Assembly (NCBI GenBank): GCA_049840815.1
Contig: JASGJI010000017.1
Location: 344,133-408,132, forward strand
Reading direction: 5' to 3'
Length of the DNA stretch: 64,000 bases
DNA from: Thermomicrobiales bacterium
Lineage (GTDB): Bacteria; Chloroflexota; Chloroflexia; Thermomicrobiales; UBA6265
Positions within the stretch are counted from its first letter, which is position 1; each line of letters begins with the position of its first letter. Both the position numbers and the translations under genes were made by a program. The notes under the pieces were generated by a model that was given only the letters and a program-made list of their open reading frames with translations, was not told the origin of the DNA and made no database searches. Positions 1 to 64,000 of this stretch are shown here, piece by piece.

Positions 1-2
1 AT

Positions 3-302
3 GGCTATCCAGGAACCGCGCCTGTCGATGCCTACGCGCCGAATCCGTATGGCCTGTACAACGTCACCGGGAACGTCTGGGAGTGGTGCGCGGACTGGTT
101 CTCGCCAACGTACTACGCCGAATCCCCGCGTGAGTGCCCGCAGGGACCGGCCACCGGGACGGCACGGGTGATGCGCGGTGGCTCCTATCTCTGCCATCGG
201 TCGTATTGCAACCGGTATCGCGTCGATTCGCGCAGCGCGAACACGCCGGACAGTACCGCTGGGAACATCGGGTTCCGGGTGGTGGGTGCGGTTCGGGAGT
301 AG
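3..302 (+). CDS. formylglycine-generating enzyme family (FGE-sulfatase/SUMF1-like) protein, C-terminal fragment; 5' end lies outside the window
   Basis: Frame 3 reads ...YGLYNVTGNVWEWCADWFSPTYY...RVMRGGSYLCHRSYCNRYRVDSRSANTPDSTAGNIGFRVV, the conserved C-terminal block of FGE-sulfatase domains. TAG at 300-302. Absent from the ORF track because no start codon lies in the window. Confidence 0.75.
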   Translation, partial: GYPGTAPVDAYAPNPYGLYNVTGNVWEWCADWFSPTYYAESPRECPQGPATGTARVMRGGSYLCHRSYCNRYRVDSRSANTPDSTAGNIGFRVVGAVRE

Positions 303-305
303 ATC

Positions 306-1672
<1,367 letters not shown>

Positions 1673-1862
1673 GTGGACCGCCTCGATAGCACGGTCGGAC
1701 CACTCCGTGGGGGATCCCCTCGCTGCTCCAAGATGAATCCCTGTTGAGGGCGGCTATCGCTTCGAACGTGGCCCTAACCCGACACGAGGCTAGGGTTTCG
1801 GCGAACCAGCGGTCCGGGGCTGCTTCCCTGTTGGCCAGAGCCACGTTCGGCGAGAGCGTCCG

Positions 1863-2708
1863 CTAATGGTTCTGCGACGGAAGCTCGTCGGGCGGGAAGT
1901 AGCGCTGCTTCTTCGGGCGTGACTCGCGGCCGCCGGAGAGATCTTCGCTGAAGGGATAATTCCCCGCCATCAGGCCGCCATCGACATTCAGCGTCTCCCC
2001 GGAAATCCAGCTCGCCTGATCGGAGCAGAGGAACCACGCGGCATTCGCGATGTCCTCCGGCGCTCCGGCGCGACCCAGTGGATACCACTGCACCAGATTG
2101 TCGAAGGCGTGAGGATCGGTCTTCAGCTGTTCGTCCCAGATGGGGGTCTTGACGGAGCCGGGGCAGATACAGTTGGCGCGAATGCCGTCCCGCCCGTAGC
2201 GCACGGCCACGTTCTGCGTCAGGTTGATCAGGGCGGCCTTCGCGGCGCTGTAGGCGTGTTCGCCGATGCCATAGAGTCCGTTGACCGAGGAGATCGTGAG
2301 AACCACCCCCTCGCCGCGGGCGATCATGCCGGGCAGGATGGCCTGGAGGCAGTGATAGGCACCCTTGACGATGATGTCGAAGTTTCGATCCCACCGCGCT
2401 TCCTCCGTGGTCAGGATCTCCAGCCCATCGGAGAGCCCCGCGTTGGAAACTAGGATGTCCACCTGCCCAAACCGCGCGATGGCGGCGTCCACGGCAGCGC
2501 GTACATCGTCGCCCTTGCGGACATCGGCTTGTACGGCCATCGCCTCGTAGCCCTTCACCTCCAGTTGGGCGACGGTCTCCTCCGCCCCTGCGAGGTTCCA
2601 GTCGGCGATCGCAACGCGCACGCCTTCCGCCGCGAAGCGATGCGCGATCGCCCGCCCGATGCCGGAACCACCCCCGGTAATGAACGCAACCCGTCCCCGT
2701 TCGCTCAT
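1863..2708 (-). CDS. SDR family oxidoreductase
   Basis: 281 aa. TGxxxGIG cofactor motif (FITGGGSGIGRA) and catalytic YxxxK (YSAAKAA). Confidence 0.85.
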   Translation of the reverse strand: MSERGRVAFITGGGSGIGRAIAHRFAAEGVRVAIADWNLAGAEETVAQLEVKGYEAMAVQADVRKGDDVRAAVDAAIARFGQVDILVSNAGLSDGLEILTTEEARWDRNFDIIVKGAYHCLQAILPGMIARGEGVVLTISSVNGLYGIGEHAYSAAKAALINLTQNVAVRYGRDGIRANCICPGSVKTPIWDEQLKTDPHAFDNLVQWYPLGRAGAPEDIANAAWFLCSDQASWISGETLNVDGGLMAGNYPFSEDLSGGRESRPKKQRYFPPDELPSQNH

Positions 2709-2894
2709 CGATTCCTGCCTGTCTGTGGTGATGGTGATTGAGCCGTCGGTGCGTCGCCTGGAGTTGTCCTCCGGCGTCCTTGCCGAATATGGCCCGCACT
2801 ATCGCATCCGGGCTGGCCGTGGTCCAGAGGGCACCACAGACCCGGCCCATTACTGAGCCGGGTGTGCCGATGGCTGAGAATGACGGAGCGGACG

Positions 2895-3347
2895 CTACTC
2901 GCTTTCGAGGGGATCGCGTTCCCAGCCGCGATGCAACGCCTCGTCCTTGGAGACGGAGAGCGTCACATCGTCGCCGCGGTGGCCGATGATCGCCGAGGTC
3001 GGGATGTAGAGGTCGCTCGGATTGAAGAACCCGACCTCCACCACGATGTGTCCCGGCTGCTGATCGACGATCTCGCCGATCTTGTGGCCACAGGCCCCGA
3101 TCACGTCGTTGCCGGGTTCGGGGGACCACGGGCAGGCGAGAGCGGAGGAATCCAGTGTCTCGCGGTCGGCGGAGATGGTCTCGCTCAGCGGCGCATCGTC
3201 GATGCGCTTCTCCGGATGCTGGGGCATGGCGGAATCGGACGGGTCGGCTGGGGGTGGGATGTTTGGCATGACGGTGATTTCCCGGTGTGGGCCGGGATAC
3301 TCCTGTCCGTGGTCGTGGAACGACGCATCGCGCTCGGCGCGCGGCAC
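2895..3347 (-). CDS. hypothetical protein, PRC-barrel/DUF2171-like
   Basis: The C-terminal 80 aa (GHKIGEIVDQQPGHIVVEVGFFNPSDLYIPTSAIIGHRGDDVTLSVSKDEA) resemble PRC-barrel-type small proteins. The start may instead be the ATG at 3269. Confidence 0.4.
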   Translation of the reverse strand: MPRAERDASFHDHGQEYPGPHREITVMPNIPPPADPSDSAMPQHPEKRIDDAPLSETISADRETLDSSALACPWSPEPGNDVIGACGHKIGEIVDQQPGHIVVEVGFFNPSDLYIPTSAIIGHRGDDVTLSVSKDEALHRGWERDPLESE

Positions 3348-3508
3348 TGCACGACTCCGTGCAGTGGCCGTGGACGTTCGGCTGGTGCAGCCGCGAATTC
3401 TGCCACACGTACCCCGTTCGCGTCACGCAAACCGTGCGTACGAACTGGCCATGTCGGGGCAGCTTTTCGTCCTGCCACCCCTCCCGTGCCGCCATGACGA
3501 CGCAGAGA

Positions 3509-4741
3509 TCAGGCCCCGCGCAGCCGCGTGTATGGGAGGAATGGTGCCTCCCCGAGCAGTGGCAGCGCCCATTCCCGGAAGGGACGGTTCCCCTCCACGT
3601 TCGCGGTCTCCTGCCACGCCTCCGGGAGTCTGCGCACCTGGTTCGCGATGCCCTGAACCGGGACGGTCGTCACCGTGGCAGCGTAAGGGGCCGAACTGGT
3701 TCGCTGGAGCGCGGTCATCCGGGCCGTCTCCCCACGCAGGAGGGCGGCGACCGCCTCCTGACCCAGGTCCCACGCCATCGCAAGATCGACTGGCGAGGCG
3801 AGCGCCATCGCCATGCGCAGGGCGCTGCCCGGCTTCTCGAAGCGGGCGCGGATGTCCAGATGGGAGCGGGTGAGCCGCGCGAGCGCCGCGCCGGTGCTGG
3901 CGTGGTAGACGTGGCCGAAATCGTCGGTCCAGTCCGCTGCGCCGCCATCGAAGGCGACGCCATCCTGTTGCGTCAGTGTCTCCGGCACGACGACGACGGA
4001 CCAGCCGCGCCGCGCGAGGTCATCCTGCACGTCGGCGATCACCACCTCGGCCGATTCCGGCTTCTTCTCTGGCAGCAGGATGCGCGGGGCGAGGTCCGCC
4101 GCGATCTCCTCATCGGAGAAGCCGAGGCCACCCGCCGCCGCGACCCACCCGGCATCGCGCCCTGCAACCTCGATGAATTTCACCGGGTAGAGCTCCGCGC
4201 TGGAGAGGGTGTCCCACGTCGCGTCGCGAACGTAGGTGGCGATCGCCTTCGCCATCGAGGGGTAGCCGGGGCAGAAGTCGGTCTCCAGCAGGTCGTTATC
4301 GACCGTCTTCGGGACGGCGATGACCTGCAATGCCTGCTTGCGGGCGGCGGCGTGGGCGGCCAGCCGATGCGCGGTGTCCGCCGAATCGTTGCCGCCGATG
4401 TAGACCATCGCCGTGATCCCGTGCGCGGCCAGGAGATCGAGCGCCGGGTCCAACTCGGCTTCCGTCAGCTTGCGGCGGCTGGTCCCCAATGCGGAGGACG
4501 GCGTGCGACGAAGGCCGTCGAGGGTTGCGGCGTCGAGGCCAGTGAGATCCATGAAGTCCGCGCCCATCAGGCCGTTCGCGCCGTGGAGCATGCCGAGGAT
4601 ACGGGGGAACGCCCCCGATGCCTGCGCGGCAGCGATGACTCCGGCGAGGCTGGCATTGATGGCGGCGGTCGCGCCACCGGACTGCCCGATCAGGAGGGTC
4701 GGGCCGGCGGAGATCGGCGTGAGGGTCATGGGGTGGATCAT
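3509..4741 (-). CDS. 6-phosphofructokinase family protein (possibly PPi-dependent)
   Basis: PFK motifs IGQSGGATAAINA, YIGGNDSADTA and PKTVDNDL. The ATG at 4741 overlaps the upstream stop codon (ATGA, 4738-4741). Confidence 0.8.
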   Translation of the reverse strand: MIHPMTLTPISAGPTLLIGQSGGATAAINASLAGVIAAAQASGAFPRILGMLHGANGLMGADFMDLTGLDAATLDGLRRTPSSALGTSRRKLTEAELDPALDLLAAHGITAMVYIGGNDSADTAHRLAAHAAARKQALQVIAVPKTVDNDLLETDFCPGYPSMAKAIATYVRDATWDTLSSAELYPVKFIEVAGRDAGWVAAAGGLGFSDEEIAADLAPRILLPEKKPESAEVVIADVQDDLARRGWSVVVVPETLTQQDGVAFDGGAADWTDDFGHVYHASTGAALARLTRSHLDIRARFEKPGSALRMAMALASPVDLAMAWDLGQEAVAALLRGETARMTALQRTSSAPYAATVTTVPVQGIANQVRRLPEAWQETANVEGNRPFREWALPLLGEAPFLPYTRLRGA

Positions 4742-5400
4742 CCTTCCTCGGAGAGGCGTTTCAGGGGGATGCCGGGGAGGTCGAGCAGGCGGGTGACGAG
4801 CGGATCGCGCTCGTCCATGCGAGCGGACCATTGGTCGGCCCGGAAGAAGGCGACGTCGAGGGCGTCCGGTTCGATGTCGAGCAGGCGAGCGATGCGGGTT
4901 TGCGCGGCAGCGAGCAGATCGAGCGAGATGTCGCCGACCAGCACGAGGGTGGCCTCACCGACGGATGGTCCGCGATAGCGCAGGGAGGCTTCCCGGAGTG
5001 CGTCGTCCGTGCCGCTGTCACCAGTCAGGTCGCTCAACGCGGCGCTGGCGAGCGCCGGAAATCCCCATGCTGCGTAGACCAGGTGAATCAGTGGCTCGGT
5101 TGGCGGGAATGCGCGGTCCAACGTGTAGCGGCGGGATCCATGCACGGGTCTGCCCGCCAGCACGCCGAGTCCCTCCAGCTTGTAGCACTCATGCTGAACG
5201 CTGCTGATGGCCATTCCCACGCCGCGCGCAATCTCGGTGAGCGACCATGCGGCATCCTGCCGGGCGACGAGCCAGGTGAGGACGGCGGCACGCACCTTCG
5301 ACGAGAGCACCCCGGCGAGCATCGCCGCCGGGTCCTTCGGTCCGGGAGGAGGGGTCGGATCGGGCTTCTTCGCGGCGGTGGGGCGGGCGTTTGTCGCCAA
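4738..5400 (-). CDS. winged helix-turn-helix (ArsR/MarR-like) transcriptional regulator
   Basis: N-terminal wHTH-like segment VRAAVLTWLVARQDAAWSLTEIARGVGMAISSVQHECYKLEGLGVL. Translationally coupled to the PFK gene. Confidence 0.55.
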   Translation of the reverse strand: MATNARPTAAKKPDPTPPPGPKDPAAMLAGVLSSKVRAAVLTWLVARQDAAWSLTEIARGVGMAISSVQHECYKLEGLGVLAGRPVHGSRRYTLDRAFPPTEPLIHLVYAAWGFPALASAALSDLTGDSGTDDALREASLRYRGPSVGEATLVLVGDISLDLLAAAQTRIARLLDIEPDALDVAFFRADQWSARMDERDPLVTRLLDLPGIPLKRLSEEG

Positions 5401-5479
5401 GGGTGAAAGGACCTCGCTGGATGGATGGGAGGATCGCCGGGATCGGCGGTTGGCACGAGCATCCTAGCATGGGAGGCGC

Positions 5480-5667
5480 GACGAGAGATGAGAGAGGAGT
5501 GAGAGACGGGAAGAAAGAGAAACGGGAGGCATCACGCCGATCCCTCGTTCGGAAACGCTTCCGATGCAGGCCGCGCACGGTGGCCCCCGAACGCGCGGCT
5601 ATTCCGTCATCCCTCTTTTCTCTCGTCTCGTTCCTGTCGTCTCACTTCTCCCCCCTCTCCCCTCGTC
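5480..5667. repeat. long imperfect inverted repeat with a purine-rich left arm and a pyrimidine-rich right arm; copy 1 of a two-member family
   Basis: The left arm gacgagagatgagagaggagtgagagacgggaagaaagagaaacgggagg (5480-5529) is roughly complementary to the right arm ccctcttttctctcgtctcgttcctgtcgtctcacttctcccccctctcccctcgtc (5611-5667). It shares the 14-mer gagaagtgagacga (reverse complement at 5637-5650) with the repeat at 46719-46858. Confidence 0.6.
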
Positions 5668-5727
5668 GGGGATGGAGTTTTGCCCTGTTTTCCCCTACCA
5701 TGAGGGTGCGGGACTGTATGGTTTGAC

Positions 5728-7263
5728 GTGTCGCCGCATCAGGCGGAGCGTGACCCCGGAGACGGGAGATGTCGCGTCCGGTCGTTCCCAGGTCTGGAGG
5801 ACCAGATTAGTACCACGGTGGGGTTGCTGGCCGTCTTCGCGCTTGTGCTCGCGAACGGCTTTTTTGTGGCAACCGAGTTCGCGCTTGTTTCCGTTCGACG
5901 CACTCGCATCCAGCAGCTCGCCGCCGAAGGCGATCCTCGCGCCCCGAGTGTGCTCGACCTCCTCTCCCATCTCGATACCTACATCGCCGCGACCCAACTC
6001 GGGATCACCATCTCCAGCCTCGCGCTCGGATGGATCGGTGAGCCAGCCGTCGCGACGCTGCTGCACGGCCTCTTCGAGCAATTGCCGGTTGAAGTCGGCT
6101 CGGCGACATCGCACGCCATCTCCTTCTTCATCGCGTTCTCCTTCGTCACCTCCCTCCATATCGTGATCGGTGAGCTGGCCCCCAAGAGCCTCGCCCTGCA
6201 ACGCAGCGAAGCGACGGCGCTGTGGGTCGCGCGGCCGATTCACTGGTTCCTCGTCATCTTCCGGCCGGTCATCTTCTTCCTGAACTGGATCGGCAACCAG
6301 GTCGTGAAGCTGGTGGGCATCAACCCGGCCTCTGGTCACGAGCTGGTGCAATCCGCCGAGGAATTGATGCTGGCGGTCGATGCCTCCCGCGAGGCCGGAC
6401 TCGTGAACGAGACCGCCCACAATCTCGTCGGGCGGGCGTTCTCCTTCACCGACATGCAGGCCCGGCACGTCATGGTCCCGCGCACGGAAGTGACCGCGCT
6501 GCCGGTCGATGCCACGCTGGACGACGTGATCGCCCTGTCCAACGAGACGTCGCACACACGCCTGCCAGTCTTCGAGGGCGACAGCGACCACATCATCGGC
6601 ATCATCAAGATCAAGCGCCTGATGCCGCTCTTCCTCGATCGCGTCCATGCGACGGCAACGGCGGAAGCCGTCCACGAGATCGGCAACGGTCGCGCCCCGG
6701 AGGCCGGACTGGCGGCGGAGAAGATCGCCGAACGCTTCGATATCCGCGACTACATGACGGAACCGATGCTGGTGCCGGAGACGTTGCCAGCCTCCGAAGT
6801 GCTGACGCAGATGCGCGAGGGGCACGTCCAGATGGCTGTCGTGATCGACGAATACGGCGGCACGGCGGGTATCGTGACGTTGCAGGACATCGTGACGCAT
6901 CTGATCGGGCGCATTCAGGAAGAGGACGACGCCGGCGAGCGCGACCGCCTCGACCCGGATGGTGTCCTTCATCTCGACGGGCTCACCAGTCTGGTGGACT
7001 TGCGCGAACGGTATGGGGTCGATCTCCAGACACCGGAGTACGATGTCGAGACGCTTGGTGGCTATGTCTTCTTCTCGCTCGGGCGGCCGGCGGTGCTCGG
7101 TGACGAGGTGACCGGACCCGACGGGCATCACCTGATCGTGGAGGGGCTGGACGGCCTGCGCGTGGCGCGGGTCCGCATCGTGGGGCCGGATGCGGAGGCG
7201 CCGGTCCTGATTGGCGCGGGAGCAGGGCGGACCGATGCCGCCAATATTCGCGAGGTGGCCTGA
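5728..7263 (+). CDS. hemolysin/CNNM family protein (DUF21 + CBS pair + CorC_HlyC)
   Basis: N-terminal membrane domain LAVFALVLANGFFVATEFALVSVRRTRIQQL, a central CBS-like region and a C-terminal CorC/HlyC-like domain. The ORF opens with GTG at 5728; the true start is uncertain (in-frame GTG at 5818). Confidence 0.8.
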   Translation: MSPHQAERDPGDGRCRVRSFPGLEDQISTTVGLLAVFALVLANGFFVATEFALVSVRRTRIQQLAAEGDPRAPSVLDLLSHLDTYIAATQLGITISSLALGWIGEPAVATLLHGLFEQLPVEVGSATSHAISFFIAFSFVTSLHIVIGELAPKSLALQRSEATALWVARPIHWFLVIFRPVIFFLNWIGNQVVKLVGINPASGHELVQSAEELMLAVDASREAGLVNETAHNLVGRAFSFTDMQARHVMVPRTEVTALPVDATLDDVIALSNETSHTRLPVFEGDSDHIIGIIKIKRLMPLFLDRVHATATAEAVHEIGNGRAPEAGLAAEKIAERFDIRDYMTEPMLVPETLPASEVLTQMREGHVQMAVVIDEYGGTAGIVTLQDIVTHLIGRIQEEDDAGERDRLDPDGVLHLDGLTSLVDLRERYGVDLQTPEYDVETLGGYVFFSLGRPAVLGDEVTGPDGHHLIVEGLDGLRVARVRIVGPDAEAPVLIGAGAGRTDAANIREVA

Positions 7264-7308
7264 GCCACTGACGCTGCGGCCCACCCGTACGCATGAAGGA
7301 CGCGATTC

Positions 7309-7986
7309 GTGACCCGAGGACGCCTGACCACGACCACGACCACTGCCACGCCTGCCACCCCGAGGAAGCGAGCGCCCAAGCTGGGGCCGGCGGAATACGC
7401 CTTGCTCGGCCTGATTGCGGTCGCCACGCGTGACGACGCGGCGAGTGGCGGGGGCGGCGTGCATGGCTATGACCTGTCGCGGCGTTTGCAGACCGGATCG
7501 CTGGCGGAGATCATCCGGCTGGAGCCGGGCATGCTCTACCACTACCTGAAGAAGCTCGACCGCGCGGGTCTGGTCGTCACGAGCGTGGAACATCAGGTCT
7601 CGCGGCCCGACCGCCAGGATCACACGCTGACCGAAGAAGGCGACGCGATGCTCCAGGCGTGGCTGGATGCGCCGGTGCAGGCCACCCGCGATGTGCGACT
7701 CGATTTCCTGGTGAAGCTCTGGTTCGTGCGGGAGCTCGATCCGGTGCGCGCCGTGGCGTTGGTGCGCGAGCAGCGGGCGGTGATCAAGCGCTTGCTCGGG
7801 TCGTTGCAGGAGCAACGCGCGGAGACAACTGCGGACGGCGATGCCGATGCCGCTGGACCCGACGCGGCGCACGTCGCCGCGCAGGCCGCGATCCTCCGCG
7901 ACACGCTGGACCTGCGGATCGCACAGACGCAGGCGGTTCTGTCGTGGCTGAACACCCTGCCGGAGAATGGCCAGATCGTCTCCTGA
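7309..7986 (+). CDS. PadR family transcriptional regulator
   Basis: PadR wHTH: YALLGLIAV...HGYDLSRRLQ...IRLEPGMLYHYLKKLDRAGLV. GTG start lies 8 nt after GAAGGA. Confidence 0.8.
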   Translation: MTRGRLTTTTTTATPATPRKRAPKLGPAEYALLGLIAVATRDDAASGGGGVHGYDLSRRLQTGSLAEIIRLEPGMLYHYLKKLDRAGLVVTSVEHQVSRPDRQDHTLTEEGDAMLQAWLDAPVQATRDVRLDFLVKLWFVRELDPVRAVALVREQRAVIKRLLGSLQEQRAETTADGDADAAGPDAAHVAAQAAILRDTLDLRIAQTQAVLSWLNTLPENGQIVS

Positions 7987-8226
7987 CGCGGACCGCATGC
8001 AGATCTGGTGATGACGAGGGTGGGGAGCATCGTTTCGTGGACGACGCGCGAATCTCCATCACGGCGGAGACGCTCGCCCGATCTGCGTCGTGCGTGCGCG
8101 GAGGGACGTGACGCACTGGTGCGAGGTCTTGTCGCGCGGCCCCGGTTCCCGTACCGTATCCGGTGATTCCGGGGCGGCTCTGTCGCTCCCGCCGAACAGG
8201 TTCGATTCGCACGCAGAAGGCATCCC

Positions 8227-9336
8227 ATGTCCTCCACAACGCCAACGTCTCCGTCCGAGCAGATTCCGGCCACGCCGGATCAGTTGCGCGATCGCCCCGT
8301 CCGCTTCGCCGTCGTCGGCACCGGTGGCATGGGCGGCCATCATGCGCGGAACCTCGCATCCATGCCGGAGGTCGATCTCACCTGGCTCGTTGATATCGAC
8401 CTCCCGCGCGCCGAGGCGCTGGCGGCGGAGATCGGCGGCAAGCCAACCGCCTCGATGGAGGGAGCGTTCTCCGCTGCCGACGTCGATGCCGTCCTCATCG
8501 CGCTGCCGACCTTCCTGCACAAGGACGCGACCATCCTGGCGGCGCAGCATGGCAAGCACGTCTTCTGCGAGAAGCCGATCGCCCGCACCGTCGAGGATGG
8601 GGAGGCGATGGTCGCGGCCTGCGAGGCTGCGGGTGTCACCTTCATGGTCGGGCACGTCGTTCGCTTCTTCCCCGAATACGAGCGGATGAAGGAGATCCTC
8701 GATGCGGGCACGCTGGGCCGGATCGCGACGATCCGCGCCTCCCGCACGAACCCGCCGGTGATGGAACGCTCCCCGTGGTTCGCCGATGTCGAGAAGAACG
8801 GCGGCGTTGTCCTCGACCTGATGATCCACGAGATCGACACCCTGCGATGGCTCTTCGGTGATGTCGAGCGTGTCTTCGCGCATGGCCTCTCCTACCTGCC
8901 GATTCACGAGAAGCGCGACTATACGATGGCCTCCATCCGCTTCCGTGGTGGCGCCATCGCCCACGTCGAGGCCAGCTGGGCGCATGCCACCCATCGCACC
9001 TTCATCGAGGTGGCGGGGCAGTATGGCCTGGCGACGTACGGCAGCGAGCAGGCCGCGACCCTGGTCGTGGAGCCGACCGAGGGCATCGAGTGGAATGCTC
9101 CCGGCGGGATGCGGGTTCCGGCGCGTCACTATCTGCGGCCGGGCGTCGTGGCCCCTCACTTCAAGGAAGTGCAGCACTTCGTCTCCTGCCTGAAGACGGG
9201 TGAACCCGTGCGCGTGAACGGCGAGGAGGCTACCAAGGCGCTTGCCGTCGCCAATGCCGTCCTCGAATCGATGCGGACGGGTGCGCCCCAGTTCTTCAAC
9301 GAGGATGGCACCGTGCGCACGGCTATCGCGGCCTGA
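8227..9336 (+). CDS. Gfo/Idh/MocA family oxidoreductase
   Basis: Rossmann N-terminus FAVVGTGGMGGHHARN and the family motif HVFCEKPIARTVEDGEAM. Confidence 0.85.
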   Translation: MSSTTPTSPSEQIPATPDQLRDRPVRFAVVGTGGMGGHHARNLASMPEVDLTWLVDIDLPRAEALAAEIGGKPTASMEGAFSAADVDAVLIALPTFLHKDATILAAQHGKHVFCEKPIARTVEDGEAMVAACEAAGVTFMVGHVVRFFPEYERMKEILDAGTLGRIATIRASRTNPPVMERSPWFADVEKNGGVVLDLMIHEIDTLRWLFGDVERVFAHGLSYLPIHEKRDYTMASIRFRGGAIAHVEASWAHATHRTFIEVAGQYGLATYGSEQAATLVVEPTEGIEWNAPGGMRVPARHYLRPGVVAPHFKEVQHFVSCLKTGEPVRVNGEEATKALAVANAVLESMRTGAPQFFNEDGTVRTAIAA

Positions 9337-9403
9337 TCATCTGCTTGACGCATCTCGTCGTCGGGCGGCATGCCGGCGCTGGCGACATTCCGGGGAACAT
9401 TCC

Positions 9404-10429
9404 ATGACGACCACCACGTTTGACGAGCGACCGGTTCGAGTCGCGATCCTGAGCTTCGCGCACCTGCACGCGCATGGATACGCTCACGCCCTGAAGACCA
9501 ATCCGGATGCCGAGCTGGTGCTCATCGCCGATGACGACACCCAGCGGGGCGGGGCGATGGCCGAGCTGTACGGCGTCGCGTACGTACCGGACTACCGCGA
9601 TGCTGTCGTGCGCGATGACATCGATGCGGTGGTGATTTGCAGCGAGAACGCGCGACACCGGGAGATGACGGTCGCGGCGGCGGAGGCTGGCAAGCATGTC
9701 CTCTGCGAGAAGCCGATCGCCACGACGGTCGAGGATGCGCTGGCGATGATTGCTGCCTGCCGCGACAACAACGTGAAGCTCCAGATCGCCTTCCCGGTGC
9801 GCTTCCACTCCGCGGTGCATGGCCTGAAGGAAGCCATCGATCGCGGCACCATCGGTGAGCCGCTGATCATCGCTTCCCGCAATCCGGGCACCTGTCCGCA
9901 GAGCTGGTTCGTGCAGCCGGAGCTTTCCGGCGGTGGCGCGGTGATCGATCACACCGTCCACGTCGTCGATACCCTGCGCTGGATGCTCGGGGTGGAGGTC
10001 GAGGAGGTGTACGCCGAGATCGACACGCTCATCTACGATTTCGAGGCCGATGACACCGGCCTGCTGATGATGAAGTTGAGCAACGGGGTGCCTGTCAGCC
10101 TCGATACCAGTTGGTCGCGCCCTGCGAACAACCCGATCTGGGGTGGTGTCATGATCGACGTGATCGGTGAGAAGGGTGTGCTGTCGCTGGATGCCTTCCG
10201 GGCGAACATCGAACTGATCGAGATCCAGGGGCCGTCCAACACGCGCCTCGGTGTGGAGGCGTCGGGCGATCCGGAGATGATCGACGCCTTCATCCAGGCC
10301 GTGCGCACCGATGGCGAAACCGCGCCTAATGGCGAAGATGGCCTGCGCGCGATGGAAGTCGCGCTGGCCGCGTATGAGTCCGCCAGGACGCAGCAGCCGG
10401 TGCAGATCGCGCACGCTGCCGTCGCCTAG
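9404..10429 (+). CDS. Gfo/Idh/MocA family oxidoreductase
   Basis: VAILSFAHLHAHGYA... and HVLCEKPIATTVEDALAM. An internal ATG at 9404 was chosen because the 9242 extension overlaps the upstream gene. Confidence 0.85.
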   Translation: MTTTTFDERPVRVAILSFAHLHAHGYAHALKTNPDAELVLIADDDTQRGGAMAELYGVAYVPDYRDAVVRDDIDAVVICSENARHREMTVAAAEAGKHVLCEKPIATTVEDALAMIAACRDNNVKLQIAFPVRFHSAVHGLKEAIDRGTIGEPLIIASRNPGTCPQSWFVQPELSGGGAVIDHTVHVVDTLRWMLGVEVEEVYAEIDTLIYDFEADDTGLLMMKLSNGVPVSLDTSWSRPANNPIWGGVMIDVIGEKGVLSLDAFRANIELIEIQGPSNTRLGVEASGDPEMIDAFIQAVRTDGETAPNGEDGLRAMEVALAAYESARTQQPVQIAHAAVA

Positions 10430-10559
10430 GTGTTGAGTTGCAATAGGTTGTTGCGGATTCCGGCGTTCCGTTCCTTGGCCGGGTTCCCTCCGATGCGGGT
10501 GTGGGGTCGGGTGGTTTTGTCGCTCTCACCCCGGCCGAACACTGCCTCGCCCCATCCTC

Positions 10560-11455
<896 letters not shown>

Positions 11456-11967
11456 AACTTTTAGGGTCACCGCTGGAGTCTCGAACCCGGCCTTCATGTT
11501 CTCATCACCGTTGTTGTGCGAAGCGCCCCGGTCAGGTTCCGGGGTGCTTCGTGGCGTTCAGGCCATGAGGTCTTCGCCGGGTTGATTCCCCGCGAGTCTT
11601 GTGCGCCTATCCAAGCGGGCACCGATCGATTGGGCATCTCGCCACATACCAGTGAAGTCGGCGGCAACGGTGCCAGAGTTGCCCTCGGAAGAATGAGTCC
11701 TGATCGTGTACAGTGACGACGCTCGCACGGCATTGCGGAGGACATCGACGGCGATGTTCCGGGAGTGGATACCTCGAAAGGGGGAGGCCACCGTGCATGC
11801 GCGTACAGCGTCTGTGCATAATGTTCAAATCAGGAACATCACAGAGGGAGAGCGGGGGCCTGCTCTCGGTGCCGGGAACCGTTGGCTCGATTCGGAGATT
11901 GCGCGTCGGCTGGGTGTCGCACCACACGCCATGGTGACGCGGGATTTTAGGAAAGTACGAGAACGCG

Positions 11968-13050
11968 ATGGCTGCGATTGCTTCCGAACCAGTCATGACC
12001 GTCAAGGAGACGGAGGCTCCCCGAACCAGCATGCTCCGGCGGATTGGGTCGAGTTTCCTGCTCCGGCGCATCTTCCGGGCCGCGCTCACCATCTACTTTG
12101 TCATGACGCTCATCTTCTTCCTGGTGCGCCTGATGCCGGGTGATCCGGTTCAGGTCTACATCAACCAGCAGATGACACAGTACGGGTACGACTACGAGAC
12201 GGCCCGGAACATGGCGCAATCGCTCTTCTCGATCGACGCCAGCAAGCCCATTTACGTGCAGTACCTCGACTACATGAAGAACCTGCTTCAGGGCAACCTG
12301 GGCATGTCCATCAGTTCTCCGGGCACGCCCGTCACGGAAATCATTGCCTCACGTATCTGGTGGACGATCTTCAGCGTCGGGACCGCGCTGCTCATCTCCT
12401 TCACGCTGGGCATCGTGCTCGGCATGTTCATGGCGTACAAGCGCAATTCGTGGATCGATAGTTCGCTTTCCGCGTTCGCCTCGATTACCCACTCGGTCCC
12501 GAACTATCTCATTGCCCTCCTCATCATCACGATCTTCGGCGTCTGGCTGGAGTGGATTCCCTTCGTGCAGATGCGCGGTTCGGTCTCCAGTGGCGTCAAG
12601 ACGGGCTTCACCTGGGAGTTCATCTCCGACGCGTTCTACCACGCCTTCTTACCCATCTTCGTCTACGTCCTGACCACCGTCGGCGGCTGGATGCTCACGA
12701 TGAAGAGCAGCACGGTCGCGGCGCTGGAGGAGGACTTCGTGACGGCGGCGCGGGCGCGCGGCGTGCCGGAATGGCGGGTGGCCATGTTCTACGTCGGCCG
12801 CAACGCCATCCTCCCGCTCTTTACCTCGCTGGTGATCTCGATCGGGTTCGTCATGGGCGGGTCACTGCTCATGGAGCCGATCTTCCAGTACAAGGGCATC
12901 GGCCAGATGCTCTTCCAGTCGATCCAGAAGCGCGACTATCCCGTGCTGCAGGGCATCTTCCTGGTAATCACGATCTCGGTGGTGGTGGCGAATCTGCTCG
13001 CTGACCTTCTCTACAGCCGCGTCGATCCGCGCATTCGGGCGAAGGGGTAG
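11968..13050 (+). CDS. ABC transporter permease (peptide/nickel, DppB/OppB-like)
   Basis: Typical N-terminus LLRRIFRAALTIYFVMTLIFFLVRLMPGDP and multiple TM segments. The start could be a downstream ATG (MLRRIG). Confidence 0.85.
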   Translation: MAAIASEPVMTVKETEAPRTSMLRRIGSSFLLRRIFRAALTIYFVMTLIFFLVRLMPGDPVQVYINQQMTQYGYDYETARNMAQSLFSIDASKPIYVQYLDYMKNLLQGNLGMSISSPGTPVTEIIASRIWWTIFSVGTALLISFTLGIVLGMFMAYKRNSWIDSSLSAFASITHSVPNYLIALLIITIFGVWLEWIPFVQMRGSVSSGVKTGFTWEFISDAFYHAFLPIFVYVLTTVGGWMLTMKSSTVAALEEDFVTAARARGVPEWRVAMFYVGRNAILPLFTSLVISIGFVMGGSLLMEPIFQYKGIGQMLFQSIQKRDYPVLQGIFLVITISVVVANLLADLLYSRVDPRIRAKG

Positions 13051-13052
13051 TC

Positions 13053-13973
13053 ATGGTCCAGGGAACGGTTGACATCCAGGAGCTTTCGAGCCGTCCTACG
13101 GATGTGGAAGCGATCATCACCGCGAAGAAGCATGGCCTCATTCGCACGTTCATTCGGCGCAACAAGGTCGGGGCGCTGGGGTTCGCCATCTTCTTCGGCA
13201 TTCTCATCCTTGCCTTCATCGGCCCGTTCTTCATGCCGGGCAAGAACCCGACCGTGGTCGCGAACATCTACGCCACGCCCAGCTGGGATCACCCGCTCGG
13301 CGGCGACTACATGGGCAAGGACGTCTGGTACCAGATCGTGCATGGCGGTCGCACATTGCTGATCGTGTCCGGTCTCGCGGCGCTGATCTCCACCTTCATC
13401 GGCGTCGTGCTTGGCGCGATCTCCGCGATGTTCGGCGGCAAGACCGACGCCACGCTGCTGATGCTCTCCGACATCGTGATGACGGTGCCGACCATCGTCC
13501 TGCTGGCGGTGCTGGCGGCCTATGTCCGGCTGGACAATCCGCTGCTGCTCGCCCTGGTCCTGTCCGTCACGGCGTGGCCGGCCCTGCTCCGCGCCGTGCG
13601 TGCGCAGGTGCTGACCCTGAAGGAACGCGAATACGTGGAAGCGGCCCGGATGCTGGATCTGGGCACCGGGCACATCCTCTTCCGCGAAGTCATCCCGAAC
13701 ATGATGAGCTACATCGTCATCAACTTCGTGTTTGCGATGACCGGTGCCATCTATGGCCAGGTGATCCTCTTCTTCCTCGGCCTGGTGCCGCTGGCCGGCG
13801 AGAACTGGGGGCTGATGATCAATCAGGCCTATACCAAGGGCGCGATCTTCTTCAAGGACAGCCTGCTCTACATCCTGTCCCCGATCTTCATGATCTCCCT
13901 GTTGCAGCTCTCGCTGGTGATGATCTCCAACGCGATGGAGGATGTCTTCAACCCGCGCCTCCGCGAGGAGTAG
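13053..13973 (+). CDS. ABC transporter permease (DppC/OppC-like)
   Basis: The N-terminal segment PLGGDYMGKDVWYQIVHGGR is typical of OppC/DppC. The gene starts 2 nt after the previous stop. Confidence 0.85.
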   Translation: MVQGTVDIQELSSRPTDVEAIITAKKHGLIRTFIRRNKVGALGFAIFFGILILAFIGPFFMPGKNPTVVANIYATPSWDHPLGGDYMGKDVWYQIVHGGRTLLIVSGLAALISTFIGVVLGAISAMFGGKTDATLLMLSDIVMTVPTIVLLAVLAAYVRLDNPLLLALVLSVTAWPALLRAVRAQVLTLKEREYVEAARMLDLGTGHILFREVIPNMMSYIVINFVFAMTGAIYGQVILFFLGLVPLAGENWGLMINQAYTKGAIFFKDSLLYILSPIFMISLLQLSLVMISNAMEDVFNPRLREE

Positions 13974-14046
13974 TGGGTGCGACTGTACGCCGTAGGACAC
14001 GCGGCCTTCGGGATTCGATCGTTTGTTGCAAGACCGAGGACTTTTC

Positions 14047-15180
14047 ATGGCGACACGAGCCACATCCACCGCACTGACCGGACGGGCAATGGACGCGGAG
14101 GCCGTGGCGGCCCGCAACGCGGTGCGCGGCACGGCGGAATCGACCGCGCCGGTCATCCTCTCCGTCCGTGACTTCAGCGTGGAGTACCGCACCAGCAATG
14201 GCTACATGCGGGCGGTGCGAAATGTGAACTTCGATATCCGCGCTGGCGAGGCCATCGCGCTGATCGGCGAGAGCGGCTCCGGCAAGTCCACGCTGGGGTT
14301 CGCCATCCTGCGCATGCTCGTTCGCGGCGCGCGCATTGCCTCGGGGTCGGCCATCTATCGCAAGCTCGACGGCACCGAGGTCGATCTCGTTCAGCTGAGC
14401 GACAAGGACTTCCGCAAGATCCGCTGGAGCGAGATCGCGATGGTCTTCCAGGCTGCGCAGAACTCGCTGAATCCCGTGATGCGGATCAAGGACACCTTCT
14501 ACGAGACCGCGCGCTCGCATGGCCTGACCGACAAGAACGTCGTCCGCGAGCGCACGCTCGACCTGCTGCGCAAGGTGCAGCTGGACCCGGAACGTGTCTA
14601 CAACGCCTTCCCGTTCGAGCTTTCCGGTGGCATGCGCCAGCGCGTCTCTATCGCGCTCAGCCTCCTGCTGGAGCCGCAACTGATCATCCTCGACGAGCCG
14701 ACCACCGCGCTCGACATCCTCACCCAGCGCGCGATCATCGACGTGGTGAAGGCCCTGCGCGACCAGCTCGACTTCACCATGATCTTCATCAGCCACGACC
14801 TCTCGCTGGCCGCTGAACTTGCCGACCGCGTGTCGACCATGTATGCCGGGGAGATCGTGGAATACGGCCCGGTGCGCGATGTCTTCTACACGCCGAAGCA
14901 TCCGTATTCCGTCGGACTGCTGAACGCCGTGCCGCCGATCGTGGGCGAGGAGTTCACCCCGCTCACCGCGATTCCGGGATCGACACCGAACCTGCACAAG
15001 ATTCCATCTGGCTGTGCGTTCCACCCGCGCTGCCCGTACGCCACCGAGATCTGTGTGACGCAGAGCCCTCCGCTGGCCGATCTGGGGGGCACCCATTGGG
15101 CTGCCTGCCACCATTCCGACATGGTCAGCAAGGATCCTGCGGTGTGGGAGGCGATGGAGGTCGCCGAAGTCGCGGGCTGA
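14047..15180 (+). CDS. ABC transporter ATP-binding protein (DppD/OppD-like)
   Basis: Walker A GESGSGKST, signature LSGGMRQR, Walker B LIILDEPTTALD, and the oligopeptide C-terminal motif GCAFHPRCPYA. Confidence 0.85.
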   Translation: MATRATSTALTGRAMDAEAVAARNAVRGTAESTAPVILSVRDFSVEYRTSNGYMRAVRNVNFDIRAGEAIALIGESGSGKSTLGFAILRMLVRGARIASGSAIYRKLDGTEVDLVQLSDKDFRKIRWSEIAMVFQAAQNSLNPVMRIKDTFYETARSHGLTDKNVVRERTLDLLRKVQLDPERVYNAFPFELSGGMRQRVSIALSLLLEPQLIILDEPTTALDILTQRAIIDVVKALRDQLDFTMIFISHDLSLAAELADRVSTMYAGEIVEYGPVRDVFYTPKHPYSVGLLNAVPPIVGEEFTPLTAIPGSTPNLHKIPSGCAFHPRCPYATEICVTQSPPLADLGGTHWAACHHSDMVSKDPAVWEAMEVAEVAG

Positions 15181-15237
15181 TCCGTTCGATAGCCCCGCTC
15201 CCGTCGCCCTCTCTATGTTTGGAAAGGACCCCCGCGC

Positions 15238-16290
15238 ATGGCAGGCACCGCGCCGTTGATGGAACTCGATCACCTCGTCCGGACGTTCACCACTCGCCAG
15301 GGCGAGATCACGGCGGTGGACGATGTTTCGCTGACGCTCAATGCCGGCGACATCCTCTGCCTGGTGGGTGAGAGCGGCTCCGGCAAGACGACGGTGGCCC
15401 GCATGGCCGCCGGCCTGCTCCCGCCCTCTTCCGGCAGCGTCCGGTTCGAGGGCAAGGACCTCTCCCAGATGTCCAAGGCGGAGTTCAAGGAATACCGCAA
15501 GGCGGTCCAGATCATCCATCAGGACCCGTATGCCTCCTTGAACCCGGTTCACACCATCGGCGATACCCTGCGGGCGCCGCTGCTGCACCACAAGCTGGTC
15601 AGCGGGCAGAAGGAAGCCACGACGCGCGCGGCCGAGTTGCTGGAACTGGTCGACCTGCGGCCCACGGAGAACTTCATCAACAAGTTTCCGCACCAGCTGT
15701 CCGGTGGTCAGCGCCAGCGCGTCTCCGTGGCGCGGGCTATGGCGCTGAATCCGCGTCTCATCATCGCGGACGAATCCGTGTCGATGGTCGATGTCTCGAT
15801 TCGCGTTTCGCTGCTGAACACCATGTTGAAGCTGCGAAATGAACTGGGCGTCACCTTCCTCTTCATCACGCACGACCTGGCGGTGGTGAAGTATTTCGCC
15901 TGGGAGGGCAATGTCGGCGTGATGTACGTCGGCAAGATGGTGGAGCATGGGCGCACTCCGCAGATCATCGGGCGCTCCATGCATCCCTACACAAGGGCGC
16001 TGGCCGCCGCCATTCCGGAGGCCGATCCCGACCTGACGCGATCGAAGGAGAAGCTCCAGCTCCGGAGCCTCGATATCCCGAACCTCGCCAACCTGCCCAG
16101 TGGCTGTGTCTTCAATCCGCGTTGCCCATACTGGGAGCCAGGGCTGTGCGACACGATCTCGCCGGCCCTCACGCCGGTGGGGAATCGCGAGGTCGCCTGT
16201 CATCTGGTGGTGCGGGATGTCGAAGCGGGCGGAAACGGGCTTGGACTGGTTCCCACCGCCCTCCGCGACGCCAAGGCCGTTGCCGACTGA
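15238..16290 (+). CDS. ABC transporter ATP-binding protein (DppF/OppF-like)
   Basis: Walker A GESGSGKTT, signature LSGGQRQR, and C-terminal GCVFNPRCPY. Confidence 0.85.
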   Translation: MAGTAPLMELDHLVRTFTTRQGEITAVDDVSLTLNAGDILCLVGESGSGKTTVARMAAGLLPPSSGSVRFEGKDLSQMSKAEFKEYRKAVQIIHQDPYASLNPVHTIGDTLRAPLLHHKLVSGQKEATTRAAELLELVDLRPTENFINKFPHQLSGGQRQRVSVARAMALNPRLIIADESVSMVDVSIRVSLLNTMLKLRNELGVTFLFITHDLAVVKYFAWEGNVGVMYVGKMVEHGRTPQIIGRSMHPYTRALAAAIPEADPDLTRSKEKLQLRSLDIPNLANLPSGCVFNPRCPYWEPGLCDTISPALTPVGNREVACHLVVRDVEAGGNGLGLVPTALRDAKAVAD

Positions 16291-16295
16291 TCCAC

Positions 16296-16357
16296 GGACC
16301 AACCGTGTCGCCGGGGTGGGTGGATGCCTGCCGGCCCCTCGGCGACACGGTTGGTCC
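16296..16357 (+). terminator. strong intra-operon hairpin (18-bp perfect stem) downstream of the second ATPase gene
   Basis: ggaccaaccgtgtcgccg (16296-16313) pairs perfectly with cggcgacacggttggtcc (16340-16357). No U-tract follows. Confidence 0.45.
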
Positions 16358-16666
16358 CCTCGGACACTGGATCGTGTGCGCGAAGACTGGCAGAATGAAC
16401 GCGCAGTCGCGATACATAGCCGGGCACTCCGTTGAACGGGTGCTCGCCGGACACCGGAAAGGAGGAGCCTCGTGTCAGCCAGGACGGCGAGTGACGCTCC
16501 TGGAGTCCGTTCTTCACCGTGAAGCGCACGGCGTCGATGCGCGACGTGAGGGAACATGCCAGAATCGACCGATTCCGGTCGCTGGTTCGGGTATTGTTCC
16601 TGGGGGCTTTCGATCGGAGCAGATCCAGCGATTGGCGTCTGGATCGCAGCTACACAGGAGTACACG

Positions 16667-18661
16667 ATGTCGGACATTGTCTCCAAGACTTCGTCGCTCA
16701 AGGATCAGCTGGCGAAGCGCTCGCTGTCCCGCCGCCGGTTTGCCGGTGTGGGCGCGAGTGCTGTCGCGGCAGCCATGCTCACTGGCGGCGCGTTGCCGCT
16801 GGGCGCTGGGCGTGTGGTGATGGCCCAGGATGGTGGCAAGGAGTTCCACGCCGCCTATCCGTACGACGAGCCGCCCACCGGTCACTTCAATTCCTTCGCC
16901 TCCACGGGCAACATCCTGCAGGGCGCCACCACGGTCTATGGTGATCTCATCATCGAGCCGCTGGCGATGTTCTACTGGGAGTCGCAGACGTGGGAGCCGC
17001 TGCTGGCCACCGACTGGGCCTTCATCAAGGCCGGTTCGGGCGCCGCTTCTCCGGCTGCCAGCCCGGTCGCCGAGGCGAGCCCGGTTGCGGCCGCCAAGCT
17101 GACCGCTGTCGATGCTGCCTGGTTCGATGGCACGTCCGCGCTGGCCGGCAAGGCCGCCGTGAATGCCCCGGCTGATGCCGATACCTTTGTGGTCAAGCTG
17201 CGCGAGGGCGTGGTCTGGGATGACGACACCCCATTCACCGCGAAGGACGTGGTCGACACGTTCTGGTGTCTGCGGGTGATGTCGAACGTCGTCTGGCAGT
17301 TCATCTCCGACGCCTACGCGATCGACGACAACACGGTCGCCTTCCCGATGGCGGTCCCGGCCACGGTGGTCGAGCGCTACGTGGTCCGCGCCTCCAACCC
17401 GCGCCCGTCGGCCATCTTCGCGGATTGGGCGCAGAAGTCGCGCGATCTCTTCGCCAGCGGCAAGTCGATTGCCGATGACGAGGGCAAGCAGCTTCTCGAC
17501 GAGTTCAACCAGTTCCGCCCGGACAAGGTCATCGCCAGCGGCCCGTTCACGATCGACATCCCGTCGATCACCGGTGCCCAGATGAACCTGGTCAAGAACC
17601 CGAAGGCGTGGAACGCCGACAAGGTGGCGTTCGACAAGATCGTCAACTTCAACGGCGAGACCGACACCATCACCGCTGTCGTGCTGGCGAAGGAAGTCGA
17701 CTACGCGACGCACGGCTTCGCGCCGGCGTCCGAGAAGCAGATGGTCGCGGAAGGCATCCGCATCCTGCGTCCGCCCGTGTATGGCGGTGCCGCGTTCTAC
17801 ATGAACTTCGGCAAGCTCGGTGAGGCGTTCGGCGACAAGCGCGTCCGCCAGGGCCTTGCCCAGGCGATCGACCGTGCCCAGAGCGGCGCTGTCTCGCTGG
17901 GTGAGTCCGGCGTGGCCGTCGTGGACATGGCCGGCTTCTCCGACAACAACGTGCCGAACTGGCTCTCCCAGGAGGCCATTGACGGACTCAACAAGTACGA
18001 GCTCGACCAGGATGCCGCGTCTGCGCTCCTGCAGGAGGCCGGCTGGACGAAGGACGGCGACTCCTGGAAGACGCCGGACGGCAACGCCGCGGCCTTCGAG
18101 CTGACCTTCCCGGCCGAGTACGCGGACTACTCCGCCACCGGCGCCGACCTCGCCGATCAGCTGACCAACTTCGGCATCCAGGCGACGCCGCGTGCCGTCA
18201 CCTACACCCAGGTGTATGTGGACTGGGACAAGGGCAACTTCGATTGCGGTATCGGCGGTTGGGGATCGTCCAACAACCCGCACCCGCACTTCTCGTTCGT
18301 GGTGCCGTTCTTCACCCGCAACTACCCGATCGCCCAGAACAACGGTGGCCGGGGCATCGACTTCCCGCTGGAGCAGGAGACCGATGTCGCGGGCAAGGTG
18401 AACATCGAGGAACTGGTGGTGAACTCTGCCCGCGGTCTCGATGTGGAGAAGCAGAAGACTCAGGTGACGACGATCGCCCAGGTCTTCAACGAACTCCTGC
18501 CGTGCATCCCCCTCTACGAGCGCTATGGCAATAACGCCGGCCTCGAGGGTGTTCGCGTTGTGGCGTGGCCGGCGGACGACGATCCGATGCTGAAGCAGGC
18601 GCCGTACGCCGATGGCATCCCGACCCTGCTCATGTTCACGGGCAAGATCGCAGCCGTCTAG
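16667..18661 (+). CDS. ABC transporter substrate-binding protein, family 5 (peptide/nickel), Tat-type signal
   Basis: The ATG lies 6 nt after AGGAG. Twin-arginine signal SRRRFAGVGASAVAAAML. Family-5 SBP body, longer than usual at 664 aa. Confidence 0.85.
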   Translation: MSDIVSKTSSLKDQLAKRSLSRRRFAGVGASAVAAAMLTGGALPLGAGRVVMAQDGGKEFHAAYPYDEPPTGHFNSFASTGNILQGATTVYGDLIIEPLAMFYWESQTWEPLLATDWAFIKAGSGAASPAASPVAEASPVAAAKLTAVDAAWFDGTSALAGKAAVNAPADADTFVVKLREGVVWDDDTPFTAKDVVDTFWCLRVMSNVVWQFISDAYAIDDNTVAFPMAVPATVVERYVVRASNPRPSAIFADWAQKSRDLFASGKSIADDEGKQLLDEFNQFRPDKVIASGPFTIDIPSITGAQMNLVKNPKAWNADKVAFDKIVNFNGETDTITAVVLAKEVDYATHGFAPASEKQMVAEGIRILRPPVYGGAAFYMNFGKLGEAFGDKRVRQGLAQAIDRAQSGAVSLGESGVAVVDMAGFSDNNVPNWLSQEAIDGLNKYELDQDAASALLQEAGWTKDGDSWKTPDGNAAAFELTFPAEYADYSATGADLADQLTNFGIQATPRAVTYTQVYVDWDKGNFDCGIGGWGSSNNPHPHFSFVVPFFTRNYPIAQNNGGRGIDFPLEQETDVAGKVNIEELVVNSARGLDVEKQKTQVTTIAQVFNELLPCIPLYERYGNNAGLEGVRVVAWPADDDPMLKQAPYADGIPTLLMFTGKIAAV

Positions 18662-18705
18662 CACGGTCTCGCATCCCATCCGTTGGCCGGGTTCTCCGGC
18701 CCGCA

Positions 18706-18737
18706 CACCCCTCCCGGCATTCGTGCCGGGAGGGGTG
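18706..18737 (+). terminator. stem-loop terminator after the SBP gene
   Basis: cacccctcccggca-ttcg-tgccgggaggggtg forms a perfect 14-bp stem. No clear U-tract. Confidence 0.55.
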
Positions 18738-19168
18738 TCGCGTATTCGGGAGTGGTCGGCACGGCATCTGTGCGCGCGGCCCGAAAATCCCCCGCTGGTG
18801 CGTACGCGGCACCCAAGCCGCAACGGGAAAAACATACGAACTGCATGCAAATGATGCCGGATGGGGACATAACATTGTACAGGTGGGCAGTTCCTGGCGC
18901 TGGACGACCTGTCCATGCCGATGGGACCCATTGCACAAGTGTAATTTGGTCATTATGAACAATATCATGGACAAGATCCTGTCACTCTGCATGATGCGAA
19001 GGTTGGTGCGCTACCCGTACCCTTCCCGGTAGCGTTTCGTATGGATCGAAAGCACAGTTGTGAAGATCCACACGAATGGCCGAGGCTCCGCAAGGGAACC
19101 CGGCGCGACCATGTTGGCTGCCAACAGCCTCGTTGGCAGCAGGCGAGACGTTTGAGGAGACACCAGAC

Positions 19169-20539
19169 GTGTACGACAACGAGACGATCCTCGGGACCCC
19201 GCCGGCACCGGAAGAGATTTACGCCAAGATCGAGGAAGAGGGCGTCAAGTTCATCAACCTCCAGTTCACGGACGTGATGGGCATCGTCAAGAGCGTCACG
19301 ATCCCTGCGTCCATCTTCCCGGAGATTGTCGAGCGCGGCCAGTGGATCGACGGCTCCTCGATCGCCGGCTTCACCCGCATCGCCGAGTCCGACATGTTCC
19401 TCATGCCGGACCTCTCGACCTTCACGGTCATCCCCTGGGAGCGCGGCGAGTTCACCACCGCCCGCGTCATCTGCTGGGTGCACAACCCGAACGGCGATCC
19501 GTTCCCCGGCGACCCGCGTGGCGTGCTCTATCGCCAGCTCGAGAAGCTCGCCGAGTTGGGCTTCACCTACAATGTTGGACCGGAGCTGGAGTTCTTCCTC
19601 TTCTCCAAGTCCGGCGATGACATCGCCCCTCTCCCGCACGACCGCGGTGGGTACTTCGACCTCTCCACGGACCTCGCGTCCACGGTCCGCAAGGACATGG
19701 TGGTGGCGTTGACCGAGATGGGAATGGACATCGAGGCCAGCCATCATGAGGTCGCCATCGGCCAGCACGAGATCGACTTCCAGTACGGCCCGGCCGTTCC
19801 GACTGCCGACCGCGCCGTCTCCTTCAAGTACATCCTGAAGGCAATTGCCCAGAAGCACGGCCTGCATGCCACGTTCATGCCGAAGCCGCTCGAAGGCATC
19901 AACGGCTCCGGTATGCACGTCCACCAGAGCTTCGGGTTCATCGACAAGAGCAAGGGCAAGAACGCCTTCGTCGATGAGAGCGATCCGTACGGCCTCTCCG
20001 AGATCGCCAAGTACTTCATCGCTGGTCAGCTGAAGCATGCCCGCGGCCTCGCTGCGGTTATCGCGCCGCTGGTCAACAGCTATCGCCGCCTGGTTCCCGG
20101 CTTCGAGGCTCCGGTCTACGTCGCATGGGCCCGCACGAACCGCTCGGCGCTCATCCGCGTGCCGGCGATCCGCGCTGGCAACGTGAACGCGACTCGCATC
20201 GAGCTCCGCTGCCCGGACCCGTCCTCTAACCCGTACCTCGTCTTCTCGGCGATGCTGGCGGCAGGAATGGATGGCATCATCAACAAGATCGAACTGCCGG
20301 ACCCGGTGGAGGAGAACCTCTACCACTTCACGGACGAGGACCTCAAGCGCCGCAACATCCCGACCCTGCCGGCTACGCTCGGCGAGGCGGTGGAGGAGCT
20401 GAAGAAGGACGAGGTCGTGGCCGCTGCGCTCGGCGATCACGTCTTCGAGAAGCTCGTCGAGGCGCAGTCCAGCGAGTGGAATGCCTTCCGCCAGCACGTC
20501 TCCCAGTGGGAGCGCGATCGCTACCTCGAGATCTACTAG
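19169..20539 (+). CDS. glnA: glutamine synthetase, type I
   Basis: FINLQFTDVMGIVKSVTIP, ELEFFLF and NGSGMHVHQS are GS-I hallmarks. An in-frame GTG at 19169 follows GAGGAGA by 8 nt; the ORF-track start (19076) would add an atypical extension. Confidence 0.9.
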   Translation: MYDNETILGTPPAPEEIYAKIEEEGVKFINLQFTDVMGIVKSVTIPASIFPEIVERGQWIDGSSIAGFTRIAESDMFLMPDLSTFTVIPWERGEFTTARVICWVHNPNGDPFPGDPRGVLYRQLEKLAELGFTYNVGPELEFFLFSKSGDDIAPLPHDRGGYFDLSTDLASTVRKDMVVALTEMGMDIEASHHEVAIGQHEIDFQYGPAVPTADRAVSFKYILKAIAQKHGLHATFMPKPLEGINGSGMHVHQSFGFIDKSKGKNAFVDESDPYGLSEIAKYFIAGQLKHARGLAAVIAPLVNSYRRLVPGFEAPVYVAWARTNRSALIRVPAIRAGNVNATRIELRCPDPSSNPYLVFSAMLAAGMDGIINKIELPDPVEENLYHFTDEDLKRRNIPTLPATLGEAVEELKKDEVVAAALGDHVFEKLVEAQSSEWNAFRQHVSQWERDRYLEIY

Positions 20540-20618
20540 GATCCGTTGGGCGGCCCGGTTCGTCAGCGCGCGAGCCGGGTTGCCACGAGGGCGATCCCCT
20601 CGGACGGTGCCCTGTTCG

Positions 20619-20654
20619 CATAGCCCCCGGTGGACACGTCCGCCGGGGGCTATG
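20619..20654. terminator. hairpin between the convergent glnA and enolase-superfamily genes
   Basis: catagcccccgg (20619-20630) and ccgggggctatg (20643-20654) form a perfect 12-bp stem. Confidence 0.55.
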
Positions 20655-20725
20655 CCGCGCGCGCCGATGATGGCCGCTACGCCGAGTCGCATCCTGTCAG
20701 GGCGACGATCTCCTTGGTCGAGGCG

Positions 20726-21922
20726 TTACGCGAAGAAGTCGCGGTCCGCTTCCGTCAGGTAGGGCAGCGTCTTCTCGATGTTGAACTCCACGCCCATGCC
20801 CGGCCGGTCCCAAACCGCGATTGTGCCGTTCTCCACGATCGGGTCCGGCAAACCGTCGACGATCTCCGACCACCATTCGGTGTGGGCGCTCGGATACTCG
20901 AACGCCACGTAGTTATCCGGCAGCGTCGCGCAGACCTGCACCAGCGCCGCCAGGCCCAGCAATCCATTCCCGGTGCCATGCGGGGCGATCAGGATGCCAT
21001 GCAAGTCGGCGTACTCCGCGACCCACTTCAGTTCCGCGATGCCGCCGATATCGCACGGGTCCGGTCCAATCACGTTCACCGCATGCCCTTCGATCAGCGT
21101 CTTGAAGTTCTGGCGCAGGTAGATCTGCTCGCCGGTGTGGATAGGGATGCTCGTCGCGCGGGTGAGCTCGCGGTAGACATCGGCGTTCACGAACGGGCTG
21201 TAGTCGCCGGTCAGCATGTCCTCCAGCCAGACGAGGTTCAGCCGCTCCATCTCCCGCGCGAAGCGGATTGCGTCCGGCAGCACCCAGCCCGGTCCGCAGT
21301 CCAGCGCCAGCCCGACGCGATCGCCCAAGACCTCCTTCATCGCCTCCGCGCAGGCCACGACGTGCTTGAACCCCTTCTCCGTCATCAGCCCACGGTTCGG
21401 ATAGCCGTGAAAGGCCTTCTCGTCCGGCGTATGGACGTAGAAGTCCGGGACGTCGTAGATCATCGGCGTGTGGAAGGCGATCGCCTGCTTCACGATCGTG
21501 AAGCCTTCCTCGCAATCCGCCATGTAGCGGACGGCTTCGGCGTAGTCCTCCGGATTCTGGCCGGTCATCGGCGCCCGGCGCGATCCGTTGTAGGTGCGCA
21601 CGCGGTCGCGGACCTTGCCGCCAAGCAGCTTGTAGACGGGTACGCCGGCGGCCTTCCCCGCGACATCCCACAGCGCCATTTCGACCGCGGAGACGGCGGC
21701 ACCCCAGGGCTTGAATCCGCCACGTGAGCGGATGCGGCGCATCACGCGTTCGACATCGGTGGGGTCCTGCCCGATCAGGCCCGGTTTCAGCATCATCACG
21801 ATCGGGGCCCAGGTGGGCTTGTAGTGCTCGATTTCGCCGTAGCCGCTGATGCCTTCATCCGTCACGATGCGCACGATGGGATGGTCGCCGATCACCGCGC
21901 ACTTGAGGTCCGTGATCTTCAC
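20726..21922 (-). CDS. enolase superfamily enzyme (mandelate racemase/muconate lactonizing family, acid-sugar dehydratase-like)
   Basis: VKITDLKCAVIG...ISGYGE N-terminal capping domain, VEMALWDVAGKAAGVPVYKLLGG and LVWLEDM. GTG start at 21922 lies 8 nt after AGGAG. Confidence 0.8.
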   Translation of the reverse strand: MKITDLKCAVIGDHPIVRIVTDEGISGYGEIEHYKPTWAPIVMMLKPGLIGQDPTDVERVMRRIRSRGGFKPWGAAVSAVEMALWDVAGKAAGVPVYKLLGGKVRDRVRTYNGSRRAPMTGQNPEDYAEAVRYMADCEEGFTIVKQAIAFHTPMIYDVPDFYVHTPDEKAFHGYPNRGLMTEKGFKHVVACAEAMKEVLGDRVGLALDCGPGWVLPDAIRFAREMERLNLVWLEDMLTGDYSPFVNADVYRELTRATSIPIHTGEQIYLRQNFKTLIEGHAVNVIGPDPCDIGGIAELKWVAEYADLHGILIAPHGTGNGLLGLAALVQVCATLPDNYVAFEYPSAHTEWWSEIVDGLPDPIVENGTIAVWDRPGMGVEFNIEKTLPYLTEADRDFFA

Positions 21923-22101
21923 GCCTGCACGCTCCTGCGATTGCCTGCGTCCGCTCCTTCCGCACTGAGCGGCAGGCGGACGAGTGTTGCGTTGGCTGGT
22001 GGCCGAATGGTGGCGGCAGGGTATCCTGCGTGCATGGTGTTGTCCAGTAGACGTGGATGTGGACCTGGGCAGCGGCCCGGGATGCGGAGGCACGACAGGG
22101 T

Positions 22102-22554
22102 ATGAGCGAGCGGGACGATATTGGCGTGATTCTGGCCTTCCACACGCTGCTGGAGGCGCGCGATATGCCGGGATTGCTGGCGTTGGCGACGGACGACATC
22201 GGTGTTGGTGGCGGGCGTGGCCGGGGCGAGGGGAAGGAGTTCTTTGCCGAGTGGGTGCGTTTCGCGACGATCTCGCTCACACCGCGTCGCTGGTTCCGGC
22301 AGGTGACGGTGGAGCGATCGGGGCGGCATGGGATGCCGGACGAGCATGCCAGCACGGTCGTGGTTGAGGAGGACGCCATCTGGCGGTCGCCGTCATCCGG
22401 ACGGGAGATGGGGACGATGCGTTTCGCCACGATCTACGAGATCGAGAATGGGCATCTGCGCAGCATCGCGCGGTATGGCAACATCGGTGAGGCCGTGACG
22501 ACCGCCGGGTTCTACCCGGAAAACGAGATTGACGCTGCTGATATCGAGGCGTGA
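22102..22554 (+). CDS. hypothetical protein (possibly NTF2/SnoaL-like fold)
   Basis: 150-aa ORF in coding-like context. The assignment is weak and rests only on length and pattern. Confidence 0.35.
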   Translation: MSERDDIGVILAFHTLLEARDMPGLLALATDDIGVGGGRGRGEGKEFFAEWVRFATISLTPRRWFRQVTVERSGRHGMPDEHASTVVVEEDAIWRSPSSGREMGTMRFATIYEIENGHLRSIARYGNIGEAVTTAGFYPENEIDAADIEA

Positions 22555-22739
22555 TCGGGTCCCTTCCGGATCGGCGCAGAGATGTGGCATATGGTCGTTC
22601 CTGTAGCGCGAACGCTGGGCAGGCGATTGCCTCGGCGGAATCGTTCGTGGACCAGTCATCTGCCATACTTTCCGGTAATGGTGACGCTCCGTGGCGCAGG
22701 ACTCGCCTGCGATCGATCTCTGCCAGCGAATGGACCTGC

Positions 22740-23357
22740 ATGAATGACCCCCAATCGCCCGGTCAACCGCCGCCCGTCGCATCCGATCGTCGGGGAAAGC
22801 GCATTCGGGAAACCCGGCGGTCGATCCAGGAAACGGCCATGTCGCTCTTTGCGGAGCGCGGCTACGACGATGTGACGGTCGAGGAGATCGCCGCCGCAGC
22901 GGGTGTTTCGCACATGACGGTCTTCCGTCACTTCGCGACGAAGAGCGCGCTGGTCTTCTACGGCGAGTACGATGATCAGATGCTGGACATGCTGCGTGTC
23001 TGGCCGACGACGACGACCGTTCCGGCCATGGTCTTCTCGGTCTATCGCGAGGCGATCGGGGTGTGGCTTGGCAGCGGTGATGAACTCACCGCGGCACAGA
23101 TGCGCGTGGTGAACGCGACGCCGGCGTTGCAGGGTGCCATCTGGGCCGAGACGCTCGCGTTTCGCAATGCCGCCGTGGAGGTTCTGCTGGATCGATTCGG
23201 CGCCGATGTCGATCCGTTTGCCATGCGCGTGCTGATGGCGACGGTCACGGCGACTTCCATGATGGCGCTCCTGCAATGGGCCGCTGCCGATGGGGCGCTG
23301 GAGATCGCGCCCTTGCTCGATCAGGCGCTTGGGGTTCTGGCCGAGATCGTGCGCTGA
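22740..23357 (+). CDS. TetR/AcrR family transcriptional regulator
   Basis: TetR HTH: IQETAMSLFAERGYDDVTVEEIAAAAGVSHMTVFRHFATKSAL. Confidence 0.8.
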   Translation: MNDPQSPGQPPPVASDRRGKRIRETRRSIQETAMSLFAERGYDDVTVEEIAAAAGVSHMTVFRHFATKSALVFYGEYDDQMLDMLRVWPTTTTVPAMVFSVYREAIGVWLGSGDELTAAQMRVVNATPALQGAIWAETLAFRNAAVEVLLDRFGADVDPFAMRVLMATVTATSMMALLQWAAADGALEIAPLLDQALGVLAEIVR

Positions 23358-23427
23358 GCGGACGCTCTCGCTGTACGGTGCATGCAGATGGTTACCCAGG
23401 GCGCGCTACCCATGTGATTCTTCGCTA

Positions 23428-23928
23428 TCACAGCGCGCGGTGATCCGTCGCGATGGCGGCGAGTCCTACCGCTGTGCAGTCCTCCAGCACGGCGACGGGG
23501 AAATCCGGGAGACCACTCTTCTTCACGATCGTCTTCCTGGCCCAATACCCGCCGAATGATCCGGCGATGGCCCCCACGGCACCGAGCGTGGCTCCGGTCA
23601 TGACGCCGCGCTTGCCGCCATCGCTGCCGATCGCCGCCCCGGCGAGCATGCCGGAGGCGACCCGTCCCGCCAGCGAGCCAGGTTCGAGGCGGGATGGTGT
23701 GGTCGGCAGCTTGTCCCCCACGAACTCCCCGAACATCCCAGCGACCAAGGCCACCCGGCCGACTGGCCACCGATAGGGGGGCCAGGTCGCCCATCGTGCC
23801 GCGCTTGCCGGTTGACGGAGCGCGAGGATGCCACTTGGCGTCGCCGCCCGTGATCCCGCCGCGACGCCGAGCAGGATGGCGCGGAGCGCGATGTCGCTGG
23901 GGCCTGATGAGATGGAACGGGCAGGCAT
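23428..23928 (-). CDS. DUF4126-like membrane protein
   Basis: GEFVGDKLPTTPSRLEPGSLAGRVASGMLAGAA plus Gly-rich TM segments. Internal ATG at 23928 chosen. Confidence 0.55.
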   Translation of the reverse strand: MPARSISSGPSDIALRAILLGVAAGSRAATPSGILALRQPASAARWATWPPYRWPVGRVALVAGMFGEFVGDKLPTTPSRLEPGSLAGRVASGMLAGAAIGSDGGKRGVMTGATLGAVGAIAGSFGGYWARKTIVKKSGLPDFPVAVLEDCTAVGLAAIATDHRAL

Positions 23929-24144
23929 GCGGAACTCCTTGCCGGATGATGGACGCGAACGGATCGCAGATGTTTTCGCCATTGTCGCATCCATACTCGA
24001 TTGATCCGCGTGGCATTTCGACAATACGGGTAGTTTCCCGTACGATCGGTAGGGTCAAGGACAAATTGTGTCCCGCTGTGGGACGCTGTGTGGGGTCTGC
24101 GTGGGAGTGGCAATGGCTTGCTCCCGGTTCCTGGGAGGATGACG

Positions 24145-26301
24145 ATGGCAAGACGGTGGGGATTCGCAGCGCTTGCGTTGCTCATGGCGGCGATGTCGAG
24201 TCCATTCATGGTGTTCGCGCAGTCCGCGACGCCTGAGACGGGCTCGGCGGCAAAGGGGGTCGTGTCGGATGTCACCGGCATCGACCTGACGGGCATCGTG
24301 GCGACGGCGAGCAATTGCTCGTTCATCAGCGTGGCTGGCCAGCCGCTGGTGACGGAGGATCTCGGGGAGGTCGCGTGTGGCACGGTCGCGGTGCCGGAGA
24401 ACTGGACGAATCCGGGAGCCCGGACCCTGAAGATCAGCTACGTGGTGCTCAAGTCGTTCAGCGAAACGCCAGAGGCCGACCCTGTGGTCTATCTGGAAGG
24501 TGGCCCGGGTGGCTCGGCGCTCGCGGGGGTCTCCATGATGGCGGAGATCTTCCAGGTGCAGCGCGAGACGCGCGACATTGTGCTCTTCGATCAGCGGGGC
24601 ACACAGTTCTCGTCGCCCCTCATCTGCAGTGCCCTCACCATCGACGACGCGGTCTCTTCGTTCGCGTCTCCGGAGGTGGCGATCGAGGAGCCGGAGGAGA
24701 CTCCGGAGGTCGTCGGGCCGGTGGACCTCTCTCCCTCCACCGATGTCGAGGGGATGATGGCGGATGCACGGGCGCAGGTAGGGGACAAGACCGCTCGCTG
24801 TGTGGCCGAACTGCTGGGCAAGGGCATCGACCTGCGCCAGTACAACAGCATCGCGAATGCCAACGACACCGTGGCGCTGGTGAATGCCCTCGGTTATGAG
24901 ACCTACAACCTCTACGGCATCTCCTACGGGACTCGCCTGGCGCTGGTCCTGATGCGCGACCATCCGGAAGGCATTCGCTCGGTCGTGCTCGATTCGACCT
25001 TCCCGCCGGAAATCCACGGGTTCGAGCTCTATCCGAAGGAGGCTGAGGAGGTTGTGCTCCAGGTCTTCGCGGATTGCCGCATCGATCCGTCCTGCAACGC
25101 CGCCTATCCGAACCTGAAGGAGCGCTTCAGCGCCCTGATCGATGCCATGCAGGAGCAGCCGCTCGAGATCGCCGATGGGCGCATCGTCACCGCGCTCGAT
25201 GTGATCGAGGTCATGCGGAACATCGCCTTCGCGACCGACACGGCGGCGTATATCCCGCGCATGATCGCGGAACTGGAGCAGGGAGAGACGGAGACCTACG
25301 ATGTGATCGTCGGGGGGCTGCTGTTCCAGCAGGAAGGCATTCCGGTCGACGCGGAGGATGGAGACATGGTCGCCACGCCGGAGGTGGTCGAGGCGGAGAC
25401 GGCCGCCACGCCGACGGACGACGTGTCGCAGGTGACGGCGGACGCGGACGAAGCCGCCGCTGCGCCGCCAATCGACCTCATCCCGGACGCGGGTGCCGAT
25501 GGCCAGCCGTTGACGCCAGCCGAGCTTTTCATCGACGACGTGCAGGTTCGCCTCGGGCACCTCGATCCCGAGCGGCAGGACATGGCGATCTCCCTGCTCA
25601 TCACCCTGGACAAGATGCCACACACGGCGGACACCCTGACCGGGTTCGTGAACGCCGTCTTCGCCGGGCCGGACTACGCGCGGGACCGCGCGGCGCTGCT
25701 CGAAGAAATCGCGAGCCTGAGTTCGTCGGATCTGGAGGGGGTCTTTGCGATCACCAGCCAGCAGATCGACTTCATCGATATCGTGACCTTCGGCAGCTCG
25801 GACACGGCGTTCAATTCGGTGGAATGCAATGAGGAGATCCCGTTCGAGTCGTTCGCGAAGACGGTCCAGAATGCGCAGAACCTGGAGATCCCGGAACTGG
25901 CCTATGGCATCTCCGAAGGGATCGCCCGGCAGTTCGCCATCTGCGAGCAGTGGCCATCGGGGCGCGCCCCGGACTTCGAGAACGATCCGGTGGTCAGCGA
26001 CATCCCGACACTCATCCTTGGCGGCGAATACGACTTCCAGACACCGCTTTCGTGGAACAAGGAGGCGTTCGTCAATCTGGCCAATGCCTACTTCGTGCAG
26101 TTCCCAAGCACGGGGCATGGGGTGATCCTGCCGACGGATTGCGCCAAGAACGTGGCACAGCAGTTCATCGACGTCCCGTTTCTCGCACCGGTCGCGAGCT
26201 GCGCGGACGACCTGTGGCCGGCGTGGTCGCTTCCCGGCGATCCGCTGCCGCAGCCGTACTGGGTCGAGGAGAGCACCCCGGTCGCGTCGCCGGCGAGCTG
26301 A
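24145..26301 (+). CDS. secreted alpha/beta hydrolase (S33/TAP-like aminopeptidase family) with an acidic insertion
   Basis: Signal peptide MARRWGFAALALLMAAMSSPFMVFA. Motifs YLEGGPGGSA and the nucleophile elbow GISYGT. Low-complexity acidic segment around aa 420-470. Confidence 0.75.
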   Translation: MARRWGFAALALLMAAMSSPFMVFAQSATPETGSAAKGVVSDVTGIDLTGIVATASNCSFISVAGQPLVTEDLGEVACGTVAVPENWTNPGARTLKISYVVLKSFSETPEADPVVYLEGGPGGSALAGVSMMAEIFQVQRETRDIVLFDQRGTQFSSPLICSALTIDDAVSSFASPEVAIEEPEETPEVVGPVDLSPSTDVEGMMADARAQVGDKTARCVAELLGKGIDLRQYNSIANANDTVALVNALGYETYNLYGISYGTRLALVLMRDHPEGIRSVVLDSTFPPEIHGFELYPKEAEEVVLQVFADCRIDPSCNAAYPNLKERFSALIDAMQEQPLEIADGRIVTALDVIEVMRNIAFATDTAAYIPRMIAELEQGETETYDVIVGGLLFQQEGIPVDAEDGDMVATPEVVEAETAATPTDDVSQVTADADEAAAAPPIDLIPDAGADGQPLTPAELFIDDVQVRLGHLDPERQDMAISLLITLDKMPHTADTLTGFVNAVFAGPDYARDRAALLEEIASLSSSDLEGVFAITSQQIDFIDIVTFGSSDTAFNSVECNEEIPFESFAKTVQNAQNLEIPELAYGISEGIARQFAICEQWPSGRAPDFENDPVVSDIPTLILGGEYDFQTPLSWNKEAFVNLANAYFVQFPSTGHGVILPTDCAKNVAQQFIDVPFLAPVASCADDLWPAWSLPGDPLPQPYWVEESTPVASPAS

Positions 26302-26323
26302 TCGCGACATCGATGATGACGGC

Positions 26324-26363
26324 ATAAAGAGACGCGGCTCCGATCGGAGCCGCGTCTCTTTAT
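26324..26363. terminator. bidirectional terminator hairpin
   Basis: ataaagagacgcggctcc-gatc-ggagccgcgtctctttat forms a perfect 18-bp stem with A/T-rich flanks, between convergent genes. Confidence 0.7.
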
Positions 26364-26381
26364 GTGATCCTGGGGCGGTGG

Positions 26382-27095
26382 TTACAGGGCGCGTTCGATC
26401 TTGCGCCAGGTGAGCGCGCTGGGGATGACGTCGCCATCGACGCGCACGCCGTCTTCAAGCGCTGCCCAGGCGTCTTCGAGCGACGGCTTATCGGTTGTGT
26501 AGGTCAGGTAGAGCCATGCGTCGTCGCTGAGCGCAATGGTCCGGTAGATGACGTAGTAGACCGTGCCATCGTCCTCATTCTCGAGCGTGAACAGGGCTTC
26601 GGCCACGATGTCATCAGCATTGGAGACCACGACGTCCGCGACGTAATTGTCCCTCCACTGCGTGGTGAGGAAGTCGTCGCTGCTCCAATGGTCGGTCAGA
26701 TCCTCCATGGCGTCGACATCGGCAGGCGTGCCAAAGTTGAGGGTGAGCAGACCGTAGTGGTCGCCATCTTCCCACAGCAGGCGAATCAGGTCGTATTCGC
26801 AATCCTCGTTCGACGTGATGGGGAAGTCGGCTTCCTCGTCGACCACCCAGTCGCGATCCCAGTCGGCACCGACGCCAAATTGCGGGCTCTCGTACTCCCG
26901 GCGACCGATCAGGCCGTAGTCCTCCCACTCGTCCTTGTCGATGGCGACAGGCGAGCAGTCAGCGGAGTCGGTCGCCTTGTCATCAGCAGTGGACGCCGCA
27001 ACCGGAGCGGCGACCATCAGCGACGATCCCGTGGTCAGGATCAGGATGAACACGGCGAGGAACCGTGACAGCAGTCGGAATGGATTCGAGGACAT
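26382..27095 (-). CDS. hypothetical secreted protein
   Basis: The ATG lies 7 nt after AAGGAG. N-terminal signal/TM FRLLSRFLAVFILILTTGSSLMVAAPVAA. Acidic, Trp/Asp-rich body with no recognised domain. Confidence 0.5.
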   Translation of the reverse strand: MSSNPFRLLSRFLAVFILILTTGSSLMVAAPVAASTADDKATDSADCSPVAIDKDEWEDYGLIGRREYESPQFGVGADWDRDWVVDEEADFPITSNEDCEYDLIRLLWEDGDHYGLLTLNFGTPADVDAMEDLTDHWSSDDFLTTQWRDNYVADVVVSNADDIVAEALFTLENEDDGTVYYVIYRTIALSDDAWLYLTYTTDKPSLEDAWAALEDGVRVDGDVIPSALTWRKIERAL

Positions 27096-27495
27096 GGACA
27101 CATCTCCTTGGATCGCGACCGGCTTGCTGCCGGACGATACGAACGGATACCACCACCGAGACATGGAGAATGGGGCGTAGGGATCGATCCTGTTGCTATC
27201 CGGTAGACGCCGAAGAGGCCGATGATGTTCCCGCTTGGCGTGATTGGGGTCGATTTACGCCATTCCATCAAACGACGCGGCAATCCCGACGTTATCCATG
27301 CCGACACCGGGTTCCGGCTTCGCCGGGAGGTGGCTCGCTTCGCGCGGGGCCGCGCTGCGCTCAAGGCCAGCGTGCGCGTTTGCTTCCTGTAGGGGCGATC
27401 CTTGTGATCGTCTGAGGTTCTATGCAGCACTTCGGGCGATCTCAACGCGGGATGCTTCGGCGCGTATGGCAGGCGACGAGTCCGGCCATGAACCC

Positions 27496-27511
27496 AGCAT
27501 GCGATTGCCCT
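27496..27511. repeat. copy of the 16-nt core repeat agcatgcgattgccct
   Basis: The exact 16-mer recurs at 54225-54240 and, inverted, at 54100-54115. Confidence 0.5.
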
Positions 27512-27607
27512 GCTGGCAGGCGGGGACGTCTTGACGTTATGGATGAAACCGCTATCGTATGGGAAGCATCAAGCTGCATGCGATTTCTCACACGTTGGGG
27601 GAGACCG

Positions 27608-28960
27608 ATGAACGACGAGATCAGCACCACCGTATCGAACGCACCGGCCATGTCGCGCACGGCGAGCCGCCGAACGATGGTGAAGGGCGCTGCTGCCAGT
27701 GCCGCCATCGCCGCGCTGGGCATGACGGTATCCCGCGCCGGGGCGCAGGCGACCCCGGAAGCGTCGCCTGCCGTCGCGGCGATCACGCCTTACGACGGCG
27801 AAGAGGCGAAGGTCACCTACGGATTCTGGGACACCGCCCAGGAGCCGGCGGTCGATCAGCAGATCGCCGCGTTCAACGCCGTCTTCCCGAAGATCACCAT
27901 CGAGAAGCAGATCGTGCCGTGGGCCGACTACTGGACGCAGCTGCAGACGGCGGTGGCTGGCGGCTCGACGTTCGATACCCTGTGGATGAACGTCGCCAAC
28001 TTCCCGACCTACGCCTCCGCTGGCGCGCTGCTGCCGATCACGCAGATCATCGGCGGCGACGGCATCGCCGTCGATGATCTGCCGCAGACGCTCGTCGAAT
28101 CGTATTCCTACGAGGGTGTGCAGTACGGCGTGCCCCGCGACTTCGACGCCATCGCCATCTACTACAACAAGACGCTCTTCGATAACGCGGGCGTTGCCTA
28201 TCCAACGGAAGAGTGGACGTGGGACGATTTTCGCGCTGCCGCCGAAAAGCTGACCAACAAGGACGCCGGGATCTGGGGCGCTGGCATGCAGACCAGCTTC
28301 CAGGAGAACTGGATCAACTTCGTCTACCAGAACGATGGCACGCTGCTCAATGCCGACCTCACCGAGGTCGTGCTGGGCGAGCCTGCCGGTGACGAGGCGA
28401 TCCAGTACATCACTGGCTTCTTCACGGACGAACTGACGCCGTCGATTGCCATCCAGCAGTCGAATCCGGTCGCGGAGACGCTCTTCCCGGCGGGGCAGGT
28501 CGCGTTCATCCCGGCCGGATCGTTCCGCGCCGCGACGTACGGCGCGCTCGATCTCGATCTGGGGGTCGCCCCGCTGCCGACCGGCAAGAAGAAGGCGACG
28601 ATCACGCACGGCGTGTCGAACGTCATCTGGCAGGGCGCCAGCAATCCGGGTGCCGCGCTGGAATGGGTGAAGTGGCTCCACGGCCAGGAGGCAGAGGAGA
28701 TCCTCGGCAAGAGCGGCGCGACGATTCCGGCGCTTGCAGGGACGCAGCAGGGCTGGGTCGATGCCTTCCCGAAGCTCGACCTGCAGATCTTCGTCGATTC
28801 GGCCCAGGACTTCGGCTTCAGCTTCCTGTGGCCGCAGGACGCGGGTGACTGGCTGACCGCCGTGCAGGATGTGCTGGTGGATGGCTGGGCTGGGAACGTG
28901 CCAGCGGCGGAGATCGCGGCGAAGGCGACCGACGCGGGCAACGCCATCCTCAAGGGGTAG
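27608..28960 (+). CDS. ABC transporter substrate-binding protein (sugar, family 1), Tat-type signal
   Basis: Signal SRRTMVKGAAASAAIAALGM. Family-1 SBP features (YGFWDTAQEP..., WMNVANFPTYA). ATG follows GGGGAG. Confidence 0.85.
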   Translation: MNDEISTTVSNAPAMSRTASRRTMVKGAAASAAIAALGMTVSRAGAQATPEASPAVAAITPYDGEEAKVTYGFWDTAQEPAVDQQIAAFNAVFPKITIEKQIVPWADYWTQLQTAVAGGSTFDTLWMNVANFPTYASAGALLPITQIIGGDGIAVDDLPQTLVESYSYEGVQYGVPRDFDAIAIYYNKTLFDNAGVAYPTEEWTWDDFRAAAEKLTNKDAGIWGAGMQTSFQENWINFVYQNDGTLLNADLTEVVLGEPAGDEAIQYITGFFTDELTPSIAIQQSNPVAETLFPAGQVAFIPAGSFRAATYGALDLDLGVAPLPTGKKKATITHGVSNVIWQGASNPGAALEWVKWLHGQEAEEILGKSGATIPALAGTQQGWVDAFPKLDLQIFVDSAQDFGFSFLWPQDAGDWLTAVQDVLVDGWAGNVPAAEIAAKATDAGNAILKG

Positions 28961-29104
28961 CATCGACGTCGATGAAGGTGTCGGACCAGCGGGTACCATG
29001 GAGGTGCCCGCTGGTTCCCCATTTCATGACGCAACGGACTGTGCTGGCGCGCTCCGACGCCGGAGTTTGCCGGCACGGTCATCACACGGGACTCGGATGC
29101 CGCG

Positions 29105-30046
29105 ATGAGTACGACCACAACCCCTTCCACGACACCGGTCGCGATCCCGACCGAAGGCGATCGTCCCCGCAAGCGCTTCCTCTCCATGGAGGCGCGGTGG
29201 GGGTATCTCATGATCGCGCCCTTGGTGATTGGCTTCGCGGTCTTTTTCCTGATCGCGCTGGGATGGTCGTTCGTCCTCAGCTTCACCGAATGGACGCTTC
29301 CGAAATCGCCGGCCTGGATTGGCATCCGCAACTATCAGGATGTCCTGCACGACGCGGCGTTCCGCACGGCCCTGCGCAACACCTTCGCGATCGCGGTGCC
29401 GTTGATCATCCTGCGGCTGGTGCTGGCGTTGCTGCTCGCGGTGGCGCTGAACGCGAAGATCCGGTTCCGCAACGTCTATCGCCTGCTCTTCTTCCTGCCG
29501 GTGCTGACGATGCCGGTGGCGACCGGGCGAATCTGGAAATGGCTGTTCGATCCGGGATTCGGGCCGATCAATGCCTTCCTCCGGCAGCTGGGGCTGCCCC
29601 AGCCTGACTGGCTGCTCTATCCCGGCTCGGCCACCATCGCCGTGATCATCGTGCTGCTCTGGAGTTCCGTCGGCTACGACATGATCATCTACCTCTCCGG
29701 GTTGCAGGCGATCCCGAAGGACTACTACGACGCCGCCGCGGTGGATGGCGCGGGCGGTTGGCGGAGTTTTCGCGACATCACAATCCCGATGCTTTCGCCG
29801 ACGATCTTCTTCCTGTCGGTGATCGGGGTGATCGGATCGCTCCAGGTCTTCGACCTGGTGTACGTGATGACGCGGGTCGATACCACCAACCGGCTGCCGA
29901 CAGCGGTCTACTACATCTACGACACCGGGTTCGCAGACCGGCAGATGGGATATGCCACGGCGCTGGCGTGGGTGTTGCTGGTCATCATTCTCCTGTTCAC
30001 GCTGGTCCAGTTCCGGCTTCAGCGAAGGTGGGTCCACTACGCATGA
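29105..30046 (+). CDS. carbohydrate ABC transporter permease (MalF-like)
   Basis: Six predicted TM segments and the EAA-loop region DYYDAAAVDGAGGWRSFRDITIPML. Confidence 0.85.
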   Translation: MSTTTTPSTTPVAIPTEGDRPRKRFLSMEARWGYLMIAPLVIGFAVFFLIALGWSFVLSFTEWTLPKSPAWIGIRNYQDVLHDAAFRTALRNTFAIAVPLIILRLVLALLLAVALNAKIRFRNVYRLLFFLPVLTMPVATGRIWKWLFDPGFGPINAFLRQLGLPQPDWLLYPGSATIAVIIVLLWSSVGYDMIIYLSGLQAIPKDYYDAAAVDGAGGWRSFRDITIPMLSPTIFFLSVIGVIGSLQVFDLVYVMTRVDTTNRLPTAVYYIYDTGFADRQMGYATALAWVLLVIILLFTLVQFRLQRRWVHYA

Positions 30047-30879
30047 CCAGTCACAAGACCCTTCCCTGGTATCTGGGACGCATCGCGCTGCATGGCGCAT
30101 TGATCTCGCTGGCGATCATCTTCATGCTGCCCTTCGCATGGTCGCTCTCGACCTCATTGAAGCCGTTCGGGGATCTGTTTTCGCCGAATCCGAAGTTCCT
30201 GCCGAGCCACATCGTGTGGGAGAACTACCGGACCGTCTTCGAGAAGAGCGATTTCGGGCGCTTCTACCTGAACTCGATCATCGTCTCCGTTGGGCGGACC
30301 GTCGGGCAGGTGGCGATCGCCTCAGCGGCGGCGTTTGCCTTCGCGAACCTGCGCTTCCGGGGCCGCGACGCGATCTTCTTCGTGCTGCTCGCCGGGCTGA
30401 TGGTGCCAGATCAGGTGCTGATCGTGCCGCGCTTCATCATCATGCGGGAGTTCGGCTGGTTCGATACGTATCAGGGCCTGATCGTGCCGCTGATCTTCAG
30501 TTCGTTCGGGGCTTTCATGCTGCGCCAATACTTCCTCGGCATCCCGAAGGACTTCCAGGAGGCGGCGACGATCGAGGGGGCGAACCCGTTGCAGGTCTTC
30601 TGGCAGATCTACCTGCCGCTGGCACGTCCTGCCCTGGCGGCGTTCGGGTTCCTGGCGTTCCTGTCGAGCTGGAACGAATTCCTGTGGGGGCTGACGGTGA
30701 CGAACAGTTCCGACATGCGGGTGATCCCGGTGGGGTTGGCGTTGTTGCAGGGGCAGTATTTCACGAACAACGCGGTGTTGCTGGCGGCGGCGAACCTGGC
30801 GACGATCCCGTTGCTGATCGCGTTCGCGTTCTTTCAGCGGCACCTGGTGGAGGGCATCACGCTCAGCGGCCTGAAGTAG
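30043..30879 (+). CDS. carbohydrate ABC transporter permease (MalG-like)
   Basis: ATGA overlap with the upstream gene (30043-30046). EAA loop FQEAATIEGANPLQVFWQIYLPL. Confidence 0.85.
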   Translation: MTSHKTLPWYLGRIALHGALISLAIIFMLPFAWSLSTSLKPFGDLFSPNPKFLPSHIVWENYRTVFEKSDFGRFYLNSIIVSVGRTVGQVAIASAAAFAFANLRFRGRDAIFFVLLAGLMVPDQVLIVPRFIIMREFGWFDTYQGLIVPLIFSSFGAFMLRQYFLGIPKDFQEAATIEGANPLQVFWQIYLPLARPALAAFGFLAFLSSWNEFLWGLTVTNSSDMRVIPVGLALLQGQYFTNNAVLLAAANLATIPLLIAFAFFQRHLVEGITLSGLK

Positions 30880-30900
30880 CGGTCCGGTGCATTGCGCGGC

Positions 30901-30933
30901 GCAGCGGGCATCCCACGCCGGGATGCCCGCTGC
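30901..30933. terminator. hairpin between the convergent permease and HAD genes
   Basis: gcagcgggcatccc-acgcc-gggatgcccgctgc forms a perfect 14-bp stem. Confidence 0.65.
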
Positions 30934-30947
30934 GTGTGTCCCATGTG

Positions 30948-31634
30948 TCAGAAATGCTGGAGTAGCTCGGGGAACGACGCGATGGTGATCACCCGCTCGT
31001 CGGCGGGATCGAAGTCGGCGTGCTCCAGCTGCCAGGTGTTGTCATTCGGGATGAAGACGGCGCGCATCCCGGCGGCCAGCGCGGGCAGGATGTCCGATTT
31101 TGGCGAGTTGCCGATCATCCACGACTGCGAGCGGTCCAGCTCGCGCCGGGTCGCGAGGTCGTCGTAGACCTGCGCGTCCTTCTCCGGGACGATCACGATC
31201 TCGTCGAAGTAGTGGCCGAGGCCGGAGGCGTCGATCTTCTTTCGCTGGTCCTCCTCGCGGCCCTTGGTGAGCAGCAGGAGTTCGTGCCGCTGGTGGAGGA
31301 AGGCGAGCGTCTCATCGACGCCGGGAACGAGGTCCACGCGCATGGCGATCAGGTCCTGCGCCAGGTCCTCGATGTCGCGGCGCTCGGCCTCGGAGGTCGG
31401 ACGCTCGTTGAGCTGGGCGAAGGTATCGGCCAGGCTTTCGAGGAACCCGCGCACGCCGTATCCGTGGGCGACGACGTTCGCACGTTCGATGTCGTTCAGG
31501 ATGGCGCGGATGGCGGCGTGATCGAGAGTCGGATGGTTCAGCCAGCCGATGAAGTCGTCCACGACCCGTTCGAAGAGGACGTTGTTCTCCCAGAGCGTAT
31601 CGTCAGCGTCGAAGATGAGCGTCTGCGCGTTCAT
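30948..31634 (-). CDS. HAD family hydrolase
   Basis: Motif I FDADDTLW, plus the downstream motifs LLTKG and GNSPKSD. Confidence 0.75.
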   Translation of the reverse strand: MNAQTLIFDADDTLWENNVLFERVVDDFIGWLNHPTLDHAAIRAILNDIERANVVAHGYGVRGFLESLADTFAQLNERPTSEAERRDIEDLAQDLIAMRVDLVPGVDETLAFLHQRHELLLLTKGREEDQRKKIDASGLGHYFDEIVIVPEKDAQVYDDLATRRELDRSQSWMIGNSPKSDILPALAAGMRAVFIPNDNTWQLEHADFDPADERVITIASFPELLQHF

Positions 31635-31900
31635 GGTTGCCCCTGCAGATCCTGCGGCCCGGCTATCGTCGAGGTCATGCTACCACCCCGATTCCCGTCC
31701 AGGGCCGCTCGTGATGCGCAGGTGCATTGCCGATGCAGGGGAATCGCCCATCGGGGCGGCGGCGTGTGGCGCCTTGTCGCATGCCATCTGCCCAGAGACA
31801 GCACATCGTCTATCACTGATGAACCCATCGCACCGCCACTGACCTGCCCAAGACGCTAGTATTGGTGGCGTGACGGGGGACGATGGGCGTGTGATCGGGG

Positions 31901-34227
31901 ATGCGTGTGGATCGAGGCGACGGAGCACCCAGACGCAAGGAGGGACGAGCCGGGCGGAACCTGCTCGGACGCCTCAACGCGCGCTCCATCGACGATCTCT
32001 ACCGCATCGCCACCTTCTGGTCGGTCAATCTCAGCGGCAACGACCGGGGTCGCCACGTAGGTGCGCTCTACCGCACGATGACTGACATCCGCTCCGGGCG
32101 GGAAGTCTGGGAAACGCTGGACCGCGCCCAGCAATCCATCGTGGCGGAACTGGCCCTCTCCGAATCCGGTCCGCTCACCGTCGAGGAGATCGCCGATCTC
32201 GCCGGCCTTGACGTCGATACCGCGCGGATGGCGCTTGTCGCCCTCTTCTCCGCCGGGATCATGGCGCGGGAAGGGGATATCCAGGCGCTCCCGGTCGGGA
32301 CAATGCCCCGGCTCTTCCTGCCGCGCGAGTTGATCCTCATCTTCCGGCGGTTGCAGGACGAGCTCGATGCCGGAGATCTCTCCCGTAGCTCCCTGCGCGT
32401 GCTGCTCGATATCACCGACGATGCGGAGGTGGAGGCCGCCGCTGAGGTGTGGGGCATTCGCGTCATCCCCGGCATGCGGCGTCGCGGCGAGCTGATCGAC
32501 GACATCCTGCGCCAGATCAACCAGCCGGAACGCATCGACCGCGTGGTGGCTGCGTTGAAGCCGAACGCGCGGGCGCTCTGGAACGCCGTTCGCGCGGGCG
32601 ATGGCGGCATCGAAGGCACGATGGCGCTGGACGATGCGCTCGGACGCGTCTGGCCGACCTGGAAGCGGTCGCGCCCCACCGAGCAGATTCGCGCCGCGCT
32701 GGACGAACTGGAGACCGCGCTGCTCGTCATCCATGCGTACCGGCGCGAGGGAGATGGCCGCGTCCAGCGCCGCCTGTTCGTGCCGCAGGAGATCCTCTAT
32801 CCGGGCCGCGTTCCGACCACGCTGCCGCTGAAACCGCTTCAGCCGCTTGCGCCGGATGCCGTCCCCACGCTGGAGCCGCGCGACGAGCATGCGCTCGCCT
32901 GGGACCTGATGACGCTTCTCCGCGAGTTGGCCGCGTTCGGTGCACCGGTCTGGGTGCCGGGGGAGCCATTATCCCGTTCCTGGCAGCGGCGACTGAACGG
33001 GCGGCTCTGGTTCTCCGGCAACGAGGTGAACGCCGATGTGCCCCCGACGGGCTATCTCGGCTTCCTGCTGACACTCGGACTGGGCGTCGGCGCCATCGAA
33101 CCCTCGTCAGAACCCGTTGGCAGCACCGCCGACCGCGACGCGATCCGGCCGACGCTCTCCCCCGCATCCGCGCGTGGCGATCCCGTTCCTTTGCCGAGCA
33201 GATGGCACAGTTGAAGGCGGTCTGGCTCGCCACCGATCAGTGGTACGAAGGGCGCGAGCGCGAGGAGATCGATGTCTGGGGCGCCGACTGGCGCGGATTC
33301 CGGCATCGCCTGCTGGAGGCGTTGGGAACGGTGAGCGCGGGCGAATGGGTGCTGGTGGAGGATCTGGCGCAGCGTTTTGCCGAGCAGTTTCCGACCCTCG
33401 TCGGCACGACGTTTACCGCCGCCTCGGCCCGCTCATCCGACGATCGCGGCGATACGCGCAAGATGGCCGTCGCGCGGATTATCGCGGTGGAGGTGGAGAC
33501 GGCGCTCTGGTGGTTCGGTGTCGTGGACCTGGTGCGGGTTCCTTCGCGCGGGCTTGCCTTGAGGGTGACGGAGACCGGGCGGGCGATGGTTGCCGCTCAT
33601 GCGGAATCCGACGAGGGCGAGCCGGTGGCGGGCGGGAAACCGGCGACGACCGGTCCGGTGCTGGCCATCGACGTGCAGGGGACGATCGAGCTGCGCCAGC
33701 CTGCGCCGATCCATATCTGGTCGCTGACGGCGTTTGCCGATGCCGAGCGGCTGCGTCCGGTCGCCATCTATCAGTTGCGTCCCGGTTCGATCGGGCGGGC
33801 GCTGGGAGCCGGATTCGACCTCGACCAGATCGAGACCTATCTTGAGCGCCAGGCGGGCGAACCGGTGCCGGATGCGGTGAAGACGGCCCTGCGGCAGTGG
33901 ACGATCAGTTACCGGCGCGTCCGCCTGCGCCGGGCGACGGTCCTCCATGCGGACACGCCGGAGGCGGCGGAGGATCTGAAACGGATCGCGGTCGAGAACG
34001 GGATGCAGGTGCTGGGCGAGCCGACGCCGGAAGGTGGCCTCGTCGTCCTGCTCCCGGCGCTGGGCGATGACGGTGTTTCCGCCGAGGATCACCTGCTGAA
34101 GGCATTGCGGGCGGGTGGCTACGTCGGCCAGTGGGCCGCTGCGCCCGTCGGAGATGCGGGCGGGGCCTCGCCGGAGCCGACATCCGCGCCGAACGCCCGC
34201 CGGACGCGCCGCCCGGAACGTAGCTGA
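31901..34227 (+). pseudogene. helicase-associated-domain (Helicase_C_3/XPB-partner-like) protein, split by an apparent 1-nt frameshift near 33159-33163
   Basis: Two overlapping ORFs (31901-33214 in one frame, then the -1 frame to 34227) read as one ~775-aa protein if one C is added to the C5 run. The C-terminal block YQLRPGSIGRALGAGFDLDQIETYLERQAGEPVPDAVKTALRQW resembles the helicase-associated C-terminal domain. Confidence 0.5.
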
Positions 34228-34283
34228 GAAGGATTCTGGTAATCCGTACATCCGTCATCGGCGTACCGGGGAAGAGGGGTACC

Positions 34284-35060
34284 ATGCGCTACTACCGCGA
34301 TGAGCATGAGACGGCCTATCGCGCGATTGTCGCGCGGGGCCTCACCCAGTGGAACGACCTGTTTGATGACGCCGTCTGGACGTACGACGAGTTCCAGAAC
34401 CGCGCGTTCCTCGAAACGGTCATCCCGTCGCTCGGCCTCCCGGCACCTGCGCAGGCGCGCGTGCTGGAGTATGGGTGCGGCACCGGTCCGGCAGCCTGCT
34501 TCCTGGCGGCGCAGGGATTTGCGGTCGATGCGTTCGACCTGATCCCGGAGGCGATTGCGATCGCCCGCCGGATGGCAGAGGAGCGTGGGGTGCGGGTCGG
34601 GTTCCGTGTCGCGGACATCTGTGACCTGGCGTCCGAACCGGCGGGCGACGGCTACGACCTCGTGCTGGACAGTTTCTGCCTGCAATCCATCGTCACCGAC
34701 GAGGATCGCGCGGCCCTCTTCGCTGCCGTCCGTGCTCGATTGAAGCCCACTGGCGCCTATCTCATCTCCACCGCGATCGTCACGCCGGAACGCACCTACG
34801 ATCCCGGCACCTACGACGCCGACACTGGCATCGTGCTGCGTGTGGTCGATAGTGACGCGGATATCGAGGGTGTGGTCACGATCGAGGGTCGCCACGTCAT
34901 CCCCCATCGTCGCCACCGCACACCCGATGCGCTCCGGGACGAGCTGACTGCGGCGGGATTCATGGTCGCCAGTCTGGACGTTACCGGAACCAGCGCGGAC
35001 GTCGTGTGTCGGCGTGCAACGCCGGTGGACACCAGCGAATCGCCTGCCTATTCGGGATGA
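34284..35060 (+). CDS. class I SAM-dependent methyltransferase
   Basis: Motif I VLEYGCGTGPAACFLA, followed by the post-I acidic residue (AFDL). Confidence 0.8.
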   Translation: MRYYRDEHETAYRAIVARGLTQWNDLFDDAVWTYDEFQNRAFLETVIPSLGLPAPAQARVLEYGCGTGPAACFLAAQGFAVDAFDLIPEAIAIARRMAEERGVRVGFRVADICDLASEPAGDGYDLVLDSFCLQSIVTDEDRAALFAAVRARLKPTGAYLISTAIVTPERTYDPGTYDADTGIVLRVVDSDADIEGVVTIEGRHVIPHRRHRTPDALRDELTAAGFMVASLDVTGTSADVVCRRATPVDTSESPAYSG

Positions 35061-35221
35061 AACGACGCAGGATGCGGGAAGCGGCGCGGTATACTCATGT
35101 GTTCGTTCCGGCGCGTTTCCCGCGACCGGATGCGGAGACGCGCGGACGCCTCCGCCCATCCTCCCGACACCACAACGACCCAAACCGAATCGCCGGTACC
35201 CCCGCCATAGGACCACACCTC

Positions 35222-36799
35222 ATGACTGACTCGACTCACCACGACGACACACGTCCCACCGCGCTCCCTGCCGGGCTTGATGAGGTCCGCCTTCGTTTCG
35301 CGCCGAGTCCCACCGGCTCGCTGCACATCGGCGGCGCCAAGCAGATGATGTACAACGTGCTCTTCGCGCACGGCGAGGCCCGCCGCGCCGGGGTGAAGGG
35401 CAGCGTCGTCCTGCGCATCGAGGACACCGACCGCAAGCGCCTTGTGGAAGGCTCCGCCGAGAACCTCATGGAAGGCCTGCGGTGGCTCGGCCTCGATTGG
35501 GACGAAGGGCCGGACCTCGGCGGTCCCTACGCGCCCTACGTGCAGAGCGAGCGCAAGGACAACTACCACGCCGCCGCCGAGACGCTGATCGCCACCGGGC
35601 ACGCCTACCCCTGTTTCTGCACGCCGGAGCGATTGCAGCAGGTGCGCGAGGAGCGGATGGCGAAGGGGCTGCCGCCGGGATACGATCGCCATTGCCGCAG
35701 CATCCCCATCGAGGAGGCGCGTGCCTGTATGATCGCCGGGGAGCCGTACGTCGTGCGCTTCACGATGCCGCTCGCAGGCGAGACCATCGTGCCGGACCTG
35801 CTGCGCGGCAACATCGTCTACCAGAACGAGAAGCTGGAAGATCTCGTGCTGCTCAAGTCCGATGGCTTTCCGACCTACCACCTTGCGGTGGTGGTCGACG
35901 ACCACGCGATGAAGATCACGCACGTCACGCGCGGCCCGGAGTGGATTCCCACCGCGCCGCTGCACGTCCGCCTTTACGAGGCGTTTGGCTGGCAGGCGCC
36001 GATCTGGCTGCACATGCCGTTGATCCTCGACCCGAAGGGCGGCAAGCTCTCCAAGCGCAACGGCTCCGTCTCCCTCGCCGACTTCAAGGAGCGTGGCTAC
36101 CTGCCGGAGGCGCTGCTGAACTACCTCGCGTTGCTTGGCTGGAGCCTCGATGGCGAACGGGAGATCTTTTCGAAGCAGGATCTGCTCGATCTCTTCACTA
36201 TCGAGCGTGTTTCCGCCTCCCCCAGCACCTTCGACCGCGCGAAGCTCGACTGGCTGAACCAGCAGTGGATCAACCATCACATCACGGAGGTCGATCTGGC
36301 CGAGCGCGTGATGCCGTTCCTGCTCGACGCGGGGACGATCGCGGCGGGTCCGGCCGACGAGCGCCATCCGCAGTTCCCGGCGGTGCTGGCAGCGTCCACG
36401 CTGCTCAAGGATCGCATCAAGCACCTGACCGAGGCGCCGGAGCTGATGTCCTACTTCCTGCAGGACGAGCTGGAGCCGTATGCGGCCGAGCTGCTGATCC
36501 CGAAGAAGGTCGATCCGGCCCTCGCGCAGCGGGCGCTGAACGCGCTGGCGGAGCTCATCCCCACCCTCGACATCGCCGACGAGGCCGCGACCGAGGAGCG
36601 CCTGCGCGCGCTGGCGGATGAACTGGGCCTGAAGCCGGGGCAACTCTTCATGCCGATCCGCGTTGCCGTCACCGGACGCACGCAGTCGCCGGGTCTCTTC
36701 GAGACGCTTGCCGCGATCGGGCAGGAGCGGGTGGAGGCGCGTATCGCCGCCGCCAACGAGAAGCTGAACGCCGCGCTGGCCTCCGGAGCCACGGCGTAA
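35222..36799 (+). CDS. gltX: glutamate--tRNA ligase
   Basis: HIGH-class motif RFAPSPTGSLHIGG and KMSKS variant KLSKRNGS. Internal ATG at 35222 chosen. Confidence 0.9.
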   Translation: MTDSTHHDDTRPTALPAGLDEVRLRFAPSPTGSLHIGGAKQMMYNVLFAHGEARRAGVKGSVVLRIEDTDRKRLVEGSAENLMEGLRWLGLDWDEGPDLGGPYAPYVQSERKDNYHAAAETLIATGHAYPCFCTPERLQQVREERMAKGLPPGYDRHCRSIPIEEARACMIAGEPYVVRFTMPLAGETIVPDLLRGNIVYQNEKLEDLVLLKSDGFPTYHLAVVVDDHAMKITHVTRGPEWIPTAPLHVRLYEAFGWQAPIWLHMPLILDPKGGKLSKRNGSVSLADFKERGYLPEALLNYLALLGWSLDGEREIFSKQDLLDLFTIERVSASPSTFDRAKLDWLNQQWINHHITEVDLAERVMPFLLDAGTIAAGPADERHPQFPAVLAASTLLKDRIKHLTEAPELMSYFLQDELEPYAAELLIPKKVDPALAQRALNALAELIPTLDIADEAATEERLRALADELGLKPGQLFMPIRVAVTGRTQSPGLFETLAAIGQERVEARIAAANEKLNAALASGATA

Positions 36800-36818
36800 C
36801 CGGGGGACCTTCGCGATC

Positions 36819-37445
36819 ATGGCATCACCGACGACCATCTACCTTGTTCGCCACGGCGAGACCGACTGGAACGTGCAGCGCAAATACCAGGGCTCGACCG
36901 ATATTCCGCTCAACGCGCTCGGCCGCGAGCAGGCCGCAACGCTCGGCGCGTGGCTTGCGGCGGATGCCACACGCTTTCCTGGCACGGCCATTGTCTCCAG
37001 CCCGCTCAGCCGCGCCTTCGCGACGGCGCAGGCAATCGCCGATGCGCGTGGGCTTGCCGGGATCGTGCCCGATCCGGATGTGCAGGAGCGATCCTATGGC
37101 GTGGCGGAGGGGCTGACGCTGGAGGAGCGGGAGGCGCTTATAGCGACGCAGGAGACGTGGGAGGGACTCGAACCGTGGGAGGCCGTCACCACGCGGGCGA
37201 TGCGTGCGCTCGGGAAGGTGCTGGCGGCGCGTCCCGGTGAAGCGACGTTCGTGGTCTGCCATGGCGGCCTGATCAACGCGGTGCTGGCGGAACTCTCAGG
37301 TGGCGAACTCGGCACTGGCAAGACGACGATCATCAACACCAGCATCACGACGATCGTGACGAATGATTCGGCCGCGTTCGGCTGGGAGATCGTCTCGTAC
37401 AATGAGATCCCTCATCTGGAACTGAACGTCGTCCCCGCCGACTGA
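36819..37445 (+). CDS. histidine phosphatase family protein (phosphoglycerate mutase/CobC-like)
   Basis: RHG motif IYLVRHGETDWN and a C-terminal catalytic His region VVCHGG. Confidence 0.8.
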   Translation: MASPTTIYLVRHGETDWNVQRKYQGSTDIPLNALGREQAATLGAWLAADATRFPGTAIVSSPLSRAFATAQAIADARGLAGIVPDPDVQERSYGVAEGLTLEEREALIATQETWEGLEPWEAVTTRAMRALGKVLAARPGEATFVVCHGGLINAVLAELSGGELGTGKTTIINTSITTIVTNDSAAFGWEIVSYNEIPHLELNVVPAD

Positions 37446-37480
37446 CCGCCGGGCAATCCCGGTTCTGGGGACTTCTGACG

Positions 37481-37703
37481 TGTCATCCCGAGCAAGCGGA
37501 TCAGCGGCATGCCGCCCTCCTTATGAGATGCCGCGCTGTCATCCCGAGCGGAGCAGCGGCACACGCGACGGGGCATTCGGGATGCAGCGAAGTCGAGGGA
37601 TCCGGTTGCATGGACGACGCCCGGCATGCAGCCTGATCCCGACCACTCGACGCGCTCCGTCGTCCGCACGACGATCCCGCTCATCCGCTAGCTCGGGATG
37701 ACA
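37481..37703. repeat. cluster of REP-like intergenic repeats (tgtcatcccgagc, three copies, one inverted)
   Basis: tgtcatcccgagc occurs at 37481-37493 and 37537-37549, with its reverse complement gctcgggatgaca at 37691-37703. Confidence 0.55.
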
Positions 37704-37838
37704 GCCAGCTTTTGCTGGGGCGAACGGCGCGCCGAACCAGTGGTCCGAGGGTTCGCCCTCCGTACGAGCGCGCTAGGCCAGCCGTTTCGTCCAGAAGGCA
37801 AGCCCTCTGTGGCCTGCCAACTGCATCCCCCGTTCGCG

Positions 37839-39713
37839 CTACCCCTTCGGGGCGAGCAGGTGTTCCTCCAGGAAGGCGGCGATGTCGCGGAATGCCTTCT
37901 GCTCGTTCTCGCGCTTCGTGAAGCCGTGCCCCTCGTCCTCATACACATCGTAACGGACCTCGACCCCACGGTCGCGCAGCTTCGCCACGATCTGGTCGCT
38001 CTCCGGCTTCACCACGCGCGGATCGTTCGCGCCCTGGATCACGAAGAGCGGGGTCACGATCTGGTCCACATACGTGATCGGCGAGCGCTCCATCAGGAAA
38101 TCGGCCTCCGTCTCCGGATCTCCCACCCACTTGGCCATCATCCGCCGCCACGTTGGCGGGACCGCCTTCGCGAACGTCACCAGGTTCGACGGCCCCACCA
38201 GATCGACCGCCGCCGCCCAGTAGTTCGGCAGGCGGGAGACGCAGGAGAGCGTCGCGAAGCCGCCAAACGAGCCACCGTAGACGCCGATTCGGTCGGCATC
38301 GACCCAGTCCTGTGCGTGGAGGTACTGCACGGCGGCCTCGAAGTCCTTCAGCTCATCGCCGCCCCAATCGTGGTGGATCAGGGTCTGGTAGGTCTTGCCG
38401 TACCCCGTGCTGCCGCGCACGTTCGGCGCAAGGACCGCGATCCCCCGGCTGGCGAGGTACTGGTAGAACCCCGCGTAGGCGTAGGTCGGGCGTTCCTGCG
38501 ACTCCGGCCCACCGTGGATCGAAAGGAGGACCGGTGCCTTCCCGCGCCCACCCTCCGGAATCGCGTCCGGATGCGGGCGATAGAGCCACGCCGGAATCAG
38601 CTGTCCATCGAAGGTCGGGTAGCGGATCAGCTCCGGTTCGACCATCGTCGCCGGGTCGATGCCGCCTAGCGCGCTCTGGGTGATCTGGCGTGGTTCGAGT
38701 GGTTGGGTCGCCATGTCGATCACGAAGACCTCAGCCGGGTGCGTCGGCTGCGTGAAGAGCGCACCCAGCTTCACGCCGTCGTCGGAGAGGGCCATCGTGC
38801 CCAGGACGCCGGTCGGCATCGGGATCGCCTCGGCGGGGGAGTCGATGCCCTGCGTCAGGTCCCGGCGATAGAGGCGGGAGTAGCCGTCCTCGTTCACTTC
38901 CCAGACCAGCCAGCGCCCGTTGCGGGAGACGACGGCGTTGACGATCTCCCAGTCAGGAGCCTCGACCAGCGCGCGGGTTCCCGTCGCCAGGTCCTGATAG
39001 GCCAGCGACAGCGATTCGCGGCCCTCGGTCGTCACGAGCCAGAAGCCGGAGCCATCCGCCGCCCAGCCGACCGGTACATACATCACCTCGCCCTCGTGCG
39101 GCGTGACGTGCTCCGAGGCGCCCGTCGCGGCATCGAGGATGTGGATATCGATGTCGGTATTCGACTTCAGGTCCAGCACTAGCATGCGTGCGCCGTCCGG
39201 GGACCAGAAGAGCGGCTCCAGCACCCCGCCCTCCATCAGGGTCCGTTCGTCGCCCGTTGCTGCGTCCCGCACGATCACGTCCTGATCGGTGGGCACCCGG
39301 TCATTCGCGGCGAAGGCGAGCTGGCTGCCATCGGGCGACCAGCCGCACAGGAAGTGCTGGACTTGCTCGGTGACGGCAACCTCCTGTGGCAGGCCTCCGG
39401 TCGCGGGGATGGTGTAGATCTTCGTGAACTCGTCGCCGTCGTTGTCCGCCGTGAAGCCGATGGTCTCGCCATCCGGGGACCATACGATCTGGCGGACGGC
39501 CTGCCCGGCGGAAAGCGTGATCTGCGTCGGCCAGCCGCCCTCGGTGGATTGTCGCCAGAGGTTGAACTGGCCGGAGGTGTTGACGGAGTAGGCGATCTCG
39601 CGGCCATCCGGCGAGAAGGCGAGGGTGGGCATGAAGCGGCGGATCGCGGCGTACTGCGCGAAGGTTGGTTTCTGTGCCGTGCGTGCAGCGGTGGTGAGGG
39701 GCTGTGCGGACAT
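37839..39713 (-). CDS. S9 family peptidase (prolyl oligopeptidase/acylaminoacyl-peptidase-like)
   Basis: N-terminal beta-propeller repeats (SPDG..., WSPDG...) and a C-terminal hydrolase domain with GGSFGGF. ATG follows GAAGGGA. Confidence 0.85.
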   Translation of the reverse strand: MSAQPLTTAARTAQKPTFAQYAAIRRFMPTLAFSPDGREIAYSVNTSGQFNLWRQSTEGGWPTQITLSAGQAVRQIVWSPDGETIGFTADNDGDEFTKIYTIPATGGLPQEVAVTEQVQHFLCGWSPDGSQLAFAANDRVPTDQDVIVRDAATGDERTLMEGGVLEPLFWSPDGARMLVLDLKSNTDIDIHILDAATGASEHVTPHEGEVMYVPVGWAADGSGFWLVTTEGRESLSLAYQDLATGTRALVEAPDWEIVNAVVSRNGRWLVWEVNEDGYSRLYRRDLTQGIDSPAEAIPMPTGVLGTMALSDDGVKLGALFTQPTHPAEVFVIDMATQPLEPRQITQSALGGIDPATMVEPELIRYPTFDGQLIPAWLYRPHPDAIPEGGRGKAPVLLSIHGGPESQERPTYAYAGFYQYLASRGIAVLAPNVRGSTGYGKTYQTLIHHDWGGDELKDFEAAVQYLHAQDWVDADRIGVYGGSFGGFATLSCVSRLPNYWAAAVDLVGPSNLVTFAKAVPPTWRRMMAKWVGDPETEADFLMERSPITYVDQIVTPLFVIQGANDPRVVKPESDQIVAKLRDRGVEVRYDVYEDEGHGFTKRENEQKAFRDIAAFLEEHLLAPKG

Positions 39714-39788
39714 GGGTATCCCTTCGGTGCGGTGATGCGTGACCGTATGAATCCCCTTGCGGGAGGATACGACGATTTATCCGTGTTG

Positions 39789-40181
39789 TCAGTTCGGTGG
39801 GTTCCCGACTTCCACGACCGCGACGCGGTCCGCGCCGAGCATGTCCAGCACGCAATGGATTGGCCGGGGGATGGCGTGACGCACCGTGTTCCGGTCAACG
39901 GTCTGGAACGCGCCGATCGGCAGGGTGACGCCGTGTGTGGTGAGGCTCGCCGGCCCGCCCGCCTCGATATTCCGCTGCCAGTCCGTTGTCTCGCCGTAGG
40001 TGAGGGCGATGATGTACCGATCGCCATCGCGAAAGGCCAGCAGTGGCACGGTATAGGGCTTCCCGCTGCGACGCCCGGTGTGGGAGATGAGGATGAATGG
40101 CGGGATGCGGCCGGCGAAATGATGGGTGATGCGGTTCAGCCCATCGCGGTTCACCTTTGCGATCGCGCGGGGAATCGGCAT
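39789..40181 (-). CDS. nitroreductase-family deazaflavin (F420)-dependent oxidoreductase-like protein (DUF385)
   Basis: 130 aa. The pattern ILISHTGRRSGKPYTVPLLAF...DWQRNIEAG matches the DUF385/PNPOx-like pattern. ATG follows AGGAG. Confidence 0.5.
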   Translation of the reverse strand: MPIPRAIAKVNRDGLNRITHHFAGRIPPFILISHTGRRSGKPYTVPLLAFRDGDRYIIALTYGETTDWQRNIEAGGPASLTTHGVTLPIGAFQTVDRNTVRHAIPRPIHCVLDMLGADRVAVVEVGNPPN

Positions 40182-40205
40182 CGCCTGCTCCTGTCTCGCG
40201 TGCGA

Positions 40206-41009
40206 TCAGGCGTAGATGTCGCGGCGGTTGAAGAGCATCGTGGCGGCGAGGGTGAGGATGATGGTCGCGCCAAGCAGCGTCGCCATGCCCGGCCACCACA
40301 GTCCTTCGGTGACCGCGACGCCATAGTAGTTGTAGGCGGAGAACCAGCGCACCCAGGAGATCGATGGCGCCAGCCGTCCGATCACGTTCAGCAGGTACAT
40401 CAGGAAGAGCACGCCCGCCGGAATGCCCAGCGCCCACGAGCGTTGCCGCACGATGGACGATATCGCCAGCGAGAGCGCCCCGAAGGCGATTGAGAGGGGC
40501 CACAGCGCGAACGCGGCTCGCCATGCCTGCCGCACCGTGAGGCTGAGATCGAGTACCTGCGCCATGCCCCAGAGCACGACGGCCAACGCGCTCACGATGG
40601 CCAGTAGGTACGTCGCGATCACCAGGAAGGAGCCGATCACGATCTGCCAGCGCGGCAGCAGATTCCCGAGCAGGATGTCCAGCCGGCCACGTTCCTCCGC
40701 CCCTGCGATCACGCCGGAGAGGGCGATCATCGCGAAGAAGGGCAGCAGGATCGGCAGGATCACGCCAAACACCTGCGCCGAGAGGAACGACGCCAGCTGC
40801 GTGAAGTCCGTGATGTTGAACGCCGCCCGCATGTTCGCGGGCAGGGCGTTGAGGTTCAGCGCCCCCCGGATCGACGGATAGACCGAGACGAGCACCCCCG
40901 TATACAGCGACAACCCGACTGCCCAGAAGAGCGTCGTGCGCCATTCCGCGCGGTAGCGGAACGTCGTGTAGATGCGGAAGGTGTCGGCGGTGGAGGTGGA
41001 AGTGCTCAT
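40206..41009 (-). CDS. ABC-2 type transporter permease
   Basis: 267 aa with six hydrophobic segments and an ABC-2 permease-like N-terminus (FRYRAEWRTTLFWAVGLSLYTGVLVSVYPS). Confidence 0.65.
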   Translation of the reverse strand: MSTSTSTADTFRIYTTFRYRAEWRTTLFWAVGLSLYTGVLVSVYPSIRGALNLNALPANMRAAFNITDFTQLASFLSAQVFGVILPILLPFFAMIALSGVIAGAEERGRLDILLGNLLPRWQIVIGSFLVIATYLLAIVSALAVVLWGMAQVLDLSLTVRQAWRAAFALWPLSIAFGALSLAISSIVRQRSWALGIPAGVLFLMYLLNVIGRLAPSISWVRWFSAYNYYGVAVTEGLWWPGMATLLGATIILTLAATMLFNRRDIYA

Positions 41010-41010
41010 G

Positions 41011-42213
41011 TCAGACGCCTTGGGGCGATGGGTGCGGCTGGGCGCGGGTGCGGAGCGCGAGGACGATCAGGAGGGATAGTGCCAGAGTCGAAAGGCCTGT
41101 TGCCAGCAGCAGTGCCCTGTCCGCGCTCGCGTGGGTCAGGATGGCGGCAAAGACGGGCGGCGCGGTCGCGAAGGCAAGGTTCAGCGGAAGTGCCAGGCGC
41201 ATCGAGGCACGGGCGTAGGCCTCCCGCGGGAAGACTGCGAGGGGAATCGTGCTGCGGGCAACGGCCATCGTGCCACCCGCAAGGCCATACATCACGACAA
41301 AGGCGAACACCACCGTGCTCCCCGTTCCTACCAGGAGCAGGATGTACGCCAGTGGGAGGACGGCCGAGGCCATCAATCCGGAGGTGAGGCCGCTCCAGCG
41401 TTTCCCGCCGAGCACATCCACCGCCCGGGCACCGATCTGGATCAACCCGAGCGACGATGCGATGGCGACCGCTTCCGTTCGGGAGAGACCGCGATCCTCG
41501 AAGAGGGGGATCAATGTCAGCGAGAAGCCCCAGGTGATGAAGCCGTTGGCGGCGATGGCCCCGGCCATCAGCCAGAAGGCCGACCAGTCGAGCGAAATCG
41601 TCCCGGTCGCGGCGGTGGCAGCGTCCGTTTTCGCGACCGGCTCGTGCGCCGGGACGGCCCAGCGGATCAGCGGCAGGCAGATGACGAGGAAGCTCGCCGC
41701 CATGACGGCGAGCGTGATGCGCCATCCGGCGGCATCGTCGAGCGCGTTGGCGAGCGGCCAGAAGATGGTGGAGGCGAGGCCGCTGAAGAGCGCGAGGATA
41801 CCGATCCATTGTCGGGCGTTGTCCCCTGCGATGTCGGCGACGGCGATCTGGGCGGCGGTGGTGAGGATGCCCGCCCCGGCGACCCCGAGCAGCACCCATG
41901 GCGCGAGGTAGGTGATGCGGCCCTGCGCCCCCGCGAGCAGGAGCAGGGCCAGCGAGGCGAGGATGGTGCCAGCCGTCATTACCGCGCGGGTGCCGAATCG
42001 CTCGAAGGTGCCGGCGAGAAACCACGAGATGGCCGCCAGCACGACGAGCATGACGGTTGGTCCCAGCAGGGCGACAGTGAGGCTGAACCCGAGATCGGCG
42101 GCGATGCGATCTCCCAGCACGCCGGGAAGGTTGAAGGTGGACCCCCAGCCGATGATCTGGGTGATTCCGATCGCTCCGACCCGGGGGAGCAGTCGCAAGG
42201 AGTCTCGTCGCAT
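41011..42213 (-). CDS. MFS transporter
   Basis: About 400 aa with ~12 hydrophobic segments. The stop (41011-41013) lies 1 nt from the downstream permease start. Start uncertain (ORF extends to 42351). Confidence 0.75.
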   Translation of the reverse strand: MRRDSLRLLPRVGAIGITQIIGWGSTFNLPGVLGDRIAADLGFSLTVALLGPTVMLVVLAAISWFLAGTFERFGTRAVMTAGTILASLALLLLAGAQGRITYLAPWVLLGVAGAGILTTAAQIAVADIAGDNARQWIGILALFSGLASTIFWPLANALDDAAGWRITLAVMAASFLVICLPLIRWAVPAHEPVAKTDAATAATGTISLDWSAFWLMAGAIAANGFITWGFSLTLIPLFEDRGLSRTEAVAIASSLGLIQIGARAVDVLGGKRWSGLTSGLMASAVLPLAYILLLVGTGSTVVFAFVVMYGLAGGTMAVARSTIPLAVFPREAYARASMRLALPLNLAFATAPPVFAAILTHASADRALLLATGLSTLALSLLIVLALRTRAQPHPSPQGV

Positions 42214-42357
42214 CGTCCCTGAACCTTCGTGTGTCGTGTCCGATCTGGCCGGCGCTCTCCGTATGGAAAGCTTTTCATACGACCGCATGTTCGCATGTCG
42301 AGGGTCAGATGGGAAGGGCGCACGAGCATTCCAGACGGTGCCGACAGTCATGTGCCG

Positions 42358-43374
42358 TCAGGCATAGTAGGTGAGGAAGAGTTCCTCCAGCGGCGGACGT
42401 TCGGCGTCGAACATCTCCACGGGGTGGTCGCTTGCCAGCTTCACGATGGCGTCCATGCCGCCGTGCGCCTGGAACGTCAGGCGGCGCCCGTCGTCGTCCA
42501 CGGCGAACTTCTGGACGCCGGGTGCGTTCGCGAATGCCTGGATCGTCGCTGGGTTCAGCGGCTGGGCGAACTGGATGCGCACGTAGCGGAAGGCGCGTTC
42601 GGTGAGGGCCGAGGGCTGCTCGATCGCGGCAAGCTCGCCATCGCGGATGATGCCGACGCGGTCGGCGAGGCGTTCGACTTCGGAGAGGATGTGGGAGGAG
42701 AAGAAGATCGTGCCGCCCGCCGCGCGTGTTTCATCGAGGATGGTCAGGAACTCTTCCTGCACCAGGGGATCGAGGCCGCTCGTGGGTTCGTCGAGCGTGA
42801 TGACGTCAGGGTGATGGAAGAGCGCCTGGATGATGCCCATCTTCTGCTTGTTGCCGCGTGAGAGGCGGCGCATCGGGCGGGTGAGGTCGGCATCGAGGCG
42901 TTCGGCCAGCTGGCGGGCGTAGGGCAGGTGCTCTTGCGCGCCACGGAGGTCGGCGAAGAAGCGGAGCATCTGCTCCCCGGTCATGCGGTCCTCGAGACTG
43001 AACTCGCTGGGCAGGTTCCCGAGCCGGCGGTGGATGGCGACGGCATCGCGCTGGCTGTCCATGCCGAGGACCTCGGCGCGGCCGGAGGTGGGACGGAGGA
43101 AGCCGAGGATCGTGCGCAGGGTGGTCGACTTGCCCGCGCCGTTTGGCCCGAGGAAGCCGAAGATCTCGCCGCGCTCGATGCGCATGGTGACGTTGCGGAT
43201 GCCCCGGTTCTCGCCGTAGGTCTTGGTGAGGTCGAATGTCTCGATGGCGGGGGATGATGGCACCGGGGACTCCTGCACGATTGCTGGGCCGCCGGTCGTT
43301 GCGGAAGGCGGTTGCGGGAAGTCTACTGGTGCGGAGGGGATGTCGCCGTCACGACCAGCGCGAGAGTCCTCCAT
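42358..43374 (-). CDS. ABC transporter ATP-binding protein
   Basis: Walker A GPNGAGKST, signature LSRGNKQK, Walker B VITLDEPTSGLD. Start uncertain (43374 or 43416). Confidence 0.85.
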   Translation of the reverse strand: MEDSRAGRDGDIPSAPVDFPQPPSATTGGPAIVQESPVPSSPAIETFDLTKTYGENRGIRNVTMRIERGEIFGFLGPNGAGKSTTLRTILGFLRPTSGRAEVLGMDSQRDAVAIHRRLGNLPSEFSLEDRMTGEQMLRFFADLRGAQEHLPYARQLAERLDADLTRPMRRLSRGNKQKMGIIQALFHHPDVITLDEPTSGLDPLVQEEFLTILDETRAAGGTIFFSSHILSEVERLADRVGIIRDGELAAIEQPSALTERAFRYVRIQFAQPLNPATIQAFANAPGVQKFAVDDDGRRLTFQAHGGMDAIVKLASDHPVEMFDAERPPLEELFLTYYA

Positions 43375-44263
43375 CCCGCTGCGCTTTCCGGATGCCGGCC
43401 CGGAAGGCTGATGCACCCAATGCCAGCGAGCCGAGCGTCATGACCGCGACGATCAGGACATCGCTGGCGAGCGGCGAGAGTGTCCCGATCCGGGCCAATG
43501 GCGCTGGGTGATCGTGCAGCAGCAGGCGGCGGATCGCGTCGATCGTGTAGGTCTGCGGCAGGCAGCGGGCGACAGCATAGAGCGGACCTGGCAGCTCCGA
43601 TGGTGGGAAGTACGCCCCCGCGACCAGACCCTGCAGCACGCCGACCAGCCATGAGATGGGATCGTTGAATCCCTTCGCGTTGATCAGCATGAACATCGAC
43701 GCCGAGATCAGACCGATCCCGAGCACGGCGAGCGTTCCCAGAATCAGCACCCCGGCTGCCAGCAGCAGGTCACCCGCGCTGGCGGATAGCCGTGCCCCGA
43801 ACGCCGCCCCGATCCCCACCAGGAACATTGCGCTGATCGTCGCGTTCACGAGGATCCAGAGCACATCGCCGATCACATTCACGATCAGCGGGCAGGGTGA
43901 GAACATCAGCGATTCCAGCCGCATCGACCAGTAGGCGTCGGCGATAGAGTGATATGGCCCGGTGAGCGCCTGTTGCAGGAAGGTGTTGATGACGATGCCG
44001 ACCGCTAGGAATCCGGCGGTCGCGGCGGTCCAGGTCTCCCCGCCGATGGCGCGGCCCACGAAGAAGAAGACGCTCGCCTGCGCGAGCATCGTCAGGATGT
44101 CCATCACCGAGCTGACCCGGAATTGCAACCAGAGCTGTGCCTGCCGCCGCATCAGCACCGGGATGATGTTCGCCAGGTAGGGCCAGCCACGTACCGGCGG
44201 TGGGTCGAAGCGGCCTGCCTCGGGCGGGAACGGACGCTGGGATGAGGGTTGGAGGTCGATCAT
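43349..44263 (-). CDS. ABC-2 type transporter permease
   Basis: 304 aa of multi-TM protein. ATGA overlap with the upstream ATPase gene (44260-44263). Confidence 0.7.
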   Translation of the reverse strand: MIDLQPSSQRPFPPEAGRFDPPPVRGWPYLANIIPVLMRRQAQLWLQFRVSSVMDILTMLAQASVFFFVGRAIGGETWTAATAGFLAVGIVINTFLQQALTGPYHSIADAYWSMRLESLMFSPCPLIVNVIGDVLWILVNATISAMFLVGIGAAFGARLSASAGDLLLAAGVLILGTLAVLGIGLISASMFMLINAKGFNDPISWLVGVLQGLVAGAYFPPSELPGPLYAVARCLPQTYTIDAIRRLLLHDHPAPLARIGTLSPLASDVLIVAVMTLGSLALGASAFRAGIRKAQRDGGLSRWS

Positions 44264-45339
44264 GCGGCAAGCTCTTCCAGGATGGGTGCGTCCGGTTCGG
44301 GCATTCCCCGGGTCACGTCGAAGAAGACGTCCTCCAACGATGGGGCGATGGCATGAATGGCATTGGGTTCGAGTCCGATTCCACTCGCGATGGTGACGAG
44401 GTCGCGCTGGTCGTTGCCGTCGCCGAGGAGGATGCGCAGGGTCGTGCCGGTCTCGGTTGGGAACTCTTGCAGACGCAGGATCGCCGGGTGATCGCGCAGC
44501 CTCGGGATTGCGTCATCCTGCGCGGTCGTGATCCCGATCTCCGCGACGCGCTTTGCCCGTGCGGCGAGCAGCGCGGACGGGGTGTCGCAGGCGACGATGA
44601 GGCCGCGATGGACGATCGCGACCCGGTCGCAGAGGCGCTCGGCCTCGGTCATGTTGTGGGTGGTCATCAGGACGGTCTGGCCAAGCTCTCGGTTCAACTT
44701 CGTACGGATGAACTCCTGGATGTCGGCTGCGGAGATGGGATCGACATTCGCGGTCGGTTCGTCCAACACGAAGCAGGGCGTCAGCGAAAGCAGTCCCTTC
44801 GCGATGGCGAGGCGTTGCCGCATCCCGCTGGAGAACGCCATCGGGAGTGTCGCGCCCTGATCTTCAAGTCCGACTGCTAGCAGCGCTTCACGCGCTCGCA
44901 CCGTTGTCGTGGCGGCGTCGAGGCCAAAGAGCCGACCCCAGAACGCGAGGTTGCGATCCACGGAGATGTGCGAGTCGAATGAGAGCCAGCCGCCCGATGG
45001 CACGACCGAGAGCGACGCTCGCGCCTCGGCGGGTTGGCGCTGGACGTCGTATCCGGCGATGCGGATGGTGCCGGTCGTCGGGGCGAGGATGGTGGAGATG
45101 ATCTTGACGAGCGTCGACTTGCCGGCGCCGTTTGGCCCGAGCAGGCCGAAGAACTCCCCGGCTCGCACGTCGAACGAGACATCCTCCACCGCGACGGTGC
45201 GGCCCTTGCTCGCCCCGTGAAAGAGATTCTTCCGGCCGAGCAGGCTCAGCAGGTAGTCGACCCACATGTCCTGCGAATTGGAGTTGGCGTTGGGATTCGC
45301 GTACGTGAAGACCTTCGAGACGTGCTCGACCTCGATCAT
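44260..45339 (-). CDS. ABC transporter ATP-binding protein (DrrA-like, with extra C-terminal domain)
   Basis: Walker A GPNGAGKST, signature FSSGMRQR, Walker B FVLDEPTANVD. ATG follows GGAG. Confidence 0.85.
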   Translation of the reverse strand: MIEVEHVSKVFTYANPNANSNSQDMWVDYLLSLLGRKNLFHGASKGRTVAVEDVSFDVRAGEFFGLLGPNGAGKSTLVKIISTILAPTTGTIRIAGYDVQRQPAEARASLSVVPSGGWLSFDSHISVDRNLAFWGRLFGLDAATTTVRAREALLAVGLEDQGATLPMAFSSGMRQRLAIAKGLLSLTPCFVLDEPTANVDPISAADIQEFIRTKLNRELGQTVLMTTHNMTEAERLCDRVAIVHRGLIVACDTPSALLAARAKRVAEIGITTAQDDAIPRLRDHPAILRLQEFPTETGTTLRILLGDGNDQRDLVTIASGIGLEPNAIHAIAPSLEDVFFDVTRGMPEPDAPILEELAA

Positions 45340-45415
45340 GGAAAAGCTCCGGTTGTGGTGCGAGGGATCATCCGTAGCGGTTCAGCGTGTCTGAACCATC
45401 GGCCAGAGGCCGATA

Positions 45416-46633
45416 TCAGGGGTGTGTTGAAAGTGTCTGGTCGTCGATCAGGAGGAGCCGCGTCGCGTCCGGTGTGTACGCAAAGGTGATCGACGCCGTG
45501 CGCTGGACGGCGGAGAGCGTAACGAGGATCGCGCCCTGTCCCTCGACCGTTGTCTCCTGAATGGGCTCGGTGCGGATCTGTCCTTCATTGCGCCAGAATG
45601 CGTTCCCGCTCGGGTGGTTCATGGCGACGCTGCTCAGGTTGCCCTGCTGGTGCAGGTTGCCGCATCGCGGGCACCAGAACTCGATGTTCCGATCTGGATC
45701 AGTGGTTTGTACCCAGGGCGTTGGCCGGGTGAATACCGGGGTGGAACAGCGCGGGCAGCGGACCAGGTCATCACGGTGCATGATCGTCCAGAGTGTGCCA
45801 AACGTGCGGTCGAGCAGTTCCTGGGCCGACATCGATGGGGAAAGGCTGGCGGTGTTCCCGGGAATCCTGGTGTCAACGCATCGAGGCGGGCGGAACCAGC
45901 CCATCACATAGTGGGTGGCTTCTGCGCAGCAGACCGGGCAGTGCAGGTGGTAGCTAGATCCATCGCGCCAGACGGTCTTGATGAGTCTGGTCGATCCGCA
46001 GGTCGGGCACCAGAGGCGTGAAGGTGTTGTGATCGTCGGGGAAATCGCGGCAAGAGCGTCCGCGAAATCCGCCGGGAAGAGTTCGTCGATGGCCTTGCGG
46101 ACCGCGTTCCGCGCCCGTTGTAGACGCACACCGACATGCGCGGCGGTCTGGCCCTCTGCGAGCGCGATGTCTGCGATCGATTCCTCCTGCAGGTATCGCC
46201 GTACCAACAGGTCGCGCGCGGCCGGGGCGACCGTTTCCAGTGCCCGTCCGAGGGCGTTCCGAAGCTCGTCCTGCTCGCTGAACCAGACTGGGTCAAGGGC
46301 ATCGTTGGTGTCCGGCAGCGTGTCGGCAAGCGCCTCCGGATCGAGGGGGTCGAGCCGGGAGCCTCCAGCCGCACGTTGCCAGCGCAGGAGCACATTGCGG
46401 GCGATCGCCGCCAGCCAGGGCCGGGCGCCACGGTCCCCGATCGTGAACCGAGCCCGAATCCGCCACGCCTCGACCAGTGTCTCCTGCGTCAGGTCCTCCG
46501 CGAGCGATGCCTGGCCGCCGCAACGGGCCAGGAACCAGCGGACGAGCCAGTCGCGTTCGGCGGCGACGGTCTCGTTAAACCCCGCGTGGGACTCGATGAT
46601 TGGGTGTCGGTGGGGGTGGTTGATGGCGGCCAC
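45416..46633 (-). CDS. ECF-type RNA polymerase sigma factor with a ~220-aa Cys-rich C-terminal extension
   Basis: Sigma-2 region (DLTQETLVEAW...WLAAIARN) and sigma-4 region (RRYLQEESIADIALAEGQTAAHVGVRLQRARNAV). The C-terminal domain carries CPTC...CPVC and CPRC...CPRC. GTG start lies 9 nt after AGGAG. Confidence 0.75.
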   Translation of the reverse strand: MAAINHPHRHPIIESHAGFNETVAAERDWLVRWFLARCGGQASLAEDLTQETLVEAWRIRARFTIGDRGARPWLAAIARNVLLRWQRAAGGSRLDPLDPEALADTLPDTNDALDPVWFSEQDELRNALGRALETVAPAARDLLVRRYLQEESIADIALAEGQTAAHVGVRLQRARNAVRKAIDELFPADFADALAAISPTITTPSRLWCPTCGSTRLIKTVWRDGSSYHLHCPVCCAEATHYVMGWFRPPRCVDTRIPGNTASLSPSMSAQELLDRTFGTLWTIMHRDDLVRCPRCSTPVFTRPTPWVQTTDPDRNIEFWCPRCGNLHQQGNLSSVAMNHPSGNAFWRNEGQIRTEPIQETTVEGQGAILVTLSAVQRTASITFAYTPDATRLLLIDDQTLSTHP

Positions 46634-46718
46634 GGGCGGCGACTCCTGGTTGGCGAGCGATCCTTCCGTCCGCTCCTGTCCATCAATCGCGATTCATGGC
46701 CGGACCATAACAAGGAGT

Positions 46719-46858
46719 GAGGCGAGAGAAGTGAGAAGTGAGACGAAAAATGAAGTACGGAGATACGCTCCTGAGGGTCCACCTCGATGGGCGAATCCCG
46801 GGCCGCGGTCATGGCGGCCCTTCACCCTATCTCACTCACTTCTCACTTCTCTCGCCTC
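46719..46858. repeat. 24-bp perfect inverted repeat flanking a 92-nt spacer; copy 2 of the purine/pyrimidine-arm family
   Basis: gaggcgagagaagtgagaagtgag (46719-46742) is exactly complementary to ctcacttctcacttctctcgcctc (46835-46858). Confidence 0.7.
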
Positions 46859-46868
46859 TTACCTCACG

Positions 46869-49196
46869 CTAGAGGCGGCGCTGGAAGGCGCTCATCCGGC
46901 TCGGGACTGGGGGCGCTGTGTTGCTCTCCAGGTGATATGGCACGCTCGTGACCACCGTGCCGGGGCGGAAGAGCAGCGCCGCCTTGATGCGCAACGCCGA
47001 CTGATTGTGCAGCGCTTGCTCCCACCAGTGACGCGGGATGTATTCCGGCAGGACCACTGTCAGCACCGAGTTCGGCGACTGCTTCTGCAACTCGTCCAGA
47101 TAGGTCAGGAATGGACCGACCAAGGAGCGATAGGGCGATTCGATGATGATCAGGGGCACATCCGTGGTCATCTGCGACCACCCGGTGCGCATCCGCTCGA
47201 TCTCCTCCTCGTCGTCGGAGACGTGGACCGCCGTCACGTTATCGGAGATCGACCGTGCGTAGGCCAGCGTCTGCTGGGCGATCCGGTTCGCCGCGGCCAC
47301 CGGCACGACGACGACGTTGTGGATCTCCTCCGTCCGCGTCGGGGTCAGTTCCTGCAACTCCTTCGCGGCCTTCATGTAGTGCTTGTGGATCGAGCGGAGG
47401 CCGAACACCAGGCACGGGATCAGCACCACCACGATCCAGGCACCGTGGGAGAACTTCGTGATCCCCACCACCACGGCCACGATCGCGGTCGCGCCTGCGC
47501 CAACAGAGTTGATGACGATGCCCTGCTGCCAGCCCGCCTCCTTCCGCCGCTTCCAGCGCATCACCATGCCGAACTGGGAAAGCGTGAAGGAGGTGAAGAC
47601 GCCCAGCGCATAGAGCGGGATCAGGCGCTCGGTTTCGCCGCCGAAGATCGCCAGCACCGTTGCCGAAAGCACCCCGAGGGTGATGATGCCGGTCGTATAG
47701 GCCAGGCGATCGCCCCGGAAGGTGAACTGCGTCGGCAGGAACTTGTCACGCGCCATGAAATAGGAGAGGCGCGGGAAGTCGGAATAGGCCGTGTTTGCCG
47801 CCAGCACGAGGATCAGCATCGTGGCGAACTGGATGAAGTAGAAGGGCAGGTTGCGCCCGCCGAAGACCGCTTCCGCGATCTGCGCGACGACGGTCTGATA
47901 CCCAGCCTCCGTCTGCGCCATTGGCACCGCGCCGTATTGGTGCGCGAGGAAGGTGATGCCGGAGAACGTCACCGCCAAGATGCCGATCATCCACGTCAGT
48001 GTGGTGCGGGCGTTCACCCATTCCGGTTGCTTGAAGGCCGGGACGCCGTCGGAGATGGCTTCCACGCCGGTAAGCGCCGCGCATCCGGAGGAGAACGCGC
48101 GGAGGATGAGGAAGATGCCGACCGAGCTCGTGCCCACCAGGGCTTCCCGCGTCGGTTCGTGGACGGGGAAGCCATTCGCGGCGTTCCTGGCGAACCCGAT
48201 GGCGAGCATGATGCCGATGCTGACGAGGAAGACGTACGTCGGCACGGCGAAGATCGAGCCGGACTCGCGGATGCCGCGCAGGTTCAGCATCGTGATCAGG
48301 ATGATGAAGGCGATGCCGGTGATCACCAGGTGATCGTGGACCTCCGGGAAGGCGGAGACCATCGCGGCGACGGCACTGGAGATACTCACCGCCACCGTCA
48401 GCACGTAGTCGATCAGCAGGGCGGAGCCGGCCACGAGGGCGGGCATCTCGCCGAGGTTGTCCTTGGCGACGATGTACGATCCACCGCCGTGCGGATAGGC
48501 CTTGATCGTCTGCCGGTAGGAGAAGCCCACGATCAGCAGCAGGACGACGATTGCTCCACCGATCGGTAGGCTGAGCGACATCGCACCCAGCCCCGCCATC
48601 ACCAGGATGCGCAGGATCTCCTCCGAGGCGTAGGCCACGGACGAGAGGGCATCGGAGGAGAGGACCGCCAGCGCCTTCAATTTGGTCAGGCGCTCGTGGG
48701 CGGCGGAGGCGGTGGTCAGCGGCGCGCCGATCAGCACGCGCTTCACCCTGTTGAAGCGGCGCGAGAACTCGCTGCGACCGGCGGTGGTCTCTTCGCCGGC
48801 CACGAGGTATCCAGGCGCGACGCGCTGGAAGTCATCGCGGTTCTGGCGAATTACCTTGACGTAACGGTCGCCGGGGTGTGAGCCCTGCATCTTCAGCTTG
48901 CCGGAGAGATCCGGATTGATCTGCGGTCCCGGCTTGCGGGGCGGCTTGACCTTCGGCTTGCGGGGCATGCTCTCGCCGCCCAGTGGCCCATCGATGCCGG
49001 GAGTGGCGGTTCGCCCATCGGGAGAGTCCACCGTCGGCGGCATGGCCGCGCGGGCGGGCTGCCCGGTATCGGGTGATGCGGCCTGGCCGGGATCAACCCT
49101 CGATGGAGGATCGCTCTCGGGGGCTGATTCCCTGGGGGTGGAGGATCGCTCAACGCGGTCCGGAACGGGTGATTCCGTATCTTCATGTGCCGACAT
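46869..49196 (-). CDS. APC family permease with a large cytoplasmic C-terminal domain
   Basis: LAVLSSDALSSVAYASEEIL...YPHGGGSYIVAKDNLG is typical of APC-superfamily permeases. About 12 TM segments, then a ~200-aa soluble tail. Internal ATG at 49196 chosen. Confidence 0.75.
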   Translation of the reverse strand: MSAHEDTESPVPDRVERSSTPRESAPESDPPSRVDPGQAASPDTGQPARAAMPPTVDSPDGRTATPGIDGPLGGESMPRKPKVKPPRKPGPQINPDLSGKLKMQGSHPGDRYVKVIRQNRDDFQRVAPGYLVAGEETTAGRSEFSRRFNRVKRVLIGAPLTTASAAHERLTKLKALAVLSSDALSSVAYASEEILRILVMAGLGAMSLSLPIGGAIVVLLLIVGFSYRQTIKAYPHGGGSYIVAKDNLGEMPALVAGSALLIDYVLTVAVSISSAVAAMVSAFPEVHDHLVITGIAFIILITMLNLRGIRESGSIFAVPTYVFLVSIGIMLAIGFARNAANGFPVHEPTREALVGTSSVGIFLILRAFSSGCAALTGVEAISDGVPAFKQPEWVNARTTLTWMIGILAVTFSGITFLAHQYGAVPMAQTEAGYQTVVAQIAEAVFGGRNLPFYFIQFATMLILVLAANTAYSDFPRLSYFMARDKFLPTQFTFRGDRLAYTTGIITLGVLSATVLAIFGGETERLIPLYALGVFTSFTLSQFGMVMRWKRRKEAGWQQGIVINSVGAGATAIVAVVVGITKFSHGAWIVVVLIPCLVFGLRSIHKHYMKAAKELQELTPTRTEEIHNVVVVPVAAANRIAQQTLAYARSISDNVTAVHVSDDEEEIERMRTGWSQMTTDVPLIIIESPYRSLVGPFLTYLDELQKQSPNSVLTVVLPEYIPRHWWEQALHNQSALRIKAALLFRPGTVVTSVPYHLESNTAPPVPSRMSAFQRRL

Positions 49197-49760
49197 GGCG
49201 CCTGCGTGCTCCCCGGAGCGGGGGAGGGTGGCGAGCGACGCTGGCAGACAGCAGGGCGATGGATGAACGCATCCGGCAGCCCCACCTGCTGGCGTCTTCG
49301 CGAATCCGGTCCGTTCGCTCCGAATACCCTGTGAAAACGCTGGTCCTGTCGCCGTGGATGGCGCCGCCGCGTGTCGAGCGGTGCGGCATGAATGCCACAA
49401 CACCGTCGGCGCCGCGAATAGTACGTCCTTGCGCGAACGTATACAAGGTCGGCGTTCACTGCGCCTCCGCTCACGCACATCTCCTGCCTCCGTTCGCCAT
49501 GCCTCGAAACGCTGTCGCCCGACGGTGCGTTTATGCTGTCATCAGGAATGGGGCGCGTCCCGCCGTCCCATTTGATGGAGGCGAATGACCGGGAAGCCGG
49601 TTCGCCAGGAGGCCATTGGGATTGACGCCATGCTGCTTCGCCGACTGGATGGTCGCGCGGGGCCTTGGCCAGTCGGCTCGTCATCGACATCCGGGCAGCA
49701 TGCTGTTCCCCTGACATTCGGGCCGGCCACCAATCAGAGGAGGAGCAGGTGAAGGAGCGC

Positions 49761-52430
49761 ATGACATCATCCGTGCCCGCCCAGAGCGAGGGGCGCGCGC
49801 GCAAGACGATGAGTCCGCTGGGGCGGATGATCGGGATGCGACAGCGCGGGATCTCGCGTGGGTTCGCGTTGGTCTCGATGCTGGCCGTGCTCATGAGCCT
49901 GGCGCCGTCGTTTGCGGCGGCTGCCGCGGTGGGAGGCGCCGGGAACACGACCGCGGTCGCGGCGCAAGGCGCATTGCCGAGCATCACCATCGACGTGAAG
50001 ACGTGTGCGCCGACGACGGGCACATCCGATGAGGCCCAGGCCCGGACGTGGGGCGATCTCTCTGCCGCGTGCACGCAGCCATTGGCCGACATCACCACGC
50101 ATCTGACCGCCACGGCGAACGGCCAGGACACCCCGAAGACATCCAATGCGAATGGCAGGATCTCCTACGACAGCCTGCAACCGGGCGACTACACGATGTA
50201 TTCCGACATCCCGCGCGGAACGGCCTGGGAGGTCGTCTACTGCTCGGTCGATGGCGGCGCGCCATACCAGAAGACCTTCAACGACTCGATTGTGACCACG
50301 TTCTCCGATCTGGAGACCGAGCAGGTGGTCTGCACCTGGTTCGTGATCCCGGTCGAAACCGCCGACGCCTCCCCGACGCCGACTGCGGAGGCGACCGCCA
50401 CGACGCCCGCAGTGGAGCCGACCCCGACTGCGACCGAGGGCACGGATGCCCCGCAGAGCGGCGTCATCACCGTCGATGCGTTCACCTGTCCGACCGGAAC
50501 CGGTCTCGGCGACAACGCATCCTTCCAGGACCTCAATGCCGCCTGCACCACGTCTGCCCTCGACGTGACGGTTCACCTGACGGATCAGGCGACGGGGAGC
50601 GACGATCCCCAGAACACGGGGTCCGGCGGGCTCCTCACGTGGGATGGTCTCGATGCTGGCGCCTACGATGCGTGGACGGACATTCCGCGCGGCACCGCGC
50701 ACGAGCTCCTTTTCTGCTCCAACCTCGCCGGTGCCATCTTCCCGGTCGACTTCAACGAGAACATCGTTGCGACCTTCCAGTTGGCGGCGGGTGAGCGGTT
50801 CGACTGCTCGTGGTTCATCGTGCCGACCGATACCTCCGGCGCAGCGGAGGACACCCCGACGCCGACGGCGACTGACACCGAGGTGCCGACCGCGACCACC
50901 ACCACCACGCCAACGGAGACCGCTGCTTCGACCGCGACCGCGGTCAGCGAGACGTCCCTGACGGTGCATCTCGCGCTCTGCCCGCAGGACTACACGGGGA
51001 ACGCCTATTACGACGACTGCCACGCGAATGGCGTGGATGGCATGGAGTTCCTGCTCGACGGCCCGGACGGCCAGCAGAGCGAGACGACCACGCTGCCGCA
51101 GACGCCGGGACCCGGTGTCGCGACCTTCTCCAACCTTACCGGTGGCGACTACACCCTGGCGGGCGGGCCTCCCGGCGATTTCGGTGAAGTCGTCCTCTAC
51201 TGCTCTACTCAGCCCGACAACACGCCCGTTGACGCGCCGGTGAGCAGCACGCAGGCGTCGCTGACGATTGACGCAGGTGAGAACGTCCTCTGCGACTGGT
51301 ACTACATCCCGGAGAACGCGCAGGGCGAGACGCCGACCGCCACCCAGACCACGGTCCCCACCGCCACGCCGTCCCCGACGGCCACGGCCACCGAGGCTCC
51401 GCGCGCCGAGATCCTGGTCACGCTTTACAGCTGCCCCGCGACTGGCAGCACCTACGGTGGCGCGACCTACGACGAACTGAAGAACGCCTGCGGGACGACG
51501 GTCGATAACGTGCCGTTCTCCCTGGGCGATGTCGGGGCGCCACCGTTGGTGGCGAACACCGGCATCTCCGGACCGGGCGCGGTTCGCTTCTACGACCTGC
51601 TGCCCGCCGACTACACCCTCTCGCCGGCGCTGCCCGATTCGCTCACCAGCACGGCGGTCTTCTGCACCGTGGACGATGGTGACCGCTACCAGAAGGCGCT
51701 CCAGAACGGCGGGGTCACCTTCGTGAATGTCGAGTCGGATCAGATCACCTGCGACTGGTTCGCCGTCTCGGCGCCGCAGCCGACGATGACGCCGACCGTT
51801 CCGTCAGTCCCGACCGCAACGGTGGCTCCATCACAACCGACGCCGACCACGCCGGCCCAACCGACCTCCACGCCGGTGGGCGCGACCGGTTCGATCACCG
51901 TTCGCGAATATCTCTGCGCCAAGGACAAGTCGGCGATCACCGACTGGGAGCGCGAATGCACGCCGGGCAGCAGTGGCGGTACCTTCCTGCTCACCAACAG
52001 CCAGCTTGGCGTTCGCACCGAGGGCACGACCGCGCAGAACGGCGTGCTGGTCTTCGCGAAGCTGAAGGATGGTCACTACGACCTGAAGCTGGAATCCGGT
52101 GCCTGGTGCCGGGCCACGGCCGACCGGGTCGATAGCGAGAGCCGCGTGATCGTGGCAGACGGCACCAACACCGACGTCGTGATCTATCAGTGCAATGCGA
52201 CAACCTCGCTACCAAGCACCGGCACCGGCACCCAGATCAGTTCGAGCGACCGCAACACGGTGGTCATGTTCGCGGTCCTGGCGTTGGTGATCGTGTCGGC
52301 GACCCTTGCCGCGATCAGCGTGATGACCTTCGTGCGGACGGAGCGTCGTCGCCGGGTGGATGGCCCCCGCGAAACGACCGGCGTGCCGGTCCGGACCGCG
52401 TCGGGCCGGATGCGCATGCGCTTCCGGTAG
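49761..52430 (+). CDS. LPXTG-anchored surface protein with five tandem four-cysteine repeat domains
   Basis: Signal peptide GFALVSMLAVLMSLAPSFAAAAA. Five ~100-125-aa repeats are separated by Thr/Pro linkers. The C-terminal sorting signal is LPSTG (52209-52223), followed by a hydrophobic segment and RTERRRR. Confidence 0.8.
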   Translation: MTSSVPAQSEGRARKTMSPLGRMIGMRQRGISRGFALVSMLAVLMSLAPSFAAAAAVGGAGNTTAVAAQGALPSITIDVKTCAPTTGTSDEAQARTWGDLSAACTQPLADITTHLTATANGQDTPKTSNANGRISYDSLQPGDYTMYSDIPRGTAWEVVYCSVDGGAPYQKTFNDSIVTTFSDLETEQVVCTWFVIPVETADASPTPTAEATATTPAVEPTPTATEGTDAPQSGVITVDAFTCPTGTGLGDNASFQDLNAACTTSALDVTVHLTDQATGSDDPQNTGSGGLLTWDGLDAGAYDAWTDIPRGTAHELLFCSNLAGAIFPVDFNENIVATFQLAAGERFDCSWFIVPTDTSGAAEDTPTPTATDTEVPTATTTTTPTETAASTATAVSETSLTVHLALCPQDYTGNAYYDDCHANGVDGMEFLLDGPDGQQSETTTLPQTPGPGVATFSNLTGGDYTLAGGPPGDFGEVVLYCSTQPDNTPVDAPVSSTQASLTIDAGENVLCDWYYIPENAQGETPTATQTTVPTATPSPTATATEAPRAEILVTLYSCPATGSTYGGATYDELKNACGTTVDNVPFSLGDVGAPPLVANTGISGPGAVRFYDLLPADYTLSPALPDSLTSTAVFCTVDDGDRYQKALQNGGVTFVNVESDQITCDWFAVSAPQPTMTPTVPSVPTATVAPSQPTPTTPAQPTSTPVGATGSITVREYLCAKDKSAITDWERECTPGSSGGTFLLTNSQLGVRTEGTTAQNGVLVFAKLKDGHYDLKLESGAWCRATADRVDSESRVIVADGTNTDVVIYQCNATTSLPSTGTGTQISSSDRNTVVMFAVLALVIVSATLAAISVMTFVRTERRRRVDGPRETTGVPVRTASGRMRMRFR

Positions 52431-52451
52431 CACTACGCTCCATCGCACGGC

Positions 52452-52485
52452 GCGAAGCAGGACGATCCCAATCGTCCCGCTTCGC
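52452..52485 (+). terminator. hairpin after the LPXTG gene
   Basis: gcgaagcaggacgat-ccca-atcgtcccgcttcgc forms a 15-bp stem with one mismatch. Confidence 0.5.
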
Positions 52486-52782
52486 ATTCCGGATCGGCGC
52501 GTCGGCGTCGTTGGCAGGCAGACTGGGACAGGTCGGGCGATATCCGGGCCGATGGCGAACCGCTTGCCGTGACGGGACGTGCGCATGGAAAGGTGCGGGC
52601 TGTGTGTGCGGCACGCAGCATTTTGTCCGGACACTGGGATAGAATGACCTCTGTTGGTCATATTCGGACGAACGGGAGATCGTACGTCCGCTTGACTCGG
52701 CGCACCTGGCGCTTGACGATGTTCGCAGTCCATTCGGGAACCGCAGTTGCGATCGAAACCACCCGAGTGGAAGGAGTACGGC

Positions 52783-53709
52783 ATGACGATGAACTGGGAT
52801 CGAATTCGAACGGGATTGGCCTCCACCCTGGTGGCGTCCACGTTGATGCTTTCGGTGGCCGCAGTCCCGGTGGTGGCGAGCACCGGAACGGCGCTGCCCG
52901 GCTGGGGAGACAACTCCGACAAGGGGTTGCAGGCTGGTCCGCTCGGCGTGAACGCGGCGACACCGGGGTCGAACGGTGTCGTGCCGATCGCTATGCAGAT
53001 CCCGGATGCCGGGGTTGATGCCGAGGTCGAGAAGAACAAGATCGTCGACGGCCAGATGCTCGACCCGAGCGGTCCGTGGGTCGTCTCCTGGTATCAGGAA
53101 ACGGCCAAGGCGGGCGACACCAAGGATTACCGCAATATGGTGGTCTCTGGGCACGTCGACTACTGGGGAGTTGGTCCGTCCGTCTTCCAGTCCGTTGCGG
53201 ACCTGACCAAGGGCGCCCAGATTTACGTGACGGGCGAGAATGGCGATGTCTTCACCTACGTGGTGGATACCGTCGAGATGGTCGATGCCAGTCCGACGCA
53301 GGAAGTGCTGCAGAAGATCGTCGGCCCATCTGACACGCCGACGCTGACGATCATCACGTGTGGCGGTGACTTCAACGGCACGGAGTACCTGAATCGCATG
53401 ATCGTGAAGGCACACCTCGCCGAGTCCGAAGAGGGTGCCGGCACGCCGGGAACTCCGGCCAGTGCGACGGACAATTCTGGCGTCTCCGCGTTGACCTCCG
53501 GGAGCGCCGCGCTCGCCAAGGACGACAACGTCAACGTCCGCTCTGATGCGTCCACCACCGCCGATGTCATCGCGACGCTGGCGAAGGGCGATCAGGTGAC
53601 GATCACGGGCGATTCGGTGGAGGCCGATGGCCACACCTGGTTCCCCATCCAGACGGCGGATGGCACGACGGGCTGGGTGGTGCAGGATTACCTCACCCCG
53701 GCGCCTTAA
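52783..53709 (+). CDS. sortase family (class E/F-like) transpeptidase fused to a C-terminal bacterial SH3 domain
   Basis: ATG lies 6 nt after AAGGAG, followed by an N-terminal TM anchor. Catalytic His context VVSGHVDYW and catalytic Cys motif TLTIITCGG. C-terminal SH3b-like segment VNVRSDASTTADVIATLAKGDQVTITG...GHTWFPIQTADGTTGWVVQDYL. Confidence 0.8.
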   Translation: MTMNWDRIRTGLASTLVASTLMLSVAAVPVVASTGTALPGWGDNSDKGLQAGPLGVNAATPGSNGVVPIAMQIPDAGVDAEVEKNKIVDGQMLDPSGPWVVSWYQETAKAGDTKDYRNMVVSGHVDYWGVGPSVFQSVADLTKGAQIYVTGENGDVFTYVVDTVEMVDASPTQEVLQKIVGPSDTPTLTIITCGGDFNGTEYLNRMIVKAHLAESEEGAGTPGTPASATDNSGVSALTSGSAALAKDDNVNVRSDASTTADVIATLAKGDQVTITGDSVEADGHTWFPIQTADGTTGWVVQDYLTPAP

Positions 53710-53730
53710 ACGCGAGTACCGGTCATATGA

Positions 53731-53773
53731 CACAGGGAGACCCGGATCGCCTGGCGATCCGGGTCTCCCTGTG
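53731..53773. terminator. bidirectional terminator hairpin
   Basis: cacagggagacccggatcgcc and ggcgatccgggtctccctgtg form a ~19-21-bp perfect palindrome between convergent genes. Confidence 0.7.
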
Positions 53774-53788
53774 ATATGCGGTGGGCGT

Positions 53789-54010
53789 TCAGTCGGTCTC
53801 GTCAAGCCACGCCAGGGCATCGTGGCGGGTGATCGACAGGATGTGATGGTCGAGCATCTGGGCCTTCAGGCGCTTCTCGAAGACCGCGTTCTCGATGATC
53901 TTGGCATCGATTGACAGCAGGGTGGACAGCTCCTGAACGGTAAAGGAATCCTGCGACAACAGGGTTTCCATCGGCTTGCTCCCGGTCTCGATCGGGTTCT
54001 CGTGGGACAT
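53789..54010 (-). CDS. small helix-turn-helix (excisionase/MerR-like HTH_17) DNA-binding protein
   Basis: 73 aa. ATG lies 5 nt after AGGAGG. HTH-like segment FTVQELSTLLSIDAKIIENAVFEKRLKA. Confidence 0.5.
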   Translation of the reverse strand: MSHENPIETGSKPMETLLSQDSFTVQELSTLLSIDAKIIENAVFEKRLKAQMLDHHILSITRHDALAWLDETD

Positions 54011-54099
54011 GACGACCTCCTGGGTTCATCGTGACGGCATGGTTGCCCCGCTATTATCGCCCGATCCCCCCACTTCGTGCCGGGTACTGCCTCCCGGGC

Positions 54100-54240
54100 A
54101 GGGCAATCGCATGCTCGGCGTTCGCGCCGTGCGAACGATGGGCTCGGATGACACCGCTCGTTCGGCAGCACCCGTGTGTGCCGCCTCGGAGCGGATGGCA
54201 AGAGCCGCATCCGACCAGAAACCCAGCATGCGATTGCCCT
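54100..54240. repeat. inverted pair of the 16-nt core repeat, separated by 109 nt
   Basis: agggcaatcgcatgct (54100-54115) and agcatgcgattgccct (54225-54240). Confidence 0.55.
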
Positions 54241-54245
54241 ACCAC

Positions 54246-55607
54246 TCAGGGCGTGAGGCGCTGCATGTCGCGAGGGAAGAGCGTCACCTCGCGCACGTTC
54301 GGCGTGCCGACCAGCAGCGCGATCATCCGCTCCACTCCAAGCGCGAAGCCACCGTGCGGAGGCATCCCATGCCGGAATGCCTCCAGGTAGCCGGCGAACG
54401 GCTCCGCATCCAGGCCGCGATCCGTCAACGCGGTCAGGTAGTCGGGGTATTCGTGGAGACGCTGGCCGCCCGTCATGATCTCCTGCCCCCGGAAGAGGAG
54501 GTCGAAGCTGTTCGACCACGCGGGGCGCGTCGGGTCGGGGTGCGTGTAGAACGGGCGCTTGCGCATCGGGTAGCCGGTGACGAAGAGCCAGTCGGAGCCG
54601 TGTGTCTCCTGCGCCCAATCGCCCAGCCAGCGTTCGTGGGCCGGGGCGAGGTCCGGCTCCGCGCTCAGGTCCTCGCCGGTCGCCGTGCCGACCATCGCCA
54701 GTGCGTCCGTGAAGTGGACCTGCGGGATGCTGCGCGGCACACCCGGCAGGGCATCCGTGAGGGCGTGCGCCTCCAATGCCCGCGTCTCCCCCGCGATGGA
54801 AGCCATCATCCCGCGCAGGACCTCCGTGACGACCGCCATGACGTCCTGATGGTTGCGGATGAAGCCCATCTCGGCGTCCAGCGAGAGGAACTGGCTGAGG
54901 TGACGGGTCGTGTCGTGCGGTTCGGCGCGGAAGGCGGGGGCGGTCTCGAAGACGCGCTCCAGCGCCCCGACCATGATCTGCTTGTAGAGTTGCGGGCTCT
55001 GCGCCAGATAGGCCGTGCTCCCGAAGTAGTCGACCGGGAAGACATTCGCGCCGCCTTCCGGCGCGGTTTCCAGCAGCTTCGGCGTGGCGATCTCGACAAA
55101 GCCCCGGTCGCCCAGCGTTTGCCGGAATCCGCGCACTGCGGCGGCGAGCAGGCGTTGCGACGCCACGCGCTTCGGATGCCGGAGGGTGACGGCGGCGTGA
55201 TCGAGCAGCGTCGGCAGCTTCGCAGGAATCTCCGGCCGAAAGAGTTCCACCGGTGGTTCCTCGACCGATGTGCCAAGGATGGTGACGGCGGGATTATGCA
55301 GTTCGATCCCGTTCGGCGCTTGCGGCGCGGCGACGACCGTCGCTTCGATCGCGAGCACGCTCTCGTGCGGCAGGGCCTGGGTGATGGCGCGGAGATCCGC
55401 CGCCTCCACGATGACCTGGGCGATGCCGGATGCGTCACGCAGGAGCAGGAAGTCGACCGCTTTCAGCAGCCGTTGGTGATGCAGCCAGCCGCAGATCAGC
55501 ACCCGTTCGCCAACGCGATCGCCGAGCTCGCCGACGGAGGTGCGTAGGGGTGATGAGGCCACGGGCGGCAGGACGGAGAGAAGGGGAGAAGAGGGGGTAG
55601 AGGACAC
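54246..55607 (-). CDS. aspS: aspartate--tRNA ligase, type 2 (archaeal-type, possibly non-discriminating)
   Basis: Class II motifs FRAEPHDTTRHLSQFLSLDAE and GMPPHGGFALGVERM. About 453 aa. GTG start at 55607 lies 8 nt after GGAGG and downstream of the T-box terminator. Confidence 0.85.
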   Translation of the reverse strand: MSSTPSSPLLSVLPPVASSPLRTSVGELGDRVGERVLICGWLHHQRLLKAVDFLLLRDASGIAQVIVEAADLRAITQALPHESVLAIEATVVAAPQAPNGIELHNPAVTILGTSVEEPPVELFRPEIPAKLPTLLDHAAVTLRHPKRVASQRLLAAAVRGFRQTLGDRGFVEIATPKLLETAPEGGANVFPVDYFGSTAYLAQSPQLYKQIMVGALERVFETAPAFRAEPHDTTRHLSQFLSLDAEMGFIRNHQDVMAVVTEVLRGMMASIAGETRALEAHALTDALPGVPRSIPQVHFTDALAMVGTATGEDLSAEPDLAPAHERWLGDWAQETHGSDWLFVTGYPMRKRPFYTHPDPTRPAWSNSFDLLFRGQEIMTGGQRLHEYPDYLTALTDRGLDAEPFAGYLEAFRHGMPPHGGFALGVERMIALLVGTPNVREVTLFPRDMQRLTP

Positions 55608-55620
55608 GGTGGTCGCCTCC

Positions 55621-55905
55621 GGAAAACAGCCAGACGCTCCCTCCGTCATGCGGACGAGGGGAGCGTCTCGTGGTGCCACCGCAATTCGCCACCCTCGAGG
55701 GGGCGGCCTTCTGGGGCCGGGTAACGGGGGCAAGCCGTCCTGACCTGGGAGGTCGTCCGGGGTTCCAGGAACCGTGGGTGGACGCTCGTTCAGCCGGGCA
55801 CTCGGGAGGGTCTTCGTGGGCTGGGGATCGTCACGCTCGCACCGTCCGTGACTCGCTCGGGATCGCTTCCAGATGCCCGCTACTTGGCTCCGTCAACGCG
55901 TTGGC
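55621..55905 (-). promoter_or_regulatory. T-box leader (tRNA-sensing riboswitch) upstream of aspS
   Basis: On the minus strand there is an AGTA element (55881-55884) and an F-box CCGTTA (55722-55727). The T-box core AATTGCGGTGGCACCACG (55669-55686) matches the remembered consensus AATTAGGGTGGTACCGCG at 14 of 18 positions. A terminator hairpin and a T4 run follow. Confidence 0.7.
55632..55668 (-). terminator. intrinsic terminator of the T-box leader
   Basis: AGACGCTCCC...GGGAGCGTCT (10-bp stem) is followed by GGCTGTTTTCC. The 5' half of the stem abuts the T-box core, giving the expected antiterminator alternative. Confidence 0.7.
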
Positions 55906-56099
55906 GCAAGCGTACGTGGCGATCCGGTTTCGTGCAATGGTGATGTGGTCATGCGCGAGGTGCAGGTCAATTGGAAAGAAACTGAACGAAGGAAGGCGTA
56001 TCTGGCGATGTGGTTGCGGATAACGCGAAATATGGTACGATGATAGTATGCACAGACAAGTAAATGGCGAGTCCGATCAGCATTTCGGAAGGGGGTCCC

Positions 56100-56900
56100 A
56101 TGGAACGACTCGCAGCAGGTTCATCCGGTCAAGGCCGTGTTTTCGCGCGGATTGCGTTAGCGTCCGTGATGGCAATCGTCGCGTTCTCGGGGGCATTCGC
56201 TCATACGACGGTATCGCGTGCGCAATCAACCCCTCCCTCGCAAGAGGCGATGATGGCATGCAGTCCGATGGGGTTTCACAACGTTCGCATCTCGTGGGGT
56301 GAGGTCGAGCGGGCGCTCGCCGCACCGGACGCCTCGGCGGAGGTTGCGGATGCGCTGACGGTGGAGATGCGGCAGGTCTATCGATCGGATGGATCGATGG
56401 ATATGCATGCGCTTGAAGCACTCCTGACGCCGGAGCTTCGGGAGTCCGCTGGCGTCGATTGCTCGGGCATGGATGCACCGCCTCCGATGGCGGGGACGCC
56501 CGTTTCGGAGGATCGGCAGGCGTACGTCGATCAGGTCCGGCAGATCGACGCGCGGACGGTCTCCGCGTTCATCGTGCTGCCGGGCATGATGTTCCAGCCA
56601 GCGCCGGGCGCGACCCCTGCGGCAGTCGGCGTGGTCGATGGCACGCCGTTGCCGGGTACTGAAATCGTCGACGCGGTCCAGTTCGCGATCTTCGTGCAGG
56701 AGGATGGCGAGTGGAAGATCTCCTATCTCTCGATGGGCATGGTGGTGTTCTCGGACGTGGCGCCGAAGGGTCAGGCCCCAAGCGATGGCTTCATCGGGAG
56801 CTGGGGGTATCCAGCGGCCGACCTGCGCGCGACCGGGATGCCCGACGTGCCGGAAGGGAGTGAGGTCGTCGCATCGCCGGTGGCAACACCTGCGAGCTGA
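56100..56900 (+). CDS. hypothetical secreted protein
   Basis: Signal-like N-terminus RVFARIALASVMAIVAFSGAFA. No recognised domain. ATG follows GGAAGGGGG. Confidence 0.5.
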   Translation: MERLAAGSSGQGRVFARIALASVMAIVAFSGAFAHTTVSRAQSTPPSQEAMMACSPMGFHNVRISWGEVERALAAPDASAEVADALTVEMRQVYRSDGSMDMHALEALLTPELRESAGVDCSGMDAPPPMAGTPVSEDRQAYVDQVRQIDARTVSAFIVLPGMMFQPAPGATPAAVGVVDGTPLPGTEIVDAVQFAIFVQEDGEWKISYLSMGMVVFSDVAPKGQAPSDGFIGSWGYPAADLRATGMPDVPEGSEVVASPVATPAS

Positions 56901-56911
56901 CCAATCATGGC

Positions 56912-56946
56912 GACGGGCGGACTTCCATGCAGGGAGTCCGCCCGTC
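56912..56946. terminator. hairpin between convergent genes
   Basis: gacgggcggact (56912-56923) and agtccgcccgtc (56935-56946) form a perfect 12-bp stem. Confidence 0.65.
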
Positions 56947-56963
56947 GGCGTGTGGTGAAGCTG

Positions 56964-57734
56964 CTAGAAGTAGTTGACCGTGATCCCGCCGTCCACCACG
57001 AACTGGGTCCCCGTCATCCACGACGATTCGTCGGAGGCGAGGAAGATACCCGCCCAGACGATGTCCTCCGCCCGCCCGAAGCGGCCCATCGGGATGCGGT
57101 TGAGACGCTTCATCTTCTCCTCCTCGTTCGGGAAGAGCGTCTCCAGCATGGGAGTCATGATCGGGCCGGGACAGATCGCGTTCGCGCGGATGCCCTCCCG
57201 CCCGTACTGCACCGCCAGCGACTTCGTCAGCGCCAGCACGCCGCCCTTGCTCGCCGTGTAGGCGTCCTGTGGGATCGTGCAGCCCACCAGCGCCACGAAC
57301 GACGCAATGTTCACGATCGAGCCGCCGCCGGCTGCCCGCAGCGCCGGGATGCCATGCTTCGTGACCAGGAAGATGCTCTTCAGGTTCACGTCCAGGATCG
57401 TGTCCCACAGGTCCGGCGCGGTCTGCTCGACCGAGGTGTCCGCCTCCGGCATGATCCCCGCGTTGTTGTAGAGCACGTTCACCTTGCCGAATCGCTCCAC
57501 TCCGCCCGCGATCATTGCCTGCACGTCGGCCTCGACCGTCACGTTGCCGACCACGGGCAGGATCGCATCACGCAGGCCCACATCCAGTCCGTCGAGCGTG
57601 GTCGTCAGGCCGTCCTCGTTGAGGTCGGCCGCGACGACCTTCGCGCCCTGCTCGGCGAACATCCGCGTCGCGACACGGCCCATGCCGCTCGCCGCGCCGG
57701 TCACCAACACCACCTTGCCATCGAGACGTGCCAT
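56964..57734 (-). CDS. SDR family oxidoreductase (FabG-like)
   Basis: VTGAASGMGRV cofactor motif, the NNAG segment and catalytic YTASKGG. ATG follows AAGGAG. Confidence 0.85.
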   Translation of the reverse strand: MARLDGKVVLVTGAASGMGRVATRMFAEQGAKVVAADLNEDGLTTTLDGLDVGLRDAILPVVGNVTVEADVQAMIAGGVERFGKVNVLYNNAGIMPEADTSVEQTAPDLWDTILDVNLKSIFLVTKHGIPALRAAGGGSIVNIASFVALVGCTIPQDAYTASKGGVLALTKSLAVQYGREGIRANAICPGPIMTPMLETLFPNEEEKMKRLNRIPMGRFGRAEDIVWAGIFLASDESSWMTGTQFVVDGGITVNYF

Positions 57735-57826
57735 CGGGAGAACTCCTTGACGTCGGTTGCGTCGATCGCGAACACGAGGTTCGCCGCTGAGGGAAATGTG
57801 CGATTACGGAGATACGGATACGCGTC

Positions 57827-58768
57827 TCAGGCGAGATCGCCGAGGATGAGATCGAGATAGGCTGAACGCGCGCTCGGCATCGGGCCGAGCGCCTCCGGCC
57901 ACCAGTACGACGCCAGCGACCATCCGAGGACGCCGTTCACGATGTCGCCCTCGTGTTCGCTGCCATAGCCGTGGTCGGCGCTACCCTCGTTCATCGTCGC
58001 GAAGGCGATCTGCGTGCCATCTGCGAAGCGCCAGATGCCCGTATCGGCCCGCATGCCGTCCATCATCCCCGATTTTGAGCCGATCCAGATCAGGGGATGC
58101 TCCTCGCCGTCGTCGCCGGTGTACTGATCGCGGCCGAGATAGCGCGATGCCTGGTTCAGGTAATGCTGGCGACCGAGCATCTGCCGCATTGTCTCGCTCG
58201 CCGCCGGGGAGACCATGGTGCCGTCCGCGATCCGGGCCATCATCGCCATCAGGTCGAATGGGGACGACTCTGCCAGCGAGCGGTTGTCCTCGCCCGCCGT
58301 TTCCATCTGCGCGCGTTCCTCCGGCGAGTGGAGGACGAAGCTGGGGAAGCCCAACGCCGCCGTCGTCGCGTTGATCGCCGCGTACCCCCCGAGGTGGTCG
58401 AGCAGGAGGCGGGTCGCGGAGTTGTCGGAGACGATCACCATCAGCATCGCGAGGTCGTGCAGCGTGAAATCCCGCCCCACCGTCATGTCGCGGAGCACGC
58501 CGGAGCCGAGCCGCAGGGTCTCCGGCGTGAACGGCACCGTGTCGGTGAGCGCCATGTCGCCCGCCTCGATCCGGCGGAAGAGTGACAGGAGCACAGGCAC
58601 TTTGTAGGTGCTGGCGGTGGGATAGGGTGCGTGGCCATCGACGAGGATCTCCTCGCCGGTGACGAGGTTGCGCGCGGCCAGCGCGAACGTGCCGGGGAAC
58701 CACGCGCGGGCGGCGGCAATGCGCCGGTCGAGCACGTCGCGGTGGAGGGTGGGATCGGGAGGCGGCAT
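57827..58768 (-). CDS. class A beta-lactamase-related serine hydrolase with no evident signal peptide
   Basis: SxxK (ASTYK), SDN (VSDNSAT) and KSG (GSKSGMM) motifs at class A spacing. Internal ATG at 58768 chosen. Confidence 0.7.
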   Translation of the reverse strand: MPPPDPTLHRDVLDRRIAAARAWFPGTFALAARNLVTGEEILVDGHAPYPTASTYKVPVLLSLFRRIEAGDMALTDTVPFTPETLRLGSGVLRDMTVGRDFTLHDLAMLMVIVSDNSATRLLLDHLGGYAAINATTAALGFPSFVLHSPEERAQMETAGEDNRSLAESSPFDLMAMMARIADGTMVSPAASETMRQMLGRQHYLNQASRYLGRDQYTGDDGEEHPLIWIGSKSGMMDGMRADTGIWRFADGTQIAFATMNEGSADHGYGSEHEGDIVNGVLGWSLASYWWPEALGPMPSARSAYLDLILGDLA

Positions 58769-58884
58769 GCGGCTGGGTGATCCTTTGGTGCAGGCGGTCG
58801 AAGCGTTCTGGCGAGGATTGTAGCGCGGGAACCATTCGGGCAGGCATCCCGCTACAATGCGCGACAAGGAACCAGCGTCCACAT

Positions 58885-60318
58885 ATGCTGAAAGGATGTC
58901 TCCCCGTGACCGATCGCCTCCCTCGCCAGCACCTTCCGCGCGGCATCCTCTCGCTCGACGTGCTGGAAGAGCGCGTGCGTTCCGGCGAGATCGACACCGT
59001 CATCACCGCCGTCTGCGACATGCAGGGGCGGCTGGTCGGCAAGCGCGTGACGGGTGACTTTTTCATCCAGCACGCCCGCGCGCATGGCACGCATTTCTGC
59101 ACCTATCTCCTTGGCACCGACATGGAGATGGCCACGCCGGATGGCTTCGCGGCGATGGACTGGGCCAGCGGCTACGGCGATTACCTGGCGCAACCCGACT
59201 GGCGAACATTGCGGCGCATTCCGTGGCTGGAGGGCACGGCGCTCGTCTTCTGTGATGCCATGGACGAATCGAGTGGCGAACCGGTCGACGTGCCCTTCTC
59301 GCCACGCACGATCCTGAGACGGCAGGTGGAGCGACTGGAGGCGCTCGGGTTCGATCCGTTGATGGCGACCGAGCTGGAGTTCTACGTCCTCCGCGAGTCC
59401 TACGCCGAGGCGGCGCACAAGCACTTTGTCGATCTCGCCCCCGCCGGGCGCTACAACGAGGACTACCAGCTCCTGCAAGGGACGAAGCTGGAATCGCTCT
59501 ACCGGAGGCTGCGCAACGAATTGAGCGCGGCGGGCGTGCCGATCGAGTTCTCCAAGGGGGAAGCCCACGCTGGCCAGCACGAGATCAACATCCACTACGC
59601 GGGCGCGCTGGAATCGGCGGACCGCGCGGCGCTGTTCAAGCACGGCGCGAAGGAAATCGCCTGGCAGGAGGGTCGCGCGATCACCTTCATGGCGAAGCCA
59701 TATCAGGCGTGGACGGGTTCCAGCGGGCACATCCACCTCTCCCTCCGCGACCGCGAGACTGGCCAGAACGCCTTCCCCGCCACGGATGACCCCCGGAGCT
59801 GGGCGATGGCGGACACCATGCGCTGGTTTCTCGGGGGCCTGATCGCGGGATCGCGCGAACTGTCGCTCTTCGTCGCCTCCACCGTGAACGCCTACAAGCG
59901 GTTCGCGCTCGGGTCGTGGGCGCCGGTGCACCTTGCCTGGGGGCGGGACAACCGGACTTGCGCCTTCCGTGTGGTGGGCAGCGGGCAGGCCTTGCGGATC
60001 GAGAACCGCCTGCCGGGATCGGATGCGAATCCGTACCTGAGTTTCGCGGCGGTGCTGGCGGCGGGCATCCACGGCATCGAGCAGCAGATCGAGCCGCCGG
60101 ACATGTTCGTGGGCAACGGCTACACCGCAACCGACCTGCCCCGTGTGCCGCATACGCTCTACCGCGCCATCGACGCGTGGGAGGCGAGCGACCTCGCGCG
60201 GGATGCGTTCGGCCCGGACGTTCACGCGCACTACCTGAACGCGGCCCGGGTGGAGCAGGACGCCTTCGATGCCGCCGTCACCGATTGGGAGCGTGAGCGC
60301 TACCTGGAGCGCGGCTGA
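58885..60318 (+). CDS. glutamine synthetase family protein (GlnA3/gamma-glutamyl-polyamine synthetase-like)
   Basis: GS catalytic-domain blocks ELEFYVL, KGEAHAGQHEINI and SSGHIHLSL. Start uncertain (ATG 58885 or GTG 58906). Confidence 0.8.
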   Translation: MLKGCLPVTDRLPRQHLPRGILSLDVLEERVRSGEIDTVITAVCDMQGRLVGKRVTGDFFIQHARAHGTHFCTYLLGTDMEMATPDGFAAMDWASGYGDYLAQPDWRTLRRIPWLEGTALVFCDAMDESSGEPVDVPFSPRTILRRQVERLEALGFDPLMATELEFYVLRESYAEAAHKHFVDLAPAGRYNEDYQLLQGTKLESLYRRLRNELSAAGVPIEFSKGEAHAGQHEINIHYAGALESADRAALFKHGAKEIAWQEGRAITFMAKPYQAWTGSSGHIHLSLRDRETGQNAFPATDDPRSWAMADTMRWFLGGLIAGSRELSLFVASTVNAYKRFALGSWAPVHLAWGRDNRTCAFRVVGSGQALRIENRLPGSDANPYLSFAAVLAAGIHGIEQQIEPPDMFVGNGYTATDLPRVPHTLYRAIDAWEASDLARDAFGPDVHAHYLNAARVEQDAFDAAVTDWERERYLERG

Positions 60319-60462
60319 GTGTGCCCGTCCATCCTTACGTGGCATTGCCCACCATCGGCAGCCCACCGCCCGCACCTGTGAGGGGCTGTCCTCCATAGGA
60401 CCGCATTTCTAGGGACCGAATCCCGTGTCGGTCCGGACCACTGAGTGTGCCCGATACCTGCC

Positions 60463-61236
60463 TCAGCGGGTGAGGTCACGACGCTGCACAACGACCATCC
60501 CCGCAATCGTGGCGATGACCGTGACGATCAGGGAGGCGGCGATCGAGGGGAGCATCCCGGTTGTGCCTCGGTAGATGCCGGGATAGTCCGTCAGGCCGAC
60601 CGGCGACCATCGCGCAATGGCTGGCCATGTCGTGAGGATCGACGAGAGGAGCACGGCGACGATTGCGATCGCGGTGGTTGTCCCGACGCTGCGCACGATG
60701 CCGGTGAGCAGGAAGGCCAGCGCACCGAACGCCAGCTGGTAGCAGGCACCCGCGATCCAGAGCCGCATCATCCCCGCGGGTGATGGCGCACCGATGAGCA
60801 CGGTCGTTTCGTACCAGGCGGCGGCCATGCCGAGCGTAAACGCGGCGGTCATCGTGGCAAGGGCGATCGTCAGGCGGGGAACGAGCAGCGTCCAGATATC
60901 CTTGCGTCGCGTTCGGGAGAAAATCGCGAGCGAATACGACGCGTCGATCGCGCAGGCGGAGACCAGCATTGCCAGTCCGACCATCAGGCCGATCTGCATG
61001 GCGCTGCCCAGATAGCCGACCATGCCATCGGCGGGGACAGGATCGGCAACGGTGACCTGCATCTGGTCGGTGTTCGCGGCCGAACCGATGATCTGCACCA
61101 TGTAGCGCGCGAGGATCGGGTCTGCGAATCCGAAGAAGCAGTAGGTGAACAGGAGACCGATCAAGCGCCGCGTTCGCCAGATACGCAACAGTTCGATCCG
61201 CCAGAGCGTACGCTCGTGTGGGCGCATGCCGGTCAT
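60463..61236 (-). CDS. ABC-2 type transporter permease-like membrane protein
   Basis: 257 aa with six hydrophobic segments. ATGA overlap with the upstream ATPase gene (61233-61236). Confidence 0.55.
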   Translation of the reverse strand: MTGMRPHERTLWRIELLRIWRTRRLIGLLFTYCFFGFADPILARYMVQIIGSAANTDQMQVTVADPVPADGMVGYLGSAMQIGLMVGLAMLVSACAIDASYSLAIFSRTRRKDIWTLLVPRLTIALATMTAAFTLGMAAAWYETTVLIGAPSPAGMMRLWIAGACYQLAFGALAFLLTGIVRSVGTTTAIAIVAVLLSSILTTWPAIARWSPVGLTDYPGIYRGTTGMLPSIAASLIVTVIATIAGMVVVQRRDLTR

Positions 61237-62141
61237 CGGGCCGGCTCCCCGCTCACGATGGCAGCAAACGCTTCATCAAGGTCGGGCCGGTCCAGCGTCA
61301 TCTCGACGATGGGGATGCCGCTCGCCACGAGGAGGGCGGGCAGTTCCCGCTCGCCCTCATCCATCGACCTCATGGCGACGATCAGCTCATCCGGCGACGA
61401 TGCGGTCACCCCGGAGACGGCAGGCGCCACCGCGAGCGTCGCGGTGAGGTCGTTTGCACGGTTCCGCGTCCGCACGCGCCAGACCGGGCGTTCCTGTCGA
61501 CTCAGGAGTTCCGCGAGTGTGCCCTGGTAGACCACGCGCCCCTTGACCAGAATGATGACGACGTCGGCGATCTTCTCCACGTCGGCGAGGGAGTGACTGG
61601 AGAGCACGACCCCCCGTTCCTGGCCAAGGTCGCGGAGCAGCGCGAGTACCTCCAGCCGGCCGAGGGGATCGAGCGCGCTGGTCGGCTCATCGAGGATCAT
61701 CAGACGGGGATCGGTGACAAGGGTCGCTGCGATGCCGAGCCGCTGGGTCATCCCGCGGGAGAAGCCGCCCACGCGCCGGGTTGCCGCGTCATCGAGTCCG
61801 CAGCGGGCGAGCAGGTCCGCATTCGTCTGGCGGGAGCGGCGGCGGGCGAGCGATGCCGATTGGTTCAGCACCTCGGAGGCGGTAAGCCATCGCTCGAAGG
61901 CGGGCGTATCCGGGCAGTAGGCGACATCACCGATGGCTGGCGCGATGGAGATGTTGCCGGAATCGGGGCGCACCAGCCCAGTCACGACGGTGAAGAGGGT
62001 CGTCTTGCCCGCGCCGTTCGGCCCGATGATGGCGGTGACGCCGCGATCCGGGATCGTCAGCGAAGCCCCGAGGAGCCCCGTCCCGCCATAGTCCTTGACC
62101 AGATCCGTGACGGCGATCGCCTCCGCCGTCGATGCCATCAT
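61233..62141 (-). CDS. ABC transporter ATP-binding protein
   Basis: Walker A GPNGAGKTT, signature FSRGMTQR, Walker B LMILDEPTSALD. The ATG at 62141 overlaps the stop of the upstream small ORF. Confidence 0.85.
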   Translation of the reverse strand: MMASTAEAIAVTDLVKDYGGTGLLGASLTIPDRGVTAIIGPNGAGKTTLFTVVTGLVRPDSGNISIAPAIGDVAYCPDTPAFERWLTASEVLNQSASLARRRSRQTNADLLARCGLDDAATRRVGGFSRGMTQRLGIAATLVTDPRLMILDEPTSALDPLGRLEVLALLRDLGQERGVVLSSHSLADVEKIADVVIILVKGRVVYQGTLAELLSRQERPVWRVRTRNRANDLTATLAVAPAVSGVTASSPDELIVAMRSMDEGERELPALLVASGIPIVEMTLDRPDLDEAFAAIVSGEPAR

Positions 62142-62338
62142 CCCTTCCTCCCCACCAGCAGATAGATGATGCCGCCAAGCGGAATCGAGATGACGCAGAC
62201 GATGGCCCACGCCCACTTCGGCAGGTATTTCACGGATTCCTGATGCCAGATGTCCCACCAGCAGAAGATGGCGAATGCCGCGAGCAGGATGAACAGGGGC
62301 AGCAGGGCTGCTACCGGAATGCCGCCGATTTCACCCAT
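62138..62338 (-). CDS. small membrane protein, PLD-nuclease N-terminal (PLDc_N) domain-like
   Basis: 66 aa with two TM helices. CWWDIWHQE...KWAWAIVCVISIPLGGIIYLLVGRK matches the PLDc_N small-protein pattern. Confidence 0.6.
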   Translation of the reverse strand: MGEIGGIPVAALLPLFILLAAFAIFCWWDIWHQESVKYLPKWAWAIVCVISIPLGGIIYLLVGRKG

Positions 62339-62969
62339 CTGTTGGTCCTCCGTTCAGGGATTCGAGAGCCGGGTAGATCTGGAAGCCGAGCACGCGTGCA
62401 TCTGGGGTGAAGGACACGACACCGGTTGCTGCCCCTCCCGGGAATCGAAGCGGCGTGCTGACCATTGTCACGTCTCCAAGCAACGAGATCTCGGCGGCCG
62501 CTGAATCGACGGCTTCCAGCTCGCCAAGCGACTCCGTGATCTGTCGCCGGAAGACGTCGTGTCGTTTGGCGGTCACGGCCGCTGCGATTGACCGGGACAT
62601 GGATGCGCGAAACCCTGCGTGATCGTTGGCGAAGAATGCCGTGATGGTGCTTGCCGCGAGGGCCGTCGCGTTCGCCAACGGCTCGACGGTCAGATCGTCG
62701 ACGGCCGGTGGTGTGGTGCCGAACCGTTGGGCCGCTCCCTGGCGAGAGGTTCCGGTGATATCTCCGATCTGTTGCCATGAGAATCCGGCGGCGCGCGCTT
62801 CGTGCACGATGGCATGGAGGGCGCGGTCGGTCATTCGGTCGAGCGTCACGATGAGCGAGATCGCCGCGATGTGACGCTCGGTGTTCGGCGAGTCGAGCTG
62901 TCCGGCGAGCTGGGTGGCGATATCGACGATGGCAGCGGAGAGGGAGTGAACCCCTGATGTGTCGCTCAT
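62331..62969 (-). CDS. hypothetical protein with an HTH-like segment and a DUF3887-like C-terminal domain
   Basis: HTH-like segment AGFSWQQIGDITGTSRQGAAQRF. Internal ATG at 62969 chosen. The stop overlaps the next gene by 8 nt. Confidence 0.45.
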   Translation of the reverse strand: MSDTSGVHSLSAAIVDIATQLAGQLDSPNTERHIAAISLIVTLDRMTDRALHAIVHEARAAGFSWQQIGDITGTSRQGAAQRFGTTPPAVDDLTVEPLANATALAASTITAFFANDHAGFRASMSRSIAAAVTAKRHDVFRRQITESLGELEAVDSAAAEISLLGDVTMVSTPLRFPGGAATGVVSFTPDARVLGFQIYPALESLNGGPTDG

Positions 62970-63005
62970 GATTGTCAATATAAGGTTGACATGTCGGGAT
63001 GTCAA
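62970..63005 (-). promoter_or_regulatory. near-consensus sigma-70-type promoter overlapping TTGACA/TGTCAA operator-like palindromes; predicts a leaderless transcript
   Basis: The minus strand reads TTGACA, a 17-nt spacer, TATATT, a 7-nt spacer, then the ATG at 62969. On the plus strand, TGTCAA (62972-62977), TTGACAT (62986-62992) and ATGTCAA (62999-63005) form nested inverted repeats. Confidence 0.5.
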
Positions 63006-63071
63006 CGCCTCGGGCGATTCTGGGGCCAATTGCATGATTCAAAGAAGAAAGTGGCATTCTCGAATGAAGTA

Positions 63072-63100
63072 TTGACTTTGGCGGGGCAATCCCCTAGAGT
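63072..63100 (+). promoter_or_regulatory. candidate promoter of the SAM riboswitch transcript
   Basis: TTGACT (63072-63077), a 17-nt spacer, then TAGAGT (63095-63100), about 20 nt upstream of the riboswitch P1 stem. Confidence 0.4.
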
Positions 63101-63118
63101 CGTCCTCACAACCGAAGA

Positions 63119-63252
63119 GACCTCATCCAGAGGGGCAGAGGGACCGGCCCGGTGAAGCCCCAGCAACCGTCCACACGCAGCGCGTTGTGGAAAGGTGCTA
63201 ATTCCGTCAGGGATCGCGTCGAGCAATCGACATTCGCCTGGAAGATGAGGGA
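63119..63252 (+). promoter_or_regulatory. SAM-I (S-box) riboswitch
   Basis: CCTCATCCAGAGGGGCAGAGGGACCGGCCCGGTGAAGCCCCAGCAACC...GGTGCTAATTCC...GGAAGATGAGG matches the S-box core (ATCnAGAG, GAGGGA, GGCCC..TGAA, GCAACC, GGTGCTAATTCC). The P1 stem is 63121-63127 paired with 63244-63250. Confidence 0.85.
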
Positions 63253-63290
63253 TCGTTTCGCCCTGCGTCATTCCGGCGCGTCGGGCGTTC

Positions 63291-63320
63291 GCCCTTCATC
63301 TTCCGAGATGAGGGGTTTTC
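63291..63320 (+). terminator. expression-platform terminator of the SAM-I riboswitch
   Basis: cccttcatc-ttccga-gatgagggg is followed by TTTT. The left arm is also complementary to the P1 3' strand ggaagatgaggg, giving an antiterminator alternative. Confidence 0.65.
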
Positions 63321-63540
63321 TGTCGTGATCGGAACGACGCCCGGCGGCCTCGATCGCCATCGCCTCCCGCGTGACCACCTATGCAGGACCCGGCAGGTTC
63401 TGCGGTGAGCAGACGACATCGGCCAACGTGTCGTCCCTGTCACGGGTCGTCCGGAGCCGGCGCTTTTCTGGAGCGCCGCGTTCCGGAGGCCTCCCTGCAA
63501 CGCCAGCCCAGGCTGGCGTTCGTCGCGAAGGAGTCCGTCC

Positions 63541-64000
63541 ATGCCAACTGGTATCGACCACATCGTCATCGCCGTCACTTCGCTGGAGGATGCCGTCGCC
63601 GACTATCGGCGGGCGGGATTCACCGTCACGCTTGGTGGAGAGCACACCGGCGGTCGAACCCGCAATGCCCTGGTGCCGTTTGTCGACGGAGCGTATTTCG
63701 AGATCATCGCCTTTCGTGATCCCGAACAGGCGACCGGCCATGCGTGGGCGACCCGGTTGCTGAAGGGCGAGGGCTTGATCGATTACGCGCTGCGTGCCGA
63801 CGACCTCAAGAACGAAGTGACCGTCCTGCGTTCGCTTGGCCTCAACGCCTCTGGCCCGAACGACGGCGGCCGCACGCGACCCGACGGCCAGCGCGTCGAG
63901 TGGCAGACCACTCGTTTCCTCGGCGTGTCGTCTGCGTTGCCGTTCTATTGCGTCGATCAGACGGAGCGGAGCCTCCGGGTCCCTGATGGCGAGGCGTCGA
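63541..64000 (+). CDS. VOC/glyoxalase-like domain protein, N-terminal part (3' end outside the window)
   Basis: ATG at 63541 lies 8 nt after AAGGAG. MPTGIDHIVIAVTSLEDAVADYRRAGFTVTLGGEHTGGRTRNALVPFVDGAYFEIIAF is typical of glyoxalase-like (Glyoxalase_3) domains. Absent from the ORF track because there is no stop in the window. Confidence 0.7.
   Translation, partial: MPTGIDHIVIAVTSLEDAVADYRRAGFTVTLGGEHTGGRTRNALVPFVDGAYFEIIAFRDPEQATGHAWATRLLKGEGLIDYALRADDLKNEVTVLRSLGLNASGPNDGGRTRPDGQRVEWQTTRFLGVSSALPFYCVDQTERSLRVPDGEAS

Follow-up and report, generated by a model that had tools for sequence, protein, structure and literature searches.

An ECF sigma factor encoded on the minus strand of the analysed stretch of Thermomicrobiales DNA (64,000 nt, hereafter the window) carries a fused C-terminal domain with two zinc-ribbon-like modules. 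Its gene lies directly 5′ of drug-type exporter genes, has no anti-sigma gene beside it and is preceded by an ECF-type promoter motif that recurs in front of related sigma genes. We favour, with moderate confidence, reading the locus as an autoregulated one-component sigma/exporter operon, in which the DUF7351-type domain takes the place of an anti-sigma factor and gates the sigma factor in cis. The elements of the locus are:

46719-46858, unstranded: perfect 24-nt inverted repeat with a 92-nt spacer, long hairpin (−92.9 kcal/mol, z = −8.9)
46685-46712, minus: putative autoregulatory ECF-type promoter, TGTTAT-N17-CGATT, about 52 nt 5′ of the GTG, supported by conservation
45416-46633, minus: ECF sigma gene with fused DUF7351-type C-terminal domain, stop codon included (ORF listing, Pfam/NCBIfam, family alignment)
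46367-46546, minus: sigma-70 region 2, residues 30–89 (PF04542; helices in the AF2 model)
46106-46258, minus: sigma-70 region 4.2, residues 126–176 (PF08281, above cut-off)
45896-46036, minus: zinc-ribbon-like module 1, residues ~200–246, C209/C212 and C232/C235 (invariant Cys columns; AF2)
45638-45763, minus: zinc-ribbon-like module 2, residues ~291–332, C293/C296 and C321/C324 (invariant Cys columns; AF2)
45434-45637, minus: C-terminal alpha/beta subdomain, residues ~333–400 (AF2; conservation list)
44260-45339, minus: ABC transporter ATPase 1, DrrA-like (PF00005, 97.6 bits), 76 nt 3′ of the sigma gene
43349-44263, minus: ABC-2 type permease 1 (PF01061, 27.6 bits), overlapping the ATPase 1 stop codon
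42358-43416, minus: ABC transporter ATPase 2 (PF00005, 90.4 bits)
41011-42351, minus: MFS transporter (PF07690), between ATPase 2 and its permease
40206-41009, minus: ABC-2 type permease 2 (PF12679, 53.6 bits)

A family of fused ECF sigma factors

The sigma gene starts with GTG, 9 nt 3′ of an AGGAG, and encodes 405 aa; the relative L002 has ATG at the same start position. An exact-sequence look-up of the product matched no record. The protein belongs to the ECF (group 4) sigma-70 family: Sigma70_r2 (PF04542) scores 36.8 bits against a cut-off of 24, Sigma70_r4_2 (PF08281) 27.6 bits against 25.7 and the NCBIfam sigma70-ECF model TIGR02937 64 bits against 42.9, and no sigma region beyond 2 and 4 was matched in Pfam or NCBIfam. 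These three models bear out an earlier note, made from the sequence alone, which had placed sigma-2 and sigma-4 in the N-terminal part. The best NCBIfam subfamily, TIGR02989, stays under its cut-off (68.5 versus 124.6 bits). Compared with the PDB by Foldseek, the full-length AF2 model (pTM 0.57) returned only ECF sigma factors, such as SigL, SigE, AlgU and SigW.

An exhaustive profile search with the C-terminal domain recovered 216 cluster representatives, nearly all of 370–410 aa with the domain at about residues 190–390, which puts the family at 216 or more clusters at the 50% identity level; when the same domain was used in a word-indexed homolog search, two close matches only came up. Sigma regions 2 and 4 are present in all 41 aligned members, and a close-alignment genome scan found the same single-ORF architecture in two Thermomicrobiales MAGs (96% and 64% identity). 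Named relatives are assigned to Thermomicrobiales, Anaerolineales and Chloroflexota, and the fused family has so far been named from Chloroflexota only.

A sequencing or assembly frameshift could in principle have joined a separate downstream gene to the sigma gene, a caveat that the earlier note had attached to the fusion. One assembly in the P0004 cluster does split the protein into calls of 243 aa and 100 aa, and 158-aa ‘proteins’ are numerous, though these gene calls come from truncated contigs, begin at an internal Met and were rejected as a separate family of stand-alone homologs. Because over 100 independent representatives drawn from many samples, the two MAGs among them, share a single ORF of the same architecture and length, the fusion is genuine and a frameshift artefact is ruled out.

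The C-terminal domain

About 215 aa follow sigma-4, of which some 205 form a folded, soluble domain that AF2 predicts to be beta-rich. The maximum 19-residue Kyte–Doolittle mean is 1.21 in the 405-aa protein and at most 1.51 across the family, and therefore neither the protein nor the family has a transmembrane helix. CxxC motifs start at C209 (CPTC), C232 (CPVC), C293 (CPRC) and C321 (CPRC). Their spacing is exactly as first noticed, CPTC-x19-CPVC and CPRC-x24-CPRC, and 81 residues (initially given as about 80) lead on to the C-terminal end. In the 41-member alignment, C209, C212, C232, C293, C296 and C321 are invariant, C235 and C324 are conserved in at least 90% of members, and 37 extensions contain all four motifs; with eight cysteines invariant or nearly so, the pattern exceeds chance.

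In the AF2 models, module 1 consists of beta-hairpins (residues 200–208, 216–222 and 228–231; pLDDT about 90) with a conserved W-x-x-T-R-[IL]-W on its N-terminal side, and module 2 contains strands at residues 301–304, 316–321 and 325–332. The alpha/beta subdomain, the highest-confidence part of the protein (pLDDT 89–96), is formed by two helices bearing the conserved F346-W347-R348...R352-x-R354, followed by a five-stranded sheet. Apart from the cysteines, many of the most strongly conserved residues belong to this FWR...RxR subdomain, beyond both ribbons, and to the W-x-x-T-R-x-W before ribbon 1. The net charge of the domain is +0.9 in the 405-aa protein, with the alpha/beta subdomain at −3.1; the family median is +4, with a pI of 8.6.

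No solved structure resembles the C-terminal domain by Foldseek or by profile comparison with the PDB. The structural check proposed in the earlier note thus yielded a predicted domain (pTM 0.78 and pLDDT 81 when modelled alone) and no significant structural or PDB relative: the domain-only model retrieved nothing below E = 0.1 in Foldseek, NTF2-like or curved-sheet hints for the last ~75 residues are weak and non-significant (E ≥ 0.15, TM about 0.3), and the best matches of the domain HMM profile to PDB sequences, ZPR1, RPA12 (both ribbons, E = 0.069) and a TFIIS-type ribbon, are at chance level. The sole Pfam entry for the domain, DUF7351 (PF24042), bears no functional information, and we found no paper on it in the literature. 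Residues 209–364 match this entry with 23.0 bits (E = 7.5e-5) against a gathering cut-off of 31.2 bits; 27 of the 41 aligned members match at E < 1e-3, and precomputed matches exist for P0001 (72% identity to the 405-aa protein), P0004 and many others. Homology of the 405-aa protein to its DUF7351 relatives is clear from the family profile search. With a Pfam DUF as its only annotation, the architecture of an ECF sigma factor with a double zinc-ribbon-like DUF7351 domain is uncharacterised, as had been surmised.

Exporter linkage and putative promoter

Two ABC systems and an MFS gene lie 3′ of the sigma gene on the same strand. ATPase 1 scores 222 bits with the drrA model TIGR01188, under that model's cut-off. 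The true start of ATPase 2 is probably 3′ of the listed GTG, its ortholog in L003 being 329 aa long. The MFS gene matches an ArsK-like model weakly (146 bits versus a cut-off of 400) and has no counterpart at the same position in L003, a more distant syntenic locus (35% identity). After the last permease comes an F420H2-dependent quinone-reductase-like gene. On the other side, the gene 5′ of the sigma gene on the same strand encodes an AA_permease_2 transporter. No anti-sigma-like gene flanks the sigma gene in the window, where, as in the listed related loci, its neighbours are transporters only.

Of 35 family loci examined, 30 have an exporter gene directly 3′ of the sigma gene, and it falls into one of three classes: DHA3/Tap/Mef-like MFS, DrrAB-like ABC-2 (as in the window) or MsbA-like ABC. 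The genes that come next encode ABC systems in the window, L001, L002, L003, L007 and L008, and MFS_3 in L006, L010 and L012; in 26 further metagenome loci the downstream gene is MFS_1/MFS_3 in 18 and an ABC ATPase in 3. In these 26 loci the sigma gene and the next ORF overlap by up to 59 nt or lie up to 266 nt apart, mostly with under about 35 nt between them. Long gaps between sigma gene and exporter occur in L003 (400 nt) and in several other relatives (150–270 nt). The MFS partners match the TIGR00900 (DHA3), Tap, Mef(A) and EntS models, all under cut-offs; among the downstream genes scanned across family loci, none matched a metal-efflux family.

The candidate promoter, written out as TGTTATGG-N14-GCGATT, pairs a −35-like TGTTA (46708-46712) with a −10-like GCGAT (46686-46690). 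A TGTTAT-N17-CGAT-type motif is conserved 5′ of the sigma gene in L001, L002, L003 and L008, and the family consensus YGTWA-N16-18-RCGAT also stands there in L007, L012 and 12 of 27 metagenome loci, the strict form being absent from 15. The consensus occurs at 1.47 hits/kb upstream of sigma genes versus 0.013/kb elsewhere (5 occurrences in 378 kb), an enrichment of about 100-fold. It resembles classical ECF promoters such as those of Bacillus subtilis sigmaX and sigmaW, TGnAAC-N16-17-CGnn. An A-rich tract lies just 5′ of the −35 element in many family promoters; promoters of the window's clade are without it. From its conservation, the motif at 46685-46712 would be the sigma factor's own promoter.

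The earlier note had called for a search for an ECF motif shared by the sigma gene and the ABC genes. The motif was found 5′ of the sigma gene only: no second copy precedes the ABC genes or stands elsewhere in the window, even with up to 3 mismatches, and a looser family consensus gives one further window match at 4294 (plus strand), at chance level. L003 likewise has no second copy across its 400-nt gap; other long-gap loci were scanned in bulk. We found no canonical intrinsic terminator between the sigma gene and ATPase 1, where the 76-nt gap holds two short hairpins without a T-run, and the sigma gene and downstream exporters are very probably co-transcribed, as the note had also supposed. 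The 24-nt inverted repeat separates the AA_permease_2 gene from the putative sigma promoter, at a place where L001 and L002 have short-loop hairpins; it is a probable terminator or insulator.

Proposed mechanism and alternative readings

In the operon that we favour, the sigma factor would recognise TGTTAT-N17-CGAT at 46685-46712 and thereby activate its own gene. The same promoter would drive the co-oriented exporters directly 3′, which in the window are the two DrrAB-like ABC-2 systems and the MFS transporter and in most relatives a DHA3/Tap/Mef-like MFS pump. We infer that the fused domain is regulatory; it would substitute for the missing anti-sigma factor and gate sigma activity in cis on a cytoplasmic cue. 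The association with pumps is the one pointer to the kind of signal, and because of the pump types the cue would most likely be antibiotic-type stress or some toxic organic compound, not a metal, with the zinc ribbons most likely acting as structural scaffolds. A bolder version, possible but doubtful, makes DUF7351 an unrecognised ligand-sensing fold: the two zinc ribbons would scaffold an alpha/beta pocket with the FWR...RxR motif, direct binding of antibiotics or xenobiotics in it would release sigma-2 and sigma-4 allosterically, and such sigma-based one-component drug sensors would be the main circuit for inducible efflux regulation in soil Chloroflexota.

Sensing could reside in the two Cys4 sites themselves: oxidation of the thiols with loss of zinc, or binding of another metal, would remodel the domain in a redox or metal switch like RsrA/ZAS or CorE. 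The earlier note had leaned this way, and the idea fits the strict conservation of the eight cysteines that make up the four CxxC motifs, as well as the quinone-reductase-like gene after the last window permease. Yet Cys4 zinc ribbons are usually inert, structural sites, and much of the strongest non-Cys conservation lies beyond the ribbons, in the FWR...RxR subdomain and the W-x-x-T-R-x-W. Cysteine- or zinc-based control of ECF sigma factors has precedents in ZAS anti-sigma factors and CorE/CorE2 (PMC8999054), but the 405-aa protein has neither the HxxxCxxC of the former (present in 2 of 41 members; zf-HC2 is matched by none) nor the CxC and short tail of the latter. Because the family's exporters are of drug and peptide type, MFS and ABC, with no metal-efflux matches among scanned genes, the metal part of this proposal is weakened. 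The thiolates may still respond to redox changes, but we regard a Cys4 sensor as unlikely overall.

Zinc ribbons often serve to bind RNA polymerase or nucleic acids, as in TFIIB/TFB, TFIIS and RPA12, and the domain might instead be an obligatory positive module that makes an extra contact with RNA polymerase or with DNA 5′ of the −35 element, leaving control to sigma transcription or stability. The ZPR1, RPA12 and TFIIS-type profile matches point in this direction but are non-significant, at chance level; the basic family median (+4, pI 8.6) does too, but the window domain is nearly neutral and its best-conserved subdomain acidic; and the A-rich tract of many family promoters is absent from the window's clade. 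The ECF42 extension is needed for activity (PMC8999054). Positive autoregulation with no negative input would, however, be a runaway loop, and an obligatory positive role seems rather improbable. It is very unlikely that the domain docks on the cytoplasmic face of the exporter, with the transporter serving as anti-sigma factor or as flux sensor in a BceAB–BceS-like manner and the pumping of substrate freeing the sigma factor. The pairing of sigma and exporter genes is very tight and conserved, as this would demand, but because the partners span three structurally unrelated classes (DHA3 MFS, ABC-2 and type I ABC), one conserved docking interface is unlikely.

Significance

That some ECF sigma factors carry regulatory domains of their own is established, but this class has received little study, and to our knowledge a mechanism has been attached to only a few extension types: SnoaL, TPR and the Cys-rich CorE. 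The family described here is sizeable (at least 216 clusters), comes almost wholly from uncultured soil Chloroflexota and carries an extension of a different type, in a cleanly wired locus that runs from its own putative ECF-type promoter through the sigma gene to a drug-type exporter. If the domain senses pump substrates, it would show how efflux and intrinsic resistance are regulated in a poorly understood phylum, and the sigma-factor toolbox would gain a new kind of sensor. The ligand-sensing version, if true, would define a new ECF group and offer a compact, potentially orthogonal sigma/promoter/inducer part for synthetic biology. Should the domain be merely structural, there would still be a new, well-delimited ECF group whose promoter and regulon are predicted.

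Comparison with known ECF groups and regulators

The ~215-aa region after sigma-4, conserved in the 216 representatives, well exceeds the 50 aa that mark an ECF factor with a C-terminal extension, and in the window and the related loci with listed genes only transporters neighbour the sigma gene. In the main text of Casas-Pastor et al. 2021 and in the 2022 review, there is neither a group with a ~200-aa double-CxxC extension nor an extension group of Chloroflexi origin.

Like ECF41 and ECF56 (Mycobacterium tuberculosis SigJ, S. tsukubaensis SigG1), the family combines an ECF core with a soluble C-terminal extension, of 100–200 aa in that design, and lacks an anti-sigma gene; the weak NTF2-like hints in its last ~75 residues recall their SnoaL/NTF2-like extension. 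As opposed to ECF41, ECF56, ECF205, ECF294 and ECF295, none of the 41 members has a SnoaL/NTF2 Pfam match, and as opposed to ECF41 and ECF56, two zinc-ribbon modules precede the alpha/beta part. ECF41 genes keep company with oxidoreductase, epimerase and carboxymuconolactone decarboxylase genes, whereas the window family sits by exporters. A role in tuning the conformation of the sigma factor in cis is proposed for the ECF41/ECF56-type extension (PMC8999054).

The metal-responsive ECF238 factors CorE and CorE2 of Myxococcus xanthus, like ECF287 and ECF288, also have conserved cysteines C-terminal to the ECF core and do without an anti-sigma factor (PMC7826278). The Cys-rich CorE-type tail is about 20 aa long and a CxC in the sigma-2/sigma-4 linker is required; reported members of ECF287 are from Actinobacteria, and those of ECF288, which has the motif CGxxGxGxCxC, are from Firmicutes. 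The window extension, unlike that of ECF238, is folded, about 205–215 aa long and has four CxxC motifs, with CxC nowhere in the protein and no Cys at all between residues 39 and 208, a span that includes the linker; its family keeps the company of drug-type rather than metal pumps. From ECF288 the protein differs in lacking CxC and in having its named relatives in Chloroflexota.

A zinc- or Cys-containing element is likewise tied to an ECF sigma factor in the ZAS proteins (RsrA, RsiW, ChrR) and in ECF48, ECF52 and ECF53, where an anti-sigma-like extension, made up of a zinc finger, one or two transmembrane helices and an extracytoplasmic part, is fused C-terminally (PMC8999054). The window domain differs from ZAS/zf-HC2 in being beta-rich, with no HxxxCxxC, no PF13490 match and no helical anti-sigma segment, and from ECF48/52/53 in having no transmembrane helix. 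Unlike ECF42, with its TPR extension, neither the window protein nor its family matches TPR, and the fold is beta-rich. Beyond ECF factors, TetR and BmrR/MerR are one-component regulators of multidrug pumps, and WhiB7 controls tap in mycobacteria. With no kinship in sequence or fold, the analogy to these regulators is functional only: in each case a cytoplasmic regulator is encoded beside a DHA-type MFS or ABC drug exporter, which it controls or, in the present family, would control, and here that regulator is a sigma factor, with putative ligand binding, in place of a repressor or activator.

A sigma factor family with a cysteine-rich extension

The ORF at 45416–46633 (minus strand) is real and encodes 405 residues, with a GTG start where the relative at locus L002 has ATG, and AGGAG 9 nt upstream. 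As the earlier note claimed, its product is an ECF sigma factor carrying regions 2 and 4 and two CxxC-pair modules, and no anti-sigma gene is adjacent. The protein scores 64 bits against the general ECF model TIGR02937 (cut-off 42.9) and reaches none of the specific NCBIfam subfamilies, the best being TIGR02989 (68.5 against 124.6). The CxxC motifs of the extension lie at C209, C232, C293 and C321, with the x19 and x24 spacings that the earlier note gave, and 81 residues follow the last of them. By motif and hydropathy, the extension contains no transmembrane helix, HxxxCxxC or CxC. Against the Pfam domain DUF7351 (PF24042), the window protein scores 23 bits (threshold 31.2 bits).

Features of the 405-residue protein
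Residues 30–89, sigma-70 region 2, above the Pfam gathering cut-off
Residues 126–176, sigma-70 region 4.2, above the Pfam gathering cut-off
After sigma-4, short helix (AlphaFold2 prediction)
Next, beta-hairpin module with C209/212 and C232/235 (AlphaFold2 prediction)
Residues ~247–269, variable low-confidence loop (AlphaFold2 prediction)
Residues 270–286, helix (AlphaFold2 prediction)
After that helix, second beta module with C293/296 and C321/324 (AlphaFold2 prediction)
Residues 333–400, two helices and a five-stranded sheet (predicted, pLDDT 89–96)

AlphaFold2 with the family alignment gives a mean pLDDT of 81 and a pTM of 0.57 for the full-length protein, and 81 and 0.78 for the C-terminal domain alone. 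In Foldseek searches of the PDB, the full-length model matches ECF sigma factors alone and the domain-only model has no match below E = 0.1; the domain's best weak matches are NTF2-like/curved-sheet proteins over ~75 residues, at a probability of ≤0.38.

A word-indexed search with residues 190–405 returns two close relatives only. When 1.84 billion cluster representatives are searched exhaustively with HMMER, a profile built from these three sequences matches 216 proteins at E ≤ 1e-3. Nearly all are 370–410 residues long and matched over approximately residues 190–390, indicating the same architecture throughout the family. This shared full-length architecture rules out a fusion created by a frameshift, which the earlier note had named as grounds for refutation. 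The 158-residue ‘proteins’ among the matches are truncated gene calls from an internal Met, not standalone homologues.

In a 41-member full-length alignment, every member has sigma regions 2 and 4, four CxxC motifs occur in 37, and 27 match DUF7351. Of the domain's eight cysteines, six are invariant; conservation of the remaining two is at least 90%. W-x-x-T-R-[IL]-W before the first cysteine is strongly conserved, as is F346-W347-R348...R352-x-R354...P357 in the last subdomain. The named relatives are Chloroflexota without exception: two from Thermomicrobiales MAGs (96% and 64% identity) and others from Anaerolineales, Chloroflexota and ‘CHL1’ soil bins.

Exporter genes downstream of the sigma gene

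The sigma gene is followed on its own strand by a run of transporter genes.

Genes downstream of the sigma gene in the window
Minus strand, 76 nt 3′ of the sigma gene, DrrA-like ABC ATPase
Minus strand, overlapping the stop of the first ATPase, ABC-2 permease
Minus strand, after the first ABC-2 permease, second ATPase
41011–42351, minus strand, MFS transporter between the second ABC ATPase and the second ABC-2 permease
Minus strand, after the MFS transporter, second ABC-2 permease
39789–40181, minus strand, F420H2-dependent quinone-reductase-like gene (PF04075, 36 bits), 25 nt past the last ABC-2 permease

No canonical terminator is predicted in the 76-nt sigma–ABC gap, which contains two short hairpins, neither with a T-run. 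The sigma and exporter genes very probably form one operon, and the quinone-reductase-like gene may be its last. The neighbourhood is kept around P0004 (loci L003/L004), whose sigma factor is merely 35% identical, in the order SdrD-like surface protein, AA_permease, sigma–DUF7351, ABC/ABC-2, ABC/ABC-2. In more distant relatives, the sigma gene precedes ABC_tran and ABC2_membrane genes (P0006), two MsbA-like fused ABC exporters (P0021) or MFS_3 transporters (P0009, P0045 and P0015). From 38 more metagenome loci, taking as partner the plus-strand ORF starting beside the sigma stop codon, we obtained 26 partners. Their starts lie mostly within ~35 nt, the extremes being a 59-nt overlap and a 266-nt gap. 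Eighteen are MFS_1/MFS_3 transporters and three are ABC ATPases; overall, an exporter lies immediately 3′ of the sigma gene in 30 of 35 loci. Models matched by the MFS partners are TIGR00900 (DHA3 H+ antiporters), Tap, Mef(A), EntS and Tet(V), in every case short of the equivalog or subfamily cut-off, and none of the scanned downstream genes matches a metal-efflux family.

The window's MFS transporter, weakly similar to ArsK, an arsenite exporter (146 bits, cut-off 400), is found in L001 and missing from the syntenic L003. The 96%-identical L001 (8461–8514) lacks a ~1.9-kb stretch equivalent to window 43176–45113, with break-points inside the two paralogous ABC ATPase genes, reflecting either a recombinational deletion in L001 that gave a hybrid ATPase or a tandem ABC-2 duplication in the window. 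At 49665–52430 (plus strand), the window encodes a repetitive surface protein of 921 residues, which combines SdrD_B/SpaA-like domains with a sortase motif (LPSTG) and a transmembrane segment at its C-terminal end; the distant syntenic L003 has a 901-residue counterpart at the matching relative position. Separately, ~1 kb at approximately 10430–11450 is extremely C-rich on the plus strand (GC 0.71, GC skew −0.29, AT skew −0.21) and translates as poly-proline (plus strand) or poly-glycine (minus strand); it could be a gene for a low-complexity Pro-rich protein or an assembly oddity.

A conserved promoter-like motif

The ECF-type motif sought upstream of the sigma gene is present: TGTTATGGTCCGGCCATGAATCGCGATT lies at 46712–46685, ~52 nt 5′ of the start codon. 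TGTTATGG-N14-(G/A)CGAT(T/A) likewise precedes the sigma genes of L001, L002, L003 and L008, and is kept in L003 and L008 despite surrounding DNA that cannot be aligned. Other loci carry the variants TGTAAGG..., TGTAATAT..., CGTAACAT... and CGTTAG..., each then followed by GCGATA, mostly at an equal spacing of 16–18 nt. We scanned for YGTWA-N16-18-RCGAT, comparing the 310 nt 5′ of the sigma gene with both strands of the rest of the loci. Of the 27 usable metagenome loci, 12 have an upstream match (1.47 per kb), versus five matches in 378 kb elsewhere in those loci (0.013 per kb); six of eight earlier related loci and the window also have one. No second copy lies upstream of the ABC genes, the specific motif occurring just once in the 64-kb window; the one further match to the looser consensus, at 4294 (plus strand), is in line with the background rate.

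Classical ECF promoters, such as those of Bacillus subtilis sigmaX, sigmaW and sigmaM, combine an AAC-like −35 with a CG-containing −10 element, 16–17 nt apart. The family motif resembles this form, and we read it as the family's own putative target promoter, through which the sigma–exporter operon would be positively autoregulated.

Many family promoters (L007, L012, L013, L023, L026 and others) have an A-rich tract, for example gaaaaaacgTGTAA, directly 5′ of the −35-like element, where the window's clade has a hairpin arm. In the window, a perfect inverted repeat (46719–46858; 24-nt arms, 92-nt spacer) lies between the stop of the upstream permease gene (46869) and the sigma promoter, with no second copy of its arm elsewhere in the window. 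The folding energy of the 171-nt stretch is −92.9 kcal/mol (z = −8.9). At the matching site, L001 carries a short-loop hairpin and is ~100 nt shorter, and L002 has a hairpin there too; the 46719–46858 hairpin is probably a terminator or insulator.

A one-component model

These observations are most economically explained by a one-component ECF system, in which the fused DUF7351 domain would stand in for the missing anti-sigma factor and gate sigma activity in cis, and the active sigma factor would transcribe its own operon, pumps included. The physiological output would be efflux, because one sigma family pairs with three unrelated exporter classes of drug, peptide or lipid export. A toxic organic compound or antibiotic-type stress is most likely the input, and the Cys4 ribbons are most probably structural scaffolds. 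The earlier note had instead suggested that the zinc-ribbon extension could itself be a redox or metal sensor, a reading made less likely by the family's pump types and the missing ZAS and CorE signatures. The pump types tell against its metal half, leaving redox sensing as a possibility.

We also considered that the domain might be an obligatory module contacting RNA polymerase or DNA, a reading to which its mildly basic family-median charge and a chance-level similarity to polymerase zinc-ribbon subunits might point. Docking of the domain onto the co-encoded transporter is unlikely, since the partner exporters are structurally unrelated. For the one-component model, the sigma–exporter coupling across the family and the predicted promoter offer a directly testable system; its general principle is already known from other one-component ECF sigma factors, and its key mechanistic step is one we infer.

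Comparison with known ECF groups

The 2021 ECF reclassification describes 19 groups of extension-type ECF sigma factors (PMC7826278), which a 2022 review tabulates (PMC8999054). The window protein lacks the distinguishing features of those with a SnoaL extension (ECF41/56/205/294/295), a TPR extension (ECF42), a short Cys-rich tail with a linker CxC (ECF238), CGxxGxGxCxC (ECF288) or a zinc finger with transmembrane helices (ECF48/52/53). The 2021 paper (PMC7826278) notes an abundance of ungrouped ECFs in under-represented phyla, which fits a Chloroflexota family known almost solely from metagenomes. The architecture is uncharacterised, as the earlier note surmised it might be: the domain is catalogued only as a Pfam DUF, and no study of it turned up in searches on DUF7351/PF24042, or on ECF with zinc ribbon, Chloroflexi or MFS. 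Judged by the group descriptions, leaving aside ECF287, an Actinobacteria group with a ‘Cys-rich extension’ (PMC7826278), the family fits no group described (PMC7826278, PMC8999054) and is probably a new ECF group. One-component ECF sigma factors are a known class, in which this extension is a new type.
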